The notes below the pieces were generated by a model, which was not told the origin of the DNA, made no database searches, and saw nothing but the letters and a program-made list of their open reading frames with translations. From the NCBI GenBank assembly GCA_963676565.1, contig OY781089.1, positions 1,024,001-1,088,000 of the forward strand: 64,000 nt of DNA. Reading direction: 5' to 3'. The first letter of the stretch is position 1. Each line of letters begins with the position of its first letter. Of this stretch, positions 1 through 64,000 are shown piece by piece. Origin of the DNA: Halarcobacter sp. GTDB taxonomy: Bacteria; Campylobacterota; Campylobacteria; Campylobacterales; Arcobacteraceae. The translations under genes were made by a program, and so were the position numbers.

Positions 1-157
1 TAGGTTTTGGAACTGCACCTGTAAATATATCTTTAAATTGAACCATACCTGCATTTGTAAACATTAATGTAGGGTCATCAGGAACTAAAGGCATTGATGA
101 GATAATCTCATGACCTTTACCTTTAAAAAATTCTAAATACTCTTTTCTTATATCCAT
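1..157 (-). CDS. alaS: Alanine--tRNA ligase, N-terminal part (runs off window start)
   Basis: Manual translation from ATG at 157: [47 protein letters not shown], the AlaRS N-terminal signature; not in the ORF track. Confidence 0.95.
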
Positions 158-322
158 TTATTCTGTCCATTTAATTAGTTTTTACTAACATTATAATTTG
201 CGCCTATTGTAACCAAAATATTATTTATGAAAGATTAGTGAAGTCTTTATACGTTGATTTAAGTTTTATAGAGTATAATTTACTACTTTTACATAAAAAA
301 TACATAAATAAAGGAATTTAAA

Positions 323-640
323 ATGGGTAAATATATAGATTTAACTCCTGAAAACTTTGAAGAAGTTACAAACTCTGGTGTATCAATGGTAGATTTCTGG
401 GCTCCATGGTGTGGACCTTGTAGAATGGTTGCCCCAATTATTGAAGAATTAGCAGAAGAGTTTGAAGGTAAAGCTAACATTTGTAAAGTTAATACAGATG
501 AGCAACAAGATTTAGCTGTTAAATATGGAATTAGATCTATTCCAACTATTATCTTTGTTAAAGATGGAGAGATAGTTGATCAAATGGTAGGTGCTGCATC
601 TAAACAAGCATTCGCTGATAAAATCAACTCATTTTTATAA
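323..640 (+). CDS. trxA: Thioredoxin (copy 1)
   Basis: 105 aa, WCGPC active site, SIPT cis-Pro motif, AAGGA SD. Confidence 0.97.
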   Translation: MGKYIDLTPENFEEVTNSGVSMVDFWAPWCGPCRMVAPIIEELAEEFEGKANICKVNTDEQQDLAVKYGIRSIPTIIFVKDGEIVDQMVGAASKQAFADKINSFL

Positions 641-663
641 TAGTTATAAAAATCAATAAACTT

Positions 664-689
664 AAGCAAGACTTAGTCTTGCTTTTTTT
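664..689 (+). terminator. Intrinsic terminator after trxA1
   Basis: AAGCAAGAC-tta-GTCTTGCTT stem followed by a T run. Confidence 0.8.
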
Positions 690-763
690 ATCTATTTCTT
701 AATTTGGATATTATTTATTAAATGATAAAATTTTTCCAATAAAACATAAAAAGGAAAAATAAA

Positions 764-1081
764 ATGTCTAAATATATAGATTTAACACAAGAAAATTTTG
801 AAGAAACTACAAACTCAGGTATTTCACTTGTAGACTTTTGGGCTCCATGGTGTGGACCTTGTAGAATGTTAGCTCCAGTGATTGAACAATTAGCAGAAGA
901 GTTTGATGGAAAAGCAAAGATTTGTAAAGTAAATTCTGATGAAGAACAAGACTTATCAGTTAAATATGGTATCAGATCAATTCCAACCATGCTATTTATG
1001 AGAGATGGAGAAGTTGTAGATCAATTAATTGGTGCTCAATCAAAACAAGCTATTGCAGATAAAATCAACTCGTTAATATAA
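764..1081 (+). CDS. trxA: Thioredoxin (copy 2, tandem paralogue)
   Basis: 105 aa, WCGPC; 81/105 residues identical to copy 1 by manual alignment. Confidence 0.97.
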   Translation: MSKYIDLTQENFEETTNSGISLVDFWAPWCGPCRMLAPVIEQLAEEFDGKAKICKVNSDEEQDLSVKYGIRSIPTMLFMRDGEVVDQLIGAQSKQAIADKINSLI

Positions 1082-1110
1082 AACTTATTGAATAAATCTA
1101 AACAATTATT

Positions 1111-1143
1111 AAAAAAGGATAGTCTTTACTATCCTTTTTTTTT
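1111..1143 (+). terminator. Intrinsic terminator after trxA2
   Basis: AAAAAAGGATAGT-cttt-ACTATCCTTTTTT stem with a long T tail. Confidence 0.85.
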
Positions 1144-1191
1144 GCTTAAAATTTATAATTAAACTTCAAAATTACGGTAAATATTAAAAAA

Positions 1192-1207
1192 GCCACACTA
1201 AAGTCAC
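1192..1207 (+). promoter_or_regulatory. Putative OmpR/PhoB-type direct-repeat box upstream of DASS gene
   Basis: GCCAC-actaaa-GTCAC, 11-bp period; similar boxes occur at frdC, ccoN and the porin. Confidence 0.45.
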
Positions 1208-1261
1208 ATTACAATTTTAAAATTTCACTATAAAAAGAAAATTATATTGAAAGGATATATT

Positions 1262-2668
1262 ATGAGCAATACAGTAAAAATGGTTATACCAATTTTAGTA
1301 GCCGTGATTGTTGCGCTTCTACCAACGCCAGAAGGTTTAGCTGTGAACGCACACTACTTCTTTGCAGTGTTTTTAGGGGTAATTGTAGGTTTAATTTTGG
1401 AGCCAATTCCACCAGCGTTAATTGGTTTAACAGGTGTAGCTTTCTGTGCTACTTTTGGTTTAGTTGGAGACTCTGCAAAAGCAGCAAGATCTTGGGCTTT
1501 AAGTGGTTTCTCTAATGGAGTTATTTGGTTAATCTTTGCAGCGTTTATGTTTGCTCTTGGTTATAAAAAATCAGGACTTGGTAAAAGATTATCATTGATG
1601 CTAGTTAAAAAACTAGGTAAAACATCACTAGGTTTAGGATATGCAGTAGCATTTGCAGATGGTATCTTAGCACCATTTATGCCTTCAAATACAGCAAGAA
1701 GTGCAGGTACTATTTTCCCAATCGCTATTAATATCCCACAAATGTTTAACTCATTACCAGATAATGAGCCAAGAAAAATTGGTTCTTATATCTCATGGGT
1801 AGCAATTGCAGCAACAACTGTTACAAGTTCTATGTTCTTAACAGCTCTTGCTCCAAACTTACTAGCAGTTTCACTTGTTGAAAAAAATGTAGGTATTGCA
1901 ATTGAATGGGGAACTTGGTTTAGTACATTAGCTGTAATCATGATTCCATTGTTCTTATTAGTTCCAGTGTTAACATATATTGTTTACCCACCAGAACAAA
2001 AAACTTCTCCTGAAGCTCCAGCATGGGCAGCAAAAGAGTTAGAAAAAATGGGTTCAATTACTAAAAAAGAGATTTTAATGTTATGCTTTGGTCTTTTAGC
2101 TTTAGCTATGTGGATTTTTGGTAAACAAATTGGAGTTAATAGTACAACTGCAGCAATCGCAGTATTATGTTTACTTGTTCTTTCAAATGTAATTACTTGG
2201 GAAGATGTTATAACAAATAAAGGGGCTGTAAATGTATTTATTTGGTTTGCTACTTTAGTTGCTATGGCAGCAGGACTTAAAAAAGTTGGTTTCTTAAAAT
2301 GGGCAGCAGGGTTAATCTCTGGAGGTTTAGTTGGAATGGATCCGGTTACAATTGCAATAGTACTTGTGATTTTATTCTTCTTGTTCCACTATTTCTTTGC
2401 AAGTGTAACAGCTCACACAGTGGCTTTATTACCACTTTTCTTAGGAGTAGCAACTAACCTTTTACCTATTGAGATGATTCAACCATTATCAATCTTACTT
2501 GTAGGTTCATTAGGATTAATGGGAATTATCACTCCATATGGTACAGGTCCTTCACCAATTTGGTATGGAGCAGGATATATATCACAAGCTAAATGGTGGT
2601 TCTTAGGAGCAATCTTCGGTGGTGTTTATTTACTTGCTTTAGTTGGATTAGGATTTGTTATCCTTTAA
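1262..2668 (+). CDS. DASS-family anion permease (CitT/TtdT-like di/tricarboxylate exchanger)
   Basis: Polytopic membrane protein with PSNTAR and TPYGTGPSPIWYGAGY motifs; ATG at 1262 follows an AAGGA SD. Confidence 0.9.
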   Translation: MSNTVKMVIPILVAVIVALLPTPEGLAVNAHYFFAVFLGVIVGLILEPIPPALIGLTGVAFCATFGLVGDSAKAARSWALSGFSNGVIWLIFAAFMFALGYKKSGLGKRLSLMLVKKLGKTSLGLGYAVAFADGILAPFMPSNTARSAGTIFPIAINIPQMFNSLPDNEPRKIGSYISWVAIAATTVTSSMFLTALAPNLLAVSLVEKNVGIAIEWGTWFSTLAVIMIPLFLLVPVLTYIVYPPEQKTSPEAPAWAAKELEKMGSITKKEILMLCFGLLALAMWIFGKQIGVNSTTAAIAVLCLLVLSNVITWEDVITNKGAVNVFIWFATLVAMAAGLKKVGFLKWAAGLISGGLVGMDPVTIAIVLVILFFLFHYFFASVTAHTVALLPLFLGVATNLLPIEMIQPLSILLVGSLGLMGIITPYGTGPSPIWYGAGYISQAKWWFLGAIFGGVYLLALVGLGFVIL

Positions 2669-2687
2669 TCTGAAGAGAAAAATTATG

Positions 2688-2721
2688 AAAAAAGGTGTCA
2701 AGGAATTGGCACCTTTTTTTT
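2688..2721 (+). terminator. Intrinsic terminator after DASS gene
   Basis: AAAAAAGGTGTCA...TGGCACCTTTTTT stem with T tail. Confidence 0.8.
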
Positions 2722-2749
2722 ATTAAATTTCCACTATAATATTTCTAAT

Positions 2750-4951
2750 ATGAAGAAGTTAATTTTTTTACTAATTTTCCCAATTTTTTTATTTGCCAAT
2801 AGTAAGATTCTTATTATAAATTCTTATCACAAGGGTTATGAATTTAGTGATAGTATTGTAAAAGGAATTGAAGAGGTTATTTATCCTCATACAAATATGG
2901 ATATTAATACATTATATATGGACTCTAAAAGGGTTGCCTCAAAAGAATATTTTCAAAATCTTGAAAAACTTTATAGTGTACAATTAAAAGATAGAGAGTA
3001 TGATTTAATCATTGCAATTGATAGATTTGCTTATGATTTTGTCTTAGATGTTCATAAAAAGTTTTTTAAAGGTAAACCTATTTTAGCTGTTGGTATAGAG
3101 AATTTTTATGAAGAAAAAGCAATAAGGTATGGTGTAAAAGATAAAGTTTCAGCTTTATTGGAAAGAAGAGACTTAAAATCTAATGTTAAAGTTATAAAAA
3201 GATTAATACCAAATTTAAAAAAGCTTTATATTATAAATGATAAAAGTGAAAATGCCTTACATACAGAACCTTTGATACAAGAACTTTTTAAAGATTTTGA
3301 TGAAGATTATGAATTAATCTATTTAAAAGAGGATGATTTAGAAAGTTTAAGAAGAAGATTTTCCATTGAAGATGAAAATAGTGCAGCATTATTTATAAGG
3401 TTTTACAAAAATAAAGATGGTAAATTAAACAACAATAGAGAGATAGAAAACTTTATAGACAATTCAAAAATTCCTATTTTTATAACCGATTCTATTTTTA
3501 TTAAAAAAGGTGCAGTTGGTGGGAGAATTGTAGATTTGTATAGGTTTGGTAAAACTTCTGGTGAAATGGCTCTAGATATTTTATATGGTAAGGGTCATAA
3601 GATTGTTACATTTGAAGATTTAAATTATGTATTTGATTCAAAAAAATTAGTACAATTTATTCTTCCTGTTGATGTTTTAAATGTTGATTATGAAATAGTA
3701 AATAAAAGGGAGACTTTTTATGATAAAAATAGAGGTTTTATAGAGGTTGTATTTAAACTTATCCCTTTATTATTATTCCTTATTTTAGGACTTATTCATA
3801 ATATTTATAAAAGAAAACAAACAGAAAAAGAGTTAAGACAAAGAATTGATTTTGATGCAGTTTTATTAAATGCAATTGATAGCCCAATATTTTGGCAGGA
3901 TGAAAAGGGTTTTATTGTAGATTCAAATTCACAATTTTGTTCCTTATTAAAAATTAAATGCGATAAAATATATGGATGTGATGAAATATATGGAAAAAAA
4001 CTTGAAGATTTTTCTTCCAATCCAAATGTTTTACTTATAATAGATGTTTTAGAAAAATATAAACAAAATAAAAAAGAAAACTATGAATTTAAGTTTTATG
4101 ATTTAATGGGAGAAAAGAAATTTTATCTTTTAAAGCAGGAAAAATTTGAAGATAAAAAGTCTAAAACAGAAGGTACTGTTACAATTTTTACTGATGTAAC
4201 TAAAGAAAGAGAAGTTGCAATGGAGAAACAAAGAAATAGGCAATTTGTAATTCAACAAAGCAAATTAGCAGAGATTGGTGAGGTGTTTTCATCAATTGCC
4301 CACCAATGGAAATCTCCTCTTATAGAAATTACAGCAATTGCTCAAGAGCTTTTTTATTCTAGAAGATGTAATGATTGTAATAAAAATGAAAGAGAGGATG
4401 AAAGTTTTGTAAAAGATATTATGAATCAAGTTACATATATGACAAATACTATCAATGATTTCCAAAAATTTATCATGCCTTCTAATAAAAAGAAAGAATT
4501 TAACATTCATGATGCAGTAAAATCTGTTTTAGAGATTATAAATCATAATATAAAATACAATAATATTAAAATTAATATAGATGTGAAAGAGGGTACAAAA
4601 CTAAATGTTATTGGGTACAAAAATGAGATAATGCAATCTTTTTTAAATATTGTTAATAATGCGAAAGATGCACTTTTAGAAAAAAATAATTATAAAAATA
4701 GAAATATTGAAATAAAACTTTTTAATGAAAATAGATATTTAGTTATCACAATAAAAGATAATGCAGGTGGTATTGATGAAAAATCATTAAATGAGATTTT
4801 TAATCCATACTTCACCACAAAAGAGCAGGGACATGGGATTGGACTATATATGAGTAAGGTTATCATTGAAGATAAAATGGGTGGAAGCATTTTTGTTAAA
4901 AATGTTGAAAACGGGGCAATGTTTACAATAAGATTGGATCAAAGTATATGA
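2750..4951 (+). CDS. Sensor histidine kinase (signal peptide, ABC-substrate-binding-like periplasmic domain, TM, PAS-like, HisKA, HATPase)
   Basis: H-box SIAHQWKSPL, N-box NIVNNAKDA, G boxes DNAGGI and PYFTTK..GHGIGLY; periplasmic INSYHKGYEFSD motif. Confidence 0.92.
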   Translation: MKKLIFLLIFPIFLFANSKILIINSYHKGYEFSDSIVKGIEEVIYPHTNMDINTLYMDSKRVASKEYFQNLEKLYSVQLKDREYDLIIAIDRFAYDFVLDVHKKFFKGKPILAVGIENFYEEKAIRYGVKDKVSALLERRDLKSNVKVIKRLIPNLKKLYIINDKSENALHTEPLIQELFKDFDEDYELIYLKEDDLESLRRRFSIEDENSAALFIRFYKNKDGKLNNNREIENFIDNSKIPIFITDSIFIKKGAVGGRIVDLYRFGKTSGEMALDILYGKGHKIVTFEDLNYVFDSKKLVQFILPVDVLNVDYEIVNKRETFYDKNRGFIEVVFKLIPLLLFLILGLIHNIYKRKQTEKELRQRIDFDAVLLNAIDSPIFWQDEKGFIVDSNSQFCSLLKIKCDKIYGCDEIYGKKLEDFSSNPNVLLIIDVLEKYKQNKKENYEFKFYDLMGEKKFYLLKQEKFEDKKSKTEGTVTIFTDVTKEREVAMEKQRNRQFVIQQSKLAEIGEVFSSIAHQWKSPLIEITAIAQELFYSRRCNDCNKNEREDESFVKDIMNQVTYMTNTINDFQKFIMPSNKKKEFNIHDAVKSVLEIINHNIKYNNIKINIDVKEGTKLNVIGYKNEIMQSFLNIVNNAKDALLEKNNYKNRNIEIKLFNENRYLVITIKDNAGGIDEKSLNEIFNPYFTTKEQGHGIGLYMSKVIIEDKMGGSIFVKNVENGAMFTIRLDQSI

Positions 4952-5604
4952 AAATATTAGTTTTAGAAGATAATAAAAGTTTGTCAAGTGTTATGGAAAA
5001 AGCGCTTACATCAGAGGGGTATAAAGTTGATTGTTTTTATGATGGTGATGATGCTGCAGATGCAATAGAAAATGGATATGGTTGTTTTATTTTAGACATA
5101 AATGTACCAAACTTAGATGGTATTTCAATCCTAGAATATATTAGAATGAACCATCCTGATACACCAGTTATCATAATAAGTGCAAATCATGATTTAGAAA
5201 AAATTGAGAAATCATACTCTTTTGGATGTGATGATTATTTAAAAAAGCCATTTTATATTTTAGAGCTTGTTCAAAAGGTCAAAAAACTTTGTGCTTTACA
5301 AGAACAGTATCTAAAATTTGATGATGAGTTTAAATTTGATTTTAAAAATAGAGTTTTATATAAAAATGGTGTAGAGTTAGAACTTACAAAAAAAGAGATA
5401 CTTTTTATAGAACTTTTTTCAAATGATTTACACCGTTTGGCAACATATGAAGTTATTGAAGAATATGTTTGGGAAGGTGAAGAGACAAATTTAATAAATA
5501 TAAGGGCAATGATTAAAAGATTAAGGAAAAAACTTCCTGAAGATGCTATAACTATTGTTAAAGGTTTAGGTTACTCTTTAAATAAAAATGTTTCATTTGA
5601 ATAA
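4948..5604 (+). CDS. OmpR-family response regulator
   Basis: REC domain (LVLED, LDINVP, DYLKKPF) plus winged helix (IKRLRKKL...VKGLGY); ATGA overlap with the kinase. Confidence 0.93.
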   Translation: MKILVLEDNKSLSSVMEKALTSEGYKVDCFYDGDDAADAIENGYGCFILDINVPNLDGISILEYIRMNHPDTPVIIISANHDLEKIEKSYSFGCDDYLKKPFYILELVQKVKKLCALQEQYLKFDDEFKFDFKNRVLYKNGVELELTKKEILFIELFSNDLHRLATYEVIEEYVWEGEETNLINIRAMIKRLRKKLPEDAITIVKGLGYSLNKNVSFE

Positions 5605-5677
5605 ATCTTATATTAGTTTTATTAATAAATGATTAATAATCCAAGTATATAATTCTCGTATATATTTGGAGGTTTCT

Positions 5678-6376
5678 ATGATTGAAGCAAAAAACTTAAA
5701 AAAAGTCTACAAAGTAGGTGAATTAGATCTTACTGTAATTAATGATTTATCTATATCTATAAAAGAGGGTGAATTTATATCTTTAATTGGTCCAAGTGGA
5801 AGTGGAAAATCTACTGTACTTAATATGCTTGGTTGTTTAGATACTCCAACTTCAGGAAATATAACTATAAATAATCAAGATATTACAAATTTAAATAAAA
5901 CGCAGCTTGCAAATTTTAGAGGTGAGCATATAGGTTTTATCTTTCAAAGTTTTAATCTTATTCCAGTTTTAACAGTTTATGAAAATATAGAGTATCCTCT
6001 TATAATGATTCAAAATTTAGCTGAAAATGAAAGAAAAATGAGAATAGAAAAACTTCTCAAAGAAGTTGGAATGTTTGAACAAAAGGATAAAACACCTGAT
6101 AAAATATCAGGGGGTCAAATGCAAAGAGTTGCCATAGCTAGAGCATTAGTTACTAATCCTAAAATCGTTTTTGCAGATGAGCCAACTGCAAATTTAGATA
6201 GTAAAACTGCACATATGATTATTGATTTAATGAAAAAGATTCAAAAAGAGCATAATACTACATTTATATTTGCAACCCATGATGAAAAAATTGTTGAAAA
6301 TGTGGATAGGTTAATAACTTTAATTGATGGTAATATTGTTGAAGATATTTATACTAAAAGTGGAGTGTCAAAATGA
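5678..6376 (+). CDS. ABC transporter ATP-binding protein (LolD/MacB-like)
   Basis: Walker A GPSGSGKST, IGFIFQSFNL, ISGGQMQR, ADEPTANLD; GGAGG SD before ATG at 5678. Confidence 0.93.
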   Translation: MIEAKNLKKVYKVGELDLTVINDLSISIKEGEFISLIGPSGSGKSTVLNMLGCLDTPTSGNITINNQDITNLNKTQLANFRGEHIGFIFQSFNLIPVLTVYENIEYPLIMIQNLAENERKMRIEKLLKEVGMFEQKDKTPDKISGGQMQRVAIARALVTNPKIVFADEPTANLDSKTAHMIIDLMKKIQKEHNTTFIFATHDEKIVENVDRLITLIDGNIVEDIYTKSGVSK

Positions 6377-7605
6377 ATAATATACTAAAAATTTCATATA
6401 GAAATTTAAAAAGAAACCATAGACGAACATTGTTGACATCAAGTTTAATTACACTAGGTGTAATCTTTGTATTAGTATATATAGCACTTTCTGGAAGTTT
6501 TAAAGCTTATATGGTTAGTCAGATTACTGATTCTTCAATGGGACATATACAAATACACAAAAAAGGATTTGTTGCTAGTGTTGAAAATCTTCCTTTAGAT
6601 AAGAATTTAAATGAAAAAGCTTTAAATTTTATTGAGAAATATTTAAATGAAAGTAAATATGTTGAAAGTTATTCATACAGAATAAAATTTGGTGCAACTT
6701 TTTCAAATTTTGAAAGTACAACAAATATAAGATTAAATGCAATAGATCCTAAAATGGAGTTTGCTACACTTCCTGCATTAAAAGATAGATTAGTTGATTT
6801 TAAAGGTTTACAAAAAGGTGAGATAATAGTTCCCGACCTTATTGCAAAAGGGATGAAAGTAAAAAATGGTGATCCAATTGTTCTTGTTGCAAATAATAAA
6901 AAAGGTAGTGTTAACGGTATTAATCTAAAAGTATCAGGATTGGTTGAAAGAATTAGTGGTCCTGGAGGAAGAGATGGTTATATTCATCTAGATGATGCCA
7001 AAAAAATATTAAGAATTGATGGTGTTGAGGTCAGTGAAATTTTAGTTAGATTAAAAGATAACAATAAATTAGAAGAGGCAGTAAAAGAGTTGAATCCAAT
7101 ACTTGAAAAATTAAATCAAAGTGGAAAACCTGCTTTTGAAATTCATACTTGGCAACAGTTAAGTCCATTTTATAACATTATAAAGATGCTTGATATTATG
7201 AATATTGCCATACAAATTATTCTAATTTCTATTGTACTAATCTCTATTTTAAATGTGATGATTATGAGTGTATATGAGAGAATTAAAGAGATCGGAACTA
7301 TTTCAGCTATGGGAACACCTCCAAAAACAATAGTAAAACTTTTTTTAACAGAAGGTTTATTACTTGGAATATTAGGGGCAGTTCTTGGTGGTATAGTTTC
7401 ATTTTTAATAGTTCAAGGTCTTGATATGGCACAAATCACTTATAGTTTTGGTAGAGAAAGTGATTTAATACTTGAACCTATATTAAAGTTTAGTGATATA
7501 GTTGTAGTTGGAATGATTGTTATATTTATCTCATTAATAGCTTCAATTAGTCCAGCTATAAAAGCTTCAAAATTAGACCCAGTAGAAGCTTTAAGAACAA
7601 ATTAG
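6373..7605 (+). CDS. ABC permease, LolC/E-FtsX family
   Basis: N-terminal TM, large periplasmic loop, ERIKEIGTISAMG and PAIKASKLDPVEALR motifs. Confidence 0.9.
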   Translation: MNNILKISYRNLKRNHRRTLLTSSLITLGVIFVLVYIALSGSFKAYMVSQITDSSMGHIQIHKKGFVASVENLPLDKNLNEKALNFIEKYLNESKYVESYSYRIKFGATFSNFESTTNIRLNAIDPKMEFATLPALKDRLVDFKGLQKGEIIVPDLIAKGMKVKNGDPIVLVANNKKGSVNGINLKVSGLVERISGPGGRDGYIHLDDAKKILRIDGVEVSEILVRLKDNNKLEEAVKELNPILEKLNQSGKPAFEIHTWQQLSPFYNIIKMLDIMNIAIQIILISIVLISILNVMIMSVYERIKEIGTISAMGTPPKTIVKLFLTEGLLLGILGAVLGGIVSFLIVQGLDMAQITYSFGRESDLILEPILKFSDIVVVGMIVIFISLIASISPAIKASKLDPVEALRTN

Positions 7606-7613
7606 GAGTATTT

Positions 7614-8327
7614 ATGAAAAATCTATTATTTATATGTTTATTTTTAGGTTCAATGTTTGCGCAAAATATACTTGAACAAGTTGATGAAAAAATGGCTCCA
7701 GGAAGCAGTGAAAGTTATAAAAAATTAGTTAATATTGAACCAGATGGAACCAAAAAAGAGTTTTTACTTTATCAAGCTAGAAAAGGTAGTAACAAAATGG
7801 TATCTGCTTTTCTAAAACCAGAATCAGAAAAAGGAAGAACAACATTAAGAGTTGATGATAATATGTGGCTTTATTTACCTGATGTTGGTAGAGCAATTAG
7901 AATCACTTCAATGCAAAGTGTGATTGGTGGGGTTTTTAATAACTCAGATATCATGAGACTTGATTTTGCAACAGAGTATGATATTGTATCTCAAAAAGAT
8001 AATAATGATGAAATTCTAGTTGAAACAAAAGCAAAAACAGATACAGTTGCTTATGATAAATTATTAATGAAAATTGACAAAAAAACACTTACTCCAAAAG
8101 AGATTGAGTGTTTTGCTTCAACAGGGATGTTAATAAAAACAATCTATTATAAAGATATAAAAGATTTTGGAAATGGAATAATTAGACCAGCAGTAATGGA
8201 GACAAAAAGTCCACTTTATAAAGGATATACTTCAATTATGGTTTATGGAAAGATTGAACCAAAAGAGTTTAGTGATGAAGCTTTTACTTTGGATAATCTT
8301 TCAAAAGTAGAAAATTTAAGAAGATAA
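7614..8327 (+). CDS. Outer-membrane lipoprotein-sorting (LolA-like) periplasmic protein
   Basis: Signal peptide; FLKPESEKGRTTL..DDNMWLYLPDVGRAIRI...FNNSDI pattern recalled for the LolA_like family. Confidence 0.8.
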   Translation: MKNLLFICLFLGSMFAQNILEQVDEKMAPGSSESYKKLVNIEPDGTKKEFLLYQARKGSNKMVSAFLKPESEKGRTTLRVDDNMWLYLPDVGRAIRITSMQSVIGGVFNNSDIMRLDFATEYDIVSQKDNNDEILVETKAKTDTVAYDKLLMKIDKKTLTPKEIECFASTGMLIKTIYYKDIKDFGNGIIRPAVMETKSPLYKGYTSIMVYGKIEPKEFSDEAFTLDNLSKVENLRR

Positions 8328-8331
8328 AAGG

Positions 8332-9420
8332 ATGAAGAAAAGCTATTGTCTTCTTAGTCTTATTGTTTCTTTTAGTTTTGCAAATGATTATGAATTTAGT
8401 TTTGATGAACTTGAAACAATGGAGACAAAATCTTATGAATATAGTGGATATATACAAGGTGAATATAAATATCAATCACTAGATGAAGGTTCTCAAAATA
8501 GTTATTTAGGAGAACTTTTTTTTAACTATAAATATTTTGTTGAAGATTATTCTTTTTATATTGATTTATTAGGAAATTATGAAAATATAAATCATAAAGA
8601 AGATTTTGAAGCTTTAATTAATCAAGGCTTTCTTAACTATAAATATAATGAAAATCATCAAATATATATAGGTAAGAAAACTCCAAAATGGGGTAAAGGC
8701 TACTATGTAAATCCACTTGCTTTTATTGATAGAAAAAAAGATCCCAATGACCCTGAAGGAAGCAGGGAGGGGTTTAGTCAAATAAATTATCAATACAATA
8801 AGGTTTTTAATAGTACTTTAAATAATATTTCTTTTGACATGGTGTATCTTAAAACAACTAAAGATGTGAATGATTATTTTTATAATGGCGAAGATTCAGA
8901 TATTTTGGCCTTAAAAACATATTTTCTTTATAATGATATTGACATTGATTTAGTCTATTTATATAGTAGTAAAGATGAAGATAAATTTGGTTTTGATTTT
9001 TCAACAAACCTTCAATCAAATTTTGAAATACATGGAGAGTATGGAAGATTTGATAATGGTTATTATTCATATCTTTTAGGATTAAAATATTTAACAGAAA
9101 ATGATTTAACAATTCTTAGTGAATTTTATTATCAAAATGAAACTCAAAGTAATAATACAGCTTTTTGGGATAAAAGATATTTTATAAATTCATTTACCCA
9201 AAAAGAGCCACTAGATATTTTATATACTAGTATTTACTATAAAAATATTTTAAATATTGATGATAACTCTCATCAGAATAGAGCTGGATTTATATATACA
9301 GGTATTAAAAATCTTGATATTGATTTTTCTTTTACAAAAAATATTGGAAATAAAATAAGTGAATATGGGAAAAAACCTGTAAATGAAAATTATTGGCTTA
9401 GTTTAAAATATAGTTTTTAA
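8332..9420 (+). CDS. Putative outer-membrane beta-barrel protein, unknown function
   Basis: Signal peptide, Tyr/Phe-rich alternating strands, IGKKTPKWGKG, C-terminal WLSLKYSF barrel-assembly signature. Confidence 0.7.
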   Translation: MKKSYCLLSLIVSFSFANDYEFSFDELETMETKSYEYSGYIQGEYKYQSLDEGSQNSYLGELFFNYKYFVEDYSFYIDLLGNYENINHKEDFEALINQGFLNYKYNENHQIYIGKKTPKWGKGYYVNPLAFIDRKKDPNDPEGSREGFSQINYQYNKVFNSTLNNISFDMVYLKTTKDVNDYFYNGEDSDILALKTYFLYNDIDIDLVYLYSSKDEDKFGFDFSTNLQSNFEIHGEYGRFDNGYYSYLLGLKYLTENDLTILSEFYYQNETQSNNTAFWDKRYFINSFTQKEPLDILYTSIYYKNILNIDDNSHQNRAGFIYTGIKNLDIDFSFTKNIGNKISEYGKKPVNENYWLSLKYSF

Positions 9421-9550
9421 ATAAAAAAGCCTTGGAAAGAGAGAGTTTTCCAAGGCTATATTAAAATCAATAGGGGGTATATTTTTATTTTCTTTTTATC
9501 ACCTCCTTGTTTTTGGGATGTGTCTTAAGAAAATCTTTTAATCTTTTAGA
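9421..9550 (-). ncRNA. Candidate 3'-UTR-derived small RNA downstream of fumarase
   Basis: AAGGAGGTGAT (9508-9498) with no start codon at normal spacing, a CCCCC tract and a C/U-rich terminator loop; inference only. Confidence 0.35.
9423..9457 (-). terminator. Intrinsic terminator of the frd-fum transcript (possibly bidirectional)
   Basis: 11-bp stem AGCCTTGGAAA/TTTCCAAGGCT; loop ACUCUCUC and U-tail on the minus strand. Confidence 0.85.
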
Positions 9551-11056
9551 TTAGATTTGTCTCCACTTTTGTGGACCTGTTGTATGAATAGAATTACCTT
9601 CTGTATCAACGGCAACAGTAACAGGCATATCTTTTACTTCAAATTCGTAAATAGCTTCCATTCCCATCTCTTCAAATGCTAGCACTTTTGCATCTTTAAT
9701 AGATTGAGAAATTAAATAAGCTGCTCCACCAGTTGCAATAAGGTAAGTTGATTCATATTCTTTGATTAAATCAATAGTTGGTTGCTTTCTTTCAGCTTTA
9801 CCAATCATACCCATGATTCCAATCTCCATCATATCTTTTGTAAACTTATCCATTCTAGTTGATGTAGTTGGTCCTGCAGGTCCTACTTTTTCATCTCTAA
9901 CTGGATCAACTGGTCCAACATAGTAGATAAATCTATCTTTTAAGTCAACACCATTTGGAAGTGGTTTACCTGCATTTTTATACTCAACAATTTTTTTATG
10001 AGCTGCATCTCTTGCAGTTAAAATTTTTCCTGATAATAGTAAAGTATCTCCTGATTTAAACTCTTTTAATTTCTCTTTTGTTAAATCTTCAATATTTACT
10101 TTTTTAACACTATCCATTGGTAATTCTAAATCTGGCCAAAGGTCTAAATCTGGTTTTTCAAATTTTGCTGGTCCATTTCCATCAAGTTCAAAATGGATAT
10201 GTCTAGTAGCTGCACAGTTTGGAATCATAGCAACAGGAAGTGATGCTGCATGACATGGATAATCTAAAATTTTAACATCTAGAACTGTTGTTAATCCACC
10301 AAGTCCTTGTGCTCCAATTCCCATTTTGTTAATATCTTCGAAAAGTCTCAATCTTAACTCTTCTAAAGCGTTTTGAGGACCTCTTTCTTTTAGTTCATGA
10401 ATATCAACATGACCCATTAAAGCCTCTTTAGCTAATAGCATTGATTTTTCTGGATTACCACCAATACCAATACCTAAGATTCCTGGAGGACACCATCCTG
10501 CTCCCATACCTTCAATGTTTGACATAACCCAATCATATACGCTGTCAGATGGAGTTAATACTGTAAATTTAGATTTATTTTCACTCCCTCCACCTTTAGC
10601 TGCAATTGTAATGTCAATTTTGTCGCTTTGGGCATCTACACTAAAGTGAATAACTGCTGGTGTATTATTTTTAGTATTTGTTCTAGCTCCAGCTGGGTCT
10701 GCAACAACAGAGTATCTTAAAGTATTATCTGGGTCTGTATAACCTTTTGCTACACCTTCATTTAATACATCTTCAATTGGTCTTGAAATATCTAGATTTG
10801 CTTTTAAACCAACTTTTACAAAAAGATTTATACTTCCTGTATCTTGACAAATTGGTCTATGTCCTAGTGCACACATTTTAGAGTTAATTAAAATTTGTCC
10901 AATAGCATTTTTTGCTGCTTCTGATTCTTCTCTTTCATAAGCATCTACCATCCCTTTTACGAAATCTTCGGGATGGTAGTATGAAATATATTGACATGCG
11001 TCAGCAATACTTTGGATTAAATCCTGTTCGGTAATTACTTTTGTTTCTTCAGCCAT
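9551..11056 (-). CDS. Fumarate hydratase class I (Fe-S, fused alpha/beta)
   Basis: CQDTG, KGGGSEN, WCPP, TARDAAH and GPTTSTRM motifs. Confidence 0.95.
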   Translation of the reverse strand: MAEETKVITEQDLIQSIADACQYISYYHPEDFVKGMVDAYEREESEAAKNAIGQILINSKMCALGHRPICQDTGSINLFVKVGLKANLDISRPIEDVLNEGVAKGYTDPDNTLRYSVVADPAGARTNTKNNTPAVIHFSVDAQSDKIDITIAAKGGGSENKSKFTVLTPSDSVYDWVMSNIEGMGAGWCPPGILGIGIGGNPEKSMLLAKEALMGHVDIHELKERGPQNALEELRLRLFEDINKMGIGAQGLGGLTTVLDVKILDYPCHAASLPVAMIPNCAATRHIHFELDGNGPAKFEKPDLDLWPDLELPMDSVKKVNIEDLTKEKLKEFKSGDTLLLSGKILTARDAAHKKIVEYKNAGKPLPNGVDLKDRFIYYVGPVDPVRDEKVGPAGPTTSTRMDKFTKDMMEIGIMGMIGKAERKQPTIDLIKEYESTYLIATGGAAYLISQSIKDAKVLAFEEMGMEAIYEFEVKDMPVTVAVDTEGNSIHTTGPQKWRQI

Positions 11057-11057
11057 A

Positions 11058-11780
11058 TTATGCTCCTTTAACAGTTGCTAACTTTCTTCTCATATAAGCA
11101 ATTTTGTTTTGTAATGGTAAGTGTTTAGGGCAAGTATCTTCACATCCAAGTAAAGTCATACAACCAAAGATACCATTATCATCACCAACTAACTCATAAT
11201 AATCGTCAGCTGTTCTTTCATCATGTGGGTCACATTCAAATCTTGCAATTCTATTAAGACCTACTGCCCCAACAAAATCTTCTTTTATAAGTTTTGTACC
11301 ACAACCAGCTACACAACATCCACACTCAATACATCTATCAAGTTCAAATACTTCATCTGCAACTTCAGGTTCAATTGGTTCTTCTAATTGTGAAATATCA
11401 ACTTCATGAGAAGTGTGAATCCAAGATTCAACTCTTTTTGACATCGCATCCATCCAAACACCAGTGTTTACTGAAAGGTCTTTGATTAGTTTAAATGTTG
11501 GTAGAGGTAATAACATGATTTCCTCTGGTAAATCTTTTGTTAAAGTTCTACAAGCTAATTTTGGTCTTCCATTAATCATCATTGCACAAGAACCACAAAT
11601 ACCAGCTCTACAAACGAAGTCGAATGAAAGACCAGCATCCATTGATTCTCTAATTTGAGTAAGAGCCAGATAGATAGTCATACTATCTGTCTCTGTAATT
11701 TTATAATCTTGAAAATATGGTTTTAAATCAGTTCCTTGAGGATTATATCTAAGAACTTTGATTGTCAATTCTCTAGCCAT
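11058..11780 (-). CDS. frdB: Fumarate reductase iron-sulfur subunit
   Basis: [17 protein letters not shown] and [12 protein letters not shown] cluster motifs. Confidence 0.96.
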
Positions 11781-13762
11781 TATTTTACTCCTAATCTTTG
11801 ATTTTTTCTTTTATATTCTGGTTGTAGTGGGAATGGCATTAGAGCATCTTGAATCTCATATCTATCTTTACCCTCAGCAGTTAATTTATCTGTTAACTCA
11901 TCAACCTCTTTTTGTCTAATTGCACTTAAATCATTTTCTATAATCATACCCTTAGCACCATAACCTCTAAATCCTGGAGGAATTTCCATAGTCATAATAT
12001 CTAGATCTTCATACTCAACTGTTGGCATAGTATCACCTTCTTTCCATGAAGTAAGTGTTCTTTTTAGCCAATTTGCATCATCTCTTTTTGGATAATCTTC
12101 TCTTGTGTGAGCCCCTCTAGATTCTGTTCTATCTAAAGCTCCTTTTGCTACACAAAGTGCTACTTTAAGCATCATTGGTACTCTATATGCTTCTTCTAAT
12201 TCAGGATTTGCACTTAATTGTTTATCTTTAATTCCAATATTTTTAGAAGCGATTAATAACTCTTCAAGTTCAGTAACAGCTTTTTGTAATCCTACACCAT
12301 CTCTAAAGATACCAACATACTCTTGCATTAATTTTTTCATTCTATTTTTGATTCTAAACACATCTTCTGTTCCATTTCTTGAAGCAAGCTCTTTCATATA
12401 ACTTTCTTTTTCATGAACAAACTTTTCAATTGTTTCAGTTTTAATATCAATTTGTGTTTCTAAACAATAATCTGCAAAATAGTTCCCAACAATCATACCT
12501 GCAACAACAGTTTCAGATACAGAGTTTCCTCCAAGTCTATTAAATCCATGCATATCCCAGCAAGCAGCTTCACCAGCAGAGAATAATCCAGCTAAAGTTG
12601 GAGATTCACCAGTTGGTTTTGTTCTAATACCACCCATAGAGTAGTGTTGCATTGGTAATACAGGAGCCCATCCTTTTGCACCTTCATCAGCTGGGTCAAT
12701 ACCTGCAAAGTATTCACAAATCTCTTGAACATCTCTTAGGTTTCTTTCAATATGTTCTCTACCTAAGATAGAAATATCTAACCATAAGTGTTTACCATAT
12801 GGAGAATCAACACCTTTACCTTTTCTAATATGCTCAATCATTCTTCTTGAAACAACATCTCTTGATGCTAAGTCTTTTTTCTCTGGCTCATAATCAGGCA
12901 TAAATCTGTGTCCATCTACATCTCTTAAAACACCACCATCACCTCTACAACCTTCTGTTAATAAAATACCAGATGGGAAAAGTGGAGTTGGGTGAAATTG
13001 AACTGCTTCCATGTTTCCAAGTTTTGCTACACCAGTTTCTAATGCGATAGCTGTACCAATACCTTCACAAATAACTGCATTTGTAGTGATTTCATAAACT
13101 CTACCATATCCACCAGTAGCAATAAGAGTACCTTTCGCAACGTAAGCCATAATATCACCAGTGATTAAATCTCTTACAATAGCACCATAACATCTATTAT
13201 TTTGGTGAATAAGTCCAATAGCTTCTTTTCTATCTTCAATATTTACATCTCTTTTTAATGCTTCATTTGCAACTGCAAAAAGCATTGTGTGACCTGTTGC
13301 ATCAGCTGTATAACAAGTTCTCCATTTTTTAGTACCACCGAAGTCCCTTGAATTAATAAGACCATGTTTGTCATCATCTTCATGGATAGTTGTTCTTTTT
13401 GTATTGATTACTGCTTCATGGTCACCTTTTTTAATTCTAGTCCAAGGCACACCCCAAGCTGCTAATTCTCTAATTGCTTTTGGCGCAACTGTTACGAACA
13501 TTCTTGCAACTTCTTGGTCACATCCCCAGTCAGAACCTTTTACTGTATCTGTAAAGTGAACGTCTTCATTATCACCTTCAGACATTTTTGCATTACCTAA
13601 ACTTGCTTGCATCCCACCTTGAGCTGCAGCACTGTGAGATCTTTTTACTGGACAAAGGCTTAAAACCGTTGTACTAAGTCCCTTTTGAGCACAGGCAACT
13701 CCGGCTCTTAAACCAGCTAGACCTCCACCTATAACTAATGAATCACAATATTTAATTATCAT
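11780..13762 (-). CDS. frdA: Fumarate reductase flavoprotein subunit (Wolinella type)
   Basis: GGGLAG, covalent-[36 protein letters not shown]. Confidence 0.97.
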
Positions 13763-13792
13763 TTTTATACCTTTTAATACTTTTTTCTATTC

Positions 13793-14560
13793 TTATTTTT
13801 CTAAAACTTTTGAATGAGAAGTTGGTACATATTTTTCACCAACATTGTCACTATGCTCAATACCAATTTTGATATATGCTAATAATGTAATAACACCTAA
13901 AGTCATGAAGAAATAGCTAAGTAATTTTTTTACATTTAAAAGTTTTGCTCTAGTTTCTTTTGGATTAGCTCCATCAAACCATCCCCATTTCATTGCAGCT
14001 CTATAAAGCCCAACTGAACCATGGATTTCAACACAAATTAATAAAACCATATATAAAAGCCACATGTGCTCACTTACAACTCTATCTGCACTTGCATATG
14101 GTCCGATATTTTGTGGTTGTGTAAACATGATATATAAGTGAATAGTTGCAGCAAACATCATTATTAAACCTGAAATCCATTGGAACATCCACATTGATGT
14201 ATCTTTATGATTCATTAATTTTGCATGTTCTCTAACTTTGATATATGTTTTATAAGATGTAGGGAATTTTCTAACACCTAAAATTGCATGAACAATAAAT
14301 ATTGCAGAAATTATTGCAACAAAAATAGAAACTATAAAAGGAATTCCTCCATCAAAGATGAAACTTAATTCAAACGCTTTTGTAACAGCGTGCATTACAT
14401 CTTTACCTAATAATATTGTTGATACGAACATCATATGTCCCATCATAAAAAGTGCTAAAATCACACCAGAAGCTGTCAGCCATTTATCTAATTTAGCAGG
14501 TGTTCTACTTTTTTTACCTTCAGTAGTAACATCTGTATAGGCTTCAATAACTCTATCCAT
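13793..14560 (-). CDS. frdC: Fumarate reductase diheme cytochrome b subunit
   Basis: Five TM segments with four His ligands; VEIHGSVGLYR motif retains the E-pathway-type Glu. Confidence 0.95.
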   Translation of the reverse strand: MDRVIEAYTDVTTEGKKSRTPAKLDKWLTASGVILALFMMGHMMFVSTILLGKDVMHAVTKAFELSFIFDGGIPFIVSIFVAIISAIFIVHAILGVRKFPTSYKTYIKVREHAKLMNHKDTSMWMFQWISGLIMMFAATIHLYIMFTQPQNIGPYASADRVVSEHMWLLYMVLLICVEIHGSVGLYRAAMKWGWFDGANPKETRAKLLNVKKLLSYFFMTLGVITLLAYIKIGIEHSDNVGEKYVPTSHSKVLEK

Positions 14561-14613
14561 TTTGTCTCCTTTGAGAAATTTTATGTTTTGATTGTGGAAG
14601 TTTACATAGACAA

Positions 14614-14636
14614 AATGACTTTAAAGTGATGTCATT
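14614..14636 (-). promoter_or_regulatory. Putative regulator box upstream of frdC
   Basis: Minus strand ATCAC-tttaaa-GTCAT (14630-14615), overlapped by the inverted repeat AATGAC-N11-GTCATT. Confidence 0.45.
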
Positions 14637-14738
14637 GAAAAAAATAAACTTATTTTTAAAATTAAGTTAGATTTTATTTTAAGTGAAAATTAGTTTTTAT
14701 TGAGGGGTAATTTTATGTTTCAAAGTAGTATAAAAATA

Positions 14739-16064
14739 CTACTTTGATTTAAAATATCTATTCGTTTCATCTGTTATTACTTTAGATAAAACAAGTAAAG
14801 CGATTAAGTTTGGAATTGCCATAAGTCCATTTGCTAAGTCAGAAAAGTTCCAAACAAGTTTAAGTTCCGTCATCGCTCCAACAACTATAAAACTTACAAA
14901 AATTATTCTATATATTTTTATAGAACTATCTCCAAAAATATATTCAAAGGCTCTTTCACCATAATATGACCATCCAAGGATAGTTGAATAACCAAATAAA
15001 ACTGTAGCTAAAACTACAATAATAGCTCCAAAATCACCTAAGAAAAATTCAAAACTTTTTAAAGTTAATTCCCCTGCATTTACACCAGTTGTCCAAATTG
15101 GAGCCATTAATATAATTAAAGCTGTCATAGTACATACAATTAATGTATCAATAAAAGTTTGAGTCATTGATACTAATGCTTGTTTTACTGGATCATTTGT
15201 TTTTGCAGCAGCTGCTGCAATTGGAGCAGAACCTAGTCCTGATTCATTTGAAAATACCCCCCTTGCAATACCATATCTAATAGCAGCTGCTACAGCTGCT
15301 CCTGCAAAACCTCCACCAGCTGCTATAGGATTAAACGCATGATAAAATATAAGATAAAAAGCATCACCAACTTTGTCAAAATTTAAAATAATAATTGTAA
15401 TTGATGCTAGGAAATAGACTAAAATCATAAAAGGGATTAAAAATGAGGTTGTTTTCCCTATTGATTTAATACCTCCAATTATTACAAATGAAGTAATCAT
15501 TAAAAGAATAACTCCTGTCAACCACATAGGAATTGAAAATTGAGAAAAGATAGCATTTGCAACTGCATTTGCTTGAGTCATATTCCCAATACCAAAGGAA
15601 GCTAAAACAGTAAATATGGCAAAAAGAAAAGCTAATTTTGGCATATTTGCACCCTTTGTAAGATAATACATAGGCCCACCTTTAAAGCCGTTTTCCCCTT
15701 CTTCTCTATATTTAACAGCTAAAATAGCTTCAGAGTATTTTGTTGCCATTCCAACTAAACCTGTAACCCACATCCAAAAAACAGCACCTGGTCCACCAAA
15801 AGTAATAGCAGTAGCAACACCAACAATATTTCCAATACCAACTGTAGCAGCAAGTGCTGTCATTAAAGCTTGAAAGTGAGTAATATCACCTTCACCATCT
15901 TCCTCTTTTGTGAAAATCAATTTTACAGCATGTCCCAATGCCCAAAATTGCATCCCTTTTAATCTGATACTTAAGTATAAACCTGTACCTACAAGAAGAA
16001 CTAACATTGGTACTCCCCAAACAAAGCTAGAAGCACTTGATATAATCTCATCTAAAAATTCCAT
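14739..16064 (-). CDS. Alanine/glycine:cation symporter (AGCS family)
   Basis: ATVGIGNIVGV, GGPGAVFWMW, GGPMYY and RGVFSNESGLGS motifs. Confidence 0.95.
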   Translation of the reverse strand: MEFLDEIISSASSFVWGVPMLVLLVGTGLYLSIRLKGMQFWALGHAVKLIFTKEEDGEGDITHFQALMTALAATVGIGNIVGVATAITFGGPGAVFWMWVTGLVGMATKYSEAILAVKYREEGENGFKGGPMYYLTKGANMPKLAFLFAIFTVLASFGIGNMTQANAVANAIFSQFSIPMWLTGVILLMITSFVIIGGIKSIGKTTSFLIPFMILVYFLASITIIILNFDKVGDAFYLIFYHAFNPIAAGGGFAGAAVAAAIRYGIARGVFSNESGLGSAPIAAAAAKTNDPVKQALVSMTQTFIDTLIVCTMTALIILMAPIWTTGVNAGELTLKSFEFFLGDFGAIIVVLATVLFGYSTILGWSYYGERAFEYIFGDSSIKIYRIIFVSFIVVGAMTELKLVWNFSDLANGLMAIPNLIALLVLSKVITDETNRYFKSK

Positions 16065-16321
16065 TATACGTCCTTTTTTTATAAAGCTTTGATTTTAGCT
16101 TAAATTTAGTTAAGAAAAATTAAATAATAAAATTGTTAAAGAGAATACATACTAAAAAAATAGTTTAATACGATAAAAATTACTAAAGGAAAAATATTAT
16201 CCATTAAATTGATTTTAATTAACCTATTACTTAAAAAAGATTAGGTATTATATCACCTTTCAAATAGGTGCTTGAAATTATGGACAATTTTTCATTAGTA
16301 TAAACAAGAAAGGATTATTTT

Positions 16322-17251
16322 ATGTTAGATTTAGCAATTATTGGTGGAGGTCCTGCAGGACTTACAGCAGGTTTATACGCAACTAGAGGTGGTTTAAAAA
16401 ACGTAACAATGTTTGAAATGGGAATGCCAGGTGGACAGATTACTGGAAGTTCAGAGATTGAAAACTACCCAGGTCAAGGTGAGATTATGTCTGGTATGGA
16501 CTTAATGGCTAATTGGCCAGAACAAGCTATGAAATTTGGTTTAAAGCATGAGATGAATCAAGTATCAAATGTAGTAAAAGAGGGAGATATCTTCAAAGTT
16601 ACTACTGCAGATGGTAATACTCAAGAAGCAAAAACTGTATTATTAGCAACTGGTTCTGTTCCAAGACGTGCAGGATTTAAAGGTGAAAATGAGTTTTTTG
16701 GTAGAGGTATTTCTACTTGTGCAACTTGTGATGGTTTCTTCTACAAAGGTAAAGAAGTAGCTGTTATTGGTGGTGGTGATTCTGCTATTGAAGAGGCAGT
16801 ATATTTATCTAAAATTTGTTCAAAAGTTTATCTTGTACACAGAAGAGATACTTATAGAGCAGCACCAAGTACAATTGAACACATGAAAGCTTGTGAAAAT
16901 ATAGAAGAAGTAACTAATGTTATGGTAGAAGAAGTTTATGGTGATGCAATGGGTGTTACTGGACTTAAAGTAAAAAATAGAGATACTGAAGAGATTAGAG
17001 ATTTACCAGTTCCTGGTGTATTTGTATTTGTAGGTAGGGATGTTTTAAATGAACCAATCAAACAAGAAGATGGAAGCTTTTTATGTGATGTTAATGAACA
17101 AGGTGAGCTTATTGTTGATTTAAAAATGAAAACATCAACTCCTGGTTTATTTGCAGCTGGAGATGTAAGAATTGATGCAGCAAAACAAGTTGTATGTGCA
17201 GCAGGTGATGGTGCAACAGCAGCTGTTAATATTATTGAATATATTGGATAA
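16322..17251 (+). CDS. trxB: Thioredoxin reductase
   Basis: GGGPAG, CATCDG, GGGDSA and HRRD motifs. Confidence 0.97.
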
Positions 17252-17270
17252 AAGAAAAGGAAAATAACGT

Positions 17271-18044
17271 ATGATTAATGTAGGTGTAGTAGGAAGTACA
17301 GGTAGAGTTGGTTCTTTATTAATTGATGATTTGCAAAGTGATGAACAAGCACAACTTTCTGCTTGTCATGTTTTTGATGAATTAAAAAAGAGCGTTCCAG
17401 AAGGTACAGTAGTGACAAATGAGATGAAAATTTTATTAGAATCTTCAGATGTTGTTATTGATTTTTCTGCTCCAGTTGCAACAGAAAGCTTACTTACAGA
17501 GATTGTTGAAAATGGTGGTAATAAACCATTAGTTATTGCTACAACTGGATTTAATAAACATCAGCAAAACTTACTTTTAGAAGCCAGTAAAAAAGTACCT
17601 ATTTTATATGCAACAAACATGAGTTTAGGTGTTGCCGTTTTAAATAAGCTTGTTTCACTTGCAAGTAAAACTTTAAGAGAGTTTGATTGTGAAATTGTTG
17701 AACAACACCATAGACATAAAGTTGACTCGCCATCTGGAACTGCATTAACTTTAGCAGAACATGCTGCAAGAGCAAGAGATCTTGATTTAGATTCTGTAAG
17801 AGTTTCAGGCAGAGATGGAGTTATTGGTGCAAGAACAAAAGATGAAATTGGTGTAATGAGTTTAAGAGGTGGTGATATCGTAGGACGTCACACAGTAGGT
17901 CTTTACAATGATGGAGAGTTTATAGAACTTCACCACACTGCAACCTCAAGAAATACTTTTTCAAAAGGTGCAATAAAAGCAGCGAAGTGGCTTGTTAATC
18001 AAGAGCCAGGATTATATTCAATTAATGACTGTTTAGGTCTATAA
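17271..18044 (+). CDS. dapB: 4-hydroxy-tetrahydrodipicolinate reductase
   Basis: EQHHRHKVDSPSGTA motif. Confidence 0.97.
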   Translation: MINVGVVGSTGRVGSLLIDDLQSDEQAQLSACHVFDELKKSVPEGTVVTNEMKILLESSDVVIDFSAPVATESLLTEIVENGGNKPLVIATTGFNKHQQNLLLEASKKVPILYATNMSLGVAVLNKLVSLASKTLREFDCEIVEQHHRHKVDSPSGTALTLAEHAARARDLDLDSVRVSGRDGVIGARTKDEIGVMSLRGGDIVGRHTVGLYNDGEFIELHHTATSRNTFSKGAIKAAKWLVNQEPGLYSINDCLGL

Positions 18045-18070
18045 AATTTAAATAGGATAAGATAAATCAT

Positions 18071-19420
18071 ATGTGCGCAATAGTTGGAATTTATGGAAAT
18101 GATAATGCGGCAAGACTAGCTTCTTTAGCTCTTTTTGCAATGCAACACAGGGGGCAGGAAGCTACAGGAATCTCTTCTTCTTTTGAGGGTAAAATTTATA
18201 CAAAAAAAGATAGAGGTTTAGTATCTGAGGTATTTGATGAGAAGGCATTGTCTTACTTAAAAGGTAATATGGCAATAGGTCATAATAGATACTCAACAGC
18301 AGGTGGAGATTCTATTTTAGATGCTCAACCTGTTTATGCGAAATATAAATTAGGTGAAATCTCAATTGTTCATAATGGAAACCTGATTAATAAAAATCAA
18401 GTTAGAAATGAACTAATTAACAATGGGGCAATTTTTCAAACTGGAATGGATACTGAAAACCTAATTCATCTTATTGCTAAAAACTCAAAAGATAGATTAA
18501 GAGATAGAATTGTTGAAGCTTTAGAAAAAACTATTGGAGCATATTGTTTTATTATCCAATCAAGAAATAAACAATTTGTAATTAGAGATAGATATGGAAT
18601 TAGGCCTTTATCTTTAGGAAAATTAAAAACTGGTGGATATATAGTTGCAAGTGAAACTTGCGCTTTTGAACTTGTTGATGCTGAATTTATACGAGATATT
18701 AGACCAGGAGAGATGCTTATTTTCTCTGATAAAACAGATGAATTAGAATCAATTCAATTATTTGAACCAGAATTTAGACCATGCGCCTTTGAATATGTAT
18801 ATTTTGCTAGACCTGATTCTGTTATTGATGGGAAAAATGTTTATACAACTAGAGAAAATATGGGTAGAACATTGGCAAAAAATGATAAAGGTAATGGAAT
18901 TAAAGTTGATATGGTTGTTCCTGTTCCTGACTCAGGAGTTCCAGCAGCTTTAGGATATTCAAATGAAAGTGGAGTGGATTTTAAATATGGAATTATTAGA
19001 AATCACTACGTAGGTAGAACTTTTATTGAACCAACTCAAGAGATGAGAAGCATGAAAGTTAAAATGAAACTTTCTCCTATGAGATCATTAATTGAAGGAA
19101 AATCTTTACTTGTAATTGATGATTCGATAGTTAGAGGAACAACTTCAAAAAGAATTGTAAGAATGCTAAAGGAAGCTGGAGCTAAAGAAGTTCACTTTAG
19201 AGTAGCGTCTCCTGAAATCAAATATCCATGTTATTACGGAATTGACACACCTTCAAAAGAAGAGTTAATTTCAAGTAGAATGACTAAAGATGAAGTTTGT
19301 GAATATATTGAAGCAGATACTTTAGAATATCTATCTATAGATGATTTAAAAAATTCAATTGGTACAGGTACAAATTACGCATTAGAGAGTTTTGACGGTG
19401 ACTATTTCGTTAGAAAATAA
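18071..19420 (+). CDS. purF: Amidophosphoribosyltransferase
   Basis: N-terminal catalytic Cys, QHRGQ, GHNRYST, DDSIVRGTT. Confidence 0.97.
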   Translation: MCAIVGIYGNDNAARLASLALFAMQHRGQEATGISSSFEGKIYTKKDRGLVSEVFDEKALSYLKGNMAIGHNRYSTAGGDSILDAQPVYAKYKLGEISIVHNGNLINKNQVRNELINNGAIFQTGMDTENLIHLIAKNSKDRLRDRIVEALEKTIGAYCFIIQSRNKQFVIRDRYGIRPLSLGKLKTGGYIVASETCAFELVDAEFIRDIRPGEMLIFSDKTDELESIQLFEPEFRPCAFEYVYFARPDSVIDGKNVYTTRENMGRTLAKNDKGNGIKVDMVVPVPDSGVPAALGYSNESGVDFKYGIIRNHYVGRTFIEPTQEMRSMKVKMKLSPMRSLIEGKSLLVIDDSIVRGTTSKRIVRMLKEAGAKEVHFRVASPEIKYPCYYGIDTPSKEELISSRMTKDEVCEYIEADTLEYLSIDDLKNSIGTGTNYALESFDGDYFVRK

Positions 19421-20399
19421 GGGAAAGTCAATTAATAAAATCAAAAATAAAGAAGTTCTAACAATAGGAAGATACTTCAGAGAAAAATTTGGTGAAACAG
19501 TTTATAAAACTCCTATATCAATATCAGGATTTACTTGTCCTAATATTGATGGTACTGTTGCAAAGGGTGGATGCACCTTTTGTGAAAATGATTCCTTTTC
19601 ACCAAATTTGCAAGAGAAAAAACCAAGCTTTAAACTTAATCCTAGAGTTAAAGAAAATCCTTTTTTAGATAATCAATTAAAACAATTAGAACTACAATTT
19701 AATGCAACAAAACAAAGACTTAGTAATAAATTTGGTGCAAATAAATTTATAGTATATTTTCAATCTTTTACAAACACTTATGCTCCTATTGAAACATTAA
19801 AAGCTTTATATACAAAAGCACTTTCTTTTGATAATGTAATAGGTCTTTCAATTGGAACAAGAACTGATTGTATGACAGATGAAATTTTAGATTTTTTGGA
19901 AGAATTGAATAAAGATAAAGAGATTTGGGTTGAATATGGAATTCAATCTTTTTATGATGAAACCTTGGAAAAAATTAATAGGGGTGATGATTCATCAAAT
20001 ATGTTTAAATGGATTAACAAAACTAAACAAAGAGGTTTGAAAGTTTGCGGGCATTTAATTTATGGACTTCCTGGAGAAGACCAAAAAATGATGTTAGATA
20101 GTTTTGAAAAAACCCTTGAGTTAAAAGTAGATTCCATTAAATTTCATCCTTTATATGTAGTAAAAAATACTTTATTAACAAAAGATTATAAAAAAGGAAA
20201 TTTTACACCAATATCTGAAGACTTATATGTTGATACTGTAGTTAAATCAATCAAAAATTTACCAGATAATGTGTCAGTTCAAAGGGTTACTGCTGGAATT
20301 GATGATTCTACTTTATTGTCACCAATGTGGTGTAAAGACAAACATTCTCAAATAAGTAAGATTAGAAAAGCTTTAATAAAAGAGGGATTAAAGTATTAG
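19392..20399 (+). CDS. TIGR01212 (YhcC-like) radical SAM protein; start uncertain (TTG 19392 or ATT 19431)
   Basis: GFTCPNIDGT..GGCTFC, YFQSFTNTY, IGTRTDC, KFHPL. Confidence 0.9.
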   Translation: MTVTISLENKGKSINKIKNKEVLTIGRYFREKFGETVYKTPISISGFTCPNIDGTVAKGGCTFCENDSFSPNLQEKKPSFKLNPRVKENPFLDNQLKQLELQFNATKQRLSNKFGANKFIVYFQSFTNTYAPIETLKALYTKALSFDNVIGLSIGTRTDCMTDEILDFLEELNKDKEIWVEYGIQSFYDETLEKINRGDDSSNMFKWINKTKQRGLKVCGHLIYGLPGEDQKMMLDSFEKTLELKVDSIKFHPLYVVKNTLLTKDYKKGNFTPISEDLYVDTVVKSIKNLPDNVSVQRVTAGIDDSTLLSPMWCKDKHSQISKIRKALIKEGLKY

Positions 20400-20403
20400 A
20401 AGT

Positions 20404-20429
20404 AATACTAAGAGATAACTCTTAGTATT
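20404..20429. terminator. Bidirectional hairpin between convergent genes
   Basis: AATACTAAGAG-ataa-CTCTTAGTATT. Confidence 0.7.
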
Positions 20430-21328
20430 TATTTATCAAGTTTAAGTAGATAGTCAACTACATTTTCAATAAATGCATCATGCTTTCTATCTTTTCTATA
20501 GGCAATATATAACTTTCTTGTCATTTTGTGATTACCAATTCTTGATTCATATAACGCACCTGCATTAATTAATGACTCAATTGCATTTCTTGAAACAATT
20601 GAAACTGTAGGAGTATCATCTTTATCTGAGTGTAAAACTGTTTGAACAATAGTTGTTGCACTTGTAACTTCACTTGTTACATTAAATGTATCACAATCAG
20701 GATAATTAGCTTTATCTAAAACATCTTTGAAAATATGTCTTGTATGTGAATCTGGATTTCTACATACCCATCTATAAGATAATAAATCTTCTGCTTTTGC
20801 TTTTGCTGGAAGCTCTTGATTTGAGAAAATTACAATCTCATCATCCATCCATTCTCTATAGATAATATCTTCATCTGAAACGTAGTTTTCAACTAAAGCA
20901 ATATCAATCTTTTTATCCAATAGATCTTCAATAGCTTTATGGGAAACTGAAACATTAATAGAAACATCATTATTGATATTTTCTTTTAACTTATTTAAAA
21001 ATCTAGGTAAAATATAATTACCAATGATAAAAGAAGCACCAAATACAAAGGTAACATCTTTATTCATTATTTTTAATAACTCTTTTTCACCATTGTTAAC
21101 ACATCTTTCAATTTTTTGTGCGATAGCATATAGCATTTGACCCTCTTTTGTAAGTCTAATACCATTCTTCTTTCTATCAACAACTTGAACATCTAGATAG
21201 TTTTCAATATATCTCATTTGTTGTGTAACAGCTGGCTGAGAGATACCCAATTTAGAAGATGCTTTTGAAAATGATTTTTCCCTTACTACGGTCAAAAAAG
21301 TTTCTAATTTTGCGAAATCTGTAAGCAT
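20429..21328 (-). CDS. LysR-family transcriptional regulator
   Basis: SFSKASSKLGISQPAVTQQ HTH plus substrate-binding domain. Confidence 0.93.
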   Translation of the reverse strand: MLTDFAKLETFLTVVREKSFSKASSKLGISQPAVTQQMRYIENYLDVQVVDRKKNGIRLTKEGQMLYAIAQKIERCVNNGEKELLKIMNKDVTFVFGASFIIGNYILPRFLNKLKENINNDVSINVSVSHKAIEDLLDKKIDIALVENYVSDEDIIYREWMDDEIVIFSNQELPAKAKAEDLLSYRWVCRNPDSHTRHIFKDVLDKANYPDCDTFNVTSEVTSATTIVQTVLHSDKDDTPTVSIVSRNAIESLINAGALYESRIGNHKMTRKLYIAYRKDRKHDAFIENVVDYLLKLDK

Positions 21329-21478
21329 TCTTATAACCTTTAATAATATGTGATGATAATTATAACATTAGTTTATACATACAATTATTAAATGAATTAA
21401 TTCTTTTATGAAAAATTTGTTATAATATATATAATATTGAGCTATTTTTCTGGGTTTAGTATTAATATTGGAGATAAA

Positions 21479-23533
21479 ATGTCAGATAATTTTTTAAATT
21501 CGTTAAATGATTCACAAAAAGATGCTGCCGTTCATATAGATGGTTCATTACTTATTTTAGCAGGTGCAGGTTCAGGTAAAACAAAAACAATTACAACAAG
21601 GTTAGCTTATCTTATTTCAATAGGGATTGATCCCTCTTCCATATTAACATTAACCTTTACAAACAAAGCAGCTTCTGAGATGAGAGAAAGAGCATTTAGA
21701 ATGATTGACCCATCTATGATTAATACACCTCCATTACTTTGTACTTTCCATAAATTTGGCCTTTTATTTTTAAAATTCCATATGACTGAACTTGGAAGAA
21801 AAAACTCTTTTATAATAATTGACAATGATGATAAAAAAAGAATTTTAAAATCGATAGATAAAGAGATCACAACTTCACTTTTAGTTTCAGAAATTTCAAA
21901 ATATAAAAATACTTTAATAACTCCTAGTGAAGCTAAGGCAACTGCCCAATTAAAACTATATCAACAAATTGCAGATATTTATGAAAAATATGAAGCGTAT
22001 TTATTAAAAAACAATCTTGTTGATTTTGATGACTTACTTCTATTACCATATATGATTTTAGAAAAAAATGAAGAGTTGGCAAAAGAAACTAGTCAACGAT
22101 ATCAATATGTTATGGTAGATGAGTATCAAGATACAAATGAATTACAATATAAACTATTAAGAAAACTTTGTTGTACACACAATAATATTTGTGTTGTTGG
22201 TGATGATGACCAGTCTATTTATGGATGGCGTGGTGCAACTATTAAAAATATTTTAAATTTTTCAGATCATTTTGAAGGTACAAAGGTTGTAAAACTAGAG
22301 GAGAATTATCGTTCAACAAATACAATCTTAGAACATGCAAACCAACTTATTGAACACAATAGAGATAGATTAGGTAAGAAACTAATTGGAACTAGAAAAA
22401 AAGGTGATTCAGTAAGAGTATATGAATCACATGATGAAAATGAAGAAACTAGAAAACTAATTGATGATATTAGAAAACTTGTTGCTTCAGGTGAATCAGC
22501 TAGAGATATTGCAATTTTATTTAGGGTAAATGCCCTTTCTAGATCACTTGAAGAGGGCTTTAATAAAGCTGGTATTAGTTACAGGCTTATTGGTGGAATG
22601 AAATTCTACGAAAGAGCAGAGATTAAAGATTTAATTGCATATTTTAGAATCTTAACAAACACAACTGATAACTTTTCATTAAAAAGAATAATCAATAAAC
22701 CCAAAAGGGGAATTGGAAAAACTACAATTGATAAACTTGATGCAAAATCACTTGAAATTAAAAAACCAATTTTTACAATATTGGAAGAGTATAGCGCAGA
22801 TGAATTATCAGCCATTGTTGGGAAGAAAAACTCAAGAACTTTAAAAGTATTTATGGCCTCAATTATGGATTTGAGAGAGGCTTTAGAAGAATCAAAAATG
22901 AGATTTTTAGATTCCTTTGAAGATACTTTTGATTACAGAGCTTCTTATGATAATGTACCTGATGGTTTTGATAGACAAGCAAATATTGATGAATTTTATG
23001 GATATATTAGAGACTATTTTATCCAGAATCCTCATTTATCATTGGAAGATTTTTTAAATGAGATTGCCTTAGATTCAGAAAATAGTGAATTAACAGACCA
23101 AGCTGTTTCAATGATGTCTATTCACTCTGCAAAGGGTTTAGAATATAAACATCTTTTTATCATAGGTCTTGAAGAGGGATTTTTCCCAATTACCGGAGAT
23201 GGAAGTGATATTGAAGAGGAAAGAAGATTAGGTTATGTTGGAATAACTAGAGCTATGGATACTTTAACCATGTCTTTTGTTCATTCAAGATTTTACAAAG
23301 GGAAGAGGGCAACACTTTTAAAAAGTAGATTTTTAAGTGAAGCTGGACTTATAAAAGGTAGTTTGCAACTTGAAAAACACTCAAACTATAAAAAAGGTGA
23401 TTTAGTTCAACATAAAATTTTTGGAATGGGAAGAGTTCAAAAAGCAACTAAAGCAGGAAAAGATTATAAGTTAACCATAAATTTTGGTGGACAAAGAAGA
23501 GATATACTTTCAAGTTTTGTTGAAAAAATTTAG
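21479..23533 (+). CDS. uvrD: UvrD/PcrA/Rep ATP-dependent helicase
   Basis: AGAGSGKT, DEYQD, VGDDDQSIYGWRG, NYRS, EERRLGYV; GGAG SD before ATG at 21479. Confidence 0.93.
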   Translation: MSDNFLNSLNDSQKDAAVHIDGSLLILAGAGSGKTKTITTRLAYLISIGIDPSSILTLTFTNKAASEMRERAFRMIDPSMINTPPLLCTFHKFGLLFLKFHMTELGRKNSFIIIDNDDKKRILKSIDKEITTSLLVSEISKYKNTLITPSEAKATAQLKLYQQIADIYEKYEAYLLKNNLVDFDDLLLLPYMILEKNEELAKETSQRYQYVMVDEYQDTNELQYKLLRKLCCTHNNICVVGDDDQSIYGWRGATIKNILNFSDHFEGTKVVKLEENYRSTNTILEHANQLIEHNRDRLGKKLIGTRKKGDSVRVYESHDENEETRKLIDDIRKLVASGESARDIAILFRVNALSRSLEEGFNKAGISYRLIGGMKFYERAEIKDLIAYFRILTNTTDNFSLKRIINKPKRGIGKTTIDKLDAKSLEIKKPIFTILEEYSADELSAIVGKKNSRTLKVFMASIMDLREALEESKMRFLDSFEDTFDYRASYDNVPDGFDRQANIDEFYGYIRDYFIQNPHLSLEDFLNEIALDSENSELTDQAVSMMSIHSAKGLEYKHLFIIGLEEGFFPITGDGSDIEEERRLGYVGITRAMDTLTMSFVHSRFYKGKRATLLKSRFLSEAGLIKGSLQLEKHSNYKKGDLVQHKIFGMGRVQKATKAGKDYKLTINFGGQRRDILSSFVEKI

Positions 23534-23552
23534 AGATAAAATTTAAAAATTA

Positions 23553-24407
23553 ATGCAAAAAAAATTATACGATAATAAACAATTAAATAAATTAATTGTT
23601 GTAAATAAACCTATTTTTAGAAGTTCAAATTCATATTTAAATGAGATAAAAAGAAAATATAGAAATAAAAAAGCAGGATTTAGTGGAACCCTTGATCCTT
23701 TTGCTTGCGGATGTTTGATAGTTGCCTTTGGACAATATTCAAAACTATTTCAATTTTTGAAAAAAACACCTAAAACATATTGTGCTGTTATTTGGTTGGG
23801 TGCAACTTCACACTCCCTTGATATTGAAAATATTATTGATATAGAAGATGAACAAAAAGTTGATAAAACTTTATTAGAAAAAGAGATTAAAAATTTAGTT
23901 GGTACCCATGAATATTTTCCTCCAAAATTTTCAGCTAAAAAAATCGATGGTAAAAGAGCTTATGATTTAGCAAGGGAAGGTGTTGATGTTCAAATGAAAA
24001 AATCAACTATGGAAATCTTTGATACAAAGTTTATCTCTTATAAACATCCTTTTATTACATTTGAATCAACAGTTAGCGAAGGTTCATATATTAGAAGCTT
24101 AGCTCAGATATTACTTGAAAGATTAAATAGAAGAGGAACACTTTCATATCTTAATAGATTAAATGAAGGTGAATTTTTTTATGAAAATGAAAAAGATTTA
24201 AATCCTTTAGATTTTTTAGATTTAAAAGAAAATAAATATTTTGGAGATAAAAGCTATTTTTATAATGGAAAGAAAATACTTGTTGAGTATTTTCAATATA
24301 AAGAAGATGGAAAATACCTTGTAAAATTTGATGACTTTTTTAGTATAATCCAAATTGAAAATAAAGAAGTGAAATATTTATTAAATAAGGTATTGTATGG
24401 TTCGTAA
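23553..24407 (+). CDS. truB: tRNA pseudouridine(55) synthase
   Basis: GFSGTLDPFA, PPKFSAKKIDGKRAY, GSYIRSL. Confidence 0.95.
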   Translation: MQKKLYDNKQLNKLIVVNKPIFRSSNSYLNEIKRKYRNKKAGFSGTLDPFACGCLIVAFGQYSKLFQFLKKTPKTYCAVIWLGATSHSLDIENIIDIEDEQKVDKTLLEKEIKNLVGTHEYFPPKFSAKKIDGKRAYDLAREGVDVQMKKSTMEIFDTKFISYKHPFITFESTVSEGSYIRSLAQILLERLNRRGTLSYLNRLNEGEFFYENEKDLNPLDFLDLKENKYFGDKSYFYNGKKILVEYFQYKEDGKYLVKFDDFFSIIQIENKEVKYLLNKVLYGS

Positions 24408-25158
24408 GAGTTTTGCAAAAGTTAATATATTTTTAAAAATTGCTGGCAAAAGGAAAACTTACCACGAATTAGTTTCTAGATTTGTACGAGTTCATTCTTT
24501 ATATGATGTAATATCTTTTGAAGCAGGGGTTTTCAAAGACTTTACTCTTGTAGGAAAGTTTGGATGTGAAACTAAAAAAAATACAATATATAAAGCTTAT
24601 GAAAAATTAAAAGAGATTTCGCCAAGTGTTGAAGAGTATTTTAAAAAAAATTGTGTGATTGTTGATAAAAGAATTCCAGAGTTTGCAGGACTTGGTGGTG
24701 GAAGTTCTAATGCTGCAACATTTATGATTATGGCAAATGAACTTTGTGATTTAAATTTAACTAAAGATGAACTTTGTAATATTTCAGTACAAATAGGTGC
24801 AGATGTTCCATTCTTTGTATATGAGTATGATAGTGCAAATGTTACTGGAATTGGTGAAATAGTAGAGAAATTTGAAGAAGAGGTTTTAGATATTGAAGTT
24901 ATAACACCAAAAATTGAGTGTAATACAGGGCAAATTTTCAAAATATTTAGAGAAAAGTTTTATAAAGAGATTTCAGAAAATGAAAAAGAAAAACTTTTAT
25001 CTATGAATTCTAAAGATATATTGAATCATCTAGATATTATTGAAGCAAATGATTTGTTTGCACCAGCTAGTGATATTTATCCCCAATTAAATAGCTATAA
25101 TAAAGACAATTTCTACTTTAGTGGAAGTGGAAGTTCTTTTTTCAAAATTAAAGGTTAA
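24397..25158 (+). CDS. ispE: 4-(cytidine 5'-diphospho)-2-C-methyl-D-erythritol kinase
   Basis: [31 protein letters not shown]. Confidence 0.95.
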
Positions 25159-25162
25159 CAAT

Positions 25163-25633
25163 ATGAGTAAAAAAGAAGCTAATAAAAATCAAGTTTTTAA
25201 AAATAGAAAAGCCTTTCATGATTATGAGATTTTAGAGACTTTAGAGGTTGGAATTGTTTTAGAGGGAAGTGAAGTAAAAGCAGCGAGGGAAGGAAGAGTA
25301 AATCTTAAAGATAGCTTTGTTAGAATAATCAAAAATGAAGTTTTTGTTTTAAACATGCATATTACACATTTGAGTACAACTCATTCAACTTATAGACCTA
25401 ATGAAAGAAGGGATAGAAAACTTTTATTACATAGAAAACAAATTGATAAGCTTTTTTCAAAGGTAACCAAAGATGGAATCACTTTAATTCCATTAAAGAT
25501 GTATTTTAATTCAAAGAATATGATTAAAATGCAAATTGCAACAGCAAAAGGTAAGAAACTTCACGATAAAAGGGAAGACTTAAAAGAAAAATCAATGAAT
25601 AGAGATATTCAAAGAGCCTTAAAAAACTATTAA
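25163..25633 (+). CDS. smpB: SsrA-binding protein
   Basis: [31 protein letters not shown] at 25163 chosen after an AAGG SD. Confidence 0.96.
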
Positions 25634-25781
25634 AATATTATTTTTATGAAACTTTTATACAAAAAATAGGCTATTATCTAAAATTAAATAAAACTTAAAA
25701 AAAAATATTTAATAAATTATTAAATAGAAGTGTTAATTTTTTGTTAATTTTAAGTTTTTCTTCGTTAAGATAACCGGATAA

Positions 25782-25797
25782 GTGACAAAAAAGTGAC
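25782..25797 (-). promoter_or_regulatory. Perfect GTCAC-N6-GTCAC direct repeat upstream of ccoN
   Basis: Plus strand GTGAC-aaaaaa-GTGAC, just downstream of a TAAGAT -10-like hexamer. Confidence 0.5.
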
Positions 25798-25824
25798 TTT
25801 AAAAAAATTAGTAGGAGGAGATTG

Positions 25825-27291
25825 ATGCAAAACGGTGCACGAATCGAGTATGATTACTCAATTGCAAAAGCGTTTACATTTGCAACAATTCTGTTTGGTA
25901 TCATTGGTATGACTGTTGGTGTTATACTTGCATTTCAACTTGCGTTTCCAAGTTTAAACAACTTAGCAGGTGAATATGGTACATTCAGTAGATTAAGACC
26001 TTTACACACAAATGGTGTTGCTTTTGGTTTTACTCTTAGTGGTATCTTTGCTACATGGTATTATGTATCGCAAAGAATTTTAAAAGTATCTCTTAAAGAG
26101 TCTCCATTTTTATTAGCAATAGGTAAATTACACTTTGTTCTTTACTTTATTACTATTCTTTTAGCAGTTGTAACTTTATTTATGGGTATTACAACTTCAA
26201 AAGAGTATGCTGAATTAGAATGGCCTTTAGATATTCTTATTGTTGTTTGGTGGGTACTATGGGGTATCTCAATTTTTGGAATGATTGGTATTAGAAGAGA
26301 AAGAACTCTATATATTTCTATGTGGTACTATATTGCATGTTTTATCGCAGTTGCAATGTTACACCTATTTAATAATATGGAAGTTCCAACTGCTCTAGTT
26401 TCTGGATATGGTTCATGGATTCACTCAGTATCTATGTATGCTGGTACAAATGATGCCTTAGTTCAGTGGTGGTATGGACATAATGCTGTTGCATTCGTAT
26501 TTACAACACCAATTATTGCTATGATTTACTATTTCTTACCAAAAGAATCAGGACAAAATGTTTACTCATATAAGTTATCTATTTTAGCTTTCTGGGGATT
26601 AATGTTCGTATATCTTTGGGCTGGTGGACACCACTTAGTATATTCTACTGTTCCAGATTGGATGCAAACTATGGGTTCTGTAATGTCTGTTGTATTAATT
26701 TTACCATCATGGGGATCTGCTATTAATATGCTTTTAACTATGAAAGGTGAGTGGCAACAATTACAAACTAATACACTAATTAAATTTATGGTATTAGCTT
26801 CGACATTCTATATGTTATCGACAATTGAAGGACCAATTCAATCAATCAAATCTGTTAATGCTATTGCTCACTTTACTGACTGGATTCCAGGTCACGTACA
26901 TGATGGTGTTTTAGGATGGGTTGTATTCATGATTATGGCTGCATTATTCCATATGGCACCAAGAATGTTTGGTAGAGAGATTTACTCTAAATCGTTAATG
27001 GATACTCAATTCTGGTTACAAACAACTGGTATTGTTTTATACTTTACATCTATGTGGATTGCAGGTATTACTCAAGGTATGATGTGGAGAGCATATGATG
27101 AATATGGTTCATTAGTTTACTCTTTCATTGATACTGTAACTGTATTACATCCATATTATACAATTAGAGCTGTTGGTGGGTTATTATACCTAATCGGATT
27201 CTTTATGTTCGCATACAATATGTACAAAACTGCAACTGCAGGTAGAGTACTTGATAAAGAACCAGTAAATGCTTCGCCAGTAGCAGCGTAA
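25825..27291 (+). CDS. ccoN: cbb3-type cytochrome c oxidase subunit I
   Basis: RLRPLHTN, QWWYGHNAV, WAGGHH, GHVH; AGGAGG SD. Confidence 0.98.
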   Translation: MQNGARIEYDYSIAKAFTFATILFGIIGMTVGVILAFQLAFPSLNNLAGEYGTFSRLRPLHTNGVAFGFTLSGIFATWYYVSQRILKVSLKESPFLLAIGKLHFVLYFITILLAVVTLFMGITTSKEYAELEWPLDILIVVWWVLWGISIFGMIGIRRERTLYISMWYYIACFIAVAMLHLFNNMEVPTALVSGYGSWIHSVSMYAGTNDALVQWWYGHNAVAFVFTTPIIAMIYYFLPKESGQNVYSYKLSILAFWGLMFVYLWAGGHHLVYSTVPDWMQTMGSVMSVVLILPSWGSAINMLLTMKGEWQQLQTNTLIKFMVLASTFYMLSTIEGPIQSIKSVNAIAHFTDWIPGHVHDGVLGWVVFMIMAALFHMAPRMFGREIYSKSLMDTQFWLQTTGIVLYFTSMWIAGITQGMMWRAYDEYGSLVYSFIDTVTVLHPYYTIRAVGGLLYLIGFFMFAYNMYKTATAGRVLDKEPVNASPVAA

Positions 27292-27307
27292 GAAGGAGGG
27301 TAAGATT

Positions 27308-27991
27308 ATGTTTCATTGGTTTGAACAAAGACCGTTTTTCTTTTCGGTACTATTATTTATATTCGTTGCGTTTGCAGGTATTGTAGAAGTTATTCCTGAT
27401 TTTGCTAAGCAATCAAGACCAACTCTTGGTACAAAGCCATACTCTGTTCTTGAATTAGCAGGAAGACATGTTTACATTAAAGATTCTTGTAATGCTTGTC
27501 ACTCACAGTTAATTAGACCATTTAAATCAGAAACTGATAGATATGGTATGTATTCACTATCTGGTGAGTATGCATATGATAGACCATTTCTTTGGGGATC
27601 AAAAAGAACTGGTCCAGATTTAATGAGAGTTGGTAATTATAGAACTACTGATTGGCACGAGAATCACATGATGGATCCAGCTTCAGTTGTACCAGGTTCA
27701 ATTATGCCTGCGTACCCACATCATTTTACAAACATGGCTGATTTAGATACAGCTTATGGTGAAGCTTATACAGTTAAAAATGTATTTAATACTCCATATG
27801 ATGTAGATATTGATGGTGATGGAAAAGTTGATGTAGAACTAGGTGATTATGAAACAGCTATTGCAAAAGCTAAAGAAGAAGCAAAAGCAATCGCTGCAGA
27901 TATGAAAAATCAAGCTGTAAAAGACGCCGTAGCTAACGGTCAAGTTCCTGAAATTGTTGCATTAATTGCATATTTAAATTCTTTAAAATAA
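27308..27991 (+). CDS. ccoO: cbb3-type oxidase subunit II (monoheme)
   Basis: CNACHSQ, WGSKRTGPDL, SIMPAY. Confidence 0.97.
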   Translation: MFHWFEQRPFFFSVLLFIFVAFAGIVEVIPDFAKQSRPTLGTKPYSVLELAGRHVYIKDSCNACHSQLIRPFKSETDRYGMYSLSGEYAYDRPFLWGSKRTGPDLMRVGNYRTTDWHENHMMDPASVVPGSIMPAYPHHFTNMADLDTAYGEAYTVKNVFNTPYDVDIDGDGKVDVELGDYETAIAKAKEEAKAIAADMKNQAVKDAVANGQVPEIVALIAYLNSLK

Positions 27992-28000
27992 GAGGTTAAA

Positions 28001-28225
28001 ATGGATCAAGAAACTCTGCTTACTATACAAGGATATGCGAAATTTTTCCTAATCCTTGTTGTATTCATCGTATTTTATTCTTATGCATTTTCTATGTATA
28101 GAAGACAAAAAAAAGGTGAAAGAGATTTTGAAAAGTATTCAGATCTAGTACACGATGATAGTATAGCAGCTGATCCTCTCGAAAAAAGAAAAGAAGAACA
28201 AGAGAAAAAAGAGAAGGAGATATAA
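28001..28225 (+). CDS. ccoQ: cbb3-type oxidase small subunit
   Basis: Single TM helix, positioned between ccoO and ccoP. Confidence 0.88.
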   Translation: MDQETLLTIQGYAKFFLILVVFIVFYSYAFSMYRRQKKGERDFEKYSDLVHDDSIAADPLEKRKEEQEKKEKEI

Positions 28226-28227
28226 TT

Positions 28228-29121
28228 ATGAAATCTATGGTTATAGGTGGAATTATTCTTATCGTTGCTCTAATCGCAGGAACTTACATAGTTGCAGGTG
28301 ATGCTTTAAGCAGCGATATTTCAATAGAAAGTAGTTTAACATTCTTAGGTGCAATTTGTGTAATTACTATTACTGTATTTGTAGCACTTAAATATGTTAA
28401 TCAAATTAAAAATGACACAGCTAGTGGTGAACTATCTGAAGAAGCTTGGGATGGAATTGGTGAATATAAAAATGAAATCCCTACTGGATGGGCTTTAGCT
28501 TTTGTTGGTACTATGGTTTGGTTAGTATGGTACTGGACAGTAGGTTATCCAACAAATGGTTTCTCACAAATTGGTCAATGGAATGAAGAAGTTAATGAGT
28601 ATAATGCAAGATTTGAATCTAAATGGGAAAACCCAACTAATGATACTTTAGTTGCAATGGGTGAATCAACATTCTTAGTTCAATGTGCACCTTGTCATGG
28701 TGTTGATGCTGAAGGTATCAATGGAAAAGCTCATAACTTAACAAAAAGATTTAGTAAAGAGCAAGTTGTTCATGTTATTAAAAATGGTGCAAATAGTTTA
28801 AAAACTGCATATCCTGCAGGTATGCCTCCAATGATGTTAACTGAAGAGAAAGATATCAATGAAGTAGCTGAGTATGTTGCAGGTGGATTCAAAGGTGAAC
28901 AACCAGCTATGTATTCTGTATGTGCTGGATGTCATGGTGCTGATGGTGCTGGTATGGCATTTGTTGCTCCAAATATCAAAGCATATGATGATGCTTTAGT
29001 TACTGCAGTTTTAACTGATGGTAAAAAAGGAAGCATTGGTATGATGCCAAGTTTCAAAGGTAGATTGAACGAAACTCAAGAAAAAGCACTAGCTGCTTAT
29101 ATTAGAAGTTTAGGAGAGTAA
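28228..29121 (+). CDS. ccoP: cbb3-type oxidase subunit III (diheme)
   Basis: WDGIGEY motif; CAPCH and CAGCH heme sites. Confidence 0.95.
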   Translation: MKSMVIGGIILIVALIAGTYIVAGDALSSDISIESSLTFLGAICVITITVFVALKYVNQIKNDTASGELSEEAWDGIGEYKNEIPTGWALAFVGTMVWLVWYWTVGYPTNGFSQIGQWNEEVNEYNARFESKWENPTNDTLVAMGESTFLVQCAPCHGVDAEGINGKAHNLTKRFSKEQVVHVIKNGANSLKTAYPAGMPPMMLTEEKDINEVAEYVAGGFKGEQPAMYSVCAGCHGADGAGMAFVAPNIKAYDDALVTAVLTDGKKGSIGMMPSFKGRLNETQEKALAAYIRSLGE

Positions 29122-29122
29122 G

Positions 29123-29362
29123 ATGGCTGGAAACACTCAAATGAATGATAACGAAAGAGGATTATTTTCTCTAATGCACGGAATCACAGGAATGTTAATA
29201 GCAGTAGTATTACTTTTAACTATTCTTGCAGTTTTAGTTTTCAACGCAGTTGTGGTACAACAAAGAGAAGCACAAAACTTCTATAAAGTAAACCAAGATT
29301 TAAATGGTTTAAAAGCTGTTGATAGAAGTAACCACAAGCAATATGAATTAGTTGGGAAATAA
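29123..29362 (+). CDS. DUF4006-type small membrane protein, cbb3 operon
   Basis: ERGLFSLMHGITGMLIAVVLLL pattern; position after ccoP. Confidence 0.8.
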   Translation: MAGNTQMNDNERGLFSLMHGITGMLIAVVLLLTILAVLVFNAVVVQQREAQNFYKVNQDLNGLKAVDRSNHKQYELVGK

Positions 29363-29371
29363 GGAGACACA

Positions 29372-29467
29372 ATGTTATACAGATTAATTTGGCTAGGTAT
29401 GGGAATCATGGCAGTTTTATCAATCTATTTAGGTTTCTTTGATTCAACTAGAGTATTCGTTGGTTAA
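29372..29467 (+). CDS. 31-aa single-TM small protein (not in ORF track)
   Basis: AAGGAG SD, ATG at 29372, MLYRLIWLGMGIMAVLSIYLGFFDSTRVFVG*, stop overlaps next start (TAATG). Confidence 0.8.
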   Translation: MLYRLIWLGMGIMAVLSIYLGFFDSTRVFVG

Positions 29468-30096
29468 TGAAAAGTTTAAATATTAATATAAAAGTAGCAG
29501 TATTCTCACTGCTACTTTTTTTATCTACTCAATCTTTCGCAAGCAAATTCGTTTTAAATGATGGTGGTTTAATTGATCCAAGAACTATTACTAAAGTAGA
29601 AGAGATTGGAAATGAAACACAAGCAAAACTTGGTGTAAATATTTACACTTATGTAAAGCAATCATTTGGATTACCAGAAAATACACCAACAAAAGATAAA
29701 ATTAAATATATAAAAGATTATGAGTCTCAAATTATTCCTAGTTTGAAAAGCCCTTATGTTCTACTAACAATGTCAGTGGAAGACACACATGTAAATTTAA
29801 TTGTATCTTCAAACTTAAAAAAAATCGTAGATAAAAATGAGATTTTAAACGACTATGTTGTACCATTGCTTGCTTCAAAAGATAAGAACTCAACTTATGC
29901 AAAAGCAAGTGCTGCTATTTTAAATGGTTATGCTGCTATTGCTGATACTATTGCCGAATCAAGGGGAATAGAACTTGAAAGTAGTATAGGAAGTTCAGGT
30001 AAAGTAGCTGGGACTATTTGGAGAGTGTTTATGTACTCTTTAGTGGTTGTTGGGATTTTATTATATACTTTTGCGGTTTTAAGAAGAAAAAAATAG
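29467..30096 (+). CDS. Exported protein with C-terminal membrane anchor (TPM-domain-like), cbb3 operon
   Basis: Signal peptide, C-terminal TM followed by RRKK. Confidence 0.7.
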   Translation: MKSLNINIKVAVFSLLLFLSTQSFASKFVLNDGGLIDPRTITKVEEIGNETQAKLGVNIYTYVKQSFGLPENTPTKDKIKYIKDYESQIIPSLKSPYVLLTMSVEDTHVNLIVSSNLKKIVDKNEILNDYVVPLLASKDKNSTYAKASAAILNGYAAIADTIAESRGIELESSIGSSGKVAGTIWRVFMYSLVVVGILLYTFAVLRRKK

Positions 30097-30108
30097 GATT
30101 TTAAAACA

Positions 30109-30642
30109 ATGAAAAGAAATTATTGGCCTTTGTTTTTTATAGGTATATTTTCTTTTGTATTTGCAATGATTGTATGGACAATTATGTCAGCATCTAAAGT
30201 TCCAGTGAATAAAGATGAAACATTTTTAACTTCATATCAAGATGTTGATAACAATTACAATAAAATAGTACATTCAAATGAAAACTTTGAAAAAAAATAC
30301 GACTTTAAATTAAATGTTAATGGAAAGCAGTTTGGCTTAGTTTACAAAGATATGTTCTTGGCTCAGAGAGTTATAGAAAAAGTATCAAAACATAAAGATA
30401 TTTTTAACTTTGGATCAAATGAAATTAAAGTGACTGTTTTGGATAAAAAAACAGGAAAAACAATTGAAGATTTTGATGTTCGATTAAGAATATCAAGACC
30501 AACAAACCATGATGCAACTATGGATTTTAATGAAAAAGAATTTAAAGTTGATCTACCACTAAAAGGAAATTGGAATATCACAGGACAAGTAAAAGTTGCT
30601 GATGATATTGGATATTTTTATATAAAATCTAATGCAAGATAA
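30109..30642 (+). CDS. FixH/CcoH-like cbb3 assembly protein
   Basis: N-terminal YWP + TM, YQDVDNNYN, RPT, GNW pattern; operon position. Confidence 0.8.
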   Translation: MKRNYWPLFFIGIFSFVFAMIVWTIMSASKVPVNKDETFLTSYQDVDNNYNKIVHSNENFEKKYDFKLNVNGKQFGLVYKDMFLAQRVIEKVSKHKDIFNFGSNEIKVTVLDKKTGKTIEDFDVRLRISRPTNHDATMDFNEKEFKVDLPLKGNWNITGQVKVADDIGYFYIKSNAR

Positions 30643-32995
30643 CTTACACTTAAAGAATCAAAAACTTTTAGTATATCCAACTTCAAGAGCAATTAGAGAG
30701 TATGTAAACTCACAAAAAGAGTTTGATACTCTGTTGCCTTCAATCATAACTATAGATGAACTTTTTAAAAAATCTTTATTTTTTGATAATTTAAAATTAA
30801 TAGATGAAGAGGAAAGATTTCTTTTTTTAAAAAAAGCTGTTCAAAATATAGATTTAAATCAAATTGGTATCTCTAGTACCTTTACCCATTTTATAAAACA
30901 AAGTGATTATATATATAGATTTTTTTTAGAATTAGCAAGTGAGGGTGTTGATATTGATACAATCTCAACTTCCGATACCTATGGCTTTTATTCTGAACAT
31001 TTACAATTACTAAAACAAATACAAAAAAACTATTTAAATATATTGGAAGAAAATAGGGCTATTGATAGATTAAATATTTCAAAATTCTATAACATAAATG
31101 AAGATTTTTTAGATAGATATCAATCAATAGATTTAGTTTTTGAAGGGTATTTTACATCTTTTGAGTTTGAGCTTATAAAAAGTATTTCTAAAAAAGTAAA
31201 TCTTAATATTGAATTTATTTATAATAAATTTAACAAAAAATCAATTGAGAAATTTATTAATTATGGTTTTGATTTGGAACTTAATCACAAATATAAAATC
31301 GATTTTTCAAATAATAAAATTTTAGAAAAAACCAAACTTCTATCAAAATATGAAAGTCTTGAGATAAAAGGTTTTGCTTCAAGAATTAATCAAATTGCAT
31401 TTATAAAAAAGTCAATTGTCACTTTAGTTCAAAAAGGAATTGAGCCATCAAAAATAGCTTTAATACTTCCCGATGAATCATTCGCATCTACCATATCACT
31501 TTTTGATAAAGAAAACTATTTTAACTATGCTATGGGTTTAAATATATATACTACAAATTTATATAAAACAATAGATGCAATTAATTTATATATAAATGAA
31601 GATGAGATAAAGAATATAAAAAATCTTGAGTTTTTAGGTTTAGATATAAATGAAATAGATAAGCTATTTAAAAATAATTGGAACAAAAATCTTACAATAG
31701 AAATATTTGAGAATATTGTTGGATTTTTCATTTCAAAGGAAACAAATAAAGAACTATTAGAAAAGTTCAATGAATCAATTTATAAATTATATAAACTCTT
31801 TTTTACAATAAATGAAAAAATCCTATTAAAAGAAGCATATAAAATATTTAGTCAAAAAATAAGTGAAATTTCTCTTGATGATATAAACTCTGGAAAAATT
31901 ACAGTTATGGGATTACTTGAAAGTAGAAATATAAAATTTGATGCAGTTATAATTTGTGATTTTAATGAAAGTTTAATACCAAAAAGAAGTGTAAAGGATA
32001 AGTTTTTATCCTCTTCAATAAAAGAAAAATCAAATCTACCAACACCCCTTGATAGAGAAAATTTACAAAAATACTATTATGAAAGACTTATCTCAAACTC
32101 AAAAAATGTGATTATCTCTTATATTAAAAATGATAGTGAACAAATAACAAGATTTGCAGATATTTTATTTGATATAAAAATTGATGAAAAGCTTTATGAT
32201 AATGAGTATAAACATATATTGTTTAAAAACCATTCGTTAAAACATTTTGATAAAGAAGTTGTGTTAAATATTGATTTATCAAAACAAACTTGGAGTGCGA
32301 GTTCTTTAAAAGAGTTCTTAGAGTGTAAAAGAAAATATTATCTAAACCATATACTTAAAATAAAAGAGCATGAGATAAGCTTAAAGCCAAAAGGGTATGA
32401 ATTAGGTAATATCATCCATGAAACATTAGAAGAGTATTATAAACAAGATAAGAGGGCTTTAAAAGAGCTATTAAAAATATTTGATACAAAAAGAAGCTCA
32501 AATCTATTTTTAAATTTAGATTTGGAGCTTTGGAGAAAAAAACTTGTAGAGTTTATATCCTTAGAAGAGGATAGATTTAAAGATAATTTATCAGTTGTAG
32601 AACTTGAAAAACCTTTTTTATGTGAATTTGAAGGTATAAAAATTAGAGGTGTAATTGATAGAATTGATAAAAAAGCTGATAATTATCTTGTAATAGATTA
32701 TAAAACAAGTTCTTCATTGAAAATTAATACAAAATCAAATTTTGATAAAGCTACTGATTTTCAGTTGGAGTTTTATTATTTAGCAGTGAAGGAGCTTTTT
32801 AAAGCTTCAAATATCAAAAGCTATTATTATGATTTATATAATATGAAACTTTTAGAAGAAACAATGCTTTTTGAAAAACTTGATGTTTTAAAAGAGATAT
32901 TTAAAGAGTTTAAAACTATAAGTGTAAGTTTTGACAAGTGTGATAATAACCAAACTTGTCAATATTGTACTTATAAAACTATTTGTAATAGATAA
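30632..32995 (+). CDS. addB: AddB-like PD-(D/E)xK nuclease subunit
   Basis: VMGLLESR, SASSLKEFLEC, GVIDRID..VIDYKT, QLEFY, C-terminal CQYCTYKTIC Fe-S staple. Confidence 0.8.
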   Translation: MQDNLHLKNQKLLVYPTSRAIREYVNSQKEFDTLLPSIITIDELFKKSLFFDNLKLIDEEERFLFLKKAVQNIDLNQIGISSTFTHFIKQSDYIYRFFLELASEGVDIDTISTSDTYGFYSEHLQLLKQIQKNYLNILEENRAIDRLNISKFYNINEDFLDRYQSIDLVFEGYFTSFEFELIKSISKKVNLNIEFIYNKFNKKSIEKFINYGFDLELNHKYKIDFSNNKILEKTKLLSKYESLEIKGFASRINQIAFIKKSIVTLVQKGIEPSKIALILPDESFASTISLFDKENYFNYAMGLNIYTTNLYKTIDAINLYINEDEIKNIKNLEFLGLDINEIDKLFKNNWNKNLTIEIFENIVGFFISKETNKELLEKFNESIYKLYKLFFTINEKILLKEAYKIFSQKISEISLDDINSGKITVMGLLESRNIKFDAVIICDFNESLIPKRSVKDKFLSSSIKEKSNLPTPLDRENLQKYYYERLISNSKNVIISYIKNDSEQITRFADILFDIKIDEKLYDNEYKHILFKNHSLKHFDKEVVLNIDLSKQTWSASSLKEFLECKRKYYLNHILKIKEHEISLKPKGYELGNIIHETLEEYYKQDKRALKELLKIFDTKRSSNLFLNLDLELWRKKLVEFISLEEDRFKDNLSVVELEKPFLCEFEGIKIRGVIDRIDKKADNYLVIDYKTSSSLKINTKSNFDKATDFQLEFYYLAVKELFKASNIKSYYYDLYNMKLLEETMLFEKLDVLKEIFKEFKTISVSFDKCDNNQTCQYCTYKTICNR

Positions 32996-34093
32996 TTAGT
33001 TTGAAGATTGTGCTATAAGTACATCTTCAATAATTTTTGTGATATCCCCATCTAAAATTGCATCTACATTTGAATATCCAATATTACTTCTTGTATCTTT
33101 TACTTGTTGATATGGTTGAAGCACATAAGATCTAATTTGATGACCCCATCCAATTTCACTTTTTTCTACGCCATCTTTATCTGCTTTTTGTTTTTCAAGT
33201 TCTAGTTCATAAAGTCTACTTTTAAGCATCTTCATAGCACTTGCTTTATTTTTATGTTGAGACCTATCATTTTGACACTGAACTACAATACCAGTTTTTA
33301 TATGTGTAATTCTAATAGCAGATTCTGTTTTATTTACGTGTTGTCCACCAGCACCACTTGCTCTATATGTATCTATTCTAATATCTTTATCTTCAATTTC
33401 AATATCGATATTATCATCAATCTCAGGAGATACCATAACAGATGCAAAAGAGGTATGTCTTTTTGCATTTGAATCAAAAGGAGATATACGAACAAGTCTA
33501 TGAATACCATTTTCAGCTTTTAAATAACCATAGGCATTTTCACCTTTTATGATAAATGATACATCTTTTATACCAGCTTCTTCACCATCTTGATAATCAA
33601 GTAGTTCAATTTTAAAATCTCTTCTTTCTGCCCATCTTAGGTACATTCGGTATAATATTGATGCCCAATCTTGGGATTCAGTACCACCTGCTCCTGGATG
33701 AATAGAAACAATAGCATTTAAAGCATCATCAGGTGAACTTAACATAACAGAAATTTCAGTTGATTTAATTAATTCTTCTAAATCACTTGCTTCCTCAAAA
33801 AGAAGTTCAAAAGTATCTTCATCTTTTTCTTCTTGGGCTAATTCATATAATTCATTTGTCCCACTTAAAGCTTCATTTGCTTTATTAAACTTACTAAGCT
33901 TACTTAATATTCTATTTTTTTCTATACCAATTTTTGTAGCAGTATCAACATCACTCCAAAAATCTTGTGAAGATTCTAACTCTTCTATCTCTTTTAATCT
34001 TTTATTTAACTCTTCAGGCTTTAAAATATTTTGTATATTTTCAAGTTTAGTATTTAGAAGTTTTAAAATCTGTGAATATTCATAAGCATCCAT
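32996..34093 (-). CDS. prfB: Peptide chain release factor 2 (continuous ORF)
   Basis: SPF anticodon mimic, [16 protein letters not shown]. Confidence 0.97.
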
Positions 34094-34743
34094 TAATTAG
34101 AAGATTCCTCTTCTTTCTTTTCTTCCTTTTTAGGTTTCAAAGATTGGATATATGAGTATACTTCTTTAACTTTTGGTCCCGTCAAAAATGCAGCATATGG
34201 CTTCATAACATGGGCATTACCTCTATCATAATTATCATACATATAGTCATTTATAGATTGATCCATATCATCAAGAGTGAGTTCAACTAAAGGTCTTGAT
34301 GTACCATAAGCTTTTTTTTCAGCTTTTTCTCCATGGCAAGATTGACATTTATCTATATATATTTTTTTACCACTTTTTGACATCATTAGTTTAAACTGAG
34401 TTATTTTTGCTTGTTTCTCTTCTTTTTCTCTTTTTTCAAGTCTTTGCATAATTCTTTGCTCCAGTTTCTCCTCATCTAATTTTGATAAAGTTTGAACCTC
34501 TTTTTTTAGAATATAGATATAGTTTTTACCATTTGCAGATGGTTCAATTTTGATATCATCAATACTCCATCCATCTTTTTTCATATCAGCTAATGATTTT
34601 GTTGAAGAGCATAAGCCACCATCTAAAGGTGTTGATTCAATTGTTGCCATAGAGCTATGGTTTTCTTTAAAACACATTGTTGTTTGAGCTAGTAAAGCTG
34701 TGGAAGATAGTAAGCCAAAAGCTAAAAAAGTTTTGATATTCAT
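34093..34743 (-). CDS. Periplasmic c-type cytochrome with extra N-terminal domain
   Basis: Signal peptide, CQSCH, distal MKPY; stop overlaps prfB start. Confidence 0.85.
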
Positions 34744-34837
34744 CTATTTTTATCCTTTTATTATTTAAAAGAATATTTTATCATAAAAAATCTTTTTTAT
34801 ACTTTTTAAGCCTAATATTGTAGTTTTTTCAGATATA

Positions 34838-34871
34838 AAAAAAGGGTTAGAGGAAAACCTCTAACCCTTTT
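34838..34871 (-). terminator. Intrinsic terminator of porin gene
   Basis: AAAAGGGTTAGAGG-aaaa-CCTCTAACCCTTTT perfect stem. Confidence 0.9.
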
Positions 34872-34904
34872 GAGTTTAGCATAAGCTTTTATACAAATCT
34901 AGAA

Positions 34905-35987
34905 TTAGAAAGTATATTTAACTTCAACTCTACCTCTATCATTTTCAACACCATTAAGTTCATATTGAGAGTATCTGATATAAGTATTTAAGTTTTTAGA
35001 CATTTTGTAAGAAACTTGACCTAAAGTTTCAGTTACATCAACGTCAGCAGCAGTTGCTTCACCATCACCATAAGCAGCTCTTACAGAAACAGAATCAGTT
35101 ACAGCAACAGATACATCTAATGCCCATGCATTTAATTCAGCTACACCAGCTGAACCCATTTGCCATAATAAAAACTCAGAAGCAGTTTCAACACCTTCAT
35201 CAAGTGAACCAGAACCATTGTCTCCAGTTTGTACGTAAGCTAAAGAAGCAGATACGATATCCATTTTACCAGCTACATAAGCTTTAAATGTTGATCTTTC
35301 ATCATCAGTAAGCGCACTGTATGATGGATGCTCATCATCTAATTCTTTTGCAGTATATTCTAAACCAGTAGTAATTGGTCCAAATGTTGCATCAGCTTTT
35401 AAGTTATATCCAGCAACTACATCTTCAGCTACAGCATATTGAGCTAATAAAGAAACAGGTCCAACAGAACCCATTGCAATTACAGAATGAACTGAAGCAT
35501 CAACTAAATTATTAGTAACTTCAGTGTTATAGAAAGAAGCTGCACCAATAGTAAATGCACCTGCATTATATAAACCAACAATACCTTGACCAATTAAACC
35601 ATCAGTCATTCTTCCTGGAATCTCTTGAGAACCTAAGTGTACAGTAACAGGACCGTTAATGTATTGGAAATAGTATTGATCTAATCCAAATGCAGAAGAT
35701 CCACCTAAAGTAACATTTGCATCACCTTGGTCATCATTGTCAATGTTTAAGTTAGCAATAAAGTTAACGTTATCATTAACTGGAACTTTTACCATAATAT
35801 CAATATTTACATCTTGATCTTCTTGGTCTGTACCAATAGCAGTTGCATTGTCTTCCATTCTGTATCTAACTTGACCAGAAATATCTACACCTTTAATTGC
35901 TTGCTCTAAATCAACAGCAGATGCACTTGAAGTTAAACCACCAACTGCGATTGCAGCTGCTAAACTCATTTTTGCGAATTTTTTCAT
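34905..35987 (-). CDS. Major outer membrane protein (Campylobacter MOMP/PorA-type porin)
   Basis: MKKFAKMSLAAA signal, LEQAIKGVDISGQVRYR, C-terminal RVEVKYTF. Confidence 0.9.
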   Translation of the reverse strand: MKKFAKMSLAAAIAVGGLTSSASAVDLEQAIKGVDISGQVRYRMEDNATAIGTDQEDQDVNIDIMVKVPVNDNVNFIANLNIDNDDQGDANVTLGGSSAFGLDQYYFQYINGPVTVHLGSQEIPGRMTDGLIGQGIVGLYNAGAFTIGAASFYNTEVTNNLVDASVHSVIAMGSVGPVSLLAQYAVAEDVVAGYNLKADATFGPITTGLEYTAKELDDEHPSYSALTDDERSTFKAYVAGKMDIVSASLAYVQTGDNGSGSLDEGVETASEFLLWQMGSAGVAELNAWALDVSVAVTDSVSVRAAYGDGEATAADVDVTETLGQVSYKMSKNLNTYIRYSQYELNGVENDRGRVEVKYTF

Positions 35988-36086
35988 TTGTTCTCCTAAA
36001 TTTTCGAAAATTAATCAGTTAACCGGATGCGCGAACAACTTAGAAAGTAGAATTATCTAAGTACTATTCCGGATGACCGTTGCAAA

Positions 36087-36120
36087 ATTTTACAGAAGTT
36101 AATTTTAAAGTATTCTTAAA
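36087..36120 (-). promoter_or_regulatory. Sigma70-type promoter of porin gene
   Basis: TAAAAT -10 (36092-36087) with upstream TTTAAG AT-rich element typical of Campylobacterota. Confidence 0.55.
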
Positions 36121-36285
36121 GTAGTTTAAAAGTTACGAAATGGTGGCATATTTAAGGTTTTTTTTATGTATAGATTTTTGTTATATTAGAGTCACTTTTA
36201 GTAAGTTTTACAAAAATGTATACAAACTGTTAAAGTATAATATAAATAATTACGTATAAAACTTGGTTTAATCTCTTTATATAAG

Positions 36286-36600
36286 TTAATTTTCAAGTGA
36301 TACTATACAATTAGACATAATATCTGGTTTTGAGATTTTTATTTTTAAATTTTTTATTTTGTAAGAGTTAGTAAGATGTTTTTCAATATAAAGTATTGCT
36401 TCTTCTAATAGTTCAAATTTTTTTTCACTCATAATAGTTTCAATATCATTTGAAACTTTTGAATAATCTATAAACTTATCTTTATTTGAAAATTCATATT
36501 CAAAAGATAAGTTTATAATTACTTTTTGAGCAGTTACTCTTTCAAAGTCAAGTATTCCAATAATACAATCAAATGTTAAGTTTTCTATATAAACTTTCAT
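36286..36600 (-). CDS. folB: Dihydroneopterin aldolase
   Basis: IIGILDFER..Q, IDYS, FELLE, KISKP. Confidence 0.88.
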   Translation of the reverse strand: MKVYIENLTFDCIIGILDFERVTAQKVIINLSFEYEFSNKDKFIDYSKVSNDIETIMSEKKFELLEEAILYIEKHLTNSYKIKNLKIKISKPDIMSNCIVSLEN

Positions 36601-36605
36601 AGCAA

Positions 36606-37229
36606 TTAGATAACTTTACCTTCTTCACCCTTGATTAGTCTTACTATATTTGGAATATGTTTATAATAGATAATAAATGCAATGATATACATAGGAGCAT
36701 TTGAACCTACATTTAATCCATTGTTAAATAAAATTGCTGATATAACAACTGCTGTTAATCCTAATAAAGAAGATAGTGAAGAGATTTTTAAAACCTTTCC
36801 ACAAAATACCCAAACAATAGCACCAATTATAGTTGGAATAGGAATTAAAACTATAAATGCCCCAAGTCCAGTTGCAACACCTTTACCACCTTCAAGTCCT
36901 AAAAATATAGAATAACAGTGACCAAGAACTGCTAAAACACCAATGGCCCAAAGTGTTGCTTCACTTGCACCTAAACCCATTGCTATTAAAATTACAATTG
37001 TTCCTTTTAAAGCATCAAGTATAACTGTAGCAATACCAAGTTTTTTTGCTAGGCTTGGATTTGTTTCCTTTACAACTCTTAAAACATTTGTTGCTCCAAT
37101 ACTTTTACTACCTGCCTCTTTTATATTAACTCCAGCAAAAACCTTTGCTAATATTAAACCAAAAGGGATTGAACCAGCTAAATAAGCAACTATGTAAAAA
37201 AGTACGTTGAAATTGAAAAGAAAATCCAT
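36606..37229 (-). CDS. plsY: Glycerol-3-phosphate acyltransferase
   Basis: YLAGSIPFG, GSKSIGATNVLR, GGKGVAT, HIPNIVRL. Confidence 0.96.
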   Translation of the reverse strand: MDFLFNFNVLFYIVAYLAGSIPFGLILAKVFAGVNIKEAGSKSIGATNVLRVVKETNPSLAKKLGIATVILDALKGTIVILIAMGLGASEATLWAIGVLAVLGHCYSIFLGLEGGKGVATGLGAFIVLIPIPTIIGAIVWVFCGKVLKISSLSSLLGLTAVVISAILFNNGLNVGSNAPMYIIAFIIYYKHIPNIVRLIKGEEGKVI

Positions 37230-37325
37230 TTAAAACCTTGTAATAATTTTATGAAAGAGGATTATAACTAAAATTTTGTTATATTCCCAAATAATTAAAA
37301 ACTTAATGATATTTAAGGCAATAAA

Positions 37326-38327
37326 TTGAATTTACAAATGAATTTAAAAGAAGAAATTTTAAAATTAAAAGATGAACTAGATGTTACATTAGTTGCACAC
37401 TTTTATCAAAGAGACGAGGTTTTTGAATTAGCAGATATCACTGGGGATTCATTAGAACTAGCAAGAAAAGCAAAAGAAACTGCATCTAAGTATGTTGTTT
37501 TTTGTGGTGTTGGATTTATGGGAGAGAGCGTAAAAGTTCTAAGCCCAGAAAAAACTGTGCTTATGCCAAAAATTGCATGTTGTGCGATGGCAAGAATGAT
37601 TGATGAGGGTTATTATGAACAAAACCTAAAAGTCATAAATGAAGCTGGAATATCAAATGATGATATTTTACCAATAACTTATATCAACTCTAGCGCAGCT
37701 GTTAAAGCAAAAGTTGGAGAGATGGGTGGTATGGTTTGTACTTCATCAAATGCATATAAAATCATCGAAAAAGGTTTACAATCAGGTAAAAAAATCTTTT
37801 TTGTACCAGATAGATGTTTAGGTCAAAATTTTGCAAAATCTTTAAATCTAAAATCAGCAGTTGTTGGTGATGGAAGCGATTTAAAAGAAGCAGATATTAT
37901 TTGTTATAACGGTTTTTGTTCTGTTCATCAACTATTTACTACTGAAGATGTAGAGTTTTATAGAGAAAAATATCCTGATATTTTAATTGCAGTTCACCCA
38001 GAATGTGATCCAGCTATTTGTGATATGGCAGATTTTGTTGGTTCAACTTCTCAGTTAATAAAGTATATAAAAGAGTTACCTCTTGAGCAAAAAGTTGCTG
38101 TAGGTACTGAATACAATATGGTAAATAGATTAAGAGAAAAAAATACATATATTTTAAGTTCTACAAAACCAGAGTGTCCAACTATGAATGAAACAACTTT
38201 GGAAGATGTATATAAAACATTAAAATCAATTAAAGATAATAATATAAGTGAAGAGACATTAATCAAAGTTGATGAAAATACTATCAAATGGGCAAGAGTT
38301 GCTTTAGAGAGGATGCTTGAAGTATGA
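37326..38327 (+). CDS. nadA: Quinolinate synthase (start may be ATG 37338)
   Basis: AHFYQ, GDSL, CGVGFM, YINSSA, CSVH, HPEC, CPTM. Confidence 0.96.
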   Translation: MNLQMNLKEEILKLKDELDVTLVAHFYQRDEVFELADITGDSLELARKAKETASKYVVFCGVGFMGESVKVLSPEKTVLMPKIACCAMARMIDEGYYEQNLKVINEAGISNDDILPITYINSSAAVKAKVGEMGGMVCTSSNAYKIIEKGLQSGKKIFFVPDRCLGQNFAKSLNLKSAVVGDGSDLKEADIICYNGFCSVHQLFTTEDVEFYREKYPDILIAVHPECDPAICDMADFVGSTSQLIKYIKELPLEQKVAVGTEYNMVNRLREKNTYILSSTKPECPTMNETTLEDVYKTLKSIKDNNISEETLIKVDENTIKWARVALERMLEV

Positions 38328-39145
38328 TAAATATTAAGAAGTTTGTTAAAAATGCCATTATTGAAGATAATGGAAGAGGGGACTTATTTTATGATGTTGC
38401 TCCAAAGGGAAGATTTACAGCAAAAGTAATTACAAAAGATGATGGAGTTTTTGCGGGAGAAATTTATGCAAAAGCTTTGGCAAAGACTGAAAAGTTTGAG
38501 TGTAAGTTTTTAAAACACGATGGAGATAAATTAAAAAAAGGTGATGTTATAGCTAAACTTGATGGTAAGGCTTCAATTTTACTTTCAAGTGAAAGAACTT
38601 TTTTAAATATGCTTCAACATGCCAGCGGAATTGCAACTATGGCAAATAGATTTGTTTCACAAATTGAAGGTTTAGAGGTTGCACTTTTAGATACTAGAAA
38701 AACAAGACCCCAGTTAAGGGATTTTGAAAAATATGCAAGTAGAGTAGGTGGGGCTAGAAACCACCGACTTGGTCTTGATGACTGTTTGATGTTAAAAGAT
38801 ACACACCTAAGAACAATCAATGACTTAAAATCTTTTATTAAAGATGCAAGAAAAAGAATCTCTTGGGTTACTAAAATTGAAATAGAGTGTGAAACTTTTG
38901 AACAAGTAAAAGAATCAATGGATGCAGGTGCTGATATTATTATGTGTGATAATATGGTTCCTGAACAAATCAAAGAAGTTGTTGAATTTAGAAATAAAAA
39001 TTATCCAAATGTATTATTAGAAGCTAGTGGAAATATCTCTTTAAGTACAGTTAGAGATTTTGCTTTAACTGGAGTTGATGCATTGAGCTCTGGAAGTATT
39101 ATTCACCAAGCAACTTGGCTTGATTTTTCTATGAAGTTTGATTAA
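38324..39145 (+). CDS. nadC: Nicotinate-nucleotide diphosphorylase
   Basis: DTRKT, HRLGL, LKDTH, EASGNI. Confidence 0.96.
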   Translation: MINIKKFVKNAIIEDNGRGDLFYDVAPKGRFTAKVITKDDGVFAGEIYAKALAKTEKFECKFLKHDGDKLKKGDVIAKLDGKASILLSSERTFLNMLQHASGIATMANRFVSQIEGLEVALLDTRKTRPQLRDFEKYASRVGGARNHRLGLDDCLMLKDTHLRTINDLKSFIKDARKRISWVTKIEIECETFEQVKESMDAGADIIMCDNMVPEQIKEVVEFRNKNYPNVLLEASGNISLSTVRDFALTGVDALSSGSIIHQATWLDFSMKFD

Positions 39146-39184
39146 TTTACTATTGGTTAATAAAAAAAAGGCATACTTGAACCT

Positions 39185-40171
39185 ATGAAAAAAGACTTTA
39201 TTGTAAATAATAAAATAAATATGAGTGATTTTGCAAAGGCTTTACAGCTTATTGAAAAAAGTAGATATATACTGATAATTACCCATGTTAATCCAGATGC
39301 TGATTCAATCTCTTCAGCTTTAGCATTATCAAATCTACTTTATGAAAATAAAATTAAACATAAGGTTTTTAATGTAAGTTCAGACCTACCTCAAAACTTG
39401 GATTTTATATCGCGATTTGATAAGATAACTGACCAATTGCCAAGTTTTTATGATTTGGTTATTTCTGTTGATTGTGGTTCTGAGAAAAGATTTGGGTTTA
39501 AAGTAGATAAAAATATACCATTGATAAATTTTGATCACCATGCTTCAAATGATAGTTTTGGAGATATAAATTTAGTTGATCCTTTTAAAAGTTCAACTGC
39601 AGAGATTGTGTATGATTTTTTTAAATTCAATGGATTGTATATTACAAAAAATTCTGCAACAGCACTTTACGTTGGTATTTATGATGATTCTTTGGCTTTT
39701 TCATTAGGACGTTGTGATGAACTTACTTTTGATAAAGTTAACCATTTAGTTGAATTTGGAGCAAACCCTTCAGAAATTGCTAACAAACTTAAAAGAAGAG
39801 ATTCTTTAGCAAAATATAGAGTTTTACCAAAAGTTTTAAACTCTTTAGAATTGCATAGAGAAGGTGAGGTTGCAACCATTTATGTAAGGAATGAATGGCT
39901 AGATCAAACCGGAGCTCATACAAGAGATTGTGAAGATGCCTTAGATATGATTATGAGTATGAAAATTGTAAGGGTTACAATTTTTGTTAGAATTGTAAAC
40001 GGTTCAAGTAGAGTATCAATCAGATCAAAGGGTAAAATAAATGTTGCGAAAATAGCTGCTATATTTGGTGGTGGTGGACATATCAATGCGGCAGGTTTTA
40101 CAGTTGATTCATTAGATGTGGATGAAGTTAGAAATTTAGTATTAAAGGAAGTTCTTGAGAAGGCGAAATAG
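39185..40171 (+). CDS. DHH-family phosphoesterase (NrnA-like)
   Basis: HVNPDAD, DHH, GGGGHINAAG. Confidence 0.9.
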   Translation: MKKDFIVNNKINMSDFAKALQLIEKSRYILIITHVNPDADSISSALALSNLLYENKIKHKVFNVSSDLPQNLDFISRFDKITDQLPSFYDLVISVDCGSEKRFGFKVDKNIPLINFDHHASNDSFGDINLVDPFKSSTAEIVYDFFKFNGLYITKNSATALYVGIYDDSLAFSLGRCDELTFDKVNHLVEFGANPSEIANKLKRRDSLAKYRVLPKVLNSLELHREGEVATIYVRNEWLDQTGAHTRDCEDALDMIMSMKIVRVTIFVRIVNGSSRVSIRSKGKINVAKIAAIFGGGGHINAAGFTVDSLDVDEVRNLVLKEVLEKAK

Positions 40172-41531
40172 TAGTTTTAAAAATATTTTAACATTAATGA
40201 TATTATCAATTATAGTTGCTATTGGAGCATTTATTTATTTTTCTCCTATATTTGAGAAAAAAAAGCCCATTATAACATTTATAAATAATGGATATTGGAA
40301 TGCAAAAGATAAGTTAAATATTAAACTTGAAGATGAAAGTGGAATAAAGTCTTATAAAATCTCTTTTAAAATAAATGATGCAAGTGTAGAAGTTCAAAAT
40401 AAAGTATTAGAATCAAAACAAGATAAACTATCTATTGATATAAGTCCAGTTAAAATTGACCAAAATGTAAAAACAATAAAACTTGCAGTTGAAGCTTATG
40501 ATAATAGTATGTGGAATCTATTTAGAGGAAATACTGTTTATAAAGAGTTTACTTTAAATATAGATAGAAAAAGACCACTTGCAAGAGTTATAACAAATTC
40601 ATACAATATTAAAAGAGGTGGAAGTGCAGCAGTTGTAGTTGAAGTAAAAGATGAAAACTTAAGAGAAAAATACATCACTTTTAATGATAAATATAAATTT
40701 GAATTAATCCCATATTTAAAAGAGGGATTTTATGCTGCAATTATTGCTTGGCCTGTTGAAGTAGAGTTTGAACAATTTGATATTGTAAATTTAGTTGCCA
40801 TTGATGAAGCTAATAATGTAACTGTTAGAAAAGTTCCTTTATATATTAAAGATTTAAAAATAAAAAATGACAAACTAAAAATTTCAGATAACTTTATAAA
40901 CAAAGTTTCAATTCCAGTATTACAAAAAAGTGATATGGAAATACCATCTACAAATGATGAAATTTTTATAAAACAAAATAGATTTTTAAGAGCAAAAAAT
41001 GTTTCTACAATAAGAGATGAATCTATTAAAAATATGTCAAAAGAGATGATTAACAATTTCTCAATAAATCCATTTAAAAGATTAAGTGGTTCAAAAACTT
41101 TTGCAGGGTTTGCAGAAAAAAGAGAATATTTTTATGATGGTCAAAAAATAGATGAAGCATGGCACTTAGGAATGGATTGGGCAAGTATAAAAAGAGCTCC
41201 TGTAAAAGTTTCAAATGGTGGAACAGTTATATTTAATAGTTATCTTGGAATTTATGGAAATACTGCAATTATTGACCATAAACTAGGACTTCAAACTTTA
41301 TATGCGCATACTAGTAAATTAAATGTTCAAAAAGGTGATTTAGTAAGAACAAATGACAATATTGCAAATACTGGAAGTACTGGTGCAGTATTTGGAGACC
41401 ATTTACACTTTGGAGTTTTAGTTCAAGGTATTGAAGTAAATCCAATTGAATGGATGGATAAAAACTGGATAAAAACAAGAGTATTAGATATTTTATCTGA
41501 AGCAAAAAAAGAGATAAGAAGTAGTAAATGA
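40155..41531 (+). CDS. M23-family peptidoglycan metallopeptidase
   Basis: N-terminal TM; HLGMD, YAH and HLHF zinc motifs. Confidence 0.9.
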   Translation: MRRRNSSFKNILTLMILSIIVAIGAFIYFSPIFEKKKPIITFINNGYWNAKDKLNIKLEDESGIKSYKISFKINDASVEVQNKVLESKQDKLSIDISPVKIDQNVKTIKLAVEAYDNSMWNLFRGNTVYKEFTLNIDRKRPLARVITNSYNIKRGGSAAVVVEVKDENLREKYITFNDKYKFELIPYLKEGFYAAIIAWPVEVEFEQFDIVNLVAIDEANNVTVRKVPLYIKDLKIKNDKLKISDNFINKVSIPVLQKSDMEIPSTNDEIFIKQNRFLRAKNVSTIRDESIKNMSKEMINNFSINPFKRLSGSKTFAGFAEKREYFYDGQKIDEAWHLGMDWASIKRAPVKVSNGGTVIFNSYLGIYGNTAIIDHKLGLQTLYAHTSKLNVQKGDLVRTNDNIANTGSTGAVFGDHLHFGVLVQGIEVNPIEWMDKNWIKTRVLDILSEAKKEIRSSK

Positions 41532-42433
41532 GACAAAGAACAATAGCAAAAAGTGTAGAGATTGTTGGAATAGGGCTTCATAAAGGAGTTCCTGTTAAAA
41601 TGAAGCTTGAACCTTTAGACTCTGATATGGGAATTATTTTTTATAGAGTTGATAAAGGGATTACAATACCTCTTAAAATTGAAAATGTTGTTGATACAAA
41701 AATGGCAACAGTAATTGGAAAAGATGATGTTGTTGTTTCTACTATTGAACATCTATTATCTGCAGTTTATGCCTATGGAATTGATAACTTAAGAGTTGTA
41801 ATAGATAATGATGAGGTTCCTGTGCTTGATGGAAGTTCATCTGGTTATTGTATGTTGATTGAAGAAGCAGGTATTAAAGAGCTTGACAAAAGTAAAAAAG
41901 CTATAAAAATCAAAAAAGATGTTGAGATTGTAACTGAAGATGGTAAGAAAGTTGCCCTAAAACCCTCAAAACATATTATTTATGATTTTTCAATAGATTT
42001 TGAACATCCATCTATTGGGAAACAAAATTTTCATTTTGATTATTCAATTAGCGAATATAAAGAAAATATTTCTAGAGCTAGAACATTTGGTTTTTTACAT
42101 GAGGTTCAATATTTAAGAAGTATTGGACTTGCACAAGGTGGTAGTATGGAAAATGCTATTGTTCTTGACCAAACAAAAATCTTAAATCCTGAAGGTTTAA
42201 GATATGATGATGAGTTTGTTAGACATAAAATTCTTGATGCAATTGGTGATATGGCTTTATTAGGATATACCCTTGTTGGAGAGTATGATGCCCATGCAGG
42301 AAGTCATCATCTAAACCATTTACTTACAAAAAAACTTTATGAAGATAAAGATAATTATGAAATTATAGATTTAGAAGAAGCTGAAGCAGAAGCCCATGTA
42401 TTTGAGATGGCTTACGCAAAAGTTCAATCTTAG
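41528..42433 (+). CDS. lpxC: UDP-3-O-acyl-GlcNAc deacetylase
   Basis: QRT, TIEHL, ARTFGF, HKILDAIGD. Confidence 0.97.
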   Translation: MRQRTIAKSVEIVGIGLHKGVPVKMKLEPLDSDMGIIFYRVDKGITIPLKIENVVDTKMATVIGKDDVVVSTIEHLLSAVYAYGIDNLRVVIDNDEVPVLDGSSSGYCMLIEEAGIKELDKSKKAIKIKKDVEIVTEDGKKVALKPSKHIIYDFSIDFEHPSIGKQNFHFDYSISEYKENISRARTFGFLHEVQYLRSIGLAQGGSMENAIVLDQTKILNPEGLRYDDEFVRHKILDAIGDMALLGYTLVGEYDAHAGSHHLNHLLTKKLYEDKDNYEIIDLEEAEAEAHVFEMAYAKVQS

Positions 42434-42442
42434 GAGAAAAGA

Positions 42443-42892
42443 ATAGAAGTTTTAGTTATAAGTATATCTAAACCACTTTTGGTTGGAATCTATGAGAATA
42501 AAAAACTGATTAAAAGTTATGAAAACGATGGAGTTACCTCAGATGTTTTACCTTTAATATTTGAGAATATTTTAAATGAATATAAAATAAATAGAATATA
42601 TTATGTAAATACACCAGGCTCTTACATGGCAATAAAAGTTGCTTATGTATTTTTGAAAACTCTATCAATAACAAAAAATATTGAATTAAAATCGTGTAGT
42701 GGTTTTGAATTTAATGGGAATTCTCCTATTAAAGCTTTGGGAAAAAAATATTTTATAAATGATGAAAATGGTATTAAAGTTGACTTTTTAGATAATAAGA
42801 GTACAATGTCAGACTTTAAATTACCAGATCTTTTAGAAAATATAAATTTTTCAGATGAGACTCTGCCAATATATAATTTACCTGCTGTATAA
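42443..42892 (+). CDS. tsaB: Short TsaB/YeaZ-like glycoprotease-family protein; probable ATA start (ORF track start is TTG 42479)
   Basis: [31 protein letters not shown] 6 nt before in-frame ATA at 42443. Confidence 0.7.
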
Positions 42893-42903
42893 AAGGAAAG
42901 CGT

Positions 42904-43785
42904 TTGAGAATTAGTGTTCCAGCAACAAGTGCCAATTTAGGTCCAGGATTTGATACTCTAGGATTGGCAATTTCACTTCATAATCAAGTGAGTATAAAAC
43001 CTTCAAAATTTCATAGTGTTAGTTTAAAAGGTGAGGGTTCTAATAATCCTGTTTTAAAAGACAATAATATGTTTATTGCAATTTTTAACGATTTTTATCA
43101 TAATCTTTCACATAAAAAAAGACACTTTAGATTTGAATTCTCAAATGAGATTCCACTTTCAAGGGGATTAGGTAGTTCATCCGCTGTTATTGTTTCTGCA
43201 ATTGCAAGCGCATATGCAATAGAGGGAATACAAATTGAAAAAGAGAAATTGTTAAATTTAGCCTTAGCTTATGAATCGCATCCTGATAATATTACACCTG
43301 CAGTTATGGGTGGATTTAATGTTGCAACAGTGCATGAAAATGAGGTTAATTTTATAAAAAAAGATATGCCAAGGTCTTTAAAAGCAATTGTTGTTATCCC
43401 AAATAGACCTATGTCTACACAATTATCAAGAAAGGCATTACCTTTTAAGTATTCTAAAGAAGATGCAGTATTTAATATATCTCACTCCTCTTTACTAACA
43501 GCAGCATTTATAAATGAAGATTGGCAAATGTTAAGAGCTGCATCTTTGGATAAAATTCATCAAAAATATAGAATGAAACAGATGCCAGAATTATTTGATG
43601 TTCAAAAAACTGCATTAAAACATGGATCTTTAATGAGTACTTTATCAGGCTCTGGCTCAACTTTATTTTCTATTGCATTTAATGAAGATGCAAAAAGAAT
43701 TGAGAATGAATTAAATAAAAGGTTTCCTCATTTTAGAGTACTAACTAGAGGATTTGACAACGATGGCGTTGTTGTTAAAGATTAA
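42904..43785 (+). CDS. thrB: Homoserine kinase
   Basis: [28 protein letters not shown]. Confidence 0.97.
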
Positions 43786-43820
43786 AAAATATTTAAATTA
43801 AGCAAGATTTAGGTATAATA

Positions 43821-44099
43821 TTGACTATTTTGAAAGAACCAATACGAACTTGTGTCATTTGTAGAGGAAAATATCCTCAAAATGATCTACTTCGTTTAAA
43901 GTGTGAGGATAAAAAACTTGTACCATATGATAATTATGGTAGAAGTTTTTATATCTGTAATGATTGTATTTCAATGCTAAATGATTCACAAATCAATCAA
44001 AAAGATTTCAAAAAGATAGAAAAAGCACTTTTTAGGGAGTGTAAAAATAAAGATGACTATATAGGACAACTTAAGGAGATATTAACGCATGTCAGATAA
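43821..44099 (+). CDS. YlxR/DUF448 family protein
   Basis: PIRTCVIC...GRSFYIC; immediately upstream of infB. Confidence 0.85.
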   Translation: MTILKEPIRTCVICRGKYPQNDLLRLKCEDKKLVPYDNYGRSFYICNDCISMLNDSQINQKDFKKIEKALFRECKNKDDYIGQLKEILTHVR

Positions 44100-46755
44100 T
44101 GTAAGAGTTTATGAAATAGCAGAAGAAGCTGGGGCTAGTAGCAATGAGGTTATTGCCAAAGCAAAAGATTTAGGAATAGAGCTTAAATCACCACAAACTG
44201 CAGTTTCATTTGAAGATGCTGAAGAGATTGCGAACTACATAATGACTGGTAAAAGTAGTAAGCTAAAGAAACCTGCAGCAAAAATCAAAAAAGCAACACC
44301 AAAAACAGAAGAAAAACCTGAAGTAAAAACAGAAGAAAAACCTGAAGAAAAGAAAACTATTGAAGAAACGCCTAAGCAAGAGGATGTTGAAGTAGAAGAG
44401 AAAAAAGAGGAAGAGAAAACAGAAGAAACTGTTGAGAAAACAGAAGATAAGCCTCTAAAAAGTGTATCTCCTAAGAAAATCATTCCTAAAAGAAGAGGTT
44501 TGAAAATCATTAAAAAGAAAAAACCTCAAGAAATTATTGAGACTAAAAAAGATGAGATAGCAACACCTAGTGCAACTCTTAAAAAACCTATGAAATCTCT
44601 TAGTGAGATTTTAGGTGGAAATGATTTAAATGATAAGTCAAATGAAAAATCAGCTCCAGGGTCTCAGTCAAAAGTACCAGTTAAGAAAAAAGAGAAGAAA
44701 AAACAACCAGCAAGATCTCATGATCATGGTAAAGTAATTGAGTTTGAAGCTAAATCTACACAAGATTTCAATGATAATAGTGATGAGTCATTATTAGGTG
44801 AAGAGGTTGTTTTACTTGATATGGATTTAGCAGATACATCAAAGTTATTTGATGAGCCAAAACAAAATCAAGATAATAAAAGACAAACTAGATCTTCTAG
44901 ACCTGCTGCCTTTGGTAATAGACCACAAGGATTAAAAAGAGGTAAGAGAAAGAAAAGAATTAAAAAAGAAGTTGAAGAGGTAGAAATCTCTGAAATAACT
45001 ATTCCTGAAGATGTTAGGGTATATGAGTTTGCAGAAGCTTGTGGAAAATCTCCAGCTGAAGTTATTACTGTATTATTTGGTCTTGGGATGATGGTTACTA
45101 AAAATGACTTCTTAAAACAAGATGAATTAGAAATTTTAGGGGAAGAATTTGGTATCGAAGTTACCGTAAAAGATGCCCTAGAAGATGCAAATTATGTTGA
45201 TGATTATTTAGATGAAGAGATTGATGATTCTAACTTTGTAACAAGACCTCCAGTGGTTACAATCATGGGACATGTTGACCATGGTAAAACTTCACTTTTA
45301 GATAAGATTAGAAGTTCTAAAGTTGCTAAAGGTGAAGCAGGTGGAATTACTCAACATATCTCTGCCTATACAATTGAACAAAACAACCAAAAAATTACTT
45401 TTGTAGATACTCCAGGACACGCAGCTTTCTCAGCTATGAGAGCTAGAGGTGCAGATGTAACTGATATTGTAATTATTGTTGTTGCAGCAGATGATGGTGT
45501 TATGCCTCAAACAGAAGAAGTTATTTCTCATGCAAAAGCATCTGGATGTCCAATTATTGTTGCAGTTAACAAAATGGATAAAGAAACTGCAAACATGGAT
45601 ATGGTTAAAGCTCAAATGGCAGAAAGAGAAATGACACCAGTTGATTGGGGTGGAGATATTGAGTTTATTGGAGTTTCTGCTCATACAGGTCAAGGTATTG
45701 ATGATTTATTAGAAAACATTCTTTTACAAGCTGAAATTTTAGAACTTCAAGCTGATCCAGAAGCAAAAGCTAAAGCAACTGTTGTTGAATCATTACTTGA
45801 AAAAGGTAGAGGTCCAGTTGCTACAATTATTGTTCAAAATGGTACTTTAAGAGTAGGTGATAATATTGTTTGTGATACTACATATGGTAGAGTAAAAGCA
45901 ATTACTAACGATATGGGGAAACCAGTAAAAGAGCTTGGACTTTCAGAAACAGGAAATGTTTTAGGATTAAATGATGTTCCAGATGCAGGTTCTTTTATGG
46001 TTGCACAAAATTCAGATAAAGAAGCAAGAGAAATTGCTACAACTAGAGCTGAACATGCAAGAGCAAAAGAACTTTCTAAATCTACAAAAGTTTCATTAGA
46101 AGAGATGAGTGGATTAATTGCAGAAGGGAAAATCAAACAATTACCAGTTATTATTAAAACTGATGTTGGTGGTTCATTAGAAGCAATTAAAGGTTCATTA
46201 GAAAAAATTCAAAATGAAGAAGTAAAAGTAAAAGTAATCCATGCAGGTGTTGGTGGGATTACTGAATCAGACTTAATTTTAGCAAGTGCATCTGAAGGGT
46301 GTATTATCTTAGGATTTAACGTAAGACCAACTGGTTCTGTTAAACAAAAAGCTAAAGCTGATGGAATCCAAATCAACACTTATTCAATTATTTATGACTT
46401 AATTGACGATATCAAAGATGCATTATCAGGTATGATGACAGCAGTAATTAGAGAAGAAAATACTGGTCAAGCTGAAGTTAGAGATACATTCGTTGTTCCA
46501 AAAGTAGGAACAGTTGCAGGATGTTTTGTAACTGACGGTAAAGTTATTAGAGGTGGTCACGCAAGAATTATTAGAGATGGTGTTGTTACTTATACTGGTA
46601 AAATTTCATCACTAAAAAGATTTAAAGATGATGTTAAAGAAGTATCAAATGGTTATGAGTGTGGTATTATGTTCGATAAATTTAATGATATAAAAGTTGG
46701 TGATTTTATTGAAACATTTATACAAATTGAAGAGAAGAGAGAAATTGATTTATAA
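44089..46755 (+). CDS. infB: Translation initiation factor IF-2
   Basis: [17 protein letters not shown]; charged N-terminal domain. Confidence 0.98.
44301..44347 (+). repeat. 24-bp tandem duplication in IF-2 linker ([16 protein letters not shown])
   Basis: aaaaacagaagaaaaacctgaag occurs at 44301 and 44325. Confidence 0.85.
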
Positions 46756-46764
46756 GGTTGATTT

Positions 46765-47124
46765 TTGAAAAGTATTAATCTTCAAAGAACTGAATCATTG
46801 TTGATGGAGCTTATTCCAGAAGCTTTATCAACACTAAATGATGTAAGAATATGCTCTTTACCTATTACAGGTGTAAATTGTAAAAATGGTAAATATGACG
46901 CTACTGTTTATTTTGATGGAAGCGATTTTGAAAAAAACGAAATAGCAGGTGTTATTTCAGCTTTGACAAAAGCAAATGGAAGAATCAAAGAGTATATACT
47001 TAGTGCTACTGGTTGGTATAAATGCCCAACTTTCAAATTTGTTAATGATACATCATTTGAATCTTCAAAAAACATTGAAGATTTATTTAGGCAAATTGAG
47101 AAAAAGAAAAAGGATCAATCATGA
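46765..47124 (+). CDS. rbfA: Ribosome-binding factor A
   Basis: Follows infB; DATVYF and [12 protein letters not shown] pattern. Confidence 0.9.
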
Positions 47125-47549
47125 ATCTTGAAGAATCTATTGAAATAGCTGTTCAAGGTTGTGGTGCAGAGGTCTATGATATTGTAACTTTAAAAGAAAA
47201 TGATAAAAATGTTTTCAGAATCTATGTTACAGCTAAAGGTGGTATATCTTTAGATAAATGTGCAGAAATTTCAAGAATGGTTTCACCTATTTTAGATATT
47301 GAAGAACCTATGCAAGGTAATTATAACTTAGAAGTTAGTTCACCTGGTATAGAAAGAAAACTAAAAAAACCACAACACTATAAAGCTTCAATTGGTGAAA
47401 AGGTAAAATTAAAAGATTTTAATAAAGATACTATTAAAGGTGAACTTATTTTTGCCGATTATAATGAAATTAAAATCAAAACTGAACATGGTGAAGAGAT
47501 TGTTGCTTATGATGAAATCTCTACTGCATCAACTTATTTTGAATGGTAG
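47121..47549 (+). CDS. rimP: Ribosome maturation factor
   Basis: [22 protein letters not shown]. Confidence 0.95.
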
Positions 47550-47558
47550 ATTAACAAA

Positions 47559-48566
47559 ATGATTATTAATGATAATTTCTTTATGAAGTTAGCCATTGAT
47601 GAAGCTTGGAAATATCAACTTTTAACTTACCCAAATCCAGCTGTTGGATGTGTTGTTGTAAAAAATGGTGAAATACTATCTATTGAAGCACATAAAGAAG
47701 CTGGAATGCCCCATGCTGAAGTTAATGCGTTAAAAGCAGCATACTTAAAAAAATACCCAAATGATGTTATCAAAACAAAAAGAAAATCTGAGGATATACA
47801 TGAGTATCTAATTAAAAATCATAATGGTTTTTTTAATGATTGTGAGATCTTTGTTACATTAGAACCATGTAATCATATTGGGAAAACTCCTGCTTGTGCA
47901 AATCTTTTAAAAGAATTAAATCCTAAAAGAGTAATAATAGCCCATGAAGATATTAATAAGATAGCTTCAGGAGGTTGTGAGACTCTAAAAGAAGCAAATA
48001 TAGAAGTCAATCTAGGTTGTATGAAAAAAGAAGCCTATGAGCTTTTATACCCATTTATTAAATGGACTGAAAATACTTTTGTATTTTATAAAATGGCACA
48101 AACCTTAAATGGTAGTATTGATGGAAAAATATCTTCTAATCAAGCCTTAGCTTATGTACATACTTTAAGGGATAAAATTGATTTAATGCTCATTGGTGGA
48201 AATACAGTTAGAACTGATAAACCAACTCTTGATGCTAGATATATAGCTGGACGTGCTCCTAATGTAATGATTTATTCAAAAAATAAAATCTTTGATACAA
48301 ATATTCCTTTGTTTAAAATACCAAATAGAGAAGTTACTATTAGTGATGATTTATTTAAATTACTTGATTATAAATTTATTATGGTTGAGGGAACTTATAA
48401 TTTACTAGATAGTATAAAAGAAAGAATCGATTATTTGGTTTTACTTGTAAGTCCTAAGATTAGAAAAGGACTTAATGCTTTAAATGATATTGATATGGAT
48501 TTTGAGATTGTTCATGAGAACTTCATTGGACAAGAGAAAATCATTTACCTAAAAAGAAAAAGTTAG
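47559..48566 (+). CDS. ribD: Riboflavin biosynthesis deaminase/reductase
   Basis: PNPAVG, HAE, TLEPCNH..TPAC, TVRTDKP. Confidence 0.95.
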   Translation: MIINDNFFMKLAIDEAWKYQLLTYPNPAVGCVVVKNGEILSIEAHKEAGMPHAEVNALKAAYLKKYPNDVIKTKRKSEDIHEYLIKNHNGFFNDCEIFVTLEPCNHIGKTPACANLLKELNPKRVIIAHEDINKIASGGCETLKEANIEVNLGCMKKEAYELLYPFIKWTENTFVFYKMAQTLNGSIDGKISSNQALAYVHTLRDKIDLMLIGGNTVRTDKPTLDARYIAGRAPNVMIYSKNKIFDTNIPLFKIPNREVTISDDLFKLLDYKFIMVEGTYNLLDSIKERIDYLVLLVSPKIRKGLNALNDIDMDFEIVHENFIGQEKIIYLKRKS

Positions 48567-48584
48567 ATTTGAATTTAATAATTT

Positions 48585-48707
48585 AAACTATAAATATTTA
48601 TTGTTAGAAACAAGAGAGAGGTTTTTTTGAGGAAGGAGCTTACAAATGTAAGTGACTGAAGAGAAAAAATCTCTATCGCCTTTTATAGCGATAAAGATTT
48701 ATAGTTT
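48585..48707. mobile_element. 123-bp MITE/REP-like palindromic element
   Basis: Imperfect ~27-bp terminal inverted repeats (outer 11 bp AAACTATAAAT perfect), nested stem, central GGAG-CTTAC-aaat-GTAAG-TGACTGA hairpin; no ORF. Confidence 0.6.
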
Positions 48708-49270
48708 TATTTTACTTTTTCTAAGTATTCACCAGTTCTAGTATCACATTTAATAACGTCACCTTCTACTAAGTGAAAAGGAATCTGTACAACAGCTCCA
48801 CTTTCTAAAGTAGCAGGTTTTTTACCACCTTGCGAGTCACCTTTAAAGTTAGGTGGTGTTTCTACAATTTTAAGCTCAACAACCATTGGCGGTTCAACCG
48901 TAATAGCACTACCATTGAAGAACATCATATCAACTGACATTCCATCAATAATCCATTTTTCTGCATCACCAACTTGGTCATAAGTTAAACCAATTTGCTC
49001 ATATGAATCTGTATCCATAAATTGAAGCATTTCACCATCATCATATAAGTATTGCATAGTTCTTTGTTGTAAGTCTGGAGTAGTACATTTATCACCAGCA
49101 TGGAAAGTTTTTTCAATAACTTTTCCATTTAAAAATGATTTTATTTTACATCTAACAAATGCCGCACCTTTTCCAGGTTTTACGTGTTGATATTCAGTGA
49201 TTTTATATGGAACTCCATCAATCTCAATCTTAAGACCTTTTTTTAGTTCACTCATAGAAATATTTGCCAT
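48707..49270 (-). CDS. efp: Elongation factor P
   Basis: [25 protein letters not shown]. Confidence 0.97.
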
Positions 49271-49300
49271 TTTTTACCTTAATAATTATCTTTTATGTTT

Positions 49301-50887
49301 TTAAATTTCTGCATAAGATACTGCAATAGCATCTTGAATACTACCAATCTCTTCTAGTACTTTACTATTTATAGTATCATCAACTAAAATGATTGCTAAG
49401 GCATCTTTATTTTTGCCACGCGCAAGTCTAAAGTCAGAGATATTAATGCCTCTATCTCCAAGTAATTTACCAACATTTCCAATTACACCAGGAACATCAT
49501 TATTTCTCATCATAATCATTTTACCCTTTGGTTCGATATCAAAATCAAATCCATCAAGTTCTACAATTCTTTGAACATCATCATCAAAAACTGTACCTGC
49601 AATAGAGTTAACTCTTTTTTCAGTTGTGATTTTAATCTCTACTTTATTACTATAACCACTACAATGTTCAACTTCAGAAGTTTCGAATTTAATACCTTTT
49701 TCTTCAGCTATAAACATTGCGTTTACATAGTTAACTTCATCTCCACCAACTACACTTAATGCTCCAACCGTAGCAAAAGTTAATAATGAATCAAGATACT
49801 CTTTAATCTCACCTTCTGCTTTAACACTAATAGATCTAATCGCTGATTTATCAAGTTGTGCAGATAAAAATGCAATTTTTTGAGTTAATTCAATATATGG
49901 TTTAACAAATGAAGGAATTTTGCTCTCATCAATTGGTAAGTTAAGTGCATGTGGATAAGAGATTCCTCTTGCAGATTCAATTGCATTTTCTGCAGCTTGA
50001 ACAGCAATTTTCTTTTGAGATTCTTTTGTATTTGCACCTAAATGTGCTGTAACAGTAACATTTGGTAAATCTAATAAAGGATGGTCAGTTGCAGGTTCTT
50101 TTTTGAATACATCAATACCAGCCATTTTAATTTTTCCAGATTTTAGATTGTTATAAAGTGCATCTTCATTATAAAGACCACCTCTAGCACAGTTAATTAA
50201 AACTACACCATCTTTCATTTTTGCAATCTCTTCTTCACCAATCATATCAATTGTTTCTTGATTTTTTGGTGTGTGGATTGTAATAATGTCACAATCTAAA
50301 ATGTCATCAAAATTTGTTGTATAAGTTACACCTAAATCAGTTGCTTTTGTTGAAGGAATATATGGGTCGTAAGTAATTACGTCCATTTCAAATGATTTAG
50401 CTCTTAGACCGACTCTATGACCGATGTTACCAAATCCAATAATTCCTAATTTTTTACCAAATAATTCGTTACCATACCAATCTTCTCTTTTCCAGATTCT
50501 ATCTTGTTTTAATTGGTTGTGGGCATACGGAAATTTTCTCATACAAGATAGCATGTGAGCCATAGTAAGTTCAACTGCTGCAATAGTGTTAGCAGTTGGC
50601 ACGTTCATAGCAATGATTCCTCTCTTACTACAACCTTCCATGTCAACATTATCATAACCTACACCAGCTCTGATAATTGCTTTTAAGTTTGTAGCTGCGG
50701 ATAAAAATTTCTCATCAACATCAGTTGAAGATCTTGTAATTGCTACATCTGCATCTTTAATTACGTCTAATAACGCAACTTTGTCAATATCTGCAGCATA
50801 TACATAGTTTACATCTTCTGTGTTTTTTAAGATATTTAATCCATCTTCATGGATATGGTCACAAACTACAATTGTATGTTTACTCAT
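49301..50887 (-). CDS. serA: D-3-phosphoglycerate dehydrogenase
   Basis: RAGVGYDN, GFGNIG, NCARG, HLGA; C-terminal ACT domain. Confidence 0.96.
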   Translation of the reverse strand: MSKHTIVVCDHIHEDGLNILKNTEDVNYVYAADIDKVALLDVIKDADVAITRSSTDVDEKFLSAATNLKAIIRAGVGYDNVDMEGCSKRGIIAMNVPTANTIAAVELTMAHMLSCMRKFPYAHNQLKQDRIWKREDWYGNELFGKKLGIIGFGNIGHRVGLRAKSFEMDVITYDPYIPSTKATDLGVTYTTNFDDILDCDIITIHTPKNQETIDMIGEEEIAKMKDGVVLINCARGGLYNEDALYNNLKSGKIKMAGIDVFKKEPATDHPLLDLPNVTVTAHLGANTKESQKKIAVQAAENAIESARGISYPHALNLPIDESKIPSFVKPYIELTQKIAFLSAQLDKSAIRSISVKAEGEIKEYLDSLLTFATVGALSVVGGDEVNYVNAMFIAEEKGIKFETSEVEHCSGYSNKVEIKITTEKRVNSIAGTVFDDDVQRIVELDGFDFDIEPKGKMIMMRNNDVPGVIGNVGKLLGDRGINISDFRLARGKNKDALAIILVDDTINSKVLEEIGSIQDAIAVSYAEI

Positions 50888-50904
50888 TTTTCTATGTCCC
50901 TCAA

Positions 50905-52557
50905 TTATTTAATTTGATCTTTTAATAAGTCACCTAAAGTCATAGCTGTATCATCATTAACAGCTTTTAAGGCTTCTCTTTCTTGTTGTTGCTCTAATCT
51001 TTTTACAGATAATCTAACTCTATTTTTCTTAGTGTCAATATTTACAACAACTGCTTCTAATTCATCACCAACATTAACTTCTTCAGCATTTAATGGTCCA
51101 AAGTCTTCATTTCTAATTAAACCATCTAAGTTATCTTCTAGTTTAATAAAGATTCCGAAATCTTTTTTATCTTTTACAGCACCTTTTACAATGTCACCCA
51201 TTTTATGCTCGTCTTGGAATTTTTTTGCAGGTGAATCAGCAATCTCTTTTACTGATAATGAAATATTTTCTTTTTCTCTATCAATTTTGATAATCTTAAC
51301 TTCAACTTCGTCACCTTTTTTGTAAAGTGATTTGCATTTAGCATTTGATTCCCAAGAAGCTTCTTCGTTGTGTAATAAACCATCAACTTCACCAATAGTA
51401 ACAAAAGCACCAAAGTCAGTTAGTGTTGCAATATTTCCTTTTACAACATCTCCAACTTTAAACTCTTTTGTAAATTTAGCAAATGGTTTCTCTTGTAAGT
51501 TTTTAAGAGATACTCTTAATCTTTTTTTGTCAACATCTAATTCAATAACTTCAACATTTACTTCTTCACCTAAAGTTAATAAATCTTTTGGGTTTTTTAA
51601 GTTTTTATTCCATGAAATTTCAGAGATGTGTAATAGACCTTCAATGTCATTACCTAAATCAACAAATGCACCATAAGATTCAAAGTTAGAAACTGTTACA
51701 GTGATTGTATCACCAACTTCTAATTCATCTTTAATCTCTTCCCATGGATTAGGAAGTGCAGCTTTAATTGATAATGATAAATGTTGTTTAGTTTTGTCAT
51801 AAGATAATACAACAACAGTTACTTCATCACCTTCAGAATAGTAGTTTGCAGGATTAACAGGACCTTTGTAAGAGATTTCATTGTAGTTTACTAAACCATC
51901 AATTCCACCTAAATCAATAAACATACCATAAGAAGTGATTTTCTTAACAATACCATTTACTGGTTCATTTTTTTCTAAGATCTCATTAACTTTAGAATCT
52001 TTTTGTTCTTTTGATTCTTCAATAAGTTTTTTTCTAGAAACTATAATAGAGTTTTGAGCTTCGTTTACTTTTAAAACTTTTGCTTTAACTTTTTTACCTA
52101 CAGCACCGTGAGCTTTTAAGTAAGATTGAGCCATTGGCATGAAGTATTCTAAACCAGAATCATCTTCAATAATAAATCCACCTCTGTTTTTAACAGAGAT
52201 AATTTTACCTTCAATTGTTACATCTTCAACATTTTCACCATGCTCTTTTACAAATGCGTCAAATTTTTCTTTTTGAAGAACTTTTTTATAAGAAATAGAT
52301 GGTCTTTCACCTTTATTTCCCATTAACATAACTGGAATAGTTTCACCAGCTTTGTATTTAACTTCTCCACCAATAGTGATTTCAGATAAGTTTAATTTAC
52401 CTTCAATCTTTTGACCAACATCAACAAGTACACTATCACCAGTAATCTCAACAATTACACCATCAACTACAGAGTTATTCTCAGCATTCTCAAAAGACTC
52501 TTCAAGCATTTGCGCGAAATCAAAGTCTTCACCTAATTCTATATCATCAATACCCAT
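50905..52557 (-). CDS. rpsA: 30S ribosomal protein S1
   Basis: Repeated S1 domains (YGAFVDL..EGLLHISEISW). Confidence 0.97.
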   Translation of the reverse strand: MGIDDIELGEDFDFAQMLEESFENAENNSVVDGVIVEITGDSVLVDVGQKIEGKLNLSEITIGGEVKYKAGETIPVMLMGNKGERPSISYKKVLQKEKFDAFVKEHGENVEDVTIEGKIISVKNRGGFIIEDDSGLEYFMPMAQSYLKAHGAVGKKVKAKVLKVNEAQNSIIVSRKKLIEESKEQKDSKVNEILEKNEPVNGIVKKITSYGMFIDLGGIDGLVNYNEISYKGPVNPANYYSEGDEVTVVVLSYDKTKQHLSLSIKAALPNPWEEIKDELEVGDTITVTVSNFESYGAFVDLGNDIEGLLHISEISWNKNLKNPKDLLTLGEEVNVEVIELDVDKKRLRVSLKNLQEKPFAKFTKEFKVGDVVKGNIATLTDFGAFVTIGEVDGLLHNEEASWESNAKCKSLYKKGDEVEVKIIKIDREKENISLSVKEIADSPAKKFQDEHKMGDIVKGAVKDKKDFGIFIKLEDNLDGLIRNEDFGPLNAEEVNVGDELEAVVVNIDTKKNRVRLSVKRLEQQQEREALKAVNDDTAMTLGDLLKDQIK

Positions 52558-52628
52558 TTTATTCCTTCGTATTTACCGTTTTTTATTAAATGGTGACGAT
52601 TATATCTAATGCTTGCTTAAGTCTATGT

Positions 52629-53462
52629 TTAATATTTTTTAATTTTATCTACAACTTGTTGGATAATCCAGTCAGGAGTGCTTGCTCCAGCAGTTATTCC
52701 GCATAGTTTTTTATTGTCAAACCATGTTGAATCTAGTTCGGTTTCATTTTCAATTAGGTAAGAATCAGAGCAATTTTCTAAAGAAATAGTGTGTAATTGT
52801 TTAGTGTTTGAAGAGTTTTTCCCTCCAATAATTACCATTACATCCACCTCTTTTGAGAGATCTCTTGCTGCATCTTGATTTTCAAAAGTTGCATCACAAA
52901 TAGTATTAAATACTCTCACTTCTTTATTTTTTAATATTAAACTATTAACAATATCCAAATAAATCTCTTTTTTTCTAGTTGTTTGAGCTACTGTTGCAAT
53001 TTTATCATTCTTAAAGTTAATATTATCAAGTTCATCTTTTTCTAAGATTACATGTACATCATCCAAATCTTCGCCATATGATTTTACACCTTTTACTTCA
53101 GGGTGTTCACTATCTCCAAAGATTAATATTGAATATCCCTCTTGAGACATTTTTTTAACTATTTGTTGTGGTGTTGTAACAAAAGGACATGTGGCATTTA
53201 TAACTTTTGCATCCTTTGCTCTCAAATCTTTTAAATCTTGTTTTGGAATACCGTGGGTTCTAATGATTACTGTATCATTTGGTTTTACTTCATTTAAATC
53301 TCTGTAAAGACCAACTTTATAATCATTTTGTAGTCTATCAATTTCATTTTTATTGTGGATTAAAGGACCCATTGTTGCAGAATTTTCATATTTTTGTGCA
53401 ATATCTATTGCTCTTTTAACTCCAAAACAAAAACCATAACTAGATGCTAATTTTACTTCCAT
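52629..53462 (-). CDS. ispH: 4-hydroxy-3-methylbut-2-enyl diphosphate reductase
   Basis: GFCFGV, ATCPFV, HPEV, TICDAT, SSN, TAGASTP. Confidence 0.97.
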   Translation of the reverse strand: MEVKLASSYGFCFGVKRAIDIAQKYENSATMGPLIHNKNEIDRLQNDYKVGLYRDLNEVKPNDTVIIRTHGIPKQDLKDLRAKDAKVINATCPFVTTPQQIVKKMSQEGYSILIFGDSEHPEVKGVKSYGEDLDDVHVILEKDELDNINFKNDKIATVAQTTRKKEIYLDIVNSLILKNKEVRVFNTICDATFENQDAARDLSKEVDVMVIIGGKNSSNTKQLHTISLENCSDSYLIENETELDSTWFDNKKLCGITAGASTPDWIIQQVVDKIKKY

Positions 53463-53560
53463 ATATAAAACCTTTAAGTTAATACTATTTAAATATTTTT
53501 TCGTAAAGATAGTAAAACTATCTTAAACGAAATAATGAATAAGAAAACTACTTATTGTTT

Positions 53561-54841
53561 TTAAGCTTTTAAAGAATCTAAAATCTCTTTGAAATTTGGA
53601 AACGAAGTTAAAATACAATCAACATCTTCAATCTCCATACCACAGTTTAGTCCAGCAATTGAGAAGCTCATTGCAATTCTGTGGTCACCATGGGAATTGA
53701 TTTTAGCCTTGTTTAAAGACCCCCCAACAATTTCATAGCCATCTTCAAATTCTGTGTATTCAACGCCACATTTTTCTAAATTTGAAACAACAGCTTTAAT
53801 TCTGTCACTCTCTTTTACTCTTAACTCTTCAGCATTTTTTACTAGTGATTTTCCTTTAGCTAAACTCATAGCAACTGAAAGTGCTGGTAACTCATCAATA
53901 AGCCATGAGATATGGTTTTCAACAACAACCCCATTTAACTCTTTGTGTTTAACTTCTATATCACCAATTGGTTCATAGATGTCCTCTTTTTTAATAAAAT
54001 TAACTTCAGCTCCCATTGCCTTTAAAATTTCATAGGCTCCAATTCTAGTTGGATTTAATGTTACATTTTTAATTAATACTCTTGAGTTTGGCGTGATTGC
54101 TGCTGCAACTGCAAAGAAAAATGCAGATGATGGATCAGTTGGAACAGTAATATTAAGTGGTTTAAGATGACCTTCTAAGGGATGAATATTTATATAACCT
54201 TCATCATCAGTTTCAATTTTTGCTCCCATACCTTTTAACATTCTTTCAGTATGATCTCTTGTTAACTCATTCTCTTTATATTTTGAAACTCCAGTTGCTC
54301 TTAATGCAGCCAAAATAAGTGCAGATTTAACTTGGGCAGAATCAACTGGTGACTCATAAACAAAAGGTTTTAACTCTTTTACTCCTCTAATAAATAAAGG
54401 AGCTTTATTCCCATTATCTCTACCATCAATATTTGCTCCAATACTTCTTAAAGGATCAGCAACTCTTTTCATTGGTCGCTCTCTTAAGTATTTGTCACCA
54501 GTTAGTGTAAAAGCACCATCTACTGAAGCTAAAAGACCACAAAAAAGTCTCATGCCTGTTCCTGCATTTCCACAATCAAGTACATCTTTTGGTTCTGTTA
54601 ATTTATCAGCGGGAGTAATCTCTACGTTTGCACCATCTCTTTTAACTTTTGCTCCAAGTTGTTCAACAATACTTAATGAGTTTAGAGTGTCTTCAGCTGT
54701 TAAAAAGTTTTTTATATATGAAGTTTCATTAGAAAAAATAGAAAACATTGCGCATCTGTGTGATATTGATTTATCACTTGCTATTGAGTCAATCTCAATA
54801 TCAAAAGCTTTATCTAATTTTTCAATATTAAAGTTTTCCAT
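53561..54841 (-). CDS. aroA: EPSP synthase
   Basis: [37 protein letters not shown]. Confidence 0.97.
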
Positions 54842-54855
54842 TCTTTCCCTTTTTA

Positions 54856-57180
54856 TTAATCTCTTAGTGCTAAACCAAGCTCTTCATTTAATGAATTGAT
54901 AATTTTATTCATTGAACTTGTAATATCTTCTTCCTCTAATGTTTTGTTATGATTTTGAAGAACAAATCTAATTGTTAAACTATCTTTATCACCTAATTTT
55001 TCATCACTATAAATATCTATTAAATTAAATTGTTTAATATTCTCATCATTTATAGAATTTATTACTTTTTTAATCTCTTTGTATTCTAAAGATTTAGGTA
55101 CAACAATACTTAAATCTTTTTTTGAAGCTTGAAATTTAGAATATTTTTCAACTTTCGTTAAATCATTTTTGATTTTATCAAAATCAATTTCTGCTATAAA
55201 AGTATCACTTAGATCATAATCATTCGCAACACTTGGGTGAAGTTTTGAAATAAATCCAACTTTTTCACCATCTATTATTACTGAAGCATTTTGATATGGA
55301 TGGATTAAATCATTTTCAATTTTTTCCATTGGTTCTAAATCAAATTTTCCAATTGTATTTAAAACTTTTTTAGCAAATAAGAAGAAATCAATATTCTCTG
55401 GTTTCCCAGAATTTGAGATTGATTCTAGCTCCTTTTGTCCAGAAAATACAAATGAAATCTTTGTTGATTCAGCTCTTTTTACATCAAATACTTTTCCTAT
55501 TTCAAAAAAAGCCATAGATTTTAAACCAAATTTTATATTGTTTGCACATGCTTCAACAAGGTTAAGTAAAATTGTAGTTCTAAATGTATCTAACTCTTTT
55601 ACAATTGGATTTAAAATATCAAGTTTTTCTTCAACAGTAGGAAGTGAATATTTTTGTAGTTTTTCTTTATCGGCAAATACATAAGTTAAAGTTTCATAAA
55701 AACCATTTGTAATAGCCTTTGCTCTTAAATCATTTTTCTTAATTAAATTAATTGAAGTTTGATTGATTCTATTTACTTCATCAATTGCAAGGGGTTTTGC
55801 TTTGATATTATCAATACCAATAATTCTTACAACCTCTTCAGTAATATCAGCAATATTTTTTATGTCATGTCTATATAAAGGAATTTTTATAGAAAGAACA
55901 TCTTTATCTGTATCTTTTACCTCAAACCCTAATGAACTTAGAATTTTTTCAATTTTTACTTTTTCAATATTTTGACCAATAATTGCATTAATTTTATTAA
56001 TATTTGCATCAATCATTAGCTCTTCTTCTGTATCTAAAGAAAGTTCTCTTCCATTGTAAATTTTTGCACCAAATTTAGAAATAAAAGTACAAAAAATATC
56101 CATCCCCATTTTGATATCTGGTTCACTTCCCCTTGAACTTTTATAGTAAACATCTCCAGTTTTCTTTTTAGTTTCAAATACTTTTTTAGATAAATCTTCA
56201 GGATTTGTATAACTTGCTTCAATTATATACTCACTATCTTTATCTTGATTTATGTCATTATGTAAGATACAAATAGTACTTAGTTTTTCATCCCCTGTAA
56301 CTGTATCAAATCCATCTTCATCTTTATCAAGTGTAATTGTTCCAATAGAGTTTTGAGCTTTTGCATCAGATTTTGCATAAGCATTTAAAATAACACCTGT
56401 TGAGTGTGTTATGTATGTTAATGCATCATCTAAATCTTTTTCTTTAAATTTATCAAGAATTCCAACTCTTAGTCTTTGTAATGCTGGAAGTCTAAAATCT
56501 TTTGTATTAGCTACTGTATAAATAAAAATTGAGTCTAAGTCAGATTTAGTTTGTACTTCTAATACTTGTCCAATACCTAAATTGTTTGTTTCAATTTCGA
56601 TTTCTTGTTCAATTAGTGGGATATTGTAAAATGCTCTTAACTCTCTTGCAACACCATTAATACTTAAACAATCACCTCTATTTGCAGTTAGTTCAATCTC
56701 AATAATGTCATCATTTAAAAGTGGATAATCACTTAATTGTTTACCAATAATTAATTCACCAATTGAATCATCTAGTTCTAAAATTCCATCATTTAATTTT
56801 GCAAGACCAATCTCAGTAGAAGAACAAATCATACCATTTGATTCAACACCTCTAAGTTTTGCTTTTTTGATTTTAAAACCGCCACCTAAATCACAACCAT
56901 TTACAGCTACCGGTACATATTGACCTGCTGCTACATTTTTAGCTCCACATACAATTTGAACTGTCTCTGTTCCAATATCAACTTGGCAGATGTTTAATTT
57001 ATCAGCATCTGGGTGTTTTTCTTTTTCTAAAACTTTTCCAATAACAACATTTTTAGGAATTTTTTGTTCTTCTAAACTATCAACCTCTAATCCAATTGAG
57101 TTTAAAGTTTTGCAAATATCTTCTGTACTTATTGATGAAATATCAATATATTCTTGTAACCATGCTCTAGTAACTATCAT
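54856..57180 (-). CDS. pheT: Phenylalanine--tRNA ligase beta subunit
   Basis: [32 protein letters not shown]. Confidence 0.97.
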
Positions 57181-58169
57181 TTAAACTGTCCTAATAATCT
57201 TATGTCGCTTTCAAATAGAGATCTTAAATCTCCAATATTATGAATAAGCATTGCGAATCTTTCAACACCTAAACCAAATGCATATCCTGATTTATTCTCA
57301 TAACCTACTGCTTTAAATACATTTTGATCAACTACTCCACAACCAAGAACCTCTAGCCATCCTGTGTGTGAACATACTCTACATCCATCACCTTTACAAA
57401 ATACACATGAGATATCAACTTCAGCTGATGGCTCTGTAAATGGGAAGAATGAAGGTCTAAATCTAACATCAACATCACCAAACATATGGTGTAAGAACTC
57501 TACTAGTACGTGTTTTAAATTAGCAAATGAGATTTTATCTGCTTCATCAACAACTAATGCTTCAATCTGATGAAACATTGGTGTATGAGTTAAATCAAAG
57601 TCTCTTCTAAACACAGTACCTGGTGCAATCATTCTAATTGGAGTAGGTTGGTTTAACATAGTTCTTATTTGTGTAGGAGAAGTATGTGTTCTTAAAAGTG
57701 TATAGTCTTTGTTGTAAAATGTATCTTGCATATCTCTTGCTGGGTGGTACTTAGGTAAATTTAATGCCTCAAAGTTATGGAAATCATCTTCAACTAATGG
57801 ACCTTCTTCTACTGCAAAATTTAAATTTTGGAAATATTCTATAATTCTGTCCATTGTTAATGCTATAGGATGAACTGCACCACATGAAAGCTCATTATTG
57901 AATTTTGTTACATCAATTTTATCAGCTTTTAATTTAGCTTCAAGTGCTTCTTTTTCTAAAACAATTTTTTTTGCTTCTAATGCTTCTGTGATTTGCGCTT
58001 TTTGTTTATTTAAGTTTGCTGCAAATTCTTTTTTTTCAGGACCTGGAATATCCTTCATTTTTGCAAACTGTGCAGTAATAACACCTTTTTTACCTAAAGT
58101 CTCAACTCTCAAGTTTTCTAGTACTTCAAGTGATTCGGCACTATTGATTTTTTCTAGCCATTGCGTCAC
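57177..58169 (-). CDS. pheS: Phenylalanine--tRNA ligase alpha subunit
   Basis: [37 protein letters not shown] before GTG at 58169. Confidence 0.97.
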
Positions 58170-58276
58170 TTTTGTTCTCCTGCTATATTGTGTGTATCTA
58201 TAATTTTCAGGGATTATACTCAAAAATTTATTAGAGATTGGTTATAATATTTTTTAAACTATTTAAAGGGAAATCT

Positions 58277-58606
58277 ATGTGTATTTTTTGCAAAATTGTA
58301 AATGGTGAAATACCGAACCAAACAGTACTTGAAGATGAAAATTTTTTGGCATTTAATGATATTAATCCAGCTAGAAAAATCCATGTCTTAGTTATTCCAA
58401 AAGAGCATTATGATTCATTTGATGTTGTGCCACCAAAGATTATGGCAGATATGACTGAGTTTATTCAAAAAACAGTTTCTAAATTAGGTATTAGAGAATC
58501 AGGTTACAGATTAATTACAAATATTGGAAGTGATGGAGGACAAGAGGTTCCACACTTACATTTTCATATTATTGGTGGTGAACCAGCTGGAAAATTAGTT
58601 AGATAG
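58277..58606 (+). CDS. Histidine triad nucleotide-binding protein (HINT)
   Basis: CIFCKI, DINP, GGQEVPHLHFH; ATG at 58277. Confidence 0.94.
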   Translation: MCIFCKIVNGEIPNQTVLEDENFLAFNDINPARKIHVLVIPKEHYDSFDVVPPKIMADMTEFIQKTVSKLGIRESGYRLITNIGSDGGQEVPHLHFHIIGGEPAGKLVR

Positions 58607-58627
58607 GAGTTTAATAAACTCTTATCT
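58601..58627. terminator. Hairpin between convergent HIT gene and accA
   Basis: AGATAGGAGTTTA-a-TAAACTCTTATCT inverted repeat. Confidence 0.6.
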
Positions 58628-59562
58628 TAACTTTCAAATCTTCCTAAGTTCATAAGTTTTTCATATTTTAATTGAAGTCTTTGTGCTGGAGTTAATTTTT
58701 TTAATTCTTCCAAAGTAGAGATGAAATAATCACCTAAAGCTTTAATCGCCTCATCTTTTTGTCTATGGGCACCAATTAAAGGTTCATTTACTACATCATC
58801 AACTAATTCTAATTCTTTTAGGTTTTCAGCTGTAATTTTTAATGCATTCGCTGCAGTTTCAACTTTTGCTGGGTCATTCCATAAAATTGCACTACAACCT
58901 TCAGGAGATATAACTGCATATACAGAATATCTCATCATAGCTAATTTATCAGCAATAGAAATTGCTAAAGCTCCACCTGAACCACCTTCTCCAATTACAA
59001 CAGATACAGTAGGAACTGTTAAATCAGAAAATTCATATAGATTTTTTGCAATAGCTTCTGATTGATTTCTTTCTTCAGCTCCAATTCCAGGATATGCACC
59101 TGGAGTGTCCACTAACATTAAAATCGGAATACCAAATTTTTCAGCTAGATTAGCAGCTCTTAGAGCTTTTCTATATCCTTCTGGACTTGGCATACCAAAG
59201 TTTCTTTTGATTTTTCCCTTTGTTCCTCGTCCTTTTTGCTCACCAATAACCATAACTTTTTCATTACCAATATATCCTAAATAACAAACAATTGCATGGT
59301 CATCAACATAATGTCTATCACCATGAATCTCATAGGCATTTGTCATTAATCCATTGATATAATCCATTGCATATGGTCTATCTGGATGTCTTGCTAATTG
59401 AAGTTTTTGATAATCACTTAAATTCTTAAAAGTTTTTTCAACTTCTTTTTCCAATTTTTTTTCTAAAATCTCTACAGCATGATCATCATTTTTAGTTTTT
59501 GCAACTATAATATCTTCTTCTATTTTTTTTATTTTGTCTTCAAAATCTAAATAAGTTGCCAA
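58627..59562 (-). CDS. accA: Acetyl-CoA carboxylase carboxyltransferase alpha
   Basis: [30 protein letters not shown]. Confidence 0.97.
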
Positions 59563-59579
59563 AATTCTGTCCCTTAAAA

Positions 59580-60836
59580 TTACTTAATTTTCTTAAAAAT
59601 TACTGATGCGTTTGTTCCACCAAAACCAAAGTTATTACTCATAACTATATCTAAATTACTTTTTCTTGCATTATCTGGAACATAATCTAAAGTACATTCT
59701 TCATCTTGATTTTGAATATTAATTGTTGGAGGAATAATTCCATCATTTAGTGCTTTAATTGCAAAAATTGCTTCAATTGCACCTGCTGCACCTAAGCAGT
59801 GACCAATTTGTCCTTTAGTTGAAGTAACAGGAGGAGCATTTTCAGCACCTTCAAATAATTCAACAATTGCTTTTGATTCATTTACATCTCCAACTGGAGT
59901 TGACGTACCATGAGTATTAATATAATCAATTTTAATTTTTTCACCAGTTGTTGCTTCTGCCATAGTAAGTGCAGCTTTCATTGCTCTTAATGGACCATCC
60001 ATTACAGGAGCAGTAATATGGTTTGCATCTGCAGATTCACCAAATCCTATAACTTCACAATAGATTTTTGCACCCCTTGCAACAGCAGCATCATACTCTT
60101 CAAGAACTAGTGCTCCAGCACCTTCACCCATAACAAAACCATCTCTATCTTTATCAAATGGTCTTGAAGCTGTTTTTGGATCATCATTTCTTGTTGATAA
60201 TGCTTTCATAGATGCAAATCCACCTACACCCGCACCACAAATAGCACTTTCTGCACCAACAACTAAAATTTTGTCAGCACCATTAATTTTAATCGTTTTT
60301 ACTGCATCATTAAGTGCATGTGTTGAAGCTGCACAAGCTGTAACATGTGATAAAGAAGGACCTTTTAAGTTATGCTCAATTGAAATAAATCCACCTAACA
60401 TATTAACTAATGAAGATGGAATAAAGAATGGAGAGATTCTTTTTGGACCTCTATTTGCACATACAACAGAGTTTTTTTCAATTGTAGATAATCCACCTAT
60501 ACCTGAAGCTGAGATAAGACCAAATCTATCAGCTATAGAATCATCAACTTTTTTATTTTCAGCATTTACAAATCCAGAATCAATCATAGCCTCTAAAGCA
60601 GCTTTAATTCCTAATTGAATAAATCTATCAGCTTTTTTTACCTCTTTTTTGTCCATTACAGTTGTAGGATCAAAATCTTTTACCTCTCCTGCAATTTGTA
60701 CAGGATACTCACTTGCATCAAAAAGTGTGATTTTATCAATACCACAAACTCCATCAACAACCGCTTTAAACGATTCTTCTACACTATGACCTACAGAATT
60801 AATTGTTCCTAAACCAGTTATAACAACTCTTCTCAT
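59580..60836 (-). CDS. fabF: Beta-ketoacyl-ACP synthase II
   Basis: [24 protein letters not shown]. Confidence 0.96.
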
Positions 60837-60911
60837 TAAACATGCTCCACATCAAATATTTTTATAATTCAATCTTTTAAGAAAAACTCAATAATAGAAA
60901 TAAAAAGCGAG

Positions 60912-60936
60912 AAAAAAAGCCAGTAAAACTACTGGC
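60912..60936 (-). terminator. Terminator after acpP
   Basis: Minus strand GCCAGTA-gttt-TACTGGC followed by a T run. Confidence 0.75.
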
Positions 60937-60963
60937 CTTCACATAATTTACAAAGCTTATAAA

Positions 60964-61194
60964 TTACGCGTTATCTTCGATGTATTTAATAGCGTCAGCT
61001 ACTGTTAAAATACCTTCAGCATCTTCATCAGGGATTTCGATATCGAATTTTTCTTCTAACGCCATAACTAATTCTACAACGTCAAGTGAATCTGCACCTA
61101 AATCCTCAATAAATTTAGAATCCTCTTTAACTTCAGCTGGATCGCAATCTAATTGTTCAACAACAACTTCTTTTACATCATCTAATAATGCCAT
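60964..61194 (-). CDS. acpP: Acyl carrier protein
   Basis: [14 protein letters not shown]; second ATG (61194) fits SD spacing better. Confidence 0.97.
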
Positions 61195-61256
61195 ACTCAT
61201 TTCCTTTTATAAATTTATCGCCAAATTATACCACAAAAAAATTTAATTAATCTTTC

Positions 61257-62000
61257 TTATACGTATAACCCACCATTTACTTTTAATATTTCACCCGTAA
61301 TGTACGAAGAATGGTCACTTAAAAGAAACGCAACTGCATCTGCAATTTCTTTAGGTTGTCCAAATCTACTTAATGGAATATTTTTTTCATATTCTGCTTT
61401 AACTTCATCTTTTAATTCATCAGTCATATCTGTTTGAATAAATCCTGGAGTTACAGCATTATATCTAATTCCTCTAGCTGCCGCTTCTTTAGCAAAAGAT
61501 TTAGTCATAGCATTTAATCCACCTTTTGATGCAGAATAGTTAGTTTGACCAGGATTTCCCATCTCTCCAACAATAGAAGAGATATTTACAATAGATCCAA
61601 ATTTCTTTTTACCCATAGCTTTTAAAGCACCTTTACATCCGATAAATGCAGATGTTAAGTTTGCCGCAATTACATCATTAAAGTCTTCTACTGACATTCT
61701 TAATGCTAATTTATCCTTAGTAATACCAGCATTATTTACTAAATAAGATAGTTGTCCATCTGCATCAACTATTGTTTTAATTGCAGCAGTGAATTCATCT
61801 TCTTTAGTTACATCTGCTTTTACAATTGCAGCTTGTCCACCATCAGCTTCAATCTCTTCTTTGATTTTCTCAGCAGCTTCGGCACCACTTCTATAGTTAA
61901 TCCATACTTTTAAACCATAACTTGCTAAAGTTTTTGCAATTTGTGCGCCAATTCCCCTTGATGCACCAGTAACAAGTACATTTGTTCCTGTAAAATTCAT
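61257..62000 (-). CDS. fabG: 3-oxoacyl-ACP reductase
   Basis: TGASRGIG, NNAGIT, YSASK, PGFIQTDM. Confidence 0.96.
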   Translation of the reverse strand: MNFTGTNVLVTGASRGIGAQIAKTLASYGLKVWINYRSGAEAAEKIKEEIEADGGQAAIVKADVTKEDEFTAAIKTIVDADGQLSYLVNNAGITKDKLALRMSVEDFNDVIAANLTSAFIGCKGALKAMGKKKFGSIVNISSIVGEMGNPGQTNYSASKGGLNAMTKSFAKEAAARGIRYNAVTPGFIQTDMTDELKDEVKAEYEKNIPLSRFGQPKEIADAVAFLLSDHSSYITGEILKVNGGLYV

Positions 62001-62040
62001 ACTTTATTTCCTTTTAAAAATTTGATTTTGCACATTATAT

Positions 62041-62790
62041 CTAAACGCCTCTTTTATTGTCCCAAACTCTTATATGAAGCCTATCACAATATTTAAAACC
62101 ATTTTCAATTGCCATATCAATTACAGTTTCGCAATTTGAATTTATCTCATCAGCAGTATCTCCCATTGGCATTAAATATGTATCTATTTTAGGAATTTGT
62201 GATAATATAGAATTTATTTCTTTAGTTGCTTGTTCTTTAAAATCTTTATCAATAACAAATTTTAAATAGGAGTCTTTTGTTTTATTAATAATTGATGTTA
62301 AAGTATCAATATTAACTCTTTTTTTCAATGGCTCCAAAGAGTTAGATAGTTTTACACTCATTGAAAAAAGTATTTTTTTTTGATAATCTTGGGTGAAGTT
62401 TATATTTAATGAGGCATTTGTTTCAATTGTAACTTTGTAATTGTTTTCTACATAATATTTTAACAAAGATTGGAATTCTTCATTTTGCCAATAAAGTAGG
62501 GGTTCTCCCCCAGTTATTACGATATCAACATTATAATTTGGTTTTAATTCTTCAACTTTTTTTATAATATCTTGGCAAGACATTTTATGCCATTGCTCTT
62601 TAAAAGCTGTATCAACTGCATAATATGAGTCACATGAACATTTTTTAATACCACTTGGAGTCTCATATTCAACATTAAAACCAACACATTTCATATTACA
62701 TTTCCCAACTCTAATAAAAATTGAAGGTGTTCCTATTAATTTACCTTCACCTTGTATGGTTGGTCCAAAGATTTCATTTATCTCAAGCAT
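62041..62790 (-). CDS. queE: 7-carboxy-7-deazaguanine synthase (radical SAM)
   Basis: TIQGEG, FIRVGKCNMKC..CDS, ITGGEP, ETN, RLH. Confidence 0.9.
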   Translation of the reverse strand: MLEINEIFGPTIQGEGKLIGTPSIFIRVGKCNMKCVGFNVEYETPSGIKKCSCDSYYAVDTAFKEQWHKMSCQDIIKKVEELKPNYNVDIVITGGEPLLYWQNEEFQSLLKYYVENNYKVTIETNASLNINFTQDYQKKILFSMSVKLSNSLEPLKKRVNIDTLTSIINKTKDSYLKFVIDKDFKEQATKEINSILSQIPKIDTYLMPMGDTADEINSNCETVIDMAIENGFKYCDRLHIRVWDNKRGV

Positions 62791-62848
62791 TAAATTGTAT
62801 CTCTTTTTTATTTTTTCGCAATACTACCATTTTAAACTTAGTAGATTT

Positions 62849-64000
62849 TTATTCATCACAAGATGTAATTTTATCTTTTCCAGTTTTTTTAGATTTGTAT
62901 AAGAGTTTATCTACTCTTTTATAAATAGTTTCAGCACTATCATTTTTAAGTACTTGTACAAGTCCCCCACTAATAGTTATAGGAGTTTTATCATCCACTT
63001 TTAGATTTTTTCTTAGTAATTGAAGTATTTTATATGAAACTATTTTTGCTGTTTCAAGTTCTGTATTTGGAAGTAAAATTGCAAACTCTTCTCCACCCAT
63101 TCTATATAGTTCATCATTAACTCTAATATGCTCTTTAACTATTTCACAAAAGTTTATTAATACTTCATCTCCCTTATGGTGTCCAAAAGTGTCGTTTATT
63201 CTTTTAAAGTCATCTAAATCAACATAAATTATTGAAAAGTAAATATTATACCTTGTGTATTCATTTAAAAGTTCATCTATTTTTTCATTATAAGCAGTCC
63301 TGTTGTAAGCTTTTGTTAAAGAATCTCTTAATGCTTGTTCTCTTATCTCTTTGGTTTGCTCTTTTACTTTTTGTTCAAGGGTCTCATTTAATTCTTTTAA
63401 TTGTATCTCTTGTTTCTTCTTTTGGGATATATCAATTATCATTCCAATAAATTCAAAATTATCCAATTCGTTAGAGTAGCTGTTCTCAAGTGCATTTGCA
63501 GAAAAATCAACAATTATATTTGTTTTATCTTTTTTTATTAAAACCAATTCCCCACTAAATGTTCTTTTTTCTTTTATTTGTTTAAAAAGTTTTAATTCTA
63601 GTAATTTGTCTTTTTTGTAAATTGTTCTAATATTTTTACCAATGATTTCATCTCTTTCAAATCCTAACATTTCACTAAACTTTTCATTTGCCCATAAAAA
63701 ACTATTGTTTTTTATATGAAAAATCCCAGCGGTTTTTAATTGAATAAGTGCAGAATTTTCAGCATTTAATTTACTATTTAACTTTTCTTGCAATTTTAAT
63801 TTTTCAATTTTTGTTAGGTGATACTTATATAAAGTGATAATTAAAATAAAAATCATAAACCAAAGAAGATATATTAATTGGGTATTGTTCTTTTCAACTT
63901 TATACTCTTTTAAAATATATCTTTGTCTAATTTGATTGAAATTTTTGTTTTTCTCAAGGTAGATAATTGTTTTATCCAAAATATTTCTAAATAAGCTTAA
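62849..64000 (-). CDS. Membrane PAS-GGDEF diguanylate cyclase, C-terminal part (start lies beyond window)
   Basis: TM, PAS (ANEKFSEMLGF..EIIGKN), DLDDFKRIND.FGH..GD, RxxD I-site (RVND), GGEEF; frame open up to base 64000. Confidence 0.9.
   Translation of the reverse strand, partial: LSLFRNILDKTIIYLEKNKNFNQIRQRYILKEYKVEKNNTQLIYLLWFMIFILIITLYKYHLTKIEKLKLQEKLNSKLNAENSALIQLKTAGIFHIKNNSFLWANEKFSEMLGFERDEIIGKNIRTIYKKDKLLELKLFKQIKEKRTFSGELVLIKKDKTNIIVDFSANALENSYSNELDNFEFIGMIIDISQKKKQEIQLKELNETLEQKVKEQTKEIREQALRDSLTKAYNRTAYNEKIDELLNEYTRYNIYFSIIYVDLDDFKRINDTFGHHKGDEVLINFCEIVKEHIRVNDELYRMGGEEFAILLPNTELETAKIVSYKILQLLRKNLKVDDKTPITISGGLVQVLKNDSAETIYKRVDKLLYKSKKTGKDKITSCDE

Follow-up and report, generated by a model that had tools for sequence, protein, structure and literature searches.

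Among the closest described systems, the STAB-SD is a non-initiating Shine-Dalgarno (SD) sequence that binds the 30S ribosomal subunit and blocks RNase J1 (PMC4113751). RsaG of S. aureus is a small RNA (sRNA) derived from the 3' UTR of uhpT, and its trimming by RNase J1/J2 stops at a hairpin (PMC9438474, PMC11187230). CJnc230/FlmE of C. jejuni is also derived from a 3' UTR and is co-transcribed with its upstream gene; this bacterium has no RNase E and uses RNases III and Y as well as PNPase, possibly together with RNase J (PMC11187230). [quoted passage not shown] The seeds of sRNAs comprise 8–10 conserved bases, according to a review that does not contain the term "Shine-Dalgarno" (PMC9438474), and no description of an SD-based roadblock in the biogenesis of 3'-UTR-derived sRNAs was found in the open-access literature. 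Judged by sequence comparison, the frdCAB(-fum) operon of Halarcobacter-like Arcobacteraceae ends in a conserved non-coding RNA module, the region described below; by the same comparison this module is real, lineage-restricted, and previously uncatalogued, and appears to be neither a product of chance nor a relic.

The window, that is, the whole stretch of 64,000 nucleotides that was analyzed, belongs to a genome assembled as a single contig (3.34 Mb, 28.4% G+C). The fumarase gene is the last one of a frdC-frdA-frdB-fum operon carried by the minus strand, in which Pfam matches to Fer2_3, FAD_binding_2, and Succ_DH_flav_C were also found, and its stop codon, TAA, occupies positions 9553-9551. 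A second fumarase copy in the genome is followed by a class-II fumarase, an arrangement that is the sole one in most relatives. The features of the locus, in the direction of transcription of the operon, are the following:

13793-14560, minus strand: frdC (ORF map)
11780-13762, minus strand: frdA (ORF map)
11058-11780, minus strand: frdB (ORF map)
9551-11056, minus strand: class-I fumarate hydratase gene, 501 aa (ORF map; Pfam Fumerase and Fumerase_C)
9421-9550, minus strand: 3' UTR and convergent spacer, 130 nt, containing the entire module
9487-9534, minus strand: clade-specific stem of AUUUUCUU (9534-9527) with AAGAAAAU (9494-9487), enclosing the SD (predicted from MFE and centroid folds)
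9498-9508, minus strand: orphan SD box AAGGAGGTGAT, which complements the 16S rRNA 3' tail perfectly over 11 nt
9478-9497, minus strand: A-rich spacer AAAAAGAAAATAAAAATATA, without canonical start codon
9473-9477, minus strand: C5 run (C6 in G010, C8 in G014)
9458-9470, minus strand: AT-rich block TTGATTTTAATAT (from alignments, by eye)
9428-9457, minus strand: terminator hairpin AGCCTTGGAAA/ACTCTCTC/TTTCCAAGGCT, 11-bp stem and 8-nt loop
9446-9439, minus strand: terminator loop ACTCTCTC
9422-9427, minus strand: T6 tract, which completes the intrinsic terminator of the frd-fum operon
8332-9420, plus strand: convergent 362-aa ORF without Pfam family, a neighbor outside the module

An earlier note on this DNA had read the minus strand of the spacer in the same way, and its placement of the stop, the 11-mer, the CCCCC run, the hairpin, and the T tract is exact. 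It had also called the UTR long for so compact a genome, which holds only mildly: 16% of the 355 convergent spacers, whose lengths were taken from a crude ORF map, measure at least 130 nt, and their median is 16 nt.

The box AAGGAGGTGAT begins 42 nt past the fumarase stop codon. The duplex that it forms with the 16S tail, as read from the rDNA of the same genome, has a predicted energy of -18.5 kcal/mol, a value reached by none of the 2601 ORFs of at least 150 aa (minimum -18.0, median -5.8, taking for each ORF the best of all in-frame starts within its first 40 codons). The 11-mer has five copies genome-wide, four of which are rDNA (antisense of the 16S 3' end) and one of which is that of the frd-fum UTR, for a mononucleotide expectation of 0.81 copies over both strands of the whole genome. 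The UTR copy is the longest intergenic match to the complement of the 16S tail outside rDNA, the longest one in front of a gene being 10 nt. The description of the SD as start-less is accurate, as ATG, GTG, and TTG are absent 0–15 nt past the GGAGG core: a GTG at 9502-9500 overlaps the SD itself, and the nearest later TTG (9470-9468) is 31 nt off and opens a frame of only 4 codons. A single 11-mer could be an accident, but its retention in orthologous UTRs indicates that it is not due to chance.

Indeed, in 13 genomes from two genera of Arcobacteraceae, the end of the orthologous frd operon is occupied by a module of the same composition. It consists of an AGGAG(G) box that is start-less for 15 nt, an A-rich spacer that includes a short pyrimidine tract, and a terminator 44–67 nt downstream of the box (counted by hand). 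The conservation in relatives that the earlier note had proposed to check is found, with AGGAG retained in 13 of 13 homologs at the end of the frd operon. The module follows a frd-linked fumarase in G000, G010, G014, G006, G016, G023, G110, and G106, and lies directly after frdB, without fumarase, in G009, G013, G012, G007, and G003. A link to the fumarase gene is not supported; the module is tied to the 3' end of the frd operon, as frdB is directly upstream in these five genomes. A BLAST search of 184 genomes of the family with the 139-nt UTR matched over the full length in G010 and G014 alone, the other matches being short A/T-rich stretches; more distant homologs were reached by synteny and covariance model only. 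In G006, G016, and G023, for instance, AGGAGGTG is found 18–22 nt after the fumarase stop; next come an A-rich run, the tract GCTTCTT, and a hairpin beginning with AGCCTTAG or AGCTTTAG.

The limits of this distribution were delineated by several surveys. One covered 80 fumarase loci of other species. Of the 76 that were not seen next to frdB, none has GGAGG in the 110 nt that follow the stop (for one of them the sequence ends there, and several end too early upstream for their frd linkage to be judged); of the four frd-linked loci, one, L102, has the module, with a sequence identical to the G110 element. A first covariance model, built from seven copies and run on 151 genomes of the family, gave 17 matches, of which 11 are true (G000, G010, G014, G006, G016, G023, G012, G009, G013, G110, and G106). 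The matches in G116, G113, G026, G130, G140, and G124 were discarded because, by eye, they are boxless 3' ends of other genes with their terminators. We also surveyed the operon end from frdB, independently of the box, in all 25 genomes of the genus. The FrdB type of the window (at least 86% identity) occurs in 14 of them, and 11 of these 14 carry the box at the operon end, G007 and G003 being newly added in this way. In G012 and G003 the box has the weaker form AAAGGAG, and in G022, which kept the hairpin, AAAGAC replaces it; G024 (L068) probably has a plain terminator, its frd link being unproven across contig ends, and in G011 the contig ends at this point. Plain terminators were also found at four frd-linked fumarase 3' ends (L099, L104, L110, and L062, the first G012 copy). 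That the box is weakened, lost, or absent in some lineages indicates that its function is dispensable. Finally, a second covariance model, built from 13 copies with a model-guided alignment, identified no module in 140 genomes from 25 other families of the order; its single extra match, in G031, is by eye the 3' end of another gene, has no box, and was rejected. As the covariance models were built from SD-bearing sequences, these wider searches are biased, and only the frdB-anchored survey of the genus escapes this bias.

Within the module, most positions drift. When one representative was taken from each of eight clades (grouped by eye), AGGAG was the sole run of at least five columns outside the terminator region identical in at least seven of the eight representatives, and AGGAG itself is identical in all eight, for a whole-element identity between clades of 58–65%. 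The module therefore shows the short conserved block amid drifting sequence that is seed-like in 3'-UTR-derived sRNAs. The match of the box slides along the 16S tail among homologs (AAGGAGGTGAT, AAAGGAGGTGA, AGGAGGTGA, AAAGGAGGT, and AGGAGGTG), a pattern consistent with selection acting on pairing with the tail and not on one fixed word. Moreover, the distance from box to hairpin is confined while that from stop to box varies from 1 to 109 nt, indicating that the SD and the terminator form one unit of roughly 90–110 nt. A ribosome-binding site left over from a lost downstream gene and now drifting neutrally would account for the weakened boxes of G012 and G003, for the loss in G022, and for the position of the box in G009 and G013, where it directly abuts the frdB stop like the SD of a coupled gene. 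Such a relic is nevertheless improbable, given that neither a start codon nor a shared frame exists in any of the 14 homologous UTRs (the 13 with a box and that of G022), that AGGAG is intact in all 13 although its flanks have diverged to the extent indicated above, and that the box stays with the terminator whether fumarase or frdB lies upstream.

Between close relatives, the degree of conservation of the whole element does not follow one rule. From stop to hairpin, identity to G000 is 97.6% in G010 and 95.3% in G014, that of the last 300 nt of the fumarase gene is about 90%, and the neighboring plus-strand gene is 80–88% identical in the same comparisons. Elsewhere the element is less conserved than the adjacent coding sequence (83% versus 93% for G006/G016, 91% versus 96% for G110/G106, and 78% versus 87% for G009/G013). 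A UTR more conserved than coding DNA was accordingly rejected as a general rule, as this holds only for G000 versus G010 and G014.

The terminator is well defined. Scanning positions 9200-9800 gave two terminator-like sites for 0.2 expected, with the frd-fum hairpin among those called, and this hairpin of 11 pairs followed by T6 is an intrinsic terminator whose stem pairing has been kept in evolution: in a seven-sequence alignment, two of eight pairs are compensatory and 100% of the cells are pairable, and one of the eight pairs includes a G.U, which is compatible with the sense strand only. G010, G014, and G023 have weak T tracts. In 13 genomes, the module lies between the last stop codon and this shared intrinsic terminator, which is the layout of 3'-UTR-derived sRNAs. 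The block TTGATTTTAATAT is the local form of an AT-rich block, AAATTTAAT or AAATTAAATCA, situated 10–20 nt before the hairpin in most homologs (by eye). The 5' arm of the clade-specific stem falls within an insertion of about 30 nt that G000, G010, and G014 alone carry. According to predicted folds, the SD is only partly free, a point against the docking proposed below, with a mean unpaired probability of 0.09–0.48 in the 13 SD-bearing homologs, and the C5 run, which aligns with short pyrimidine tracts (GCTTCTT etc.) of other clades, could pair weakly with it.

This potential pairing is at the core of the main rival to ribosome docking, a cis-acting structured 3' UTR operating with no ribosomes, in which the purine box would simply form the 5' side of a weak hairpin, its partner being the pyrimidine tract or, in some clades, a terminator loop of the CUCC type, and would act jointly with the terminator on the stability of the mRNA 3' end or on termination efficiency. 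Over seven aligned homologs, 88% of the cells in the AGGAGG:pyrimidine helix are pairable; the MFE folds of most homologs place the box opposite GCUUCUU, CCAUCUU, or ACCUU; and the terminator loops of G009, G013, G007, G003, and G022 carry CUCC or CUCCUU. However, compensatory changes are absent, an A.C mismatch sits mid-helix in four of the seven sequences, and the purine side is invariant while its partner drifts, whereas a selected helix should vary on both sides. We thus consider a purely structural role unlikely. The invariance of AGGAG, together with its sliding match to the 16S tail, points rather to a conserved partner acting in trans.

The strand on which the module acts can be assessed from its neighborhood. 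Three kinds of downstream neighbor are observed. The G000 clade has the convergent 362-aa ORF; G006 and G110 have a response regulator of the OmpR type, also convergent; and G009 and G023 have a lyase of the aspartase type that is co-directional, G013, G012, and G007 showing the same upstream motif or start. The orientation of the module relative to the frd operon is constant despite these changes. The earlier note had put forward as an alternative plus-strand read-through from the convergent gene; such an RNA, which could also be made from a promoter of its own, would carry AUCACCUCCUU as a mimic of the 16S tail. On that strand the motif is indeed a perfect anti-SD, and a -10-like TATATT (around 9457-9462) and a weak terminator-like hairpin (9562-9575) are present. 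This hairpin, however, lies within conserved coding sequence, the G.U pairs of the terminator (in G010 and, by eye, G009) fit the sense strand only, and, as stated above, the module stays oriented with the frd operon when its neighbor changes. The plus-strand alternative is therefore very improbable; nor does it generalize, as the next gene is co-directional in G023 and G009 and the convergent neighbor differs between clades.

We also considered whether the SD serves translation. No canonical start is found 0–15 nt past the core in any of the 13 homologs, and neither a spaced start codon nor a frame is shared among relatives, as a small-protein gene would require. The C-run, whose 5, 6, and 8 nt are the sole length difference within the element among G000, G010, and G014, also implies that no reading frame runs across it, and small ORFs, canonical or near-cognate, were discarded because their frames are broken and unrelated between relatives. 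Initiation at a near-cognate AUA or AUU after the box, giving a tiny Lys-rich ORF (IKK...) whose translation or peptide would matter, finds some echo in the ATA or ATT located 4–7 nt after the core in 5 of 13 homologs (G006, G110, G106, G023, and G009). In the clade of the window, though, the ATA is just 2 nt from the core and its frame ends after 4 codons; the possible peptides have lengths of 4 to over 23 residues and show no relationship from clade to clade; and, by eye, G110 and G106 no longer share a frame when the hairpin is reached, and a 1-nt indel after the box separates G006 from G016. We regard such an ORF as highly improbable. As for known RNA families, an Rfam search (E up to 10) gave 12 matches, all below the gathering threshold, among which CyaR_RyeE (29.9 bits for a threshold of 47) and L10_leader (29.3 bits for 44) were rejected.

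The earlier note had placed the pairing capacity of the putative sRNA in its C-rich tracts. This part of its reading is not supported: the C-run measures 5, 6, and 8 nt in the three closest genomes and elsewhere gives way to GCTTCTT, CCTTACT, TATTCCT, or nothing comparable, and the CUCUCUC loop is restricted to the clade of the window, other loops being GAGAGAT, ATTTTT, and TAAATCTTA. What stands is an SD that is real, start-less, exceptionally strong, retained in relatives, and located on the sense strand ending in the operon terminator. The box could itself be the pairing seed of an independent or 3'-end sRNA, or a sponge, directed at C/U-rich (anti-SD-like) RNAs other than the ribosome, and would then link other regulons with fumarate respiration, the parallel in enterics being SdhX for sdh-suc. 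A conserved block of 5–8 nt, of single-stranded type, beside a terminator is the usual layout of sRNAs, and a T/A-rich block (TTTTAATCTA, ATAAATCTA, or TCAAATCTA) that could be a -10 element occurs 6–13 nt upstream of the box in several clades (by eye). On the other hand, the clade of the window has no such block at that distance, a scan of the minus strand from 9200 to 9800 detected no sigma-70-like promoter, no partner RNA is known, Hfq was not found, and no other perfect complement in the cell comes near the 16S tail in abundance. A seed or sponge of this kind is thus quite unlikely. By eye, nothing obvious in the frdC leader is complementary to the 3' UTR.

The reading that we tentatively prefer, while granting that it may well prove wrong, is that of a 3'-UTR module in which the orphan SD docks a 30S subunit and may thereby protect the terminal 90–110 nt as a stable RNA, following the logic of STAB-SD. 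The RNA decay machinery is compatible with such a role, being of the kind under which STAB-SD acts and RsaG arises. The genome encodes RNase J, as had been assumed from the phylum, and RNase Y, with scores of 645 and 578 bits, respectively, that exceed their cut-offs, and searches of the genome gave no match for RNase E/G, Hfq, or CsrA; with this set of enzymes, a roadblock to a 5'-to-3' exonuclease is a reasonable source of a stable 3' fragment. A CsrA site, which the AAGGA contained in the box might suggest, was rejected because CsrA has no match in the genome, and so was an (ARN)n/Hfq reading of the A-rich spacer, as no Hfq was found. In the proposed mechanism, the box would be kept through its pairing with the 3' tail of 16S rRNA, and a 30S subunit would dock on it without initiating. 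Decay would run via RNase Y and then 5'-to-3' via RNase J, for which the docked subunit would be a roadblock, so that the terminal 90–110 nt would persist as a stable small RNA derived from the 3' UTR. As a roadblock in the 3' UTR shields nothing that codes for protein, the benefit would have to come from the fragment itself.

Public RNA runs (small-share metatranscriptomes, oligo-dT) gave 0 reads on the UTR from three raw-read runs. Metatranscriptome contigs match only the coding part of the fumarase gene (9561-10200), and 141 of 243 do so at 90–95% identity, indicating that most of them come from relatives. The module is short, sharply defined, and present in several single-contig genomes, among them G000, G006, G016, and G023, which makes the idea directly testable. 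Were the box a mere structural strand or a dispensable leftover, the module would be an ordinary lineage-specific UTR motif. The broader proposition that a 30S subunit, recruited without initiating by an orphan super-SD in a 3' UTR, is the roadblock by which a stable small RNA is cut out of the fumarate-respiration operon, in RNase J/Y bacteria without RNase E and Hfq, is possible but doubtful; if true, it would define a new route for the biogenesis of 3'-UTR sRNAs, and the RNA, through its hold on the anti-SD of 16S rRNA, could also tie up, or report, free 30S subunits under high frd expression.

Compared with the systems mentioned at the outset, the frd box most resembles the STAB-SD of Bacillus thuringiensis cry3A: both are SD-like boxes, that of frd being complementary to the 16S 3' end as a STAB-SD is, and both hosts have RNase J. 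The position differs, since a STAB-SD lies in a 5' UTR whereas the frd box comes after the last stop codon of the operon, 44 nt before the terminator; a STAB-SD protects a coding mRNA whereas the frd box could shield only a non-coding tail, and the host here is a member of the Gram-negative Campylobacterota. If the proposed mechanism is true, the STAB-SD principle would reach beyond Gram-positive 5' leaders, into a Campylobacterota 3' UTR. RsaG offers a parallel for biogenesis, being a 3'-UTR sRNA that arises when 5'-to-3' decay is halted before the terminator, for which the frd fragment is a candidate; the roadblock of RsaG is a stable hairpin, whereas that of frd would be a 30S subunit docked on an orphan SD. 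A start-less SD one terminator-length before the end of an operon would thus be a second, ribosome-based solution beside the hairpin roadblock. CJnc230 comes from the same phylum as the frd module and belongs to a different operon (flgE), so that a relation in sequence would not be expected, and the available text makes no mention of an orphan SD (PMC11187230). SdhX is likewise the non-coding output of an operon of succinate/fumarate metabolism, but the parallel is one of genomic logic only: SdhX depends on RNase E and Hfq, neither of which was found in the Halarcobacter genome, and has no sequence similarity to the frd module. Should the fragment exist, the fumarate-respiration operon of these marine bacteria would gain a non-coding output in the manner of SdhX. 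The 3' UTR of icaR, finally, carries an anti-SD that masks the SD of its own mRNA, whereas the frd 3' UTR carries the SD itself.

The SD module at the 3' end of the frd operon varies both in its C tract and in its terminator loop. The tract (window 9473-9477, minus strand) counts 5, 6 and 8 C across the three closest genomes, and such a homopolymeric run may be prone to slippage. An anti-SD-like CUCC or CUCCUU is present in the terminator loop at L164, L165, L171, L172 and L181, copies of the module that directly follow frdB; the loops of fumarase-linked copies contain neither. These CUCC/CUCCUU loops could pair in cis with the box, or with the SDs of other mRNAs.

Fumarase genes and frd operons also occur with plain terminators, which lack the box, as in two arrangements from G000, the genome holding the window, and its relative G012:

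G000:C1:2070800-2072300, outside the window: second class-I fumarase copy
G012:C1:375600-383800: two tandem frd operons (L062 and L158)

The second G000 copy is 93% identical in protein sequence to the frd-linked one; downstream of it come a plain terminator and a class-II fumarase-like gene (start MDYRIEKDTMGE), an order that constitutes the sole fumarase arrangement in most relatives. In G012, the first tandem operon is frdCAB-fumarase with a plain terminator, and the second is frdCAB ending in the SD module, its box weakened to AAAGGAG.

Two features lie beside the operon, one on each strand:

Window 14611-14632, minus strand: ACATCACTTTAAAGTCATTTTG, upstream of frdC
Window 5666-9420, plus strand: operon-like row encoding an ABC ATPase, a MacB/FtsX-type permease, a LolA-like protein and a 362-aa protein

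ACATCACTTTAAAGTCATTTTG is similar to ACATCACTTTTAGTTCATTTTAGAGGATTACAAT, which is conserved upstream of the aspartase-type gene following the frd module in G009, G013, G012, G022, G007 and G023; a similar sequence is seen after fumarase at L099 and L104. The motif may serve a C4-dicarboxylate regulon as a common operator or promoter. The 362-aa protein, last of the plus-strand row and the product of the putative "barrel gene" of the earlier note, belongs to no Pfam family.

Two further strong intergenic SD boxes of G000 lie outside the window:

G000:C1:2712747, plus strand: AAGGAGGTG
G000:C1:1482127, minus strand: AAAGGAGGTG

The former has no start codon close by; downstream of the latter is a 14-codon ORF (MMKTRIILFWHGFN) that looks like a leader peptide.

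Across the whole G000 genome, RNase J and RNase Y are both encoded and the Hfq, CsrA and RNase E/G families gave no match. The absence of CsrA from the matches is notable, as this protein is encoded in Campylobacter and Helicobacter.
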